A DNA stretch of 64,000 bases from Lytechinus pictus. Its lineage: Eukaryota. This document shows, in pieces, positions 1 to 64,000 of this stretch. Below the pieces are notes generated by a model, which was not told where the DNA came from, made no database searches, and saw only the letters and a program-made list of their open reading frames with translations. The stretch is taken from contig NC_087251.1 in assembly GCF_037042905.1 (NCBI RefSeq), positions 49,415,358-49,479,357 of the forward strand, read 5' to 3'. The position numbers and the translations under genes were made by a program. Every line of letters begins with the position of its first letter. Position 1 is the first letter of the stretch.

Positions 1-760
1 GATCAAATCACAGATAGCTGGCAAAAATCCAGATTAATCTGTAAATTGATACATATCCGCAATTGTTCTTATTCACCATTTGAATACATAATTGTTGAAT
101 AAAGTGTGTTAACTTTGAAGTAATGAAAACAATTGAGAAGGATTGCTATTTAGCGAGAATTAATTGTGCATGCATGTAGCGTGTGAGCACACGGCGAGGT
201 TTGGTGGGTACGAGATTGAGCAAACGCTGAGATTTGGCGTGCATGAGATTGGAAAGGGTGGGAGCATTACAAGAGCATGGAATACTAATATATTTCTATC
301 TGATAATTCTGTTGCAGGCATTGCTCACAGTATGTGTCCAGCTTCCATCATTGTGTGATCTTATTCTTAATGAAATAATTACACTTGTGTGTCTATATTT
401 AGCAGGACTAGGAGCACTGTTGATGCATTAACAGCAAAGTATATATTTATATAGAAGCTGCCATTTATCTTATCATTATTATTTAATTCATCCTAATCAA
501 TTAAGGATAAGTCAGACCATGACTTATCTGGTAAACCTTTTTTTTCTGACAAGCAAAAAAAAAAAAAAGATTTTAATTCCTTCCCAAGGCACTGATATTT
601 TGTCTGACATATTCCAAAATATGTCAGTAGGGGCACTTTATACACCTCCTCCTCCCCCCTAATTAAGTTTCATGATTGCTGAATAATTAGAATTATCATA
701 ATTTCTGTTTCAGACATAAATAATAGCTTAAACTTTACAAAATTCAGATGATAGTGTTAC

Positions 761-1015
761 CTGAGTGACTGATTTCCGTAGCTAACATTCAAATCTTGAG
801 TTCCACCAGGAGGCTGTCGAGGCCCTTTTCTGGACGGCTTGAGACTCGACGTCATCGGTCCCATCTCATCCTCCTCCCCTTCGAGTTCTAGAGACTGGAT
901 CCTCATAGCTTGTTCTTCCACCCATCTTAGATGATCCTCGGCCCTCTGGAGACGGGCGTTCTCTCGTCGATCTCGCTCTTCTAGCTCCTCAAGCTGCTCT
1001 CTGGAATGTAGGGTT
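761..1015 (-). CDS. SPATA7: SPATA7-like exon 7 (RTLHSREQLEELEERDRREN...YGNQSL); gene continues beyond window start
   Basis: CAG acceptor, GTAAC donor, 255 nt open frame, phase 2-2 compatible with exon 6. Confidence 0.8.
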
Positions 1016-1416
1016 CTGATTTATAGGGGAGAAGAGAAAGATATAAAGTTGTTTTTCTTGTAAAGTCATATATGACTTTAAATTGACAGGAACATGTTGT
1101 TTTTAGGTGCTAAGTCAGCTACATAGAACGATATCATTTAGCACATGAAAGTGTCACCGTTCATACATAAAGTCATTTGTAACTTATGTACAGCTCTATT
1201 AAAATACCCACCACAAAATCCCCTTGGCTGCTTGTTTTTAACAACTACAATTCTTTGATCCTTTCCCCAAGAAAGTGCTAACTCTAGTGGAGTAATTGGA
1301 AGTTGCAAACAAACGGAACCAATAAAGCCACACCCGTTAAAAAAAAAAAGTAAAAAATCTATGTTTTGAAGCTTCCAAGGACGATTGTTACTTTCACCAA
1401 CCCTCTATTTCTTTAC

Positions 1417-1847
1417 CTTGTATTGCTTTCATTCCACTGTAGTTCTCTCTCTGACCTTCCAGTTTCATTAAGTTCCTTAGCACCTCCTTTCCTCTTCGGT
1501 GCATTATAGTTCTTAGATTGAGCAAGTCTTGAAGTGGCACCCGTCTTTAAAGTTCTTGGAGTGAACAGCTTCCGCGACTCTGTAAACTTATCTGCTCGCT
1601 TGTCTAGAATGTCCGCTGATTCCTTTCTTGGTGTTCGGCTTTGGTAGTCCAGAGTCATTGAGCCTTGCATGTCGGCGTTCTTATTGTTCCTGTATTGGTT
1701 TGAATTGTAGTTGTGTGATTGGCTGGTGTGTGGCCTGTTCACGTCTGAGTATGCACTGCGGGGGCGGTACGGTTGAGGGGTCATAGAAGCGTTCCGAGGA
1801 CCTCGCGGATCAGAGATTCCATACTTGGCAAGGTCTTCATCCAAGTC
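1417..1847 (-). CDS. SPATA7: SPATA7-like exon 6
   Basis: Lies within ORF 1413-1859, with CAG acceptor and GTAAAG donor. SADILDKRADKFTESRKLFTPRTLKTGATSRLAQSKNYNAPKRK matches the conserved DLLD..F....FTPRTLKT..S.L.Q...Y....RK block of SPATA7 (recall). Confidence 0.88.
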
Positions 1848-3809
1848 CTGATATAACAAAAATATGATCCTGAATTAGTCTAACACAATTTCTTACCTGA
1901 TTTCAATAATTAAATGAAAAGAAAAGGTATCCTATACCAAGTATGGAAGGATCATCCCCTTGAATAATTTTCAGCATTGAAACATGTGAAACCTATCTAT
2001 AAAGACCACCTGCTTATACAGACTGCTTTGTCAACCAAGTGGTCTTTACAGAGGTTTGACTGTATCATAAAAAAGGTCACCTCAGAATACATAAAATTTC
2101 AAATATTTTTCACAGTAAACAAATAAGTTTCCAAGGACACCATATAAGAGACTACCTGGTAGATCTATGTTTCCATAAAAGATACAACATAGAAATTGGA
2201 GGAGTATTTCCATGAAATAAAATAGACAATGCTTTCACTGACTATTTTGCTCTGAGCCAATCAGATGCAAGTAATTCAGTAGCTTATAACAAATAGTGAA
2301 ACTGAAAGCCACTGACATGAATGCCCCCCTGATTCATGAATGATAATCACTACCATTTTCAGCCAACCACAAAAATAAAAATATGATGTTGAGAAGAAAG
2401 AAAAATATAAATATTTGGAGAGAAAAGGAAGGGTCCCCTTTTGACCCAGGATACAATAGCTGTACCATCACGGCAATAAGATAACTTGAAACTATTCCAT
2501 TAAAAAATATATATGTTCACCAATTTTTGTGCACTGCAGAAGAAAAGGCTGACAAATGGCAACACTCACCTTGCGAATCAGTACTGTTGCTCCAAATTTG
2601 ATTTTACGTAATTTCTCAATAGAAAAAAAATGGCAAAACTAATATGTTAAAGTGAAAATTAGTCTCGTCTTACATTTCCTGAATGGAATATCAAAGTCAA
2701 GCCCCATCAACCATATTTCGCATGCATAAGTATCAAATAACTACAGAAAAATGATTTGAAAATGCCAACATGAATGAAAGAAATTAATGATAATAAAAAA
2801 AAAATCGAAACTTCTGACTAGAATTTAAGTTGTTTGTTGACAACCATTGGAATTACCCGAGGCATTTTCAGTATAGCAAGTAATGTCTGCATATGGAATT
2901 CAAGGTTTACCAAGTGCTTTTCAATCCAAAGTATTTCTAATGAACTGACTACAATACTAGGAATCCAATTTGCATTCATTTTAATGTTATGTCTGGCAAA
3001 CCCTTGAATGCCCTCAGGTTGTGAATATGTAAGGAAACCGGTCTATTATAATAACAGAAAGGCATTATATTGCTGTGTCTGGCAACCTTCAAGCATTGAA
3101 AAAAATGTTTGCTTGGAAAGGTTCAAGAGGGTGATTACAATAGCTTAGTGACCAGTTAAACATGATCAGCAGAAATGAATGGTGGAGTTTCCCAATCTTT
3201 CCTGACAAAACAAATACATGCATCTTGTCCTTTGATTGCGATATGAGAATTAATCGTATCGGAATACATTAAATTATTCAATCGATATATAAAGCGGCTC
3301 TGTATCATTCACACATGCTGTTTTTAATACTCCCACTGCAAACGGTTATGAAATAAAGTGGAGACAATATTTTAGATATTTTCACCAAAAAATGGTTTAG
3401 TGGATTTCATAATTTATTCTTACATTCGAGATGAAAACTGCGAAGGTGTCAGTTAACTGAAAAAGAACCAGCAAATAATGGTGAGTTTTCGAATAAAAAA
3501 AATATATACTTTTCATCTTCTCTTAATTGTTTTGTATGTCCATGCACATGCTCTTTAAAACAAGTATTGTTTGAAAGCAATGATTTACTTTTATTTTGAG
3601 GTTTCATTTTTGTTTCTACTATGCCATTTCATTTGCTATTTCTATATATTTGGGGAAAATGGTGTGAGTTATAGTGCTACTTTTTTGAAAATATGCTTAT
3701 AAAATGTCTTCTATACATCTAGGTAGCATTGCTCAGTCCATGACTTGTTTTTTTTTTTTGGGGGGGGGAGGAGCCAACCTCGAAATGTAATTGCAAAGGG
3801 GATGGTTTC

Positions 3810-4007
3810 TACACTTCATTGAAGGGAGTTTAATCTTCTGTACACTTCATTGAAGGGAGTTAAATCTTCTGTACACTTCATTGAAGGGAGTTTAATCCTC
3901 TGTACACTTCATTGAAGGGAGTTTAATCCTCTGTACACTTAATTGAGGGGAGTTTAATCCTCTGTACACTACACTGAAGGGAGTTTAATCTTCTATACAC
4001 TCATTGC
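3810..4007. repeat. 31-bp minisatellite, about 6 copies, plus one more unit at 5433-5459
   Basis: Unit TACACTTCATTGAAGGGAGTTTAATCTTCTG starts at 3810, 3841, 3872 and onward. Confidence 0.92.
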
Positions 4008-4009
4008 AG

Positions 4010-5430
4010 AACTACTACTAGCTGGTGGTGAATCAGCAGTAACTTTGATGCTCAAGCTCTGTGTGAAGATATGGCAGACAGGTGAAAGGCCTATAGACTG
4101 GTGTCGTGCTCGGTTTGTTTCTATACCTAAGAAAGGAGATCTACAACTTTGCGAAAACTACAGAACAATTTCCCTCATCTGTCATGCGAGCAAGATCATG
4201 CTTCAAGTACTTCTAAGTAGAATGACTCATCAACTGGTGACAGAAATGGATGAAGCACAAGCACCCGGGCACCAGAGACCACATCTTTAATCTTCAATTG
4301 CTTATTCAGAAATGTCACAAAATGAACCAGGATTTATTCATCTGTTTTGTGGACTACTCCAAAGCCTTTGATGATGCTAGATATAGCCATCTTTGGAATG
4401 TGATGCTGAAAATGGACTTCCCACATCATGTGATCAGGCTGATTAGATCTCTGTACGCGGACCAACAGTCAGCTGTTAAATTGGAATGTGGCACTACAGA
4501 CTGGTTCGATATCAAGAAAGGAGTTCGACAGGGATGTATACTCTCTCCTGCATTTTTTAACATTTACACAGAGAAAATAATGAGGGAAGTTATGGTGTCC
4601 AAGCAGAAGACTTTGACTTATTGCATGTAGGAGGAGTAGAGCTAGGAAATCTGCGATATGCAGATGAGGCAGCTATGATTTCCAAATCAAGACCTGGCCT
4701 GAGAAGTATTGTATCATCTCTGAATGAAAGAAGCAAATCATACGGTTTCAAAATGAATGCGTCAAAAACGAAAGTTATGTCTGTGGTTAAAGAAGAGGAT
4801 GGAAATGATGAAGGAGTTAGTATTGATAACTCAATACTGGAGGAAGTTGATCATTTCAAGTACCTTGGGGTGAGAATTCAGAAAGATGGTGACAATAGCA
4901 GGGAAATTAAAAACCCGACTAGCTATGGGTTTGAAGGCACTAAACAACATGAAGAAACTATGGCAATGACAGGACAAGCAGACGAAAGTTCTCAGAGCCT
5001 GCATCTTCCCCATTGCAACCTACGCCTGCGAAGCTTGGGTACTACGTAAGGCAGATGAGCTAAGAATCACTGCTTTTGAAAGCAAGTGTTATCGCAGGAT
5101 TTTGAGAGTCCCCTGGGTGGAACGACGGACAAATGAAGACATCAGGAATGAGCTCAATGTGCCTAGTGACTGGCTACTGCAATATGTGAGGAGACAAAAG
5201 CTGGGATATTTTGGTCATATCATGAGACATAATGGTCTGGAGAAGAGGGTCCTTGGGGCACACATTCCTGGTAAACGTAGTAGAGGAAGACCAAGATGTA
5301 AATGGGACAAAACAGCGAGGGAGGCATTTGGTACCATGGAGAAAGCAACTAGAATGGCTCAAAACAGATGGTTGTACCAAGCTGCCGTAAGGGAAGCTAC
5401 GCTCTGATTAGAGTATGCTGTGACGACGAC
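4010..5430 (+). mobile_element. 5'-truncated, frameshifted RTE-clade LINE (reverse transcriptase and C-terminus)
   Basis: ORF fragments 4045-5407 carry IPKKGD..C.NYRTISL..HASK, FVDYSKAFD, GVRQGCILSP, NLRYADE, FKYLG and YFGHIMR..GKRSRGRP. Ends in a short (GAC)3 tail. Confidence 0.93.
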
Positions 5431-5604
5431 TCTTCATTGAAGGGAGTTAAATCTTCTGTCAATTTATTTAGGTTAATTGTTCTATTTTGAGTTTGATGTG
5501 ACAGAAATGTGAGAGTCTGATGTGTTTTTTTTCCATGCTTCTGGTTAACTCAGTCCCATAAATGAAAAAAAAAAGGTCTAGGACCTATGGGACACAGAAC
5601 TTAC

Positions 5605-5720
5605 TAAATCAGGGTCATTTGTTGTATTCCTTGAAGCAGGCCTAGATGAAGAAGTTTTCTTGGCACTTTGTAACTTCTTTCTCTGCTTTTCCATGGCTTG
5701 TCGCTTTAACTGGTCCCGCT
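5605..5720 (-). CDS. SPATA7: SPATA7-like exon 5 (KRDQLKRQAMEKQRKKLQSAKKTSSSRPASRNTTNDPDL)
   Basis: CAG acceptor, GTAAGT donor, phase 1-0. DQxxR motif follows the exon-4 block as in SPATA7. Confidence 0.85.
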
Positions 5721-6077
5721 CTGATTTGATGAGAAAATATCTTGTTAACAATGAAGAGAAAATGCCTTTCAGACAATGGCATGTTATATTATTTATTTAC
5801 TAAATTATATTTTGGAAACGATTAGGCCTACTTGCTTTTTTAATTGTTCTCTATTTCTTTGCTCTTTCCGTCCCCAGCCTTATGTTTTACACTCTGGGAA
5901 TTGCTTTATTTATTTATTTCTAATGGTTAATTGATAATCTCTCAACATTGTACTATGAATGTATTTTTGTTATGATATTTGCAAAAAAATAATGACATTC
6001 TTTCCACCTCTTTCAGTCAATAAAAGGAAATGTCCAAATCATTTTGTTAAAAGAAGTATTCAGTAAAATATACTTAC

Positions 6078-6125
6078 TTATTGTACTTGATGTCCATGAT
6101 TTTGGAACTCCTGCATCAATACGTG
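6078..6125 (-). CDS. SPATA7: SPATA7-like exon 4 (SRIDAGVPKSWTSSTI)
   Basis: CAG acceptor, GTAAGT donor, 48 nt, phase 1-1. Contains a (V/I)DxxxPxS motif. Confidence 0.85.
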   Translation of the reverse strand, partial: HVLMQEFQNHGHQVQ

Positions 6126-6580
6126 CTGTAGAATGAAAATGAAGTTAAGAAGTTTAATACCTCAAATACATTGATTCATTATTCCCATTCTTGGATAATT
6201 ATTCAATTAAAAATACAATCACAATCTTTGGGCATTTAAAAAAGGTTTGTGCTATTTTCCTATTGCTACTTTGATGGAAGACACACTGCAGTGATTAAAC
6301 CTAAGGAATTTGTAACATCTCTAGATTCTCCCCCCTTCAAAAGAAAAGCCAAACATAAGTAATAGAGACATTAAATAGTTCAGATTGAAAAATGACTATT
6401 TTTTCAAGAGGAGAAGATTAAGACTGAACCAATCACAAAATATCAATATCGATCAATTGACTGGTTATGGTATAAACAAGAGATGATATGAATTTCTATA
6501 GTTCTCAATCAAAGCAAATCATAATTAACATTATGAATGCACAATTTCTGTTTTGTAGAAGAAGCATACCGGGTACTTAC

Positions 6581-6670
6581 ATTTAGCTGAGCCTAGCTTT
6601 TTATAGTGGATGTTAAGACCATTGATCACATCACTCTGGTTGAGTGCTCTCTTGTTGTTTGATGAGTACG
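6581..6670 (-). CDS. SPATA7: SPATA7-like exon 3 (PYSSNNKRALNQSDVINGLNIHYKKLGSAK)
   Basis: TAG acceptor, GTAAG donor, 90 nt, in frame. HYKKLGSAK matches the SPATA7/HSD3 HYxKxxSAK motif. Confidence 0.85.
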
Positions 6671-7275
6671 CTAAAAAAAAAGGTCATTATAACATTAATA
6701 TTGCTATCAGGGCCCAGAAACACAAAGGTAGATGATCATGTGCTTAATTTTCATGATTGATTGTGCATTGTAGTCTATGCAAACTATTGTCAAAATATCT
6801 TCTGCGATCATTGCTAAGCTTTGTGTTACCGGCTCCAGGAAAGGAAACTTCAATGAAATCCAGAAATGACTGCATTGGCCTCCATGTTGATTCAGCACGC
6901 AGAGTGTAAATTCCATATTTACCCCAAACTTAAAAAAAATGGTTCTACTTTATATTCGAGTTTGGGTATTTAACACTTAATAAAGTAATACATATTAAGG
7001 GCTCTACTATATTGAGTTTGGGTATTTAGTTCCGTACTAAATAAAATAATAAAATTCAACAAATAGGCTATGAAAGGTGCATGGATATTATTTTGGCTTA
7101 AATCGGCTCCCTTTCTCGATTTTAACACGCCATTGACCCCAAAACATGCCACTTATTATTGAGTCGAGAATAAACTCTGCAAGTAATAAAGAGTTATTAC
7201 CTCCATTAAATTAACTCCTACTTTGTCCATTCAATCTTGTAGGCCATATAAGACAAACTACACGCGCACTCCGCC

Positions 7276-8521
7276 ATGGATGCCGTTTTTGCATCGCTTC
7301 CAGTCATTGATGGGAACATAGAAGGCGGGATAGCCACCGGTATAGATGAAAGTCTATCCAAGGACCTTCGAATCCCAGTCCTCAGAAGAGGCGAAGAAGC
7401 GCTAGACAGGATCAAGTCCAAGGCCGTAGCTATACGCTGGGCACATACAAAATTCAAGAAGAACAAAACCCTCCAGAAGTTAGCAGTATGCGCAGTTGTG
7501 ATAACCTACGATTTGGGGTTGCTAGTGGATGGAGACTCAGACATAACATACATCGGTCCAGACCATGAGCTCTGTGCTGAAGACAGTCACGATGATGATA
7601 TCAGGAAAATGACCAATTCTACAGGTTTCAGTCAAGCTGCAACTGTAGTACTGGCAACCAAACCATCCTATTGGTTAACAAACCATCACATAGGACAGGG
7701 GAGAATGGCAAGTTGTCCACGTAAAGTCGCCGAGGTCCTCTTTGAATACACAGATATAGAAGAACTGTCTTCAATTTTCCACACCATTGGTCACTGGGCT
7801 AGTACTCGCAAAGTCCTGGAGGCAGCAGGCATTGAGGCATCGCCAAGTCTAACCCTATCTTTGATACTAGACACACTTTGACCTTATCAGAGGACGCCAA
7901 GTTGCGTTTCGGAGGATTTCCAGTCAGAACGCATAAAGTAGCCAACGCCTACTAGGGAGCGGAATGCCTAGTCGCCTCAATGTACTACGCGATAACCCTT
8001 GACGCAATTACCATACGCGACATATTTCGCCAATACAACAAGATTAGGCAAAACAGGTCAGCCTACCACGTAGGAGCCAAGTTTCTGACGGGAAAGCCTA
8101 GGGCGGAAGCTGAGGAACCAGTAGCTAAATCTATGCTGTGCCGAGTAGGCACTTTCCTACGAATCGTTATGCCCCGATCTACTTTGACTGCCTCTCCGCA
8201 CTTCGAAGTGTCAAGAGTTCAAAGCTATTCGGACTATGACGGCGACTATGAGTCTCGCATCACTGCGTCAAGATCTCGCCAAGCAACAATGTCAAGTAAA
8301 CCCATGGGGAGGATTATAGAAGTCTTCACCTTCATGTCATCGCGAATCGCCCAAGACATCGCGCCTTCGGCGTATCCGTCGCATTTAAGTTGCAGGGAGA
8401 GTCTTCCTCTGACCATGAGCCTGAACCAGTTGCATCTGAGGAGTCATATGTAGAAGAGGAGACGGCCACAACTTCTAAGTCTAAAAGGAAGACCAAGCAG
8501 CAGTCTGGCACGGCTAAGTGA
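7276..8521 (+). pseudogene. Endogenous viral element: disrupted nucleoprotein-like gene of a negative-strand RNA virus (Qinviridae-like)
   Basis: Intronless and higher in GC than the flanks. ORFs 7276-7881 and 7980-8453 join via a frameshift near 7837 and a TAG at 7953. A further frameshift near 8360 leads to an acidic/basic tail ending TGA 8519-8521. Motifs: ATKPSYWLTNHHIGQG, HTIGHWAST, TLSEDAKLRF, YHVGAKFLTG, GTFL..STLTASPH. Confidence 0.8.
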
Positions 8522-9675
8522 AGCAGGAGGAAGTAGATCTTCTACGGAACTTGCCCCATAAGATTGGAGTCTCATCTCACCTTGATCTTTTACCATATGT
8601 TGGATGTGTTACTGTAATGCTGAGATGCAGATCACATGTTAGCTGTAGCTTATATGGCATATATTACTTATTGTTGATGTTACTTTGTTAGTATTTAATA
8701 GTCCAGTTCAAGGGACTACTTGAGGTTTTATGAGATAGTCTTAGATTTTCAAAGTTTGCATTTGGACTCTGGTCTAATCAGATATCAATGCTGTGATATA
8801 TAAAGCATAGAATACATTATTCAGAAGAAACTGCATACACAGCACAGTAGGAAAAACATCTGACCTAGAGTAAGGTTTCCTCAACCTTTAGATCACACTT
8901 TGATGATTGACAACCAATACCAGAATTAAGATTAGGTCTGTTCATCAATGAACCCACGTGTATGATAACCTATGGAATTGTAGGCCACCCAATGTTAATG
9001 TTAATGTCAAACACACCCTGTTCTTGGACACATAGGCAAGTCCTAACTGCAGAGGCCAAGAGATTACAGATGATCTTTAAGAAAAAAAAAACTGGGCTTC
9101 CTTTCTAGTACTTATACTGTGTGTACAGTGATTCAGTACCCTTTTCACATTAACACCTGGGTGGTGAGTGGCAAATACAGATTAATGATTTGCAGAGCTC
9201 AAAACCAAGATTGAAGGAATGGATAGGATATTTACTTTTATCATCTTTCTACCAAAATAAACTGAATCATGGATAATATTTGGTTTCACTTAAATGATTT
9301 TGTAATTTTGTATATTAACACTTGATGTTATCTTTATATGTGAGACAGTAAGAAAGGATATTTAACTGTAGACATCATTATCAATGAAGTTGTTATTGTT
9401 GTTTTTATTCATAATGCAGCCCTATTCAGCATGTTGATACCCGATTTCCCATCATATTGAAACAAAAATACAGATCAGAGAAAAAAAAAATCTCTTCACA
9501 ATCACATTTTGGTGCCAAATACAGGGAAACATTAATGCAATATATATTTGTGATTTCACTAACAATAACGCGTTGAACTAATCAGATGCAAAGATTTATG
9601 TAGCTTAGAACAAAAAGCTAGTGAAAATTATCAACTATTCTTTTAATGAAACAAATATAGGAAAGGAAGACTTAC

Positions 9676-9756
9676 GGCTACTCTTCAAGGATAGCTGTCC
9701 TTTATCAAGCCCTTTGACAGACACAGGGCTAGGTGGAATGGCAGGTGTTGGGGTAG
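9676..9756 (-). CDS. SPATA7: SPATA7-like exon 2 (ATPTPAIPPSPVSVKGLDKGQLSLKSS)
   Basis: Polypyrimidine-CAG acceptor, GTAAG donor, 81 nt, phase 1-1. KGQLSLKSS resembles the N-terminal KGHLSxKS motif of SPATA7 (recall). Confidence 0.8.
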
Positions 9757-10590
9757 CTGAGAAAAAAAGGACAAAAATATTAGCTGATCATCACAAAAAC
9801 ACAATGTTACATGTAAAGATTGCTCATCACTTAGGCAAAAATAAGATTAACCTAAGGTCAGGGAAGCCGCCTCTGTTTTGGTTTTTTTTTAAGTATGAAA
9901 ATATGAAAGCTCCTAGATTTATTTCTTTTCTTGTGTGTGTGGTGTGGTGTAGTGGGGATAGGACTCTTTGCATGTCAAAAAGCCATACTCATGAATGCTC
10001 ATAACAAAGGTGAAATAGAAATGGAACCTTTAAGGGTTCGTCAAAATGAGTGTCTTTGGACATGTTTGTCCTCACTGTCCATATCATTAAATTGTAAATG
10101 GAAGAGCTTGAACCTGAAAAAAAAAGAAATACATTGCCGTCCGTTCTCTACAATCCAAAATTGCACACAAAATGGCGATATGCGCGAGGTACCAGGTCCC
10201 GTCCGAGCAAAAAAAGCATTTTTGCTTGAATTTCACGTAGATGCCTGATCAGCATGGATATAAATTTTTGCCTAAAGAGGGCGCGCGATATTATTATTCA
10301 TATGCCGGTTTGTAGCGTTTGTCTGCAGCTTGTACTGCTATCTGCATTCTAAGCGTTCAGCATTATTTTCTTGCTCGTTCACTCCACTTTCATCATCATC
10401 TGTCAAAAGATGGCATACTTTACCTATAAGTATATACATGTACATGAAATGCAACCTGTTTATTTTTTTTCTACAATTTCTTATGCGCTGACGACTTAAA
10501 TCGAGACTGTTCGATAGGAAAAATCGCATTTCAATTGTTGTTTGCGTGATTTCCACCGCAGTACTTGGACGGACAGACGGAGTATCATAT

Positions 10591-10681
10591 CGTCTTTCGG
10601 ATGGTGACGTTAAAGGTCGGTCCCAGACATAAATAATCATATCTGATTGATACACGTCTGACAAAACTCAAATACACACAT
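10591..10681 (+). mobile_element. 5'-truncated copy of the SINE at 46259 (core and tail only)
   Basis: Near-identical to 46336-46426 (CGTCTTTCGGATGGTGACGTTAAAGGTCGGTCCCAGAC...ACAAAACTCAAATACACACAT). Confidence 0.85.
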
Positions 10682-11037
10682 GGCCGAAATTTTGAGGTAA
10701 GCATTAAACATAAAAAAATCATTTACAAATAATTTCGAATAAATTTAAAAAATAAAGCTAGGCCTAGATGATTGTTGTAAATTACGTATAGCCTAGGAAA
10801 TATGTTGAACTTTTTGGCGTGTTTCATTCCCTGACATTCGTGTGATGAATGAAAACGTCAAAATGCACTATGAAATCACATGCGTTGTGCGAGGTTAGTA
10901 TACTAACCTCGCATGTTGTGTGAGTGGGGCCAGGCATATCGAGAAAAAAAATAACAAACATCATATTTGGTAGATGGGACCACAGTCGTCATTCCGCCTC
11001 AAATAACATGCAAATTATCCATTGAAAGCATCCTTAC

Positions 11038-11062
11038 CCCGCGGAAAATCTGGTTTCGCCAT
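11038..11062 (-). CDS. SPATA7: SPATA7-like exon 1 (MAKPDFPR + 1 nt)
   Basis: ATG at 11062-11060 and GTAAG donor at 11037. Phase 1 matches the next exon. NRF1/RFX-like motifs lie ~170 bp upstream. Confidence 0.65.
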
Positions 11063-11222
11063 CTCAGAAAAGTCTATCTCTCACAACCTTCCAAATCCAT
11101 TGAGTCATTGAGATTTTAGATGAGAGTAATGAAAAAGCCCCGATTATGGAAATTTCACCTTTCACTTCCCAATTTTGGCCAAAACTATGCAGAGGGCGTT
11201 TCACGAAATAAAATAGACAATT

Positions 11223-11256
11223 TGCGCATGCGCAAGCGACACGTAGCTATGGAAAC
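11223..11256 (-). promoter_or_regulatory. NRF1-like palindrome and RFX X-box-like site upstream of SPATA7-like start
   Basis: TGCGCATGCGCA at 11223-11234 and GTAGCTATGGAAAC at 11243-11256, in a locally CpG-rich stretch. Confidence 0.6.
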
Positions 11257-11924
11257 ATTTTCCTTTTCGTGAACCCAAGATCCGATCGACTACGAGAGTA
11301 TACGAGTACGAATATGATAATGTCCATCATCAGTGTATTGCCCGACCTTTGATTTCATCATGAATAGGACAATCGAGCCTGAAATTACACCCAGAATTCC
11401 TAAAAATCACGTTAAAGGGATGGTCCGGACTGAAAATATTTATATCTAAATAGAGTAAAATTCACAGAGCAAAATGCTGAAAAATTTCATAAAAATCGGA
11501 TAACAACGAAGTCATTGAATTTTAAAGTTCATCAATATTTTGTGAAAAAAAGTTGCATGCACATGACATGGTCATGAATATTCATTAGGTGGGCTGATGA
11601 TGTCACATCCCCACTTTCCTTTTTCTTATGCTATTACATGCATCATAATTCTAAATGTTTCATTTTTTTCATACTGTGTATAAATGATTGTGTTTCCTTT
11701 ATTAGGGGTGGGAAAATAACCCCAAAAAATTAAACGGGTAGATTTTACGGCGATTTTGGCTGCTGAACACAAATCCGACAACCATTTTGACCTACGATGC
11801 AGTTTTATATTGGTTCCATGCGATTTTTCAAAATGGCCGCCAAATTCCTTCCAAATCAGTGTTTTAACAGGAAAATCCTTAAAATAAAATATATATACAA
11901 ATAAGGCTGGCAATATGTCTAACT

Positions 11925-12805
11925 ATTTATTTATTTATTTCTGATATTTTGACAGGGTAGCCCATTCACCAATAAGTAGTGGTCTTCCATGGGGCCCTGA
12001 ATAACAATAAACATATTTACAAAATGCATAACGTATGTACAGAATGTTACAGCATTAAGATTCACATTAGGATTTGAATGTAAAACGAAACATTAACAAA
12101 CTTAGCAGCAAACGAAACGCAGACGGGCACTCGATCGTTTGACGTATAATAAAATATCAATAAATCAAATTAATTAAGAAGGACATCTTGAAAATACTGA
12201 TAACATACACCAAATCATCAAGGTCATGCTAACACAAAATAAGCACGTTATTTATAAATTACAAGTTCTTTTAAACATTCTCTTAAATGAAATGACAGAA
12301 GGAGCTGTTCTAATTGAATTATCAAGCTTATTCCATTCAAATATTGAAGATACGATTGGACTACACTTATAACAATCAGTGCGAAACTTGGGCACGCGTA
12401 AATATCCACTGTCTCTCTGTCTGGTATGATGTTCATGTACATCATTTGGATTGGTTAAGTTTACCTGAAGGTAAGAAGGTGCTAAATTATGAACACATTT
12501 AAATATCATCAAAACGCGACTGAGCTCAAATCGTTTGTCTAGTGTCATCCATTTAAGACTTGTGAACAAATCAGCCGACGGTGTGTCGTATGTCTTGTTC
12601 AATATAATTCTTGCAGCCCTCTTCTGAATTTTTGCAGCTTAATTGTATGGGATTGAAATCTATTCGACCATACAGCAGAACAGTAATCAAATCTTGGCAA
12701 CACTAAACTGTTATAAAGCAACTTTAAGGACTGCGCAGGCAAATAACTTTTCGCTCTCTTTATTATGCCAATGCTTTTCTGAGTAAGTTTACATACATTT
12801 TCCTA
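11925..12805 (-). mobile_element. CR1/L2-group LINE 3' fragment
   Basis: Minus strand reads LYNSLVLPRFDYCSAVWS...RAARIIL..LFTSLKW..H.H.TRQ..EWNKL..SFKR (includes ORF 12252-12602). Followed by a 3' UTR and (TAAA)n tail at 11925-11940. Confidence 0.85.
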
Positions 12806-13541
12806 ACTATATGTTTTCATGGTCACTGAGCACAAAAGTACATGAATCAGATAAGTTGAGTCACTTGAAATGACGATATTTGGTGAAAAACAGCATTTTG
12901 GTGTCATTTTTGGTAAAAAATTGCCTCCAAATCACAATACATAAAACCTTAGCTGTCTATTCATCTGTAGTTTGTTATCTAAATATTTGTTCTCATGGCC
13001 ATTGAGTCCAAAAATAGATATTCAATTCAATTCAATTCTTTATTCCATTTCCATTCAAAACATAATACAGTCTCTATATTTATTCAGAATGAATGTTTCA
13101 CATGCTATTTTTATACTATCTACATAATGATGGGTTATCTTGTCATATTCCCAATGATAATGATGATGATGGAACTGCTGGGCATCAATAAAAATGAAGA
13201 TTTTGTAGACAAAACCTGAATAAGAATGAAAAATTCCCTTTATCCTTCATAAGTTGTAAGTTGAGTTTAAGAAGATATAGTCATAATGTATGCAGGCTGA
13301 TTATAATTATGTAAGACCATGGACCTACTAGAGTAGGTCCATGGTAAGACATAGACTTGCTAAGAGTCAGATGCCCAAGACTGACTATTTCAGAAAATCA
13401 GACAATAATCAGGATAATCATGATAATGGCAACAATGCTAATTGTCTGTGTATTATAACTTGGGGTACGATTTGTAATTTTCACAAGCTGAACCAACATA
13501 GTTACTGATGAAAATCTTTCCAGGAATAATCTACTTGCAAG

Positions 13542-13722
13542 CATAGGCGGTGGAAGCGGGGGGGGGGGGGGTGGGGTCCTGTCCCCCTCTAAATTTGAGG
13601 TGGGGGACGGACCCCCCCCTAAAATTTTTGTTGATAACCTTTTTTTTGTACAATTTTTTGCCTGTGTCCATCACAACATTTCAGGTGGACCCCCCTAAAT
13701 TTGTTGGCTTCCGCCGCCAATG
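13542..13722. mobile_element. hAT-type MITE
   Basis: TIRs CATAGGCGGTGGAAG / CTTCCGCCGCCAATG. 8-bp TSD CTTGCAAG at 13534 and 13723. Confidence 0.85.
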
Positions 13723-14434
13723 CTTGCAAGTGGTGAATTAAAAAGCAAGGAGATATGGGATCTCTAAATGCTTGGCTCACTGTTCTGTAGAGGACAAAAA
13801 AACCGTGTACAAAAACGTAAAAATTACCATATGATTGTGATTTTTAGCATGGTCAGCCCCCCCCCCCCACTTTGAAAACCGTTCCGCGGCCCCTGGACAA
13901 TACAGTCGAATCAGTCTTTGACTTTCTTGCAACTGTATTGTTAGCACTGCATGTACAAGAAGAAGGAAAATCTATACGTATGGCCCACTGACAAAAATAT
14001 TAATATTAGCAATTCTCACAAAAAACTGCTCCTGGATGAAATTGTTAATCTTTGGTCCATAATACACTGTAGCTCCAGTTATTCTACACTACCAAACGTA
14101 TAGTGTAAATAATGCACATTAAATTCTAAGAAAGCCTTCATGTAGATTGCATGAAAAACCCTAATTTCTAAAGCAATTTGACAATGTTTACATGCAGAAA
14201 TGTAAATTGTTTTCCCTTAAATTTGACAACATAAAATCAGGGGCGGATCCAGCCTTCGCCAATAGGGGGGGGGGGGGCGGAATTGTTTTTCAGCCACATT
14301 TTCCCCGATCGGCCGCTCGAAGTTGATTTTTTTTTGTTCGAAGGGGTCGTCCTAATAATCACTTCTAAGCTTTATTCTTATAAATAAAAATCAATATCTC
14401 ATAAGCCTTAATTAAATAGTGCGAGCGCGAGCAA

Positions 14435-15267
14435 TTTTTTGTCTCGCCTGCATAGCAGAGCGAGACTATAGGCGCCGCTTTTCCGACGGCGACGGCGGCA
14501 GCGGCGTCAACATCAAATCTTAACCTAAGGTTAAGTTTTTGAAATGACATCATAACTTAAGAAGTATATGGACCTAGTTCATGAAACTTGGACATAAGGT
14601 TAATCAAGTATAACTGAACATCCTGCCTGAGTTTCAGGTCACGTGATCAAGGTCAAAGGTCATTTAGGGTCAATGAACTTTGGTCAAGTTGGGGGTATTT
14701 GTTGAATTACTATCATAACTTTGAAAATTTATGGATCTAGTCCATGAAACTTGGACATAAGGTTAATCAAGTATAAGTGAACATCCTGCTCGAGTTTCAG
14801 GTCACGTGACCAAGGTCAAAGGTCATTTAGGGTCAATGAACTTTGGCCAAGTTGGGGGTATTTGTTGAATTACCATCATAACTTTGAAAGTTTATGGATC
14901 TAGTTCATAAAACTTGGACATAAGAGTAATCAAGCATCACTGAACATCCCCTGTGAGTTTCAGGTCACAAAACCAAGTCAAAGGTCAGTTAAGGTCAATA
15001 AACTTAGGCCATGTTGGGGTAATTGTTGAAGTGCCATCATAACTTTGAAAGTTTATGGATAGAGTGAATGAAATGTGGACATGGGTGTAGTTGACAGTCT
15101 TAAGTCTCCGTTCAAATGTCATTTATGGTCAATGAACGTGGTATTATGTCATTATATGAATGATGTTTTTGTGAATGATTATTTTTAAAGTAGTTTTCAA
15201 AGTTAGCACTGCTACTATATTAAATTGCGTAATGCAGGCGAGACTGCCAGAGGCGTTCCACTTGTTT
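14435..15267 (+). mobile_element. Helentron-associated (HINE/DINE-1-like) element, copy 1
   Basis: T-run ends, sub-terminal IRs GTCTCGCCTGCAT / ATGCAGGCGAGAC, 5' hairpin, (GCG)n tract, ~163-bp tandem units, short 3' hairpin. Confidence 0.75.
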
Positions 15268-15607
15268 CTATTTCTTGTACTTTGTCCTAAAATTTAAACA
15301 TTCTGGGCAATGTTTGAGATCCTAAACGAGATGTGTATCCAACTGAATTATTACTGCGAGCGCGAAGCGCGAGCAGAAATTTTTAGTATACCTTTTGATC
15401 TGATCAAAAAGGATCTGTTAACGGCTCCTTGCGGTTAGCCATGAAGACGATACATATTTCAACAATCAAACAATGCGAGCGCGAAGCGCGAGCTGAAAAT
15501 ATATATATAATTGTGATGAGCAAGGACCTAAACATTGCGTGGGTGCTTCAGTGAGTAGTATATTGGCGAAGAAGCTCAAAAAGCATTGAAGCTTGAAGTT
15601 GAAGCTT

Positions 15608-15609
<2 letters not shown>

Positions 15610-15660
<51 letters not shown>
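15610..15660. repeat. (TA)n microsatellite
   Basis: Direct reading. Confidence 0.97.
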
Positions 15661-15665
<5 letters not shown>

Positions 15666-15730
15666 TGGCGAAGAAGCTTAAAAAGCATTGAAACTAGAGA
15701 CGTAGCCTGGATTTCTTCAACTTTTATTAG

Positions 15731-15769
15731 TACAAGCTTTCGGCCATTTAGTTCGGCCTTCTTCAGGTA
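15731..15769 (-). ncRNA. Minimal type I hammerhead ribozyme of a Penelope-like element terminal repeat
   Basis: Minus strand: TAC-CTGAAGA-A-GGCC-gaactaaat-GGCC-GAAA-GC-TT-GTA, followed by AATAAA. Confidence 0.72.
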
Positions 15770-15805
15770 TCTGAAGATGTAAAATACATAATGGCTTTAC
15801 ATGTA

Positions 15806-15808
<3 letters not shown>

Positions 15809-15881
<73 letters not shown>
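15809..15881. repeat. (TA)n microsatellite
   Basis: Direct reading. Confidence 0.97.
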
Positions 15882-15884
<3 letters not shown>

Positions 15885-16590
15885 CATTCACTTTAATACT
15901 TTTGTTATTGCTCTGCATTTCTTTCTCCTTTATCCCTAGCCCTTTAAGCGTTCCAAATCCCTAACTGTTATTTCTGTGAAATTGTATTAAAAATACCGAT
16001 ATAGTAGGATGGGGGGGGGGGGGGGTCGGATGTCCGGACACTTTATATTTTATTTATAAGTAAATAAGTTGTGAATAAAATGAATAGCTAGAAAGTAATA
16101 ACAAATATTCGACATCACCTCTGTTGCTTATTGAATTTCAAGATAAAAAGAAACAACTGAAACTACTTTCCTCCAGAATACATATAATGTTTTTAATTAT
16201 AGCTGGCGATATACAACATTTGGTATTAAAACTACAAAAGGCTTATTTAAAAAAAAAATATGTTGTACATACGAGCTGAATACATCACAGTTTAAACATT
16301 AAGAAATAATTAAGTTTTTAATTCAAATAAATTCAAAATAATCTACCTTCTCCTCTTTATCATCATTATCACCGGCATTATCATCATCATCCGCGTCATC
16401 ATCTTCCTGGTTGTTCTCTATGCAACTCAACGAATGCAAAATTGCATAGCGCCACCTTTTGTTTGAAACATTATATCGTTGGTTTTAACTTTCTTCAAAT
16501 ACTAGTAGCTGTTTTTCGGTAATACTAACAAATAACTGAACTTCTTTATATCAATTATATTCAGCATGTACGTATAATTGATTTGTTTAA

Positions 16591-17491
16591 CCCTAAAAGG
16601 ACTGGGGGCCATGATGCCCCCTCAACGTTTCGCCCGATATTTTCGAAACTCAAAAAGATAGCACGAGCTGCACTAGCGTACCTAAGGGGGACAGACTGCC
16701 CCCCCTGACGAGTCACAACTCATGCAAAGGACGTATCCCTGCCCCCCTGAAGAGCCACAAGTGTCCCCCTCCTTTGAACTTGAAGACCTTTTTTTTTTTT
16801 TTTCTTGTCAATTTTTTTTCTGGTGCGAAATTTGCCCCCCCCCCCTTTGGAAAATCCTAGGTACGCCACTGACTGCAAAGACTTCTTTCCTTGAAGTCTC
16901 GCGCAACTTTTGAGACCAAATTCGCGACATACGGGTATAGCATCGCCACGTCACGTGACTTTTTACGCGACAATGTCATGCCGAACATGGCTCATTTGTA
17001 TACTGTGTGTACAAAGTCTATGGGAGATGAAATTCATAAAAGGGTTTATTTTATATTCTAAGTGGTCTGCTTAATTAATTTAGAGTTTTATTAAGTTATG
17101 AAAGTGTCTATGATAATTTCCATTGAAAAAAACCCCAATAAAAAACAAAAGATGAAAAAAAAGATAAATACAAAAGAAATTCTAAAGACAAAGAAATACA
17201 TAAGGAAAAATTGGCTTTCACAAATTTTCTTTGTGGAAACCTATAAATTAGATTGCAAAGATGACATCTGGAAAAAAAAGAAGTAAATATGCAGTGAAAC
17301 TGGGTGTTAAATATGCAAATCATGTTTTTTACGAATAAATTTGCATAACTTCATACTAAATAAAAAATAATCATTTTCAGATTTTTTTTATACTGGCTTG
17401 TAGTTTATGTAGTATAGAATGTGCGTGTCGAATCGCGCGAACGGCAGCCGAGATCAGAAGTCCCATCTCATATAGCCCAGTCCTTTTAGGG
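16591..17491. mobile_element. piggyBac-type non-autonomous element with a nested small TIR element (16671-16871)
   Basis: TTAA-CCCTAAAAGGACTGGG ... CCCAGTCCTTTTAGGG-TTAA. A related copy lies at ~46241-47987. Confidence 0.8.
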
Positions 17492-18256
17492 TTAAGATTG
17501 TCTCTATCATGTCTAAATTTATTCAATAACAGAGATACGATCTTACGTATTCAATGTAGTATAGCGCCAGCTATAGTTCAAATTATAATGTGGTCTAAAG
17601 TAAAATAGTTTTTTTAGTCTACTTGTTATGCAGTGGACAGGTTATTGTTTGAAATTAAACAATTTGTTTTAAAATTTCCATGTTCATTGATAATACAACG
17701 TCCTTTTATCTGCATTTCATTGGGCAGGGTCTTCGTCTTCTTCATTATTGAACTACCCTTATCTATTCACCAGTTGTTGCCGTGGCAGTATCAATATGAA
17801 TTCCATTGTAGTTTTGGAATGAAGGGATGATCAGAATTAAGTATCATGATGTTTAATATGATTTACCGGAATTAAATAATTTGCATTTACGTGTTATTGG
17901 AGTAGATCATTCCTAGTTGATGAGTTTCGAGGATATTTAGCGATTTTTTTTTATCATGGCTAAAATAGATATAAAGTATATTCCTCATTTGTCTCCTCCT
18001 CTTCTTCTCATCTCATCTCCACAGAGTTCTCATCATCATTGTTGCTAATGTGATCGTTGCCAAATGCTGACCGATGTGGACAAACTTCACGAACGAAAGT
18101 CGCATAGCGCCATCTCTTGTTGGAAACATTATATCGCTGTATTTAAACAATAAAAAACAAAAGAAATAGTGAGTAATGGACATCATCGACTGACTCACCT
18201 TGTGAATATGACTGTTTTGTGAAAAATAAGCGAAACTTTAAAATGTCATAACTTTC

Positions 18257-18758
18257 CGCATACATTCGTAATTCCGAAGCTTCGTTATTCCGAAGGTTTG
18301 GATATTCCGAAGGTTCGTTATTCCGAAGGTTCGTTATTCCGAAGGTTCGTATTTCCGAAGGTTCGTAATTCCGAAGGTTCGTTAGTCCGAAAACGAAAAG
18401 ATGTTTGTAATTCCGAAGGTTCGTTAGTTCGAAAACGAAGTGAGGTTCGTAATTCCGAAGGTTCGTTAGTCCGAAAACGAAATGATGTTCGTAATTCCGA
18501 AGGTTCGTTAGTTCGAAAACGAAGTGAGGTTCGTAATTCCGAAGGTTCGTTAATCCGAAAAAGAAACATCAAACCTTATTTTGTTTTCGGATTATCGAAC
18601 CTTCGGAATAACGCCACAAATGTTTGGATTAACGAACCCTTTTACGTTTTCGGATTAACGAACATCGAGGTATAGGCAATTTACGTGTTTCGGAATTACG
18701 AACCTTCGGAATAAAGAACCATCGGAATTACGAACCTTCAGAATTACGAAGTGTAACC
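18257..18758. mobile_element. Foldback/MULE-like MITE built of TTCCGAAGGTTCGT subrepeats
   Basis: Inverted arms of tandem subrepeats. 9-bp TSD ATAACTTTC at 18248 and 18759. Inserted in a TTAA-type MITE fragment. Confidence 0.85.
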
Positions 18759-19249
18759 ATAACTTTCTTATTTTACATCCGATTTTTCAGCACTATGCCA
18801 GTTTGATTTTTCCCTATTTATTAAAGTCAGCATTTTCCTGGGGTGGACTTGACCCTTAACTTTGTTGAAATCGCCCTGATCTGAATGTTTTATAATAAAT
18901 ATAGTATGCGTGAATTACCTTTATGTTTTTGATTATTTCTATCAACTTATCTATGTTTTATTCTAGGAACATTAAAATGTAGTATAGCGCCATCTATACT
19001 TTATGGTCCGTATTCTGAAGGTGTCACGCGCGTAAAACATTCCCCATAGACTTGTGTGTTAAAATGGCACTTAAGAAAAATTCATACTAAAATAAATGTG
19101 AAATTAGAGGGTCGAATGTTTACTACCTTTGGATAGGATATATATCTGACATTCCATATCTGACCAGAGAAGGGTATCGTAGCCAGCTCATTTTAAAAAT
19201 AAATCGCCATTTATGAAGATAACTATGATGGGATCAAATTCATCACCTG

Positions 19250-19420
19250 GGGGCCGTTTCATAAAGTTGTTCGTAAGTTAAGAGCGACTTTAAGAACGAC
19301 TGGTGATCCTTTCTTAGGCGCTTAACCATCGCCAATGAATATATCATTTACCACACGAAAGGATCACCAGTCGTTCTTAAAGTCGCTCTTAACTTACGAA
19401 CAGCTTTAAGAAACGGACCC
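19250..19420. mobile_element. PIF/Harbinger-type hairpin MITE (related copy ~56530-56710)
   Basis: GGGGCCGTTTC...GAAACGGACCC long inverted repeat with CWG flanks. Confidence 0.7.
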
Positions 19421-21880
19421 CAGAAACAGTAAAATAGCCCCAATTCTTCCGCCAGTCAAAAAATAGTTCCAAATCATTTATATATCTTCCCAATTTGGGC
19501 AAAGGAAGTTCAGTGGTTACCATTTTTAGAATCAGTGTTAGATTTTGAATCATATTCATACACTTTTGTCAATCAGCAATATCAAATTGAAAAAAATCGA
19601 ATGGGTTGGGTCGAACGAATATCTTTAGCCTTCCTGATGTAATTAGGCTCATGGCACCTGAAGTCAGGTTTAAAGTTGTGGTTTAAGTATGGGAAGCCAA
19701 AAGTGTCACAATTTTTATAAAGTTGTAATGTTTCTTATGTTTACTGTGCTTTTTCCCTATTCATCGATGGTGAAGACAATCATCTATTTATACTATCTAG
19801 ACAATTATGAATGATTTGAGAGCCAAATGAGCTGAAATATGATATCTCTATTGTTAGTGATTTATGTAACAATTGGCTATCCATACTTAAACCACAACTT
19901 TAAACCTGAGTTTAGTTAAACCAGAATACGGGCCTATATGTTTGCATATTCAAAAATGTACTCTATACGCTATTTTTTTTTCATCGAAAAAGAACTTGAG
20001 ATCGTCGGTGGAAATACTCAAGTGATATAAAATAGATTTGAATTATCATTATGTCCACCAAGAATGAAAAATGCTTTTGCAACTGATTTAATGTGTAGAT
20101 TATCATTGCTCCAACTTTTTTACAAGTGTGCATGGCACAATCATACACACCAGTCATGAATGAAAATATGAAATGATTAACATTAAAGTGAGGACATCCA
20201 GCCAACCTAATGAAAATTCATGACTGCGTGCATATAACTGTTTTCACAAAATATTGCTGAAGTTTAGAATTCAGTAACTGTGTTCCTATCACATTTTGAT
20301 GAAATTGCGTTCTCGGTGAATTTTACTCTATTAATTTTATTCAGATATAATTATTTTTTTCTGCCTGGAGTAAGGATTCGGGTTTTAAATGTTTCAAATT
20401 TTCATGATATGTTTTGATATTCTGGAGATAAATTTGTCACTTCTATATTCCTTACATTAATTTATCATATTTGTGCAATTAAATGATAATGATAAAAAAA
20501 ACCTCTCCAGATTTTCAATTAGGTTTAGGACATCTGAACATCAACAAAGAGGTGGAAAACAGAAAAAAAGGGAGTGGATTTAAGGCATAAAGGTTCGCAT
20601 TGTGATTCGATACTGAATGTTGATGGAAATTGTATATATCATCTTTACTGCACTTTTCTTTTCGCCCTCTTCTTTCCACTTGCTTTTAATTTTTTTGTAT
20701 TTTTACGATTGATGTGTAATTCTTTTCTTTGAATCACAAAAAAACGGGGGAGGGGGGTGTTTCTGGAAAACTCATGAACGAGTGCATGCCATATGGTCTT
20801 TCGAAGATGCTACACTAAACAAAGACCCTTCATGAAATAATAGGCCCAATATTATCATCTACCCTATCTTCAGATCAGTGATCCCACCACACCCTCCGAT
20901 CGGTTGCCCAGGGATCCCAGTCTGCATGACCGATAAATGGATGCCTTTACCTCGATCCCTGCTTTGATTGACCCTTTGTTGTTTACAAACTGGAACGAGG
21001 TTTCACGTGAAAATGGCTTCACGTTTACAAGCAGTAGTCTATTAAAAAACAAACCTAAAAAAATCATATAAGAAGAGATATCAAACAAATTACATAGGAA
21101 AAATAAGTTTATGAATGAAAATATTTGATTTGATTGAATGTAGTCTTATCATTCTGTTTGCTTTTCTGAATACTAGTATGTTATTTGTGAATTATGAATT
21201 CATCACATTTCCTACTTCGATTCGATCTTATATACTTAGACTACTAGTACGTTATCTGACCCCAAATCAACACAACAACAAATACATGCGCCCCGCCCTC
21301 AAGCTCTCGCGAGTCGCGACTATACGTTTCGTATACTATTTTTGTTGGGATCGTCGTGCTGATGTCTTCTGATGAAAACGCCCGGTGAAAAACGTCATCT
21401 ATTTTCTTAATCTAACGTTGGATTTTTCCTGCTCAATTTGGATGGTCTTTCCTGTTACTCTGCCTGTGATACCGATGTCAACGACAACGTTTATCTAGAT
21501 GCTGATTGAATCCGTCGAAGAAGTGACTCGAGTCTGCATGACTCTCTGAGACTGAGCCTCGGCTGAGCTCTGCCTCGCCTTCAGCTGCCGCTATGCTCGC
21601 GTAGAGGTTGGACATGTTAGACTAAGACAGTTGGTTGTTTCATCTTGCTGTTCTGCATGTAGCCCTTAAAATTTCAATTGAAGAGGACCTCTTTCCCTAA
21701 GTTGGTACTAAACTGTAGGCAGCCTTAGCCCTTGGCCTTAGCTTAACCAGACTGAGTGTTTATTTGAAGCAACAGAACTGGCTCAATTGTTCATCATCAT
21801 AATTCATACTCATTTTTAGCCCAGCCCAGGCATTCATTCTATTCTATATACCAACTATTGAAATCAAGGATTTATGCAAA

Positions 21881-22627
21881 ATGGAGAAAGCAGAAAATGC
21901 AGATATTCAGAACTTGCAGAACGCAGCGGGAAATAGCGTTGCCAGTCCAAACACAAGGCGCCGTCTCCTCAAGATGAAAGCCCCAAACTTGCCAAAGCTT
22001 CATATCAAAATACCATTCCTGAAGCGAGGATTTCATGTTGATGATGGCCGCGGCTGCCACAGTGCCGATGTAGTCAGCAACTCCCTTCCAAGTGAGTCGT
22101 TCATGCCTAGTAAAATATATGATGTCGAGTTGTATCATGATTGCGAAGAATGTGGTGAGGAAGATTCAGAGAACCTACCAGAAGGCGATCACGATTCTTC
22201 CATCGTCGCCAAGGCAGTGGAACCGGAAGATGAAGCTGACTCAGACAAGCATCAAAGCGACCTTGATGAGAATGAAAAGGACAATGAGAAAGAGATGACA
22301 GAAAATGGACAGGAGAACTCCCAAGAAAATACAGCTACGGAAGAGGTTGAGAAAGTATCAACAGAAGGAGCTGCGGCACCAAGTACCAAAGAGGGTTGTC
22401 TAAAACCTTGCTTAAAGGTTAATTACCATGGTCGACGCAGGGCTAGCACTTACCCAGGACCTCACGACTGCCTGGAGGCTAGCTTCAAGAGATGCGTCAC
22501 GTTTTCACCGGACACGGTAGAACCTGCCACCAGGAACTGCAAGTACCGGGAATGGATCGAGAAGAAGTGCATTCACCCGAGGAGCCCCCAGATCAACGTC
22601 AAGCATGAGAAGAGAAAATGCCAACTG
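21881..22627 (+). CDS. Uncharacterised acidic, disordered protein, coding exon 1 (249 codons)
   Basis: 263-codon ORF with coding-like composition and start context AAAATGG. CTG|GTAAGC donor at 22628. CpG-rich upstream region with TCTCGCGAG at 21305. Confidence 0.8.
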
Positions 22628-25600
22628 GTAAGCATTATTAAAATTAATCATTCAAGTAATCAAGTTTTATGACAAAAGACCTGGGGCCTGTTGCATAAAA
22701 CTTTTTACCTGAGAAAACTCTGGTAAAAACTGAAAACTAAGGTTAGTCCGATTTCTGCCATTGACTTTAACACAGGGCAAAAACTCCGGTAAAAACAACC
22801 TGAGTTTTCTCAGGTAAAAAGTTTTATGCAACGGGCCCCAGGGGCCCGTTTCTCAACACCGTCATAAGTCTTAACTTCTTGACTAAATCGGATATAGTGA
22901 GCTACTTGTCCGCTAACCGTTTCACAAAGCCCTCTTTGCCAAAATCGGGGACAACAACCTGACTAAATTTTTATGACTCCGAAGAACCTGTCATAACTTC
23001 TTAATGACGTAGTGGCTAGTGGCATCACGTGGGTAGACTATGACATGCAAAAGTGCCTCGAAATTTGAAAATTATAATCTAACGTAATCAATCATAGGAG
23101 TTGAAATTAGATGTATATATATAGCAAAACAAGTGAAATAGGTCATTCAGTAATTATTGTATTGCATAGAAACCATAAAAACTGTTGGTAAAACGCCTCA
23201 AAACCATTCATTTTGAAAAAGTAAATTAATTGAATTAATAAAGATTCTACCATGTCAGGCCATCCATAACTGGACATGTATTTGCTGTTTTCAGACCCTT
23301 ATCAACATTTTTATAAATTTTTATCTCTAATTTATGCATAGAATTTGTTGAATTTATGTTTCAGTATCAAAGACTTAAACAATTTATAGAAAACTATTAT
23401 TTTGATGTTTGGATTGTAGGATGGTTATTTGGTCATTTTCTTTAACTTGTGCTTTCTTCAGCTGTTTTACATAAAATTTCTGTTCCGTCATAGGGGTGAC
23501 ATGTTTCGCGCGAAATTCGAAACCGCAGCATATATAGGCATTCTACACCTGTCGTGTGGAGTAGCGCGCTCAAAATGTGTGAAGATCGCTTCCCGAAGAA
23601 CGGTTGTGTCCTCACTTATGCTAAAACCAGTTTAACGAGGCAAAGCGATCTTGAAAACTACATCGCGAGGTGGTTTTCCAAACTGGTTTGCAAGATCGCT
23701 TCCAAGACCGCTTCGACCGTTCTCACTACGCGTTAAACTAGTTTCCACTAAACTAGTTTCCAGTAAACTAGTTTTAGGAACGTAGTGAGAACAGCCTCAA
23801 AGAATCCTCTGTCAATTCTTTTGTGACCAAGTACTACTAATTCTAATTGGGTAATCCCGGAGGGGGGGGGGGCACTCACATATATTGGTGTTACGGGAAC
23901 ATGCCGCTTTGATGACCCCCTTTTTCAGACCTAATTTTCAGTTCTCTAGATACTCCGAATGACAAAAGTTCCTTTCAGAAGCCGCCCTGCCCCGCTGGCA
24001 AGACCCTCATTAGGAAACATCTCAGTTCCTAGCCCTGCCAAATTTGACCAGCGCAAACTCCGCATGCGAGAGCTGCACGCAGGTCTTCACAACTCTCCGC
24101 TAGCAGCTCTATGCATTGCTAGCACGGGAGGTCACTTCCATTGACGAGTGGATACCATGCGCGACCATGGGGTCTCGAAAAGCACCCTAAACATGTATTT
24201 TCCATATTCTGAAAATGCACCCCATAATAAGTATTGGCATGTGAAACCCTACCCTTAATAAGTATTGGAAACAAAACGATACTATTGGCAAGTATTCCCT
24301 GAAATGAACCCCTAAACACAGTAAATCTACATTTCAACATGATGAAGTTGTTTGGTTGAGTCAGTGCTAAGTTCCAAAACCCCAAAATTAAAATTTTCTT
24401 AATTGCTATTAACCCTTTTATTGAAGGGCAAATTTGATCAGATTTTGAGTTTTGCACATTTGTAACACTGGAATTTTCTTTCTTTGCTGCGCACGTTCAA
24501 CAAAATTAATGTTTCTAAAATTCATTTACAAATATATTAACTATATTTAGTATTAGGTTCGCCAATTCATATGTTAAACTTTATTTATTTCTTTGTGATT
24601 AACAAAACACAAATGTAGTATGACTGCTTACTGAATCATCGTGTTCTAAAATGTTTCCATTTGATAGTTAGATTTGGATTTCACTCTGTAATGATAATTG
24701 AAGTTCTTCCTTCAGTTCAACCCAAGATGCTTAACTTAATTGAACCGCTATCTATATTAATTGAAAGAGAAGTCTGCTATGAATGAATTGTTTAAATACA
24801 TTTAATCAATAAACTGCTTGGCTTTCAGTGTGAATAGGCAGTCTAGCTGTACATACATGTCACCCCCCCCCACACACGCCTTGATAAAGAAAAGTGATAT
24901 ACCCCCTGTGCTGCCACGGGTGATTGCTGCTAGTGTGGTTATAATTAGGAAATGGCTTAGTAAATGAATGTGGAGTTGTTTTTTATAGGCCTATAGTTGA
25001 AGGCAGGCTCAAGGTAATGATTTGGATGCTGGTATATTTTCAATGCACATCATTGTGTATACAATGTATACTATAAAGGCCCATCCATGTACATGTCCCG
25101 GGGGGAAGGGGTACTCGACCAAAAAAGTAGTAGGTATGTGCCGCGGGCGAGACAAAAGAGGGGGCCTTGGAGCGGGCTTATTGTAAAAAGGAGGGTCCTC
25201 TGAACGGGCTTCAGAACTACAAATGTTTGTGAAAACGGGGGGGGGGGGGCCTTGGAACGGGTCGCCTGCGTGTGAGTGCGTATGCATCCCTATGGAACGT
25301 GCATGCAGCTAGCCCGGCGGCACGGGCGCCGGGTGCGCTAGCGCAGAGGCGATGGTCGGACAGCGCTCTGCGGACGCTTTTCACCAAAATTGAGGCTCAT
25401 TGTAGCAGACCAATGTGGCCGGAACGGCGTAATCGAAAATATGCGAAGCTTTGGAGCGGATTTCTTTCTTCTTTTTCCTCGATAAGAATAAAATGCTATG
25501 CTTTGGAGCGGCTTTCTTTGCTCTTTTTCTCAATAAAGCAAAAATGCTATGCCTTGGAACGGAAATTTGAGTGTAAAAATGGGGGTCCCCTCCACGGCAC

Positions 25601-27279
25601 ATACCCACTATGCATTATATACTGAGTGCCCCCCCCCCTGGGTACATGTCCGGGTACATGTACTTGTAGCATTTGGTAGCAGCATGATACTATTAATAGC
25701 TTCGTGGAATAGCAATTGACATATAAATGCATGGGCGAGGGGGGGGGGGGGTAAACTGCCCAATTTGGATGATCCCTTTTACATGAACTTCATGATCAAC
25801 TCTTGTCACGTGCCATTAGATCATTAAAAGATATATTATATCAACATGTACATGAATATTGTCCCTGAAAGCTTAGGAAGTAATAAAGGGAATCTAACGT
25901 GCGAGATTGTAGGGTCAATTGATATGACTATGACCATGACATTGTTTGTTTACCAACCACACTCAATGATTGACCTCAGATAATAATAATAATAATTATA
26001 ACATTTGTAGGGCGCTTAATACAGGTGTTTCTAAGCGCTCAGTTTTCTGCCTATCAACTAAATTACCGGGAAAAAAAAAAAAAAAAAAACCTTGATATAT
26101 TCAAAGCAAAATTTTAAACAAACAAATGCAACTAAGATGTGCACCTCAATATATAGACCAACCCACAACTGATACCTATACATTAAAAAGGTGGGTCTTT
26201 TAAGGATATAGGCTTGATACTGGTCTGTTAGCGAAATTATGTGGACACGGTGGACAAAAGCATGATTTTTTCTCCAGACCTTTGTTTATGTATAAGAATA
26301 AAAAATGGGGTATGCTCCAAAAAATCTGGCTGCAGGAACATAGAAAAAATGGGTGAAAATGTCAGAATTTATGAGTTTAGATTGGTCTGATATATAGACT
26401 AGCGGTAGTGCAAAACTCAATAGCAGTGCATTATTTTGCATTGGTTTAGTTCTTGAATTCAGACCCTTTTTGAACAGATGTTCTGTTTGTCCTCACATCT
26501 CAATGCACCAAATATCTGAATGCAGATGCTAAACAAGCCGAAGGGTGGCGGTGGAGGGGTTGAATGTTGGTGTGTATGTACATATTTTGGTCTTGGGGTA
26601 AAGATGTGCAAGACAAATTTTGTGCATGTGTTGGAAATTGTGTTGCCATGGTAACAGTGTATTATGGCAAAAATAAGGTAAAAGTCTTGCAGTTAGAACT
26701 ACTTCCTCTGTTTTCATCCGATTCACATGAAATTTGGCACACACATTGGTCTTGAGGTGAGGATGTCTAAGACACATTTTTGTGTGTCTTTCAGAAATCT
26801 TGTTGCCATGGTAACAACATATTATATGGTGAAAATTGGGGGGGGGGGGGAAATACTTGCAATTCAAACTGCTTCATCAGTTTTCAATCAATTCTCATGA
26901 AATTTGGCACACACATTGGTATTAAAGTAAAGATGTACACGGCACTTTTTGTGTGTGTTTCAGAAATTGTGTTGCCATGGTAACAACATATATGGCAAAA
27001 TTTAGGTAAAAACGTTGCAATTTGAACTACTTCATCAGTTTTGAACCAATTCTCATGAAATTTGGCTCACACATTTGCCTTGAGGTAAAGATGTGCAAGA
27101 ACCATTTTTTGTGTGCATTTGTCAGAGAGTGCATTGCCATGGTAACCACATATGATGGCCAGAAATGCAGGAAAACTCATTGTGGATCAAACTTCTTCCC
27201 CTGCCAGTGCTCATAAATGTTGAAAGAAATATTCATCTTGGGGTAAAGATTCATATTAAATTTTAAATGTCTTCTAAAC

Positions 27280-27767
27280 TAGTGCTTCTCAACCTTTTTT
27301 TTACTCGAAGACCACTTTGACTCTCATATTTGTTTCGAGGCCCATCACCTACCCAAAATTTAAGAAAACGTCAATTTTGATGAAAAAAAACGTTTCATTA
27401 AATTTGAACACAAAGCTCTGAAGCACATTCGCAACAAGCTGTTTGAGAACTAACCTGCATTCGGAAATGTCCGGTAAATGGGCGACAATTAACTACATAC
27501 ACAATATGCATGCACTTGAGGTTTACATCAAAGTTGGATCGAAAACATCATATTGTAAAGTGTGCATGTATATGCTTTGCAACATGCATGATACCAAAAA
27601 AGTGTGCTTAGATTTTGTTTGACCCAAGTAGACCGATCGGACAAAACATTTTAACATGTTCAGAAAGTATATGTGTATACTATAGTTTTCCCCTATTTTT
27701 TTTTCTCTCTCTCTTCAGCTTATCGCGGCCCACCAGTGGGCCGCGAAGCACCGGTTGAGAAGCGCTG
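27280..27767. mobile_element. hAT/Charlie-type MITE nested in the left arm
   Basis: TAGTGCTTCTCAACC...GGTTGAGAAGCGCTG. 8-bp TSD TTCTAAAC at 27272 and 27768. Confidence 0.88.
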
Positions 27768-29884
27768 TTCTAAACTGCATTAAAATGTTCACGCCAGATT
27801 GTGGGGGTATTAATCACCTTCAGTAATATTTCTAGGTTTTGGGCGGAGGGGCGGGACTGGTCCTTAAAATCTGACATCAAAATAAAGAAGGTTAAAGGCG
27901 GTAGCCATTAGGAACATAAACATGATAAACACTCTTAAAATAAGCATCCCCTCAAGGGCATAGGCTGGGGGTACACTGGGTAAATGTGAAACCTTTCGCT
28001 GAGGCAGAGGAGTTCCAACACTGGCAAGCAAATCGAAATGTGTACCCCTTCTACTTTCAACAGCTGATTTTCCAAACCTTAGTTCCACCTCCCCAAGATG
28101 TGCACCCCTCCCCATACCACTTTTAGTTCTACCTCCCATGTTCAAACCAGTCTACGCCTTTGTCCCTCAGGGGTCTTTGCATTTTTAAAGCGAGACATTA
28201 TTCCTTTTTTTTGGGGGGGAGGGTCTTTAGAAAATGACCTTAAAAAAGTAAAATTTAAAGGATTATGACTAGGAACTTACCCCCCCCCCTGAAAAAAATA
28301 GGGGGCTGATATATTTTTTTAGCATAATAATGCCCCCCTTAAAAGGTAAGAAGAGTCCTTTGCACTTTAGACCATTCATTTGAAGTTTAATGCATTCTGC
28401 TTTGATTAAAAAAAATTTACGGTACCCAATTAATCATTGTTTATTTATATTCTCCTACTCAGTCTTTTATTCATATTCCGTTGTAACTTTATCACATCAC
28501 TCTTGATTTTGAGCTTCACCATACCATCTCTTTCTGTTCCTCTCCGTTTTTTACTCTGTTCTCTCTCCAATTATATTTTTTCTGACATATTATAAAGTGT
28601 ACCTTTAATCATGCAACTAATTATAGAAATATATATATATATACAAAAATCTCTGTACTTGTTTTAGAAATTCACTTGCAAATCCATGACTCAATAACAT
28701 ACCATATCAAAAATAAACATATGTGCACAATAAATTTTAGCCTTCTATTTTCTTTCATTTAATTTTTTTCATTTTAATTCTGTGACAGCCCCTGCTTTCT
28801 GCTTTATACATCTTACATCTCCCATTGTCAAAAAATGAATATTATGTTTCAGTAGCAAAATTGTTGGATGCAAACTCTGACTGTCATAAAAAGATGCAAA
28901 TAATTTTCCATTGGAGTAAAGACAAACGTATTCACTGTTCATTGAGGAAATGATGACTTTTTATTTCTCTACATATAATTATATTCTAGTCATATCCCTT
29001 TCAGATGGTGGTACATGTAACTGCAAGAATGGGAAAACTTAGTGACAAAACTAAAATTTTCACAGAGGATTTTCAGAAAATAACTAAATCCATTTTTGTC
29101 AAGCAACAGTTATTCCATTCTGAATGCTGCAACCTTGTTAATATGAAATTGATGCACCTTTACCAAAATAGAATATCATGACAGTCATTTTTTCAATTCT
29201 TTAAACTAGACATTAAATATTGCTAATAGTAGTATTCAGGACAGAGTGTAGCCAAAATGGAGTTTAAAAGATTATGAAGGGAAAAAATGTCATGGTATTA
29301 TATTTCGGTGTATGTGTAAGCATTCAAAATGGAATAATTGTTGCTAGATAATAATGAATTAAAATAGCAAAGAAAAATGAGGGAGATAAAGAGGGGGAGA
29401 GAGGAAACAAAACAAGAAGAAGGTATGGTAAAGCTCAAAAGTGCAAAAAGTGATGTAAGAAAGTCAGAGTAGGAACTGAAATGAACAAAGACTGAGTAGA
29501 AGATAAATAAAACATTGATTATAAATTGGGCACCGGAAATGATCTTTTATCAAAGCAGAATGTTTTAGGCTTTAAATTAATACGCTGAAGTGTAAAGGAT
29601 TTTTCTTCCCCCCCCTTTTTTTTTTTGGGGGGGGGGTTAAGTTCCTAGTCGTAATAATTTCCTTTTACTCTTTATGTGGCAATTTTCGAAAGCCCCCCCC
29701 CCCAAAAAAAAAAAAAAATGGAAGGGGTGCTTTTTTAAAGAGTGTTTCAGTTCCTAATTGTCATAGCCTTTAACCTTCTATATTTTTATGTTGTCAGTTT
29801 TTAAGGACCTCCTCCGCCCCCCAAAAAAGAACCTATAAATATTATTGAAGATGGTTAATACCCTGCGCTATTATATGACGTTAA

Positions 29885-30480
29885 AGGGGAATCCAACCCA
29901 AATAGACACTTGTTTTGAGAGGAAAAGGGAAAATCAGACAAGTTTATAGGTCGAAGTTTGAACAATATCGGACAAACCATAAGAAATTTGTGAATATATA
30001 AAAATAAAAGTTGTAAACATTGGTAATCACTATACCCATGAAGACTTCAAATTGGCCGCATATGTCATGTCATAGTGATGTAAGGCAAGAACCACTCTTC
30101 CATGTACTGGTATTGGCTAAAATGTCTTTTTTCAAAAGTTTTACTTCAAATTATATTTTTCTATCATGAGGACATAAAACAATATATATACTATACCGGG
30201 TTTATATTACGGCCCCAATGGAAGTAGGGATTTAGGAGAAAACCAAAAATCCTGATAATTAAGTACAAGGCCTATGGGAAAAATGTCCTTGCGGCCTCGC
30301 CCCTTGTCATAATTTACTTACCCAGTTGCCAATTTGAAATCTACATACTAGTAGTCTTAGGGATCTTAATTTTAAGGCAGCCATAACTTTATTTTGCATT
30401 TCCGATTTCTATCAAACTGTCACCATTCATATTTTTCTCTTTTTCCACACAACATTTTATGACCAACGCTTGATTCCCCT
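29885..30480. mobile_element. TTAA-target (Kolobok-like) MITE nested in the right arm
   Basis: TTAA-AGGGGAATC...GATTCCCCT-TTAA. Confidence 0.8.
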
Positions 30481-31681
30481 TTAACACTGAATATGAATCT
30501 TTACCCAAAATGAATATTTGTGTCAACTTTTATGAGAACAGGCTGAAAACTGAGAAGTAGATTGATCCACAATGAGTTTTCCCCGCATTTCTGGCTATCA
30601 TATGTGGTTACCATGGCAATGCACTCTCTGACAAATGCAACAAAAAAGTTCTTGCACATCTTTACCTCAAGGCCAATGTGTTAGCCGTATTTCATGAAAA
30701 TTGGTTCAAAACTGATGAAGTAGTTCAAATTGCAAGGTTTTTACCTAAATTTTGCCATATAAATATGTTGTTACCATGGCAACACCATCTCTGAAACACA
30801 CACAAAAAGTGCCTTGTACATCTTTACTTCAATAGCAATGTGTGTGCCAAATTTTATGTGGATTGATTGAAAACTGATGAAGCAGTTTGAATTGTAAGTT
30901 TTTTTCCCAATTTTCACCATATAATATGTTGTTACCATGGCAACAAGATTTCTGAAAGACACACAAAAATGTGTCTTAGACATCCTCACCTCAAGACCAA
31001 TGTGTGTGCCAAATTTCATGAGAATCGGATGAAAACGGAGGAAGAAGTTCTAACTGCAATACTTTTACCTTAGTTTTGCCATAATACACTGTTACCATGG
31101 CAACACAATTTCCAACACATGCACAAAATTTGTCTTGCACATCTTTACCCCAAGACCAAAATATGTACATACACACCAACATTCAACCCCTCCACCGCCA
31201 CCCTTCGGCTTGTTTAGCATCTGCATTCAGATATTTGGTGCATTGAGATGTGAGGACAAACAGAACATCTGTTCAAAAAGGGTCTGAATTCAAGAACTAA
31301 ACCAATGCAAAATAATGCACTGCTATTGAGTTTTGCACTACCGCTAGTCTATATATCAGACCAATCTAAACTCATAAATTCTGACATTTTCACCCATTTT
31401 TTCTATGTTCCTGCAGCCAGATTTTTTGGAGCATACCCCATTTTTAATTCTTATACATAAACAAAGGTCTGGAGAAAAAATCATGCTTTTGTCCACCGTG
31501 TCCACAAGTAGGGTATTTTTTACGCTAACAGACCGGACTATGATGTGCTGTTACATATTTCACAAACTGATTTTTTTCTTCAATTTTAAGGTTTTTAAAT
31601 TTTTGGACATGGTTGCTGGGAGCCCTGTCACATTTGCTGTGTGGCGGCCATACAGCGAGTCGAAAACAGCCATTTTATTCA

Positions 31682-32853
31682 TTTTTGTCTCACCTGCATA
31701 GCAGAGTGAGACTTTAGGCGCCGCTTTTCTGACGGCGGCGGCGGCGTCAACACCAAATCTTAACAGAAGGTTTTAAGTTTTTGCAATGACAGCATAACTT
31801 TGAAAGTATATGGACCTAGTTCATGAAACTTGGCCATACGGTTAATCAAGTATTACTGAATATCTTGCCTTCAGTTTCAGGTCACATGACCAAGGTCAAA
31901 TGTCATTTAGGGTCAATGAACTTGGACCGTGTTGGGGGAATCAAAATCTTAACCTAAGGTTAAGCTTTTGAAATGTCATCATAACTTAGAAAATATATGG
32001 ACCTAGTTCATGAAACTTAACTTGGACATAAGGTTAATCAAGTATTACTGAACATTTTGTGCGAGTTTCAGATCACATGACCAAGGTCAAGGGTCATGTA
32101 AGGTCAATGAACTTTGGCCAAGTTGGGGGTATTTGTTGAATTACCATCATAACTTTGAAAGTGTATTGGTCTAGTTTATAAAACCTGGACATAAGAGTAA
32201 TCAAGTATCATCTTGTGCGCATTTCAGGTCACATGACCAAGGTCAAAGGTCATTTAAGGTCAATGAACTTTGGCCATGTGGGGGGGTATTTGTTGAATTA
32301 CCATCATATCTCTGTAAGTGTATTGGTCTAGTTCATAAAACGTGGACATAAGAGTAACCAAGTATCACTGAACATCTTGTGCGAGTTTCAGGTCACATGA
32401 CCAAGGTCAAAGGTCAATGGACTTTAGCCATGTTTGGGGTATTTGTTGAATTACTATCATAACTCTGTAAGTATATTGGTCTAGTTTATAAAACTTGGAC
32501 ATAAGAGTCATCAAGTATCACTGAACATCTCATGCGAGTTTCAGGTCACATGAACAAAGTCAAAGGTCATTTAAGGTCATTGAACTTTGGCCATTTTAGA
32601 GGTAATTATTAGATTGCTGTCATAACTTTCAAAGTTAGGTATAGTGTATAAAATGTGGATATAGGGGTAATCAAGTATCACTTACAAGTTTTAGGTCACA
32701 TGATCAAGGTCAAATGTCAATGAACATAGTATTGTATCATTATATGAATGGTGTTTTTTGTGAATAATTATTTATAGTAGTTTTCAAAATCAGCACTGCT
32801 GCTACATTGAATCACGTGATGCAGGTGAGACCACCAGAGGCATTCCACTTGTT
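31682..32853 (+). mobile_element. HINE-like element, copy 2 (about 6 internal units)
   Basis: Same termini and ~160-bp internal repeats as 14435-15267. Confidence 0.75.
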
Positions 32854-35494
32854 ATTTAAACCACCTAGGTACATGCATATGGAGCTGGTACGAAAGTGTT
32901 AAAACAGCTGATTTTGACTCACCATACGGCCGCCATAGAGCCGCCATAGAGAAAATGTGATTGAGGTATAATCAACAGTACAGTTTTGACTTTTATATAC
33001 CATTACTCCAGAATTGTCATTTTAAAAGAAGAACATGTAAATATGCAACATAAGTACATCTATACATGATTGTACATGTATTTATAAGCTTTAACATGAC
33101 GGTGAATGGGGAGTAGCTTTTAAATGCCGACGCTACAAGACACATGTACACGTATGCCGGCAATGCCCAATCTTATCAATCAATACGCAGTAGTGCACGT
33201 CCACTTCACATGATCTGACCAATGTGGTAATGACTTTTATCCTACATTGCAACTAGACATTTCTGTGCGACTATAACTCATACTAAAATCCCCAGGGCTC
33301 TTTTCTACTTTCTTCTTTGGCTCTCTTGAGCATTTCAAGGTAAAGTTGCCTCTCCCCATGTACGTTTTTTCCCCTGATAGCAGGTGATGTTTTTTCTGTT
33401 ATTTGCAAATTTACTTGTCACTCCATTATTGTTTGTTTGTTAATTTGCTTCTGTAACTCAAATGTGCATACTAGAAAAGGATTGCTTGGCTCCTACTATC
33501 ACTGTACTTGTTAAGGGGGTCAAAACAAATTAAGGGAATGCTTGCCAATGGTACTGTTTTGTTTTTGATATTTGTTAAGAGTAGGGTTTCACATGCCAAT
33601 ACTTGTTTAGGGGTGCATTTTCAGAACATGGAAAATACCCGTTAAGGGTGCTTTTCGAAACCCCATGGTATCCACTCGTCAATGGAATTGTCCCCCCCCC
33701 TGGTAAAAAACAACATCAACAAAATTGAAGACCCAGGAAGACATGACTGACATTAAAAGCAGGATAGGGGAGGGGGGGGGGCTTGGTATACAATATGATT
33801 TGGATGTGTGCTGCGGAAATGTTGCTCATTTTCACCTGAAAATTTCCATTCCAAACTCTTATCAAGCAAAACAGGAATTGGCATTCTTCCAGAGTGATCT
33901 CTTTGTTGCTGTGGCAGTCTGGTTGCTTCTATCAATTATATTGCAGAGCATCCTGTATACATTGCTATAAAATAAAGAAAATTGTTTAAAGTATTTTTTT
34001 AGATATTAAGTTCATTTTGAATTCAAAATAGTGAAGCTATATATATAATTAGAATGCACACAACTTGTTAAGATTCACTTTACTTTTACCCCAGGGGGGG
34101 GGGGCAGTCAAATATATTGTTGTACACACGCGTGGCTGCGGGCCACATGTGCACTCATTAAGGGTATAAAAAACACTGATTAAAGAAAAAGGAGTAGTTT
34201 TTAAAGACTGGTCAATGGTCAATCGCAGGGTCAAACGTGTTAAGGGTATTTTTTAATTTCCTCAAGCTTTTTCCCCGGGTGCATGTTCTGGTGACAACTT
34301 GCTAAGGGGGCAAAATGTGTAAATAAAGCCTGCGAAAAGCTTGTTTAGGGGGTTATTTTGCACACAGAGAAAAACTTGTTTCGGGGGTGTTTGAAAATAA
34401 TTTGGCCACGTGTGTGTACAGCAATACATTTTTCTGGCCCCCCCCCCCCCCGACTTCTACCTAGCATTAGCTCAATTATCATCACCTGTAGAAACTAAGC
34501 CTGCATTTTATTATCCATATAATGGTAGAAGCCAGGGGCTTTGATATTGTTAAGCAATAGGCCTACTCTCTACATTGTAAAACCTATTGTATTTTCTCAC
34601 CATAACAAACAGCATTTGCAAGCTGGGATTTTCCATTTTCTCATATGTGTACATACCTACATATGATGTGCAGATCTGTGACCTTCTTTTTTCAACGAGC
34701 AAATATTCTGTATACAGTCTTGCACACTGCAAACAATTGCTGAAGTATTTGATCATCATGGTTCTTTCTTGAGACTTGTACTGGGCGTGACTGCAACATT
34801 TAAGTAAAACATTTTCATTGATATGTATTAGTAGGTGTAGAGTGATAAATTGTGAGTTTGGGGCAGAAAGAAAGGATATAGCTAGGCATTATTTGTACTG
34901 GGCATTGTATATTATGATTGAAATTCTGCGATATTGAAAAAAATAATGATGGTTTTATGATTATATTGATTGTGGTAACATCATATGCCCAAAATATTGT
35001 CGATTATGAAAAGTTGATCTCTAGTGACCACAAATGCTGCTCTATATTGCTACTTAAAACCAACTCCGAAGTTCATAAAGTTGATACCCAAATGCAGGGG
35101 CGGGGGGGGGGGGTGGGCTTCAGCCCCCCACTTTTTTCCAAAACCGTGTACAAAACCGGAGAAATGACCATATGATTGCGATTGGTTTAGCCATTTTGTT
35201 TATTGCAGACAAGGGTTTTGATTTAAGAAAATGTACATATGAATTGTACCTGGATGCTATATTTGTATTGAATTTCTACTCACAGCTCACAAAGGATGTG
35301 AGGTTTACTGTTGAACTCGACATTCTTTCCTGTTTTTAAGTATCTATTTTCAGCTGTTTTCTCAATTTCTATCCCTTAAGTCCCTGGAAATTTCACTGAT
35401 TATTGTATGTACATGTAGTATCCAATGTGTGTGTTGCCTAATGTAGGTGAATGCTGTAGCTTATTGTTTGTCTGACGGTTCTACATAAAACATA

Positions 35495-35800
35495 ATGATT
35501 ATAATAATTTGGTTATTTATAATGTGTTGCACTATGTATCTGCGCTCACAGATTTATTATTTCCTTGGTCATTGGAGTCAATCAGGCATTCCTGCACACA
35601 ATGTATGCACATCATCCACTCCCTGGGGAGTATTCCAACCAGTGGCCATTGATGTACACACAATACTGGGCAGGCTACAATGATTTTTCACATCCTACTG
35701 ACTTGTATTCATTTCGCACCTTGGTGGAGAGTGGCAAAGTGTTGATTGATGCCTTGCCAATGGATGTTAGGCCACTGAGATTCAAATACACACACATAAG
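35495..35800 (-). mobile_element. Old SINE-like repeat fragment (related plus-strand 3' part at ~40975-41162, remnant near 9130-9195)
   Basis: Shared GAATGCTCC.CAGGGAGTGGA.....TACATTGT block in opposite orientations. The 41-kb copy has a (TTA)n tail. Confidence 0.55.
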
Positions 35801-36090
35801 GTGATGTCTTGTGGCGAGACTACAAACACATCGCTTATTTTTGTGTGTGCTATAATGGCAAAGACTACTATGCAGCTTCGTTTGAGGTTATAGGCTAACA
35901 TGTATAGGATGTCATGAGCTGCAGAAACAGCCCCACCCCCATAGAATAGTGCTAGGGGGGGTTGTAACTGTAATTATTTTTTTTTCACTGAGCATGTTAA
36001 TTATTTCTCTGAAAATCAAGAGGGGGGGGGGGGGATTTTCAAATTATTTTTTTAATGAAAATTGACTGTGACACATGAGACGAGAAAGTT

Positions 36091-36987
36091 TTAAAAATTA
36101 GATTGAAGGGCCCTGCCTCAAACCCATATGAAGGACAATTTAAAAAATTAGATTTAAGGGCCCTGCCTCAAGCCCATATGAAGGATAATTAAAAAAATTA
36201 GATTAAAGGGCCCTGCCTCAAACCCATATGAAGGATAATTTGAAAAATGAGATTGAAGGGCCCTACCTCAAACCCATATAAAGGATAATTAAAAAAAATT
36301 GATTGAAGGGCCCTACCTCAAACCCATATGAAGGATAATTAAAAAAATTAAATTGAAGGGCCCTGCCTCAAACCCATAGGAAGGATAATTAAAAAAATTA
36401 GATTCAAGGGCCCTGCCTCAAACCCATATGAAGGATAATTTAAAAATTTTGATCAAAGGGCCCTGCCTCAAACCCATAGGATAATTTAAAAAATTAGATT
36501 GAAGGGCCCTGCCTCAAACCCACATGAAGGATGATTTTAAAAATTAGATTAAAGGGTCCTGCCTGAAACCCATATGAAGGATAATTTAAAAAATAAGATT
36601 GAAGGGCCCTGCCTCAAACCCATATGAAGGATAATTTAAAAAATAAGATTGAAGGGCCTTGCCTCAAACCCATATGAAGGATAATTTAAAAAATTAGATT
36701 GAAGGGCCCTGCCTCAAACCCATATGAAGGATAATTTAAAAAATAAGATTGAAGGGCCCTGCCTCAAACCCATATGAAGGATAATTTAAAAAATAAGATT
36801 GAAGGGCCCTGCCTCAAACCCATATGAAGGATAATTTAAAAAATAAGATTGAAGGGCCCTGCCTCAAACCCATATGAAGGATAATTTAAAAAATTAGATT
36901 AAAGGGCCCTGCCTCAAACCCATATGAATGATAATTTTAAAAAATAGATTGAAGGGCCCTGCCTCAAACCCATAGGAAGGATAATTA
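36091..36987. repeat. 50-bp tandem array, about 18 copies
   Basis: Unit TAAAAAATTAGATTGAAGGGCCCTGCCTCAAACCCATATGAAGGATAATT. Confidence 0.95.
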
Positions 36988-38504
36988 ATAATTAATTTCA
37001 CAAAACAGTTATGCACATCCTGCCTGGTATGCCAATGCGGAGACTATGACGTCATCCACTCACTATTTTGTATTTTATTATATGAAATATTCTAATTTTC
37101 TCTTCATTGTCAAGGGATACAATGATTAATTCCTCCCTGAATATGTGAAATTAGCATTGTTTAATACTAAATGGTTCAGTCAAGTTGGTCCTTATTGTCA
37201 AATCTATAAAAAAATGAAATATTGTATAATTCAAACAATAAAAAACAAAAGAAATAGTGAGTGATGGACATCATCGACTGGCTTACCTACTTGTGCATAT
37301 CACTGTTTCGTGAAAAATAAGCGAAACTTTAAAATGACATAGCTTTCTTATTTTACGTTCGATTTTGATGAAATTGTCAGCACTATGCTAGTTTGATTTT
37401 TCTCTATTCATTCAAGTCAGCATTTTCCTGGGGTGGACTTGACCTGTAATATAGTTCATTACACTGTAGCTTTAACCTATTTCCTCTCAAGCAAATGATT
37501 CCAGCTGTTATTTGAAAATGATATGTTGTGCTCACAGATGGACAGTATTGTGTAATATAATATACAGGGATGTAATCAAGGCCTGTACTTTACAAAATGT
37601 GGTCTTAGGGTCGACCTCGAGTAGCCTTATGTACATCCCTCATACCAGGGTCTTGTAACACAAAAGATATTTAAAGGACAAATTTGATTACAGTCCATGT
37701 ACAAAAAAATGCAACCAATTACATGTATAAGTATCAGTCTTATATCATGTATCACCCCTCTAAAGTGATATTTCAGCAACAATCTCTTTATCTCTTCTCT
37801 CTTTCTATTTTCTTATTGTGCTTAGAGACATTTATTGTGATAAGCACTTTTTAAATATAGTTAATTATCATGTTTATAAATTGTTTAACGATACATTTAA
37901 AATGCATATTTTGGTTTGCATCGATTGCCTGTTCAATACCAGAGCGTATCCCTAAAAGGACCGAAATCCGACAAATATCCCTTAGTATAGGCTCCTGTAC
38001 AAAACTTGCCATTATATGAGACCGTATTCAACAGTCTAGTGTGCATGCGTGAAATACACTAGTACAAAGCGTACAACAATGAAAGCAACGCGATAAGCAA
38101 CATAGAGCACAATGACACTCAATGATGTCATAATGAACTACTTGTAATAATTATAATAATATTAGCGGGGCCCGCTGGTAGAACAGTTTTTGGAACTGAA
38201 GTGACTACCCTGGGTAGATACGTTGTTATTATCATTATTATGTAAGTTGCTTGTCAATTACCAAATTACGAAGTGATGATGGTATAATGTGGCAATTGAT
38301 ATGACTTGTTCAATCAAATTGCTCCCCCTTTTTTCTTTTTTTTCTTTTTTTGGGGGGGAGGTGGGATAGATAATAAATATTTGCCCAAACTCTTGAAATA
38401 TTTCTGGTATTCCATTCTGAGCCATCCAATATAATTATTATTATATAATTCAAAAGCATCGATGCTTTCATCTCTCTTTGTTTTTTTTTTTCATTTTCAT
38501 ACAG

Positions 38505-38606
38505 AACCAAATGAGGAAGGTGAATATTTCAGATTACATGTCCAAGAGCTATGGGTCATCTTTCTTTAGTCCTATTGGAAGCTTTGGAGGTGACATGCTT
38601 CTATAA
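38505..38606 (+). CDS. Probable terminal coding exon of the same gene (NQMRKVNISDYMSKSYGSSFFSPIGSFGGDMLL*)
   Basis: Strong polypyrimidine tract plus ACAG acceptor. Phase-0 frame is open for 33 codons to TAA, followed by AT-rich UTR-like sequence. Confidence 0.55.
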   Translation, partial: NQMRKVNISDYMSKSYGSSFFSPIGSFGGDMLL

Positions 38607-39733
38607 CTAATGAGCCTCGGTATGAAATGAATCAACCAATGAACTGCCTTGATGATGCATTTTATCATATCGATCAACCAATCAGATAGCATGGTGGTGA
38701 ATATTCATGATTTGGGCAACCAGTGATGATGAATATTTGTGATGTGGGCAAACCAGTCAATTAACTGAGGCTCATGTAACAAATGAGCTTCAATGAGATA
38801 TGAATCAACTAAAAATGAACTGCCTTCTTGATTCATAAATCAGATAGCATAGAGATGAATATTCATGACTTTGGTTACCAAGTAATGTGTAATGTAATGA
38901 ATATTCATCTGCTGATCAATCAGCTAGCTGGCTTTGTAGATATGATGGCATGATCACCCATCTAATGAATAGGCAGTCGGCTATTATGAAGAAGTGTAAA
39001 GATGAATATTCATGTGTAAATTATTTTGATGATGATTATTCAAAAATTTGTTGATGAATATTCATCTGCTTCAAACGATAATTGATCAACAGTCATTAGT
39101 AGGTAGTATAAATGTGTACCAATCAATTGACAGAAAACTGAAATATTCATGCAGCAATCATCAAAGATATAATCTAATTGGCTCATGGAGGGACGTTTGT
39201 CACCCCCCCCCAAAAAAAAAAAAAAAAAAAAATTGCTGCCATATATTAAAGGAATGTATCCTTGTTATATTTTCTTATTAGAGTTTTATTAACCTTGCAT
39301 TTAATGTTTTCAATCATCATCTATCAGCATTTTGAAATTGGTCTTTGTCTTCTAACCATAAAAGTATGTAAAAGCATTGTAGTTTATCTGTTAAAATCTT
39401 TTATTTGTATCTTGTGTGTATAGTAATTTTCGTCCATATAATGGGTTGTAATTCTTGCACCCCATGACCCTCTATCATGACCTTTGACCTAATCTATTTA
39501 CTCTTTTGCTGCTAAAGTAAACTAATTAATCTTCAGAAGATTGTTCTAGGTTACAAGTACTAATTAAATTATCCATTTTATATCAAAGTCAAAGTGTTAC
39601 TTTTAACAAAGAGATATTTATTAACGTAGAAAATGAAAGGTATTTTAATTAAAGATTTATGTACATGTAGATATTATTGACCAAGGCTTTATATTAGCAG
39701 TGGCCCTATGGCACAGGGTAACCCCAAAATTAA

Positions 39734-40365
39734 AGGTAAAGTCCACCCCAGAAACTTATTTTTTAATGTTGATTTGAATCAAGAGAGAAAAATTAAACAA
39801 GCAATTTCATCAAAAATAAGAAAGTTATGACATTTTACAGTTTCGCTTATTTTTCTCAAAACAGTTACATGCACAACTCAGTGATATGCAAATGAAAGAG
39901 TTGATGATGTCCATCACTCACTTTTTCTTTTGTTTTTTATTGTTCGAATTATACAATTTTTCCATTTTACAGAATTGACAACAATGTAAAACTGAACCAC
40001 ATAATGTTAAACAATGTTAATTCCACATGTTCAGGGAGGAATAAAACTCGATTTCACTTGACAAGGGGGAGAAAATCAGAATATTTAATATTTCATATAA
40101 TAGAAAGAAATAGTGAGTCGATGATGTCATCAGTCTCCTCATTTGCATACCGACCAGAAATAGTGAGTCGATGATGTCATCACTAGTCTCCTCATTTGCA
40201 TACCGACCAGGATGTGCATATAACTGTTGTGTGAAATTAAGCGAAATTTCAAAATGTCATAACTTTCTTATTTTACATCCGATTTTGATGAAATTTTCAG
40301 TGTTAAGCTTGTTGTATTTTTCTCTTTTTATTCATATTAACTTTTTGTTGGGGTGGACTTGTTCT
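39734..40365. mobile_element. TTAA-target (Kolobok-like) MITE
   Basis: TTAA-AGGTAAAGTCCACCCC...GGGGTGGACTTGTTCT-TTAA. Same family as 46654-47256, with fragments near 18140-18860 and 37000-37450. Confidence 0.82.
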
Positions 40366-43218
40366 TTAAATGTCAACTCCTTACTCCATACCTATGACAA
40401 ATTTATAGAATATCTCTTTCATGTACAAGTATTTGTTTGTTTAATTTCAAGTAAATTTATGGGTATATATTTATATTATATTGACTGGGCTTCAGGGGAA
40501 CATCAAATATGTCGATTCTTGATGATTCTTGAGGAGTAAAGCATTTGCATTTTGTCATGTGTATGGTAAGGGGTAACAAGTCTGCTCAGTGCAGCTCCTT
40601 GTCTGTGCATACGTGTACATGCGCCATTCTAATAAAAGGAAATCAAGATATGCCACAACCACAAACTGCCATACATAGATATTCATTAACAAATTCAACT
40701 CAAATTTCAGGCATTTCATGTGACAGTCTCAAAATCCAGCCTTTTTCCTCAAAATCACTGAATGGTGTGTAAAAGGGTGTGCAGACATGGGGCACCATTT
40801 TTGTTCAATCTGAAAATGACCAGCCTAGGGTCTTTTAAAAAAATCATATTTTTCACTCAAATTATTTTCTGATATTTTTGGCACACTTATTCTTAAGAAT
40901 ATATAAAGAACATTATCAATTGAAAACTTTCGTGAAATAAAAAGAAATTCACGTGTAGTATGCCTAGCAATTGAGTCTCAGAACTCTTGTTGGAATGCTC
41001 CTCAGGGAGTGGAGAAGGTTTATACATTGTATGGAGGCATGCCAGGATCCGATGACTGGGGTAATAATATCTCTGTAAAGCCCTTAGAGATGTCATTTGA
41101 TGTGTTAAGCGCTATATAAATGTGGAACATTATTATTATTATTATTATCATTATTATTATTAATCTAAATTATTAGGTGCGCAGACATGGGACCCCCTTC
41201 ATACAAAATGTTTTTTTTTTTTTGGCACAGTATGCCCTCAATACACGTAGCATGCTCTCATGTCCCATTGGGCTGAAAGACAATGTTATCACACATACCA
41301 TGTATTAATAATGAGACCATTACAAATTTCTTATGGATTTACAATATTTAATGGGCTTTCTAAATCTGAATATTATACATAGAAGATATTTGATTTGGAC
41401 TTACATGTAATTAAGTATTCAATTAATGAAGTAGAGAGACATTTTTTTGTGGGGGGGGGGGGGTGTTTGGGAGCAGGGACACATTCTACTACTGATAACA
41501 ATTTAACTTTTTTTTTCAGAAACAAATTTAGAATTGACAGGGTTGCACTCTATGCCTTTTCTAAAACGATGTATTACTTCCCAGTTTTAATATGTCATCA
41601 ATTTTATAGTATACTGGTAGTGGATGTTTAAACCAGCATGTATATAAGAGTGAATTAGAATTTAAAGAATACATTTTTTTTGCTGACTCTAGTCTTTGCA
41701 TCAAAATTTTGCTGACAATAAATGCTGCAAATCACTACTTGTTTTCATTTGACATTCATTTTCAGGCAGCTATAATGATTCATTCTAATATGGAAAATGG
41801 GGGATAAAATTGAAGGTCATTAACTGCTCAAATAGATAATGCTATAAGTACTGAGCATTGAAATGCATTTTCAAAAATATCTGAATTTATATGCAAAATT
41901 GTGTTTATATTTGTTTGTTGTGTTTTTATTAATATGAGGGAAAAATACTTCCTTTATAAGGAAATATCACAAATTTCTAATGCTCATAAACAATGTTGTG
42001 TAAATAGTATACAGTTTTTCTCACTATATTGTTTAAACATATAATTCTTGTATATTTTATTTTGGCCCTATTTCATAAAAATTACTAGCATGGTAAATAA
42101 ATTGCCATCCACTGGTAACTTGCATGGTAACAGGGCTCATCAGCCAATCAAAATCAAGGATTCCATGTTAGTTACTATAGTGCATGGCAGTCTTCATGAA
42201 ACATGTCCCAGCGCTAGTCTGCATGCACAGACCCTTGGTTTTGAGTCTGAAGTAGTGAGACTAGACTTTTGCTGGGTTTAACTTTAATTGGACACAGACA
42301 TAGAGTTGACTTTCACTCTAGACATACTAGACATGTCAAATATGAGAACATATCAGTATACATATGTAAATTTCAATGCAAGATATTTTATTATAATTTT
42401 GAAGGAGTGTTTTTATTTCATTACAAAATATTTCCACTTCATCTTTTACGTTTCAATGTTATTTGACATTCAAAGTTAGATGTTTAATGTATAAGCCCAT
42501 GTGAGGGTCGCGTTTAATTCAAATGTTTACTGATTAAATGCTGCTTGTATAAAATATGCAAAAGAAAAAAGAAAAAGAAGAGATAGCGTAGAATCAGAAA
42601 CAGGACTTCAAAATCTCTCCTTCAAGAATTATCAAGAAATTATCTTTGTTGAGATATGGCAAGTTCAAAAGTCACAATTGTGATTTAAGTATCATGTACC
42701 TATACTTTGTTTGCTTTGAAATTTTCTTGAACTTTGTTCCATGATCTTCAAGTAATTATACAATTGGTCTGTATCATCCCCTTTATAATTATCATCTTAT
42801 CTTTTGAAGGGGAAGTTCACCCAAAGCAAAAAAAAAATCCATCGAAGAATGAGAGAGCTATATAATTTGTAAGATTTATTTTTTGATGTCACAGTCGAGC
42901 AGTTTCTGCATATGTGATATGTCCTGCAATTTGAAATCCATTGTATATATGCACATTTCCTGGAATGGTATGAAATTATCTCCTTATTCAAACACCAGAC
43001 ACATTATTTCAACCATATATTTCTATGAAAATGAATTATAGTTTCGGTAATTGAATTAATCAGCTTGTATTATGTGACATCATGAAACTGAGACTTTGTA
43101 AATTTCATGTAACTGTGTTATTCTTTGATGTATTCAGTCCTTCACCTATATCTGTTTGTTTTAAATTTTAAATCCTTTTATCATGATTAACTATTGAAGT
43201 TAAGAGAAATACATGCAA

Positions 43219-43872
43219 TTTTCGTCTATAGGCGCTGCTTTTCCGACGGGGGCGGCGTCAACATCAATCTTCACTGAAGGTTAAGTTTTTGAAATGGTAG
43301 CATATAACTTAGAAAGTATATGGACCTAGTTCATGAAACTTGGCCATAAATGTAATCAAATATTACTGAACATCCTGCTCGAGTTTCAAGTCATATGACG
43401 AAGGTCAAAGGTCATTTAGGGTCAATGAACTTTGGCCAAGTTGGGGGTATTTGTTGAAATACCATCATTACTTTGAAAGTTTATGGATCTGATTCATAAA
43501 ACTTGGACATGAGAGTAATCAAGTATCACTGAACATTCTGTGCGAGTTTCAGGTCACATGAACAAGGTCAAAGGTCATTAAGGTCAATGAACTTTGGCCA
43601 TGTTGGAGGTAATTATTAAATTGCTGTCATAACTTTCAAAGTTTATGAATATAGTTTATGAATTGTGGACATAGAGGTAATCAAGTATCACTGACAAGTC
43701 TTAGGTCACATGATCAAGGTCAAATGTCATTTAGGGTTGATGAACGTCGTATTGAATCATTTTGAATGGTGTTTTTTGTGAATAATTATTTTATAGTAGT
43801 TTTCAAAGTCAGCACTGCTGCTATATTGAATCGCATAATGCAAGTGAGACTGCCAGAGGCGCTCCACTTGTT
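43219..43872 (+). mobile_element. HINE-like element, copy 3 (5' end damaged)
   Basis: Same body and 3' end (GTGAGACTGCCAGAGGCGCTCCACTTGTT). Confidence 0.75.
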
Positions 43873-46258
43873 CAACAAATTGCCCGTATGAGTTACAAGT
43901 GTGCAGCATAATTTTGGATAGATTTGTTTTGACTGAATGTACTCGAGTCCCTGTATATATGAATCTATTGAGAGGAAAGATGATGGCAATAACAATATCA
44001 GTCATGACAATGCTGTTTTGTTGCTTAAGATTAGTGAGTAAAGACTAATAGGGGCATTGCTATAAACTTGCAAGTGATTGCAATTTAATTTTAAGGTGAA
44101 AAATCAATCATAAATCTGGTATATTCATTTCAGATTTGCACTTGACTGTTGGTCTTCTTCTGGTATCGAGCAGTAAAAATAAATCTGCTCTTGATGAAAT
44201 AGATATATCGATTGCAAATTAATTTGCATAAGAAATTTGCGATTGATTATAAATATTTTCTTGCAAATCATTTTTGTTTGTTTTATATCCGTTCTAGAAG
44301 TAGCTATACCAGTACATTGTGTATTAAGGGTATTCTTTATGACACTCTTTAAATAGAAAATTTATTACAGGCCTCTCAGCCCCATTATAATACACTGTAA
44401 TATCTGGGATGTGACAACATTTAGTGTCCATAGAGGGTCACACCCTAAAGTGTTACAATTACACCTTACGAGTTTGGACATACACCAAATGTGTTAAAGT
44501 AATGACCAAAGGTGTTGTGATAACACGCATATGTTATGAAATATGAACTAACACTAACTTTACTGGAGTAAAATTCCAGATGTTTTCCTCTTTGTACACC
44601 GGATTAACACCACAGTTCTTGCTGTGTAGATATTTGACACCCCCCCCCCCCCCCGAGACTGTATAAAGTAGTAATATGAGCCCTCTTGATGAGTAGCAAA
44701 AACAGGTTATACTATAGTCACAAATACATTTACAAATCATATGAATGATTTCATACCATTTATTGTTTGTATAAATATCATTGGTACAGCGACCGTAAAG
44801 GTATCTGTGACCATAGCATTAGGTGTTCACATTGAGAAACAGATTTTGCTATGAGTAATCTTGCTTCTTTTATGATAAATATTCAAAGAGAGTGTTGTTT
44901 TGAAGTCATCTTTCTACTTGAAATTTACATTAGTTAATTCTCATCGCAGATCTGTTGAGTATTCAAAGAGTTTTGAAGAACTTTTGGAAACATGGATGAG
45001 CATTCTTAGTCAATTGGAGTTTTGGAGGTACATGTATTTTTAAAGAACATTATTGTGTAAAGTCCTTTAAAATCAGAATAATTCTGCATTATTTCACTTA
45101 GGTACTATAAGGAAATGAATACCTATTTATTTTTTCATTGGTTTATTTCTGAATGTGTATTGAAAGCAAAACTTGGACTTATTGGAAGTATATACTGTAT
45201 ATCAAAATCATGAACATAGAAAAGTAATTTGGATTATCAGGAAAGTAAAATATCCCCTTGGTTTTATTCTGCTGAAGCTCGAAGTAACAAAGCTTTTTTT
45301 TTTACACATTTCTCTTAATGTGTGACCTTTTAGTTGAGATTTTTGAAAATATTTCAATTATTCTATGGAGAAGATGGGGTATTTTATAACATTCTATGAA
45401 TTACATTGTATGTATGTATTATAACTTTATGCATTGAGTCTTCCTGGATGTAATGAATGAAACAATGGTTTATACGATATGATTTATCATTATGAGCATT
45501 TTATATTGACGTAATACAATGATATTTACAATGTATATATACTATTTCTTATTTGTTTGTATGCTTGATAACAAGATTCAAATTTCTTTTATCTTCATCT
45601 TCAATTTTGATTTTATCATTATTTTATTGCTGCTAAATCTCCTCGATTTATATGAAAAAATGTAACCAAGATATATTAAATCTTCTTGAAGTATGGCTAC
45701 TAAACTCATGGCATGTGTGGTATGACAGTTTATTCTGAGTCTTGAAAATGATTTTGAACGTGAATAGGTAGCTGAATGTGCAAAAAAATAATGTTTTGAT
45801 AGTCAATTTCGTGTTTTGTGTATGGTTACTGAAAAAAAGTGTGGGGGGGGGGCTGATGTCCCCTCTGGGTCTGCGGCCCTGATATATAGAGGGTCAACCC
45901 CCCCCTCTTAGAAAAAAAAGGAAAAACAGTGGAAAGAACAAAAATGGAGCACTCATCAAATATCTATATATAAGCTGTTATAAAATTGATAGAGGTTACC
46001 TCTCTGATATAAATGATGCACCTGTTTGGCTATTAGTTGTTTTGACTTTATAAGTGATCGAGGGCAAAGTGCTGTAAGCAATTGAGGAAAGTCACTGGAA
46101 CATTAGGTGTAGTCTTTGTTTTAGTATTTGTTTATTATCTAGTTCAGTGAATTACTACCTTAAAGTATTTTAAGCACTGCACATGTTTGTTTCAGAATGC
46201 AGTGTTGGGGAACTAACCAAAATGAACTATATACAAGTATTGGGGGGCATGATGGCCT

Positions 46259-46427
46259 GGGCGTTGTGGCGTGCGCCTGTAATCCAAGCTATGTGGGGAA
46301 GTTACAAATTGATGCAGAGGTTCGAGCCCTGGTCACGTCTTTCGGATGGTGACGTTAAAGGTCGGTCCCAGACGTAAATAATCATATATGATTGAAACAC
46401 GACTGACAAAACTCAAATACACACATA
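46259..46427 (+). mobile_element. SINE with 7SL-like 5' head, B-box and Deu/Nin-like core
   Basis: GGGCGTTGTGGCGTGCGCCTGTAATCCAAGCTA head, GGTTCGAGCCC box, GTCTTTCGGATG core and CA-rich tail. 11-bp TSD CATGATGGCCT at 46248 and 46428. Confidence 0.8.
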
Positions 46428-46653
46428 CATGATGGCCTCCTCGACGCTACGCGCGATATTTCCGAAACGCAAAAAGATACATGGATAGCGCCGACTTTTT
46501 TCTGGTATAGCATCGCGACGCCACGCGACTTTTTACGAGACAATGTCATGCCGAAAATGGCTCATTTTTATACTTTGTGTACAAAGTCTACGGGAGATGA
46601 AATTCATAAAAAGATTATTATTTTTCGTTCTAATTGGTCTGCTCAATAATTAA

Positions 46654-47256
46654 AGGACAAGTCCACCCCAACAAAAAGTTGATTTGAATAAAAAGAGAAA
46701 AATCCAACGAGCATAACACTGAAAATTTCATCAAAATCGGATGTAAAATAAGAAAGTTATGACATTTTAAAGTTTTGCTTCATTTCACAAAACAGTTATA
46801 TGCACATCTCGGTCGGTATGCAAATGAGGGAACTGATGACATCACTCACTCACTATTTCTTTTGTATTTTATTATATGAAATATGAAATATTTTGATTTT
46901 CTCGTCATTGTCATATGAAATGAAGTTTCATTCCTCCCTGAACACGTGGAATTCCATTATTTTAACATTTTGTGCTTCAGGCAAGGAGGTCCTAATCATC
47001 AAATTTGTAAAAATTGAAATATTGTATAATTCAAACAATAAAAAACAAAAGAAATAGTGAGTGAGTGACATCATCGACTCTCTCATTTGGATGCAACTGG
47101 CTCGTTCATATAACTATTTTGTTAAAAATAAGCGAAACTTTGAAATGTCATAACTTTCTTATTTTACATCCGATTTTGATGAAATTTTCAGCATTATGCT
47201 TGTCTGATTTTTCTCTATTTATTTAAATCAACATTTTTCTGAGGTGGACTTGACCT
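46654..47256. mobile_element. TTAA-target (Kolobok-like) MITE, full length, nested in a piggyBac-like element
   Basis: TTAA-AGGACAAGTCCACC...GGTGGACTTGACCT-TTAA with long imperfect TIRs. Confidence 0.87.
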
Positions 47257-47779
47257 TTAAGGAATTAATGAAAAACAAAAGATTAAAAAAAGAAATACAT
47301 GAGAAATTCTAAAAACAAAGAAATATATAAGGAAAAAAATTGGCTTTCGCAATTTTTCCATGTGGAAACCTGTAAATTAGATTACAAAGATGACATCTGG
47401 AAAAAAAAGAAGAAAATTTGAAATGAAATTGGGTACTAAATTTGCAAATAATGTTTTTCACGAATAATTTTGCATATTTTATTCATAATGAATAAAAAAT
47501 GATTATTTCTTTTTTTTATACTGGCTTGAAGTTTATGTGGTAGAGAATGTGCGTGCCAAATTTCGGCGCGATCGCGCGAACAGCGGCCAAGATCACGGGG
47601 GGGGGGGGGGCATGATGGCCCCCAGTCCTCAAAAGTTTATTGATAAAAAATCCTGACATTTAAGGATCATCATAAAAAACAAAGAAACATAAGAAAAAAA
47701 ATAATACAACATAAGCATAACATAGTAACAACGAGGTATTCAAAACAAAACCAAACCAAAAACCAAAAACCAAACAAAG

Positions 47780-47811
<32 letters not shown>

Positions 47812-48789
47812 TTAGATGAAATGTTGGATGCGAGATACATATCAATGCATAACTATACACACATATACATAATATACCTAAACATTAATGCACCCATATA
47901 CAAATACAGAAGCATAATATCATTTTTTTTCTTTCAAGCATCATCAGTAGTCTATACATCTCAAATAGTCCAATCCTTTTAGGGTTAACGGGAGGGCACT
48001 TCCACATAGTATATACGTCCGACCCCCCATAATTGGACCATGTTGAAATAATTGTACCTGTAGGTTTTTTGTTGTTGGTAGTTTATATGAAAGGTCATTA
48101 TATCATGGATGGATGGATCAATGATATTTATGAAGTGAAATAAGAATGGAAAATATGGGGATGTACAAAATAGATTTATTACTTTATATGAAATTGCCTG
48201 AAATAAATAGACGGGGGTAGGGAGTGGGCACCCATTTGATGTTTTTTTTTTTCATTTTATTTTAAGGGAGGCTAGAATGTCGTTATAATAATTATTCAAG
48301 CATTTTTGTGATTTCATGATTTTTCTTTCATTCATGCCCTTCGCAGCTCTCATTTATAACAAGAAATAGTACACATGGCCTTATGCTGGGGGCAGTAGGC
48401 CCCCCCCCCCCGAGATTTTGAAAATTGTGAAAAATCACCATAATTGTGCACGAAATCCATTGTGTTCACTTCAGGAAATGCAAAAGCATCCCCACGACAG
48501 GCTCGGTCACTTCGTTTTCTCACTTCCGAGTTTTTTCAAGAAAATTTTACGCGTATTGCCCCCAGGAAAATTTTTATGTGAACAGCGATGCTAGTACACT
48601 GTCCATTTAATTGGATGAATCGGGAGACACCAAAAGAGTATCGGGTTTAAGACCTGCCATGGCCGCCATGGCTGAGGTGTAAACACCAAACGTAGTGTTA
48701 TACACATTGAGATAGGTGGCTACTTTGAAAATTAAATATCTATATGATATCATTATCATCTTGTTATTCCTTGAATTCACCAGTCAAAA

Positions 48790-49890
48790 ATTAACATTAA
48801 AAGTATATCCGAATCTTTTCCTTTCATACTTATCACACCCGCAAGAATAAAAATTATCGCTCATTCCTAGCACTCACAACCACATCACAACACTCCCTAT
48901 GATTCAACGGCCCGAAAATATGGAATTACCCCATATCTGAAAACCTAAAAGAATGCTCAACAAATACCAGATTTAAAAGAAAACTAAAAGATTTACATAT
49001 TCATAAGTATAAACAATTCAACTTAAGAGGTGTCTCTTTGTAATTTCGAAATAAATTATTGTAAATGTTCTTGTTGTTTGTTGAACTGTTTTGTTGTAAG
49101 TTGTTTGTTTAACTGTTTTTATTGTCTTTATAATGCGGGTTATAATGCCCTTTGCTTTCCTGTTCAACGTAATCATTTCTCATTTTTATTTGTCTTAATT
49201 TATACATATTTTATGCTATGATTGGGCCCCTGGTGATAAGCTGTTAGCTTTTTAAGGAGCCAACGCCTTATGTATCAATGCTTGATTTAATTGTACACAT
49301 TGTAAATATCGCATACATTCGTAATTCCGAAGCTTCGTTATTCCGAAGGTTCGGATATTCCGAAGGTTCGTTATTCCGAAGGTTCGTATTTCCGAAGGTT
49401 CGTAATTCCGAAGGTTCGTTAGTCCGAAAACGAAGTGAGGTTCGTAATTCCGAAGGTTCGTTTATCCGAAAAAGAAATGAGGTTCGTAATTCCGAAGGTT
49501 CGTTAGTCCGAAAACTAAATGATTAACTAACCTTATTTCGTTTTCGGACTAACGAACCTTCGGAACAACGAACCTTATTTCGTTTTCGGATTAACGTACC
49601 TTCGGAACAACGAACCTTATTTCGTTTTCGGATTAACGAACCTTCGGAACATCGAACCTTATTTCGTTTTCGGATTATCGAACCTTCGGAATAACGCCAC
49701 AAATGCTCGGATTAACAAACCCTTTTACGTTTTCGGATAAACGAACATCGAGGTAAGGCAATTTGCGTGTTTCGGAATTACGAACCTTCGGAATAAAGAA
49801 CCTTCCGAATTACGAAGTGTAACCGTAAATATACAGTTTTATTATTTTTACACATGAAGGTAGAATAAATGAAATGAATGAATGAAATGA
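48790..49890 (+). mobile_element. CR1/L2-group LINE 3' end interrupted by a MITE
   Basis: Decayed HTYHTR...FNGPKIWN peptide, T-rich UTR, stem-loop near 49225-49262, AATAAA plus (TGAA)n tail. Confidence 0.65.
49310..49824. mobile_element. Second copy of the TTCCGAAGGTTCGT foldback MITE
   Basis: Same termini (CGCATACATTCG...CGAAGTGTAACC). TSD GTAAATAT at 49302 and 49825. Inserted in a LINE 3' UTR. Confidence 0.85.
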
Positions 49891-52800
49891 TCTATACAGG
49901 TTGCCCGATCCTCACATGACATAGCAAGTGTAATATCAAACAATTCGCTTCATGGGAATTCCTTTGTAGGGCTTCCTGACATAGCAACACACATGGCTCA
50001 TTGCATAGTCTATTGTATGATCTTTTTTTCTTGGTTAAAGGGTGCATTCCCCGATTAACAGACCCCCATTTGCATTCAGGGATTACTAATGTTCAAATTT
50101 CATGCATACCTTTGAAAAACGAAACCCATTCTTGACAACCCAGAAGCTTGCCTGACATAACAACAAATACTGTACAAAAACTGGAGGAGGTGAGATCGAA
50201 ACATACACGTCACAGGTATGACCAGGAGGTAATGCGTGATCGGGGTCTTGTACAAGGGCCTACCAGAGGTTCATATATACAAATATTTTTTCAAATGAAC
50301 ATCCCAAGTTCAGTCATGGAGCAACGCAAAAGAATCATTAACATGAAAATGAGGAAACAATGGAATATCCTTGGCAAAGATGGTGAATGCAACCCAGTGT
50401 CATAAACTTCGGGACTGAACAAGTATTGGAGATGTGAAATACAAGTTTGATGCTGACTCACCAGGACAGAGGTATTCAGAAGCATCCATCAGTACACAAG
50501 GTAAGAAATAAAATAAGAAATACATTGCTACTATTCTATATTAAAAAAGGGACGTTGTTAAATTCGAATCACTTTGTAAACGGGATTTGGAAAAAGATAA
50601 AGGATGAATCTATTAAATGTTATATACAAGTAGATATCATACATCCCTCCTGAAACTTCTCTTACTACCTTCAGGAAGAAGCTACTACATTGGCTCAGCA
50701 CTTATTGTGATTCTCCCTTACTGCATGCTACCCCCCACCCACCATTTCACATCCCACTATTTTTTAAAGAAAATTGTTTACGTATATTTTCATATTGGTA
50801 TAAGTCGTCCAGGATTACATGTTTGTACCACTTTTGTTGTTAATTTATATTTTTTATATATATATGTATTTGTTTATACTATTGTATGTTGGTATTTTGA
50901 AATGGAATTACGTGCACTGGACCTCTCAGAAGAACAGCCTGTGGCTGAAGAGGGCCATCCAGCCCACGAGTGAAGAATGAATAAAAATAAATTAATGAAT
51001 ATAAAATTAATGAAAGTTTGAGAAAAATCGGACAAATAATTAGAAAGTTATGAGCATTTGAATATTGCGATCACTAATGGTATGGAGATCCTCACATTGG
51101 CAACTCGACAAAGATGTGTGATGTCACTTGTGAACAACTCTCCCCATTACTTTAGCTTATATTTCACTTAAACTGCCTCTTTTATCACATCTATCAGTAG
51201 ATCATGTGTTCTTTCTATAGGAGGGCATGTAATACAGATTTTTAAAGAATACATCATGGATAAAGAGTTTGTATCATCCTAAGAAGAAGCAAAAAGAGAC
51301 ATTTTTGGGGGTATTTTAGAGTCCATCATAGGGAAAGTTGTTCACATGTGACATCACACATCTTACTGGTATTTAACTTTAAATCATTCCTCTCAATCCA
51401 TAACATTAACTTATCAAATTCAGATTGTAGACGAGCCTGGATTGAAGGGATGTCTTTAGTTTAAGAGTGCTGCATTTTGATTTTTCAAGTGGTGGGAACG
51501 GGGGAAAGAGGAGAAGAGAGGGAGAAAGGAATATAGAAGGAAAACATTGAGGAGTGGTATGGTTCGATCAATGTTATTTGAAATATACAATCTATATTCC
51601 AAGGATTTAAAATAAATCCATATCGGTTGTGAAAAGTGAGCAGCCAAATATTAGATTTAGATTAAAATGTTTGTATTTGAATTAAAAGATTAAAATAAGT
51701 CCAGTATTTGGGCTGGTCCGATTTGGATTTTATTTTAGATCCTTGGTTGTTTAGAATGTAATGTGGAAAGGAAAACAAAAAATTCCCCCCCCCCCCGTTC
51801 TAGACAATACTAGAAAATACATAACCCATTAATATGGGTCACTACAGTGTTCTATGACCTGTGCACCTGTCATGTTCCTCTTTTCATTTTCAGTTTTATT
51901 TGCACCACCCTTTTCTCCTCTCTCTTTCCTTTGCCTCCCTTTTCCACTCTTATGATTTATATTAAAATTTTTATCATTATTATCGTTATCATTCCTATTA
52001 TTCAAATTACTTTCCACTTTTTGTTGTCGCTTATACGCTCTATTTTGGTATTTTGTAGATTATGTATTTTAATTTCGTTTTCCACCCGTCTCTTGTATAT
52101 AGGTTATGTTAATTAGTATTGAAACTATGTTTAGGGACTTGCCTTCTTTACAAGCTCTGCTTTTCTTGGCAAGTCCCTCCGTTCAGATAATTTTATCTTC
52201 AATATTTGTTATGAAATGTTATACAGCTGTATGTATTACTTTGAGTATGTATTATTTTGAACATTTATTTACACTGTACTTGCATTATATCTTTTGTTTG
52301 AACGGAATTAAATAAATAAATCAAATAAATAAATCAAATAAATCAAATATTGCATAGAACAAAGATCAACAGCCTAGCCTATCTGATTCCTGTATCATGT
52401 CAAACAGTTACCACGAGCATGACAAGGTAACTGTGCGATTGTTTTGCACCCGGCCCGGTTCTAGAATCTAGATTAATCGCTACAGATCCGTTCAAAGTTC
52501 AATTTTCAATCAGACGACGTGCCGAATATCAACAAACAATTTATTATCAAGGTAAAGGATGATTTATAAACAAATTGAATTGCAGAGATATTGATTTTGT
52601 TTTTATTCCGTGTCCCTAATTGCGATCACATGGAGATATAGCAACTCTGTGCTAACTTACGTGCTCAGAAACTTTAATTATAGACCTAAAAATATGTTTC
52701 GACAGCTCCAAATACAAAAAAAAAATAATTGAACAAAATAACAAATAAGTAAAAAAAAAAAAAACTCCGAAACTTAATTTCCCAAAATGCAGGTGCTATT

Positions 52801-55800
52801 TCTTGAAATCGGACTATGATACAGCAAGCTTAAAGTTTGCATAGTGACATGCAAATAATCAGAAATTTAAAATCCATTTTGTTTGTGCACCTCCTAAAAT
52901 TGGCGAAAATCAATAATTCGAACGCGAAACGCGAATAGAAATATTTTTGAGCTATACAAAATTAGGCGAATGGTACTACAACTATGACTATAAAAAATGT
53001 TACATTAACATATTGTGTGTATTTTATTTTCTGAATTTTCCTGAATGACGTGGATTTTTTTTTTTTCCCGAAATTACCGAGAAATGGTGTAGATTTTGTT
53101 GAACAAATGCTTATCTTTATAAAGTCTACTGTAATGACTAATGAATCTTTCTGCTGAAAGGCATTTTCTAGGGATCAAGTCAACGAACCTAAATGATAAT
53201 ATGTCAGGGTATATTTTCAAGTATCCTTACAGATGTAGAATAAGAGATCATATTACTTTCTGAATGGACAGCTAGGTGATGACAGTGGTGGTCTCAGATA
53301 ATTATTTAAAAAAAGAAAAAAAAAAAGGTCCTCGGTTTCAAGGGGGGGGGGGGGGGCACACTTGTGTTATAACGGCATATTTACATTATCAAATATTTTA
53401 GATAGATAATATTTTAGATTATAGATGTTTATATCACTTTACGATTTTGTGGATGATCCACAAAATCGTAAAGTGATATAAACATCAAGATAATCCAGGG
53501 GTCAAGAAATTCATAAAAGTATATGGTGTTGATAAATTTCTGATATGTTTTGAATCTATCTTTAATACGCGAGGGTCAGTTCTCCGTTTGTCTGCTAGCT
53601 GCTGGGGGCGTTGGTATAGGCAGTTGATACAAACTTTATCTAGATGCATTTCATCATACAAGAATTAGCATTGGAAAAATGGAAAATGAGGGGCAGTGGG
53701 TCCATCAATTTCTTTTACAGCATTCCACATTCACTCATGAGTAGTATATTTTTTTATGTTCAAATTACGATGTCGAGGGCACGGGTCGAGGGAAGAGCTG
53801 TCGGGTGTTAAATTTAGTCTCACTTCAAGGAAATGTTTAGACCCTATAGGCCCTAATCTTTATTTATTTATTTATTTATTTATTTTTTTTGGGGGGGTCA
53901 CTTTGTTAAAGGTTTTGTTATTTTCAAAAGAGTATCCCTTAACCCGAATACACAAAGTGTGTCTTTCCACGAAAGAAGCTATACGAAGAATATAGGTCTC
54001 GGGTATGCGTACGTGTAGTACATGCAATTGTATGCCCGGACTGTATGTGGAATTGAATAAAACTTACAAAACAAATGACCCGATACGAGCTGGGACTGAC
54101 GCCGCAGTGAGGTGATATATTGTACAAGCAAAACAAATATAACCTCGAACTAAACAAATATATGACGTGGTTAAGCAAGGTCCGTGGTGCTTTTCTGTTC
54201 AATCGGATCAGCGCTCAGAATAAGGTCAAATATTGACAAAGACGTTGCTGGAAATGCTCTTGTTTTTATGATTTCCCCCATGCTTTTGAGATTGTTTTCT
54301 TACATAATATTATTTGAACATTGTTTTTTAATGTTCTATCGCTGAAATACAGGAATCTATTCTTGGCCAATCCATTTTTTTATTGCATTATAACGTTATT
54401 GTTTTATTTTTCGCTTGTTTTCATTAAATCAAAATTTTATATGTGCAACACGAATTATTTGCAAAGGAGAGAGTAGATGACGTCACTAAGTCACTTTTTT
54501 TATGAATTGACATAGGCCTATAAATATGAAATATTTTGTGTAATTTGACAAAATCTTGATTGAATCATGAATAGCACCGTACCGATGGGGAGCCAGGGCC
54601 CTGGTGGGCCATGGACGCCCATTAAATTGAAAATGAAAAAGGGTGAAGTATATAAATTTCCGGAAATCATATCAAAATCAATCACAAACTTATTTGTATT
54701 AGAAAGTCAAAATCTTTGCTCTCTCGCTTCACTCGCTAACAGCTTTTAAGATTTTTTTCTCTACTTTTCATAACCCAGGGAGGGGGGGGGTCAAATTAAT
54801 ATTTTTTCACAAATTTTGTTGACCTTAGTTTCAGTACAATATCGTTGTTTGAGTCACTTTTTTAATAAGGCATACACGTAAAGATTGAAAAATGAAAAAA
54901 TATTTTTCTTTACTCATAAAAAGATTGCAAAAATAGCGCCCAAAATATATAGTTTTGAATAAAAACATAAATACAATGCCTGCATTTGAAACTCGATTTC
55001 CAATGATACTTTGTGTGAGAAAGAATGATACCACACTGATTGAACATGTAAAAGAGCGCCATCTGTATAATTTTATGTTTTCACTGCAGCTTCGCTAAGA
55101 TTTTCTTTTAAAAAATGCACTCAATCTTTGGATTAGATATTTAACTGGCACGCTCTCTCGTGTTGAAAAAAAAATTATTGAAAACTTGCTATTTCCCGTC
55201 CGACTTAAAAAAATACTAAAATAAGAATGATAAAATCTTGAAAATGATAAATAGTAAAAGTATTAAAAAATCAAGACAAATAAATATTAATATAGTAATT
55301 ATGATGGATTATTTCCAGTACCCTCTACCAGATATGACAATGAACTTAATTGACTGCTTTAGTTAATCATACAATCATTTCGATCAGGGTTTTTTTTTTT
55401 TGTACAGGGCGGCATCTACACCCAAACTTGTTTGCAGCAATTGTAAGCTCTCCTGGGACACTCTTGACCCCATAAGGGCCCATAATATCCTACAGGAACC
55501 AAAACCCAAATCATCACAAGACTATTTTAAACCAGTACTATTATTTGAATGTGTGCCCGCCCCCCTCATTACATTAACCATTAAGCTATTATCTATGGTA
55601 GGATTCGAGGGGTATATGCATTTAATCTCATAATTCAAATGTCCTAAACAAATCCATTCTGTACTTATATGAAGAAAAATAAGTGTTTTGAAGCCTTCAT
55701 TTTAGTATTATGAACCAATTTTTGAAAAGTTTTAGGGAAATCTCAGAAAGTGACCACTTGTAAAGCCACGGTGATAGGTCAATTATGTTAATCCCCTAAC

Positions 55801-57225
55801 ATTTCAATCTTACATGGCTACAGTGGCCCTTCAAAACTTTTCAGCTGTTAATTCTTTTTAAACATATGAAATTTGATCTTTAAATATCCAAAACCCTCTC
55901 TGTATTGTTTTATCTATCTTTGAAAATATCAATTTGAGCACTTATCTCACATTTTTATCAGGAAGCTACAAAGACTATGTCATGAAATTTTCAGCCCATT
56001 CCACGCTGTCATATGCAGATATTTCGATTCCCCCCAATCAAGTACCCAATAAAAATATTCTTTTTTCATGCAAAATCACGAAATTTATCACAATTACTGT
56101 TGTTTATTATATTCTGGCCTATGGCCCACAAGCTAAGCTTCTTAGTAGGTCACCACGTTTCATTTCCATCTTGTCTCATGGGCGTTACTAAAAAGTAGTG
56201 CATGTATTATGTATATTATTCTGTAATTATTTACTTTTGTTCTTTGCTATTTACCTGTATCGCAATGATTTACTGTTGATGTTGTTTAATATCGGAATTG
56301 AAACAAAATAAAGATTCATTCATTCATTCATACTTTCACAACACACACATGGACTAGTAATGAATTGTGCAAAGCGCATTTGTGGGATTTATCAAATCTA
56401 AAAATAGGCCTATGAGGACTCTCAATGCTTTCAGTTTCCAGATTTCTAATAAAGAATAGAATCTCGGAGCCACATGTAGGCAGATTATGCACATTGTTAA
56501 AATCAATATAATTTGTAAGAGAAAATACTGGGGTGGTTTCATAAAGCCGTTTGTAAGTTAAGAGTGACTTTAAGAACGACTGGTGATCCTTTCTTGTGGT
56601 AAATGATATTCACCAGTAAATGTTCATTGATGATTATTTAGCACGTAAGAAAGGTTCACCAGTCATTCTTAAGGTTGCTCTTAACTTATGACTGCTTTAT
56701 GAAACACCAGCTTTTCATGAAAACAAAATTCCCTGATAATTATTTAAACCCATTCCCAGTTTCGCATGTTCTCTACGTTGTTGCAGTGAATTACATGTAT
56801 TTTCAGTATAAACACAATGTAAATCTAGTTAGTACCACCATAACCAGTAATTCAATGGATGTTATTTTGATATGCAACAAAGTATAACAGAGTCTGACTG
56901 ACTACCATGCTTTTGCTGATCAAAATTCCCTGATTTTCCCCTCATTTGAGGCATATTCCCTGATTTAAGCTATTTTAAAAAATCAAATTCCCCGATTTTT
57001 CCCTGACTGGAAAGAAGTAAAATATTTCCCCCTGATTTTCCTGATTGGCTGGGAGCCCTGAACACCCACCTGGGCCCCGTCTTACAGAGTTATGGTTGAT
57101 CCAATCAATCCTAACTCTATAGAAATCCACAAGTGTCATAATTTTTTCTCCAGGAAATTTGCACTGTCCTATGGAAACAAAGGCTAACATACCAAATTGT
57201 CAAGAAAACCATGAATGTATGAATA

Positions 57226-60093
57226 GGGGAGACCGGGGTTAGTTGGAACATTTTTTACAAAAATAGCGGTAAAATCCAAATAGACTTTACACGAGAAACA
57301 ATCAGTATATCAGCTTGAAGCATATATCGCAGGGCTTCAAATGTACCCCATAAAATTTTTAACTCTATTATGGTTACTGAAAAAATCCACCTTTAACAAG
57401 ACCATCGCAAACGTTCCAACTTACCCCCATATCGGGGTAAGTTGGAACATGGTATGGGGTAAGTTGGAACACTGGATGGTCAATTAAGAATTATACTAAA
57501 ACTACTTAAAACTGTAATATTACATGGTTTTAGCCTATTTGCTTTATCTTATAAATTCAAGTTCAAAATATTAAAGTGTGGGTTCGTTTAACTTTATGTT
57601 TTCTTTTATACAGCCACTCACACAAGCAGACTGTGTAGTAGAACTCCGAATATTTGGGTGCATCTGAGTTTACATACAATTAAGTGTACTATCAGCAATT
57701 TCATGTACTTCTGCATCAAATTTATAAGACAAAAATTAATTGTTTATATTGTTTTCATAATTAATTATGCAAATAAGCATATACAATTTCCCCTAATTTT
57801 TTTTTTTTTTTTTTTTTACCTTAACTCTATACTGTATATTAAGCTAGTAGAATGCTAATTTTTGGTGAGAGTATCAATTTTCACAAAACAAATATCCACC
57901 AAAAAATGCAAAAAATACAATTTCTTATGTATTTTTTGTCTTTTATTTGTATTTTTGTTTTTTCAAACCTTTGTTTTTTCCGATGGACTTTGTCAGGAGT
58001 CTTTTGCGATCATAAATAGCATTAAATTAATCTATTTGAACCAGCAAAAGTAAAAAAATTAATCATACATTTATGACTTTTGGTTGAAAAACACAATTTG
58101 CATTGACCTTGTACATGGAATCACGTTTTTGAACAATTTTGGGTCCGAACATGCACGTACAATTTGTTGGGTAATTTTGAAATCGCGCACACAGGCATCG
58201 CAAATTTGGTCTCAAATGATGCGCAAGACTTGAAAGTAAAAAGTCAGCGAGCAGTGTAGTAAAAAAAATTGTGCGCAGCATATAGCAGAGCTGCCAACAT
58301 TGGGAAGATAGAATCCAGTAGATTTCGCGGAGGTACATGTACTATGGTTTTGTGAGGGAGCGGCGCGGCGGAACGCTGTCCCACGGATGGGAGTTGGATA
58401 GCAAAACACATTAAGAAACAACATTTGATATTTTCAATAATTCATAAAAGAATGCATTGAACATGAAAATACCTTTAATTGTCCAGAGGGGAAGGGGCTT
58501 CAGTAACTTTAGTGGTAAACATGGTACATGAGCTTGCCTGGCCCTGCAAAGACTTTATAGACTCTAGTCTATGTGGCCTGTAATTAAAGTCTCTGTCTGA
58601 GTGATTCCTGTGAAAATTGTCACACAGTCCCATTCCGCTTGAAAATTCTTTAAACTTCGAAAAATATTTTGTCGTCTTGGTCTTGCATGACTCCATCTCC
58701 ATGATCTCCATGGTCACTGACAATGCGATTGTAGTGTGGATGAATCGGGACGGGGCGTGCTTCGCACTGCACAGCTCAGCCAACCAGCGCCAGAGTCACT
58801 CACTCACTCACGAAAGAGAAAATGTTCGAATCCGATCAACCCAAGTGAAACTTTAGTAGGCGAAAAAATATCCACTTTGCTTCTGTTCTTCAGGATTGTC
58901 AATAAAATTATTCCTGAAAGTAATCCACTTGTTAATCCCATGATTGATCCACAGTTTCAGCTCGAATAAAGCGCACAAAAGCTTACGAAAAATGCCCCGC
59001 AATGCTCGTGGACTTCCCTTCTCGTAGCCTCCTGGCGCGGAGTAGCCGACCGGAGACCAGGCAGGGCCGCGCCGGGGCGCATCGGGGGGCATGTGCATGG
59101 AGTGCCGCTAAAGTGTTTCCATGCAACACATTGCAGAACCCGGAAATAAAATGGCTTGTTAGAGTAATTCACCAGTCGTTTTGTAAAATTATCTTCATTA
59201 ACATTGGAAATCAATGTACGATTACACAAAAACTGGTAAAAGTTACTGGATAAAATGAAAATGATTCGGAGGTTCCACGTGGGTGTAAAGGGAGTTGAAC
59301 ATGCTAGACTTGTTAAACAGCCGTTTGTATGAATTTTACAATTTAACAGCTAAAAATCCTGATTATCCGGGAGATTTTAGCATGGGGTCGGGAGAACGGG
59401 AGATTCGATCGAAATCCAGTATTCTCCCGCAGGATCCGGGAGACTTGGAAGCTCTGATATAGTGACGAAATTTCTCGAGGGGGGGGGGGCTCAAATTGAC
59501 ACCCCCCCCCCATTTTGATAAGGGTTAATATTGCATTAGGTGCCTACAATAGGCCTTAAATGCACACTCAGACCTAACTGATAAACAAAACAAGCATGGT
59601 ATACAATACATGTTCAAAAGAGTGTGAAATACTTTCATCAAATCCAATATTTTTATTCATAATTATGTTTGGGGTAAGTTGGAACATGTTCCAACTAGCC
59701 CCTTCAACTTTGTTCCAACTAACCCCGGAGGCCCATTTGACGTTTATAAGCTTAAAGCACAAAAAAGGGACTTCACCATGGCATATCAATAACCTCATTT
59801 TGTAGCTTGGTATAAGTGTCTATTATACCCCCAAACTGGCCAACTTGATCTATAAACTTCTCCGAGATAATCGAACATTTCTGAACAAGAAAAAAATTAC
59901 TCAGAAGGTCAAAAAACAAAAATTTGTTTCTAACTTCACCAGGCTTGTTGCAGATGTGTTGTCTGTAATATGGTGGATGGCTGTTGATAATGACAATAAA
60001 TTGAGGGCAGTATTGCAGAAATTTATTTAAAGACGTTAGAGAAAATTACAATGTTTCAACTTACCCCATGTTCCAACTAACCCCGGTCTCCCC
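57226..60093. mobile_element. TA-target (Tc1/pogo-type) non-autonomous element with nested insertions
   Basis: TIRs GGGGAGACCGGGGTTAGTTGGAACA / TGTTCCAACTAACCCCGGTCTCCCC with TA flanks and internal GGGGTAAGTTGGAACA repeats. Splits a Harbinger-type MITE (57070-60211). Confidence 0.85.
58286..59456. mobile_element. hAT-like deletion derivative with 6-bp TSD
   Basis: CAGAGCTGCCAA / TTGGAAGCTCTG termini, ATATAG direct repeats at 58280 and 59457, sub-terminal CGGGAG repeats. Confidence 0.7.
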
Positions 60094-61249
60094 TATACAT
60101 CATATTTATATATTTTTAAAAACAAACATGCATTTTAGATGTGGCCATAGCTGGCTTTCCATAGTTGAGGTTGATCAGATCAATCGCAACACTTTGTAAG
60201 ACAGGTCCCAGGTCTGAATTCAGAATTAAGTATCTAAGAGGTACATGTTTTCCCAGTGTAATTATTAACACAGTTACAAAACAAAAAAATTAAGAGACAA
60301 TTCAAATAAATTCTTTATGTAATTCAGAGAAGAAAATGATCTTTTATTGACAATGCTCTGCAGAAGGACATGATATAATCGCAATAAAATAGTTGACAAA
60401 ATTTGAAGTTTAAATCATTAATGAGCATTCTGGAAGATAACAGGTAAATTTGCTGATTATTGGAAATTAAGTAGAGAAGACTTGAAACAATACATCTACA
60501 CTATGATACAAATACAAATATGATTGCAACTTCTGAGTATAGTAAATTTCAATATTTAAACACACAATACTAGATCACAACAAAACATGATTACAAATCC
60601 CATTTACAAAAGAATTTTCAAATTCACCATTCATCAATTACAAAAAAAGAAGAAATATCTATTTAAGAAAGGAAGCAGAAAGAATGGAAGTGTTTGTGGA
60701 GATGTGCCAATGTTACTGATTTCAGGGACAATGAATGGAAAATTTATGTGAGTCATCAATTAAAAAAGTGTACACAAAAACGTTTAATGACAGCATAAAT
60801 TTATAATATTTATATTGAAATATGACAAACAATCTCAAGTTTATCTAAGATGATACCTGTATACATTTGCTTTGAAAGCATAAATACATACAACTTTCAT
60901 GTATGGTATCTATCATGATATCCATTTATTTTCTTGTGACCAATGTGTAGACTTGATTTAAGAAAAATAATATTTGTCTAGCATGGAGTATTCATCTGGT
61001 ATTACAAGAGCTGCCAATTCTTTTAAAAATCATTTTTCTTAGTATGATCCTCAACTGCATCACATATAATGCATTTGGCACTCAATAAGTTAAATTACTA
61101 TTTATAATAAGTTTAATTTACACACCAAAAATAGACAATGAATTCTTCTCATAAAATGTAGGGGTGATATATAAGCCATTCAAATTGAAATAAAGGCTGT
61201 TATCTAAATAACTTGGTCCTTGACAAAAAAATCATGAAACTGGAACCAG

Positions 61250-61517
61250 GGGACCGTCTTACAAAGAGTTGCGATTGATCCGATCAATCGCAACTATGGA
61301 AAGCCGCAAAGTCAACATATGAAATACATGTTTGTTCAAAATGTGTTCTAGATACGAATGTATATCCATAAATTCTTTGATTTTTTGACATTTTGGTGTG
61401 TTCTCCTTTGTTTACAAAGGACATTTCACAAATTTCCTGTAGAAAAAATTATGACACTGATGGATTTCCATAGTTACGATTGATTGGATCGATCGTAACT
61501 CTTTGTAAGACGGGACC
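61250..61517. mobile_element. PIF/Harbinger-type MITE
   Basis: CAG-GGGACCGTCTTACAAAGAGTT...AACTCTTTGTAAGACGGGACC-CAG. Same family as the split copy at 57070-60211. Confidence 0.82.
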
Positions 61518-62015
61518 CAGGTTTGCACTTATGCAATGAAAACCAAATTTCCCTGTATATGTCATGTATGAGATGATATTTAGAAACAGACTGTTGTTTG
61601 AATATATTTAAGGAAAACCTCACACAAATTTCATTGTATAGAGTAAATAACTAAGAAAATGAATTACATGTATTGTGAGATTAGCACTAAAGAATTTTGT
61701 TAATTAAACCACATCAAAGACAATTATTTCAGCCACTTGTACACAAATTTATGCCCTACCTGATCACACATGAGAGCATAATCATACACAAACATCAAGT
61801 TTGCATTTCAGGCCATAACCTCAACTAAAATAATTTCCTTAATAACCGCATACCACATGCCAATCCTGAAAGTAAACATAATGGGACAAATTATTTACAA
61901 ATCGTAAGCAAAACTTACAAAAATTTCTTTCCAATAAGGACCAAATTTTACCAACATAAGGGTATGAGGGTGACAATATAATTCTTTCATCTCCTGTAAA
62001 AAGGAATATCCTTAA

Positions 62016-62599
62016 AGGAGAATGAAACCCTTGAAACCAGCTGAATCCATATCAAAGAGAAAAATCATAGAAACATATTGTTGAAAGTTTGAGGAAGATT
62101 GAATGAATAATAAGAAAGTTATGAGCATTTGAATATTGAGATCACTAATGCCATGTAGATCCTCCCATTGGCAATGCGACCAAGATCTGTGATGTCACAC
62201 ACGTACAACTCCCTCATTACTTTAGTACTTATTTCACTTATATTCTCACTTTTATAGAGTCTATCACAAGGTGAGGTGTTCTCTTTATGAGAGGACAAGT
62301 ACAGAGGTTTCACAACATTATATCATTGATGAATCGTTTGTCATATGATAAGAATGAGCAAAAAGAGATGTTTTGGGGTATATTTTCAGTGTCCAACAGG
62401 GGAGAGTTGTTCGTCTGTGACATCATAGATCTTGGTCGCATTGCCAATGGGAGGATCTCCATAGCATTAGTGATCTCCACATTCAAATGCTCATAACTCT
62501 TCTATTGCTAGTCCTATTTTACTCAAACTTTTGTTGATCTTATTCTTTGATTTTTCTGCTTTCACAAAAGCTAACTTGCTCCAAGAGTTTCATTCTCCT
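62016..62599. mobile_element. TTAA-target (Kolobok-like) foldback MITE (partial relative ~51010-51370)
   Basis: TTAA-AGGAGAATGAAAC...GTTTCATTCTCCT-TTAA with ~200-bp imperfect arms. Confidence 0.85.
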
Positions 62600-64000
62600 T
62601 TAACAATTTACAAAGTCATTTACAAATTAGTGGGTACATGAACATATACATGTATACTTGTAATAACATATGAAGTGTATACGCTACACATGTAATTTTC
62701 TAGTATGCAAAATCTTGTTATCCCAATTCATCTGAGGTTTTTAGGTTAACAAGAATTGAAACATTTTAATAAATAGAGAACTAAATGTGGTTCAATTTTA
62801 TATTTGTAAACTAACAACATCAGGAAAAACAATAAGCAATTACAATTGAAATAAGCAAGTAAATTTAGATGTTCAACAATTTATTGAATGTAACTATGAA
62901 TTCTAGTTTGACAAGCCTTGAAATAGTGAAAGAATTAATGTCTTGAATCCTTGCAGTCATTGTTTATACATGTTGGGAAGTCCCATTAATTACAAATCAA
63001 AACTACATATACATGTATCTGTAAGAGATATAAATGAAAAGCACAACTTGAGTTGCATGTTGCACAATCAAAAAGTCAATTTTGAAATAACAAATGCATC
63101 CAATATTAGTAGTTTACACTCTGTCAACTCGAAACCGTTACATAGCGTTCCCGGTTATTTCATCTTTCTTTGAATGCAATGGTGTTTGTGGATGGGAATA
63201 ACGGAGCAAAGGTCAACGTTTCTGCAAATCATGGTCTGCTGCATCCGCGTGGTGATATTTGACGTAAATGGATGCATGGAAATCATTATGGAACAGTCAT
63301 TGCAAAGAACAAACATTCTATTGACATAACATGCTTGATTTCTTGATTTGGCATCCCAAATTATGTGCTGTGTGTATTAACCATTGAAAGCTGGCCATAT
63401 GGTGGAAGTTTGGATATATCAATAGTGTAGTGAGGGTTATGAAGGTGGAAAGATGAGGGACATCCCCCCAACTAACTATTCTCAATCAAATTTGGTTGTT
63501 TTTCCAAGATATGACTCTGCCTTTTCTAACATTTTACTGCCATTTATATGGCCAGATATATTTTTTCTTGTCAAACAAATATTCAAACTAAATAACACCC
63601 TATTGCGCCCAAAAGATAAGAAAATTGACACATGATTTCCAAGATTTCTTTGGGTTTTCATTCACTTTGTATCAAGAAGTGGAAATGTTTGCAATAGCAT
63701 TGATGTCAAAATCGCAAAAAAAAAGTATTCAGCATATACACTATTACTTTAGGGACATCATCATTTTGAGAGAAATTTTGAAAAATAGATAATAAATATG
63801 TGAATGTATGTATCATATCTGAATATAATAAATCTCCAAAGATAAAAACTAGTCCTATAATGTAAAACTGATGATATATGATTATAGTTTGCCATTATAA
63901 ATAACATCCATATTGCATCTGAAAATTTGATTTGCTAAAATTGTTTCCTGAAATATCTAAAATTGTATTCCATAACGATTTCTTGATTCATTGATACCAT

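Follow-up and report, generated by a model that had tools for sequence, protein, structure and literature searches.

Can a sea urchin carry a short interspersed element (SINE) whose front end descends from 7SL RNA, and would such a head serve the element as it serves Alu? This question is raised by a short insert in the genome of Lytechinus pictus, found in a stretch of 64,000 nucleotides that we call the window and to which all positions refer. A preliminary description of the window, made from the letters alone, had proposed an Alu-like, 7SL-headed SINE in an apparent echinoderm genome. The genome is indeed that of an echinoderm: the exon at 1416-1847 (reverse strand) matches spermatogenesis-associated protein 7 (SPATA7) at 100% identity in L. 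pictus and at 84% in Strongylocentrotus purpuratus. Exons of this SPATA7 homolog occupy 757-1874 on the reverse strand. Papers are cited here by their PMC numbers, and what is attributed to them refers to the parts of each paper that were available.

The insertion and its parts

The insert consists of 169 bases between the copies of a target-site duplication, or 169-180 bases when counted as an element, and lies inside a piggyBac-like repeat. The features needed for the argument are the following.

10591..10681, forward strand: second SINE copy, headless (body and tail only), 95.6% identical over 91 bases
16587..17495, forward strand: sister copy of the host repeat, TTAA-flanked, with 16-bp perfect terminal inverted repeats, piggyBac-like
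46243..47630 (approximate limits), forward strand: host repeat carrying the SINE; its ends are worn, and both the SINE and a second repeat (about 46650-47260) interrupt it
46248..46258, forward strand: left copy of the target-site duplication, exact 11-bp direct repeat
46257..46301, forward strand: 7SL (SRP RNA) head, the 5' part of the Alu domain with two hairpins, matching positions 2-43 of the 299 of Rfam RF00017
46302..46318, forward strand: spacer from the head to the B box, 9 bases shorter than in the relative L003
46319..46329, forward strand: pol III B box, in a register shared with the relatives L001-L003
46336..46368, forward strand: Deu-like conserved hairpin at the beginning of the body, likened to the first 33 Deu bases
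46369..46405, forward strand: 3' stem-loop, from a fold prediction
46406..46427, forward strand: short A/CA-rich tail without poly(A)
46428..46438, forward strand: right copy of the target-site duplication, exact 11-bp direct repeat

The perfect direct repeat that had been reported around an insert of about 170 bp is present, and its sequence occurs exactly twice in the whole window, at 46248 and 46428. The control was a sampling of positions for 11-bp direct repeats at about the same spacing: outside tandem arrays, 3 of 2,684 positions have one, the SINE site included, and with the arrays counted in, 44 of 3,165. The final two bases of the left copy double as the first bases of the SRP match described below, an overlap that possibly reflects 5' microhomology.

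The host repeat had been called piggyBac-like, and this is supported because TTAA flanks its sister copy on either side and the terminal inverted repeats of that copy are perfect over 16 bp. The same sister copy had been presented as the empty site, near 16605-16660. It does support an insertion, but as a paralogous copy of the host repeat, with the site at 16610, rather than as the same locus without the insert. The target is present there only once and imperfectly, with one gap and one mismatch, and the sister copy aligns with the right flank of the SINE at 84.6% identity over 52 columns. The insertion is genuine, and the paralogous empty site is good support for it. A second repeat family, which starts at TTAA, is nested in the host repeat of the SINE (46650-47260) and has further copies in the window at about 18140-18859, 36992-37450 and 39728-40369.

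Under the SINEBase definition (PMC3531059), the element qualifies as a short (<1 kb), interspersed, non-tandem repeat: the second copy lies 35 kb away, and the family evidence below adds seven unrelated flanks. The duplication and simple-repeat tail expected of a SINE are also found, as the 11-bp repeat and the CA-rich tail. The second copy is truncated and headless, as had been noted, but its description as typical of target-primed reverse transcription (TPRT) is not established, because no duplication of at least 5 bases was found around it.

The B box, core and CA-rich tail that had been claimed are all found at the positions listed above. The core had been likened to the Deu domain, and this holds over 46336-46368, where 26 of 33 columns are identical, by eye, to the AmnSINE1 row in Fig. 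S4 of PMC7245038; from 46338 onward, this hairpin is invariant in all five of five copies. However, it is one short hairpin: a DeuSINE carries a Deu domain of about 131-142 bases, of which the element has only the first 33 columns, the rest being missing. Nin, which had been named together with Deu, is a variant or part of Deu (PMC5786205). The 3' stem-loop that is predicted to follow is likely to be the recognition site of a LINE; a two-sided change is seen at none of its 21 predicted pairs, so that covariation lends the stem-loop no support. The first T run downstream on the forward strand is at 46496.

The 7SL head

The preliminary description had derived the head from 7SL RNA rather than from a tRNA, and had proposed a search with the Rfam SRP models. 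In this search, the Metazoa_SRP model matches 46257-46301 with 24.2 bits, at an E value of 0.00039 when 901 bases are searched and of 0.028 when the whole window is searched. The match extends from model position 2, at the insertion border, to model position 43. Its score is far below the Rfam gathering score of 70, as would be expected for a fragment. No tRNA model is among the five Rfam matches to the SINE head up to an E value of 10, and the derivation from 7SL is supported.

Within the head, the A box is expected by position (7SL 6-15; PMC7245038). The bases named in PMC12265939 for SRP9/14 binding are the U-turn triad and the loop-loop pairing. Mapped onto the SINE through the Rfam alignment, and thus at the sequence level only, the triad falls at 46259, 46278 and 46279, and the loop bases 46268-46270 are complementary to 46288-46290; all are intact and agree with the Rfam consensus. 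These features of an Alu domain are accordingly present in the letters of the head. Folded in isolation, the head is predicted to form two hairpins, the first of six pairs and the second small, with loops able to pair in a duplex of -5.7 kcal/mol. The whole element is predicted to fold no better than shuffled sequences (z 0.46), and the Alu hairpins are missing from its minimum-energy structure. A search for a 3' Alu strand that would pair back from downstream found none (491 of 500 shuffles are as good or better).

How Alu-like is the element, then? It has the 5' part of the Alu domain, but it is less Alu-like than the known 7SL SINEs, having no 3' strand. In particular, Alu, B1, Urop and Ebu1-1 keep both 7SL ends around a central deletion, whereas the present match ends at position 43 of 299. 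The definition of SINE1 (PMC7245038) asks for a 5' part from 7SL, which the element has when judged against the Rfam family model rather than the host gene. SINEBase (PMC3531059) asks for at least 60% identity to tRNA, 5S or 7SL RNA over at least 60 bases, and the match is 45 bases long; the element falls short of this rule in length, not in likeness. The SINE thus agrees with the SINE1 definition of the head and departs from both the whole-Alu-domain feature and the 60-base rule.

The family and its differently headed relatives

Gene callers at times translate such SINEs in antisense, and public proteins can therefore be used to look for further copies. The first protein query was the antisense frame of the headless copy with its own flank, which includes neither head nor linker, and it returned five proteins from ENA contigs. 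The second, a profile that covered body and linker and likewise left out the head, returned 19; together, the two queries gave 20 distinct proteins. Eight of these 20 body-bearing peptides run on into a nine-residue stretch that corresponds to the antisense translation of 46260-46286. They agree with it at 7-9 of 9 positions, a level that 0 of 300 shuffles reach for any of them, and the other 12 peptides agree at 2-3 of 9. Half of the headed peptides (P0008, P0009, P0010 and P0012) came from the query without head or linker. The other four (P0020, P0023, P0026 and P0027) were found with a profile containing a second linker, and for this reason 8 of 20 is not an estimate of the headed share.

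The flanks of the headed peptides are unrelated to each other, except those of P0010 and P0012, which leaves seven independent sites. This comparison covered seven of the eight headed peptides; in P0008 the flank on that side is almost absent, and the far side, compared by eye, is unlike that of the SINE locus. In P0008, the head match reaches 46257 and is followed by another flank, and the B-box and linker residues are those of the SINE copy. In the other seven, the linker is of a second, longer type and the tail differs slightly; judged by these sequences, they are a second subfamily. The head peptide is conserved between the two linker types, but the linker itself is not. Note that the contigs bearing these peptides are public ENA contigs and may not be from Lytechinus.

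Because head and body recur together with seven unrelated flanks and two linker types, the head is a family trait, as SINE1 membership demands, and not a single chimera. The proposal of a 7SL-chimeric SINE family could have failed by other copies lacking the head; instead, the same head is found in the eight body-bearing peptides. We conclude that the insertion, the 7SL-like head and the family are all real.

The body also occurs behind other heads. An exact 24-base body pattern, used in one metagenome scan, gave three loci on marine metagenome contigs (L001, L002 and L003), whose bodies are identical to the SINE copy at 67-75 of 79 bases. They have in common with it the body, the 3' stem-loop, the start of the tail and the register of the B box, since a B-box-like motif stands at the same ungapped distance from the body. 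Their heads, however, are different: Rfam finds no SRP match in L001-L003, and the SINE head does not align with any of the three. The heads of L002 and L003 are homologous to each other (0 of 2,000 shuffles) and look tRNA-like; this term rests on box motifs recognized by eye, because ARAGORN and Rfam call no tRNA in L001-L003. Part of the spacer, 46303-46312, equals the head region of L003 in 9 of 10 bases (28 of 5,000 shuffles reach the score), and neither L001 nor L002 gives a match like that of L003.

Several minor observations concern these relatives. No duplication of at least 6 bases was found at the ends of L002 or L003. In L003, a 9-base duplication at 321-329 lies in the loop of the predicted 3' stem-loop and leaves the stem unbroken. 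Among the differently headed copies from unrelated public contigs, the body is 85-96% identical, which is high for a SINE body and indicates either close hosts or strong constraint. Searched with exact body patterns, viral contigs and prokaryote genomes each gave 0 matches. In a word search of sequencing runs, part of 46100-46650 is found in 20 of 24 rows, none with half of the words (best share 0.36), and these are matches of words only.

Origin of the element, rival readings and known systems

The reading that we favour, with moderate confidence, is that the 5' domain of 7SL RNA was grafted onto a tRNA-type SINE, replacing its front half, and that the predicted binding of SRP9/14 lets the element reach the reverse transcriptase of a LINE at the ribosome, as in Alu. 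In this scheme, a template switch or a recombination would have created a junction at about 46302 between 7SL bases of about 2-45 and a tRNA-headed parent, and the parent would, on the simplest reading, have supplied everything from the spacer to the tail. The B box in particular was likely inherited from this parent, as its position in the sequence suggests: in Alu, B1, Urop and Ebu1-1 it comes from the 7SL part, but here it lies outside the SRP match and in register with L001-L003. This origin is judged by the Rfam model, not by bases 47-86 of the host 7SL. RNA polymerase III would transcribe the element from a hybrid promoter consisting of the 7SL A box and the parental B box. The head would then fold into its two-hairpin, loop-loop structure, bind SRP9/14 and dock on ribosomes, where a LINE enzyme, probably of the CR1/L2 group, would recognize the 3' stem-loop and insert a copy by TPRT, leaving the 11-bp duplication. 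Experiments reported in PMC11760393 make 7SL bases 1-46 necessary and sufficient for SRP9/14 association, and give the 46-nt 5' Alu domain about 86% of Alu retrotransposition in HeLa cells. As for the LINE partner, the sea urchin SINEs in the table of PMC3747384 have CR1 or L2 elements as partners, which offers no more than a lead. The tail of the SINE matches neither of the two LINE ends present in the window (151 of 300 and 54 of 300 shuffles are as good).

The main rival accepts a real 7SL-derived family but takes the head as nothing but a replacement A-box promoter, with no SRP9/14 role, comparable to the 5S heads on Deu SINEs. The absence of the 3' Alu strand would fit this, and so would the structured 3' end in place of poly(A), through which a stringent LINE could find the SINE without ribosome docking; moreover, a takeover of the tRNA promoter by 5S is described in Deu SINEs (PMC4758252). 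Against it stand the retained piece, which extends about 30 bases past the A box and stops where the minimal SRP9/14-binding unit stops, and the head peptide, which is conserved across two linker types when the linker is not. We consider the promoter-only explanation possible but unlikely.

It is very unlikely that the head owes its likeness to SRP RNA to chance, being in fact a diverged 5' half of a tRNA or random GC-rich sequence. The shortness and modest score of the match (45 bases, whole-window E 0.028) and the tRNA-like heads of the relatives leave some room for it. Against this, no tRNA model matches, the alignment begins at model position 2 and at the element border and includes the SRP-specific U-turn and loop bases, and the head does not align with those of L001-L003. 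A one-off chimera, in which the enzyme switched from SINE RNA to 7SL RNA during a single insertion, is highly improbable and already largely refuted by the recurrence of head and body with seven unrelated flanks and by the B-box and linker residues that P0008 shares with the SINE copy, even though the window has a single headed copy beside a headless one and 12 of the 20 peptides have no head. Finally, contamination by human Alu or misassembly has a negligible probability: the head is Alu-like through descent from the same RNA domain, but it is enclosed by a target duplication in a sea urchin repeat, and the same non-Alu linker and body are joined to it on independent public contigs.

Returning to the favoured graft of a 7SL head onto a tRNA-type SINE, several known systems resemble it in part. 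The hagfish element SINE1-1_EBu (Ebu1-1; PMC7245038) likewise has a 7SL head on older tRNA-type SINE parts, no poly(A), a microsatellite-like tail and target duplications, and a non-L1 partner that is known for it and inferred for the sea urchin SINE. It differs in having 96 bases of the 7SL 5' end with their own A and B boxes, in keeping the 7SL 3' end, and with it the whole Alu domain, and in its RTE tail. The sea urchin SINE has about 45 7SL bases, no 3' strand, a B box in a tRNA-like register and a Deu-like hairpin. Alu, B1 and Tu of Euarchontoglires and Urop of the shrew mole (PMC13023118) share with it the 5' Alu-domain hairpins and the U-turn and loop-pairing bases. In contrast to it, they have a central 7SL deletion that keeps both ends, and L1 mobilizes them by way of a poly(A) tail; the tail of the sea urchin SINE contains no poly(A), so that it also departs from the poly(A) and L1 partnership of Alu, B1 and Urop. 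The same paper also mentions a Tu unit derived from both 7SL and tRNA.

Closest in extent is the engineered minimal Alu SA46 (PMC11760393), with 7SL bases 1-46 against model positions 2-43; SA46 is, however, a laboratory construct with a CMV promoter and L1, whereas the sea urchin SINE is natural and has a SINE body. The DeuSINEs, which include the sea urchin SINE2-3_SP and 5S-headed forms (PMC4824008, PMC4758252, PMC3747384), have a Deu domain whose start resembles the first 33 body bases, and they provide known cases of head replacement on a tRNA-type SINE. The present SINE does not have the remaining ~100 Deu bases, and its new head is 7SL, not 5S. The comparison with the SINE2-x_SP families is one of published descriptions.

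In the accessible parts of PMC7245038, PMC10886601 and PMC13023118, 7SL SINEs are listed only from supraprimates, shrew moles and hagfish, all with both 7SL ends. For sea urchins, the available parts of PMC3531059, PMC4758252, PMC4824008, PMC5786205 and PMC3747384 name only tRNA-type SINEs, and PMC8615465 does not mention 7SL or Alu. Within the papers searched, which include few subscription ones, no prior description was found, also when the body motif was sought in full text; the suggestion that the family is possibly undescribed therefore stands for these papers and not for the repeat databases Repbase, Dfam and SINEBase. In the consulted supplements of PMC7245038, PMC4824008 (without file 1) and PMC5786205, the body motif leads to Deu-type relatives and not to the SINE body. 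We regard as evenly poised the larger claim that this is an uncatalogued invertebrate lineage of 7SL SINEs, with at least two subfamilies, independent of Alu, Urop and the hagfish element, that keeps only the 46-base 5' Alu domain.

If this larger claim is true, the family would be a natural counterpart of the laboratory minimal Alu, and would show that ribosome docking through SRP9/14 works without the 3' Alu strand and without an L1 that reads poly(A), and that it can be attached to a tRNA-type SINE. The available text of PMC13023118 (2026) treats the birth of SINEs from 7SL as exceptional, lists only supraprimates, the shrew mole and hagfish, and ties the success of 7SL SINEs to a shared central deletion keeping both RNA ends. 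The sea urchin family would be the first beyond vertebrates in the papers searched and would break this both-ends rule, keeping only the piece that the HeLa experiments (PMC11760393) call minimal. Because relatives with the same body and other heads exist, any advantage of the 7SL head can be tested head against head. Embryos of L. pictus are easy to inject.

The window contains several other features. A frameshifted reverse-transcriptase remnant at 3958-5407 (forward strand; Pfam RVT_1, E 4.8e-15 and 6.9e-08) is RTE-like by eye, and its 3' end has no match to the SINE tail. A frame at 12252-12638 (reverse strand) resembles a LINE C terminus, is CR1/L2-like by eye without a Pfam match and is followed by a TAAA-repeat tail; it, too, has no match to the SINE tail. 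Two stop-free frames at 7252-7881 and 7956-8453 (forward strand) encode 209 and 165 aa; a by-eye impression that they are a remnant of an RNA-virus nucleoprotein is unsupported, there being no real Pfam match. A tandem array at 36089-36995 consists of a 50-base unit whose copies are about 90-93% alike.
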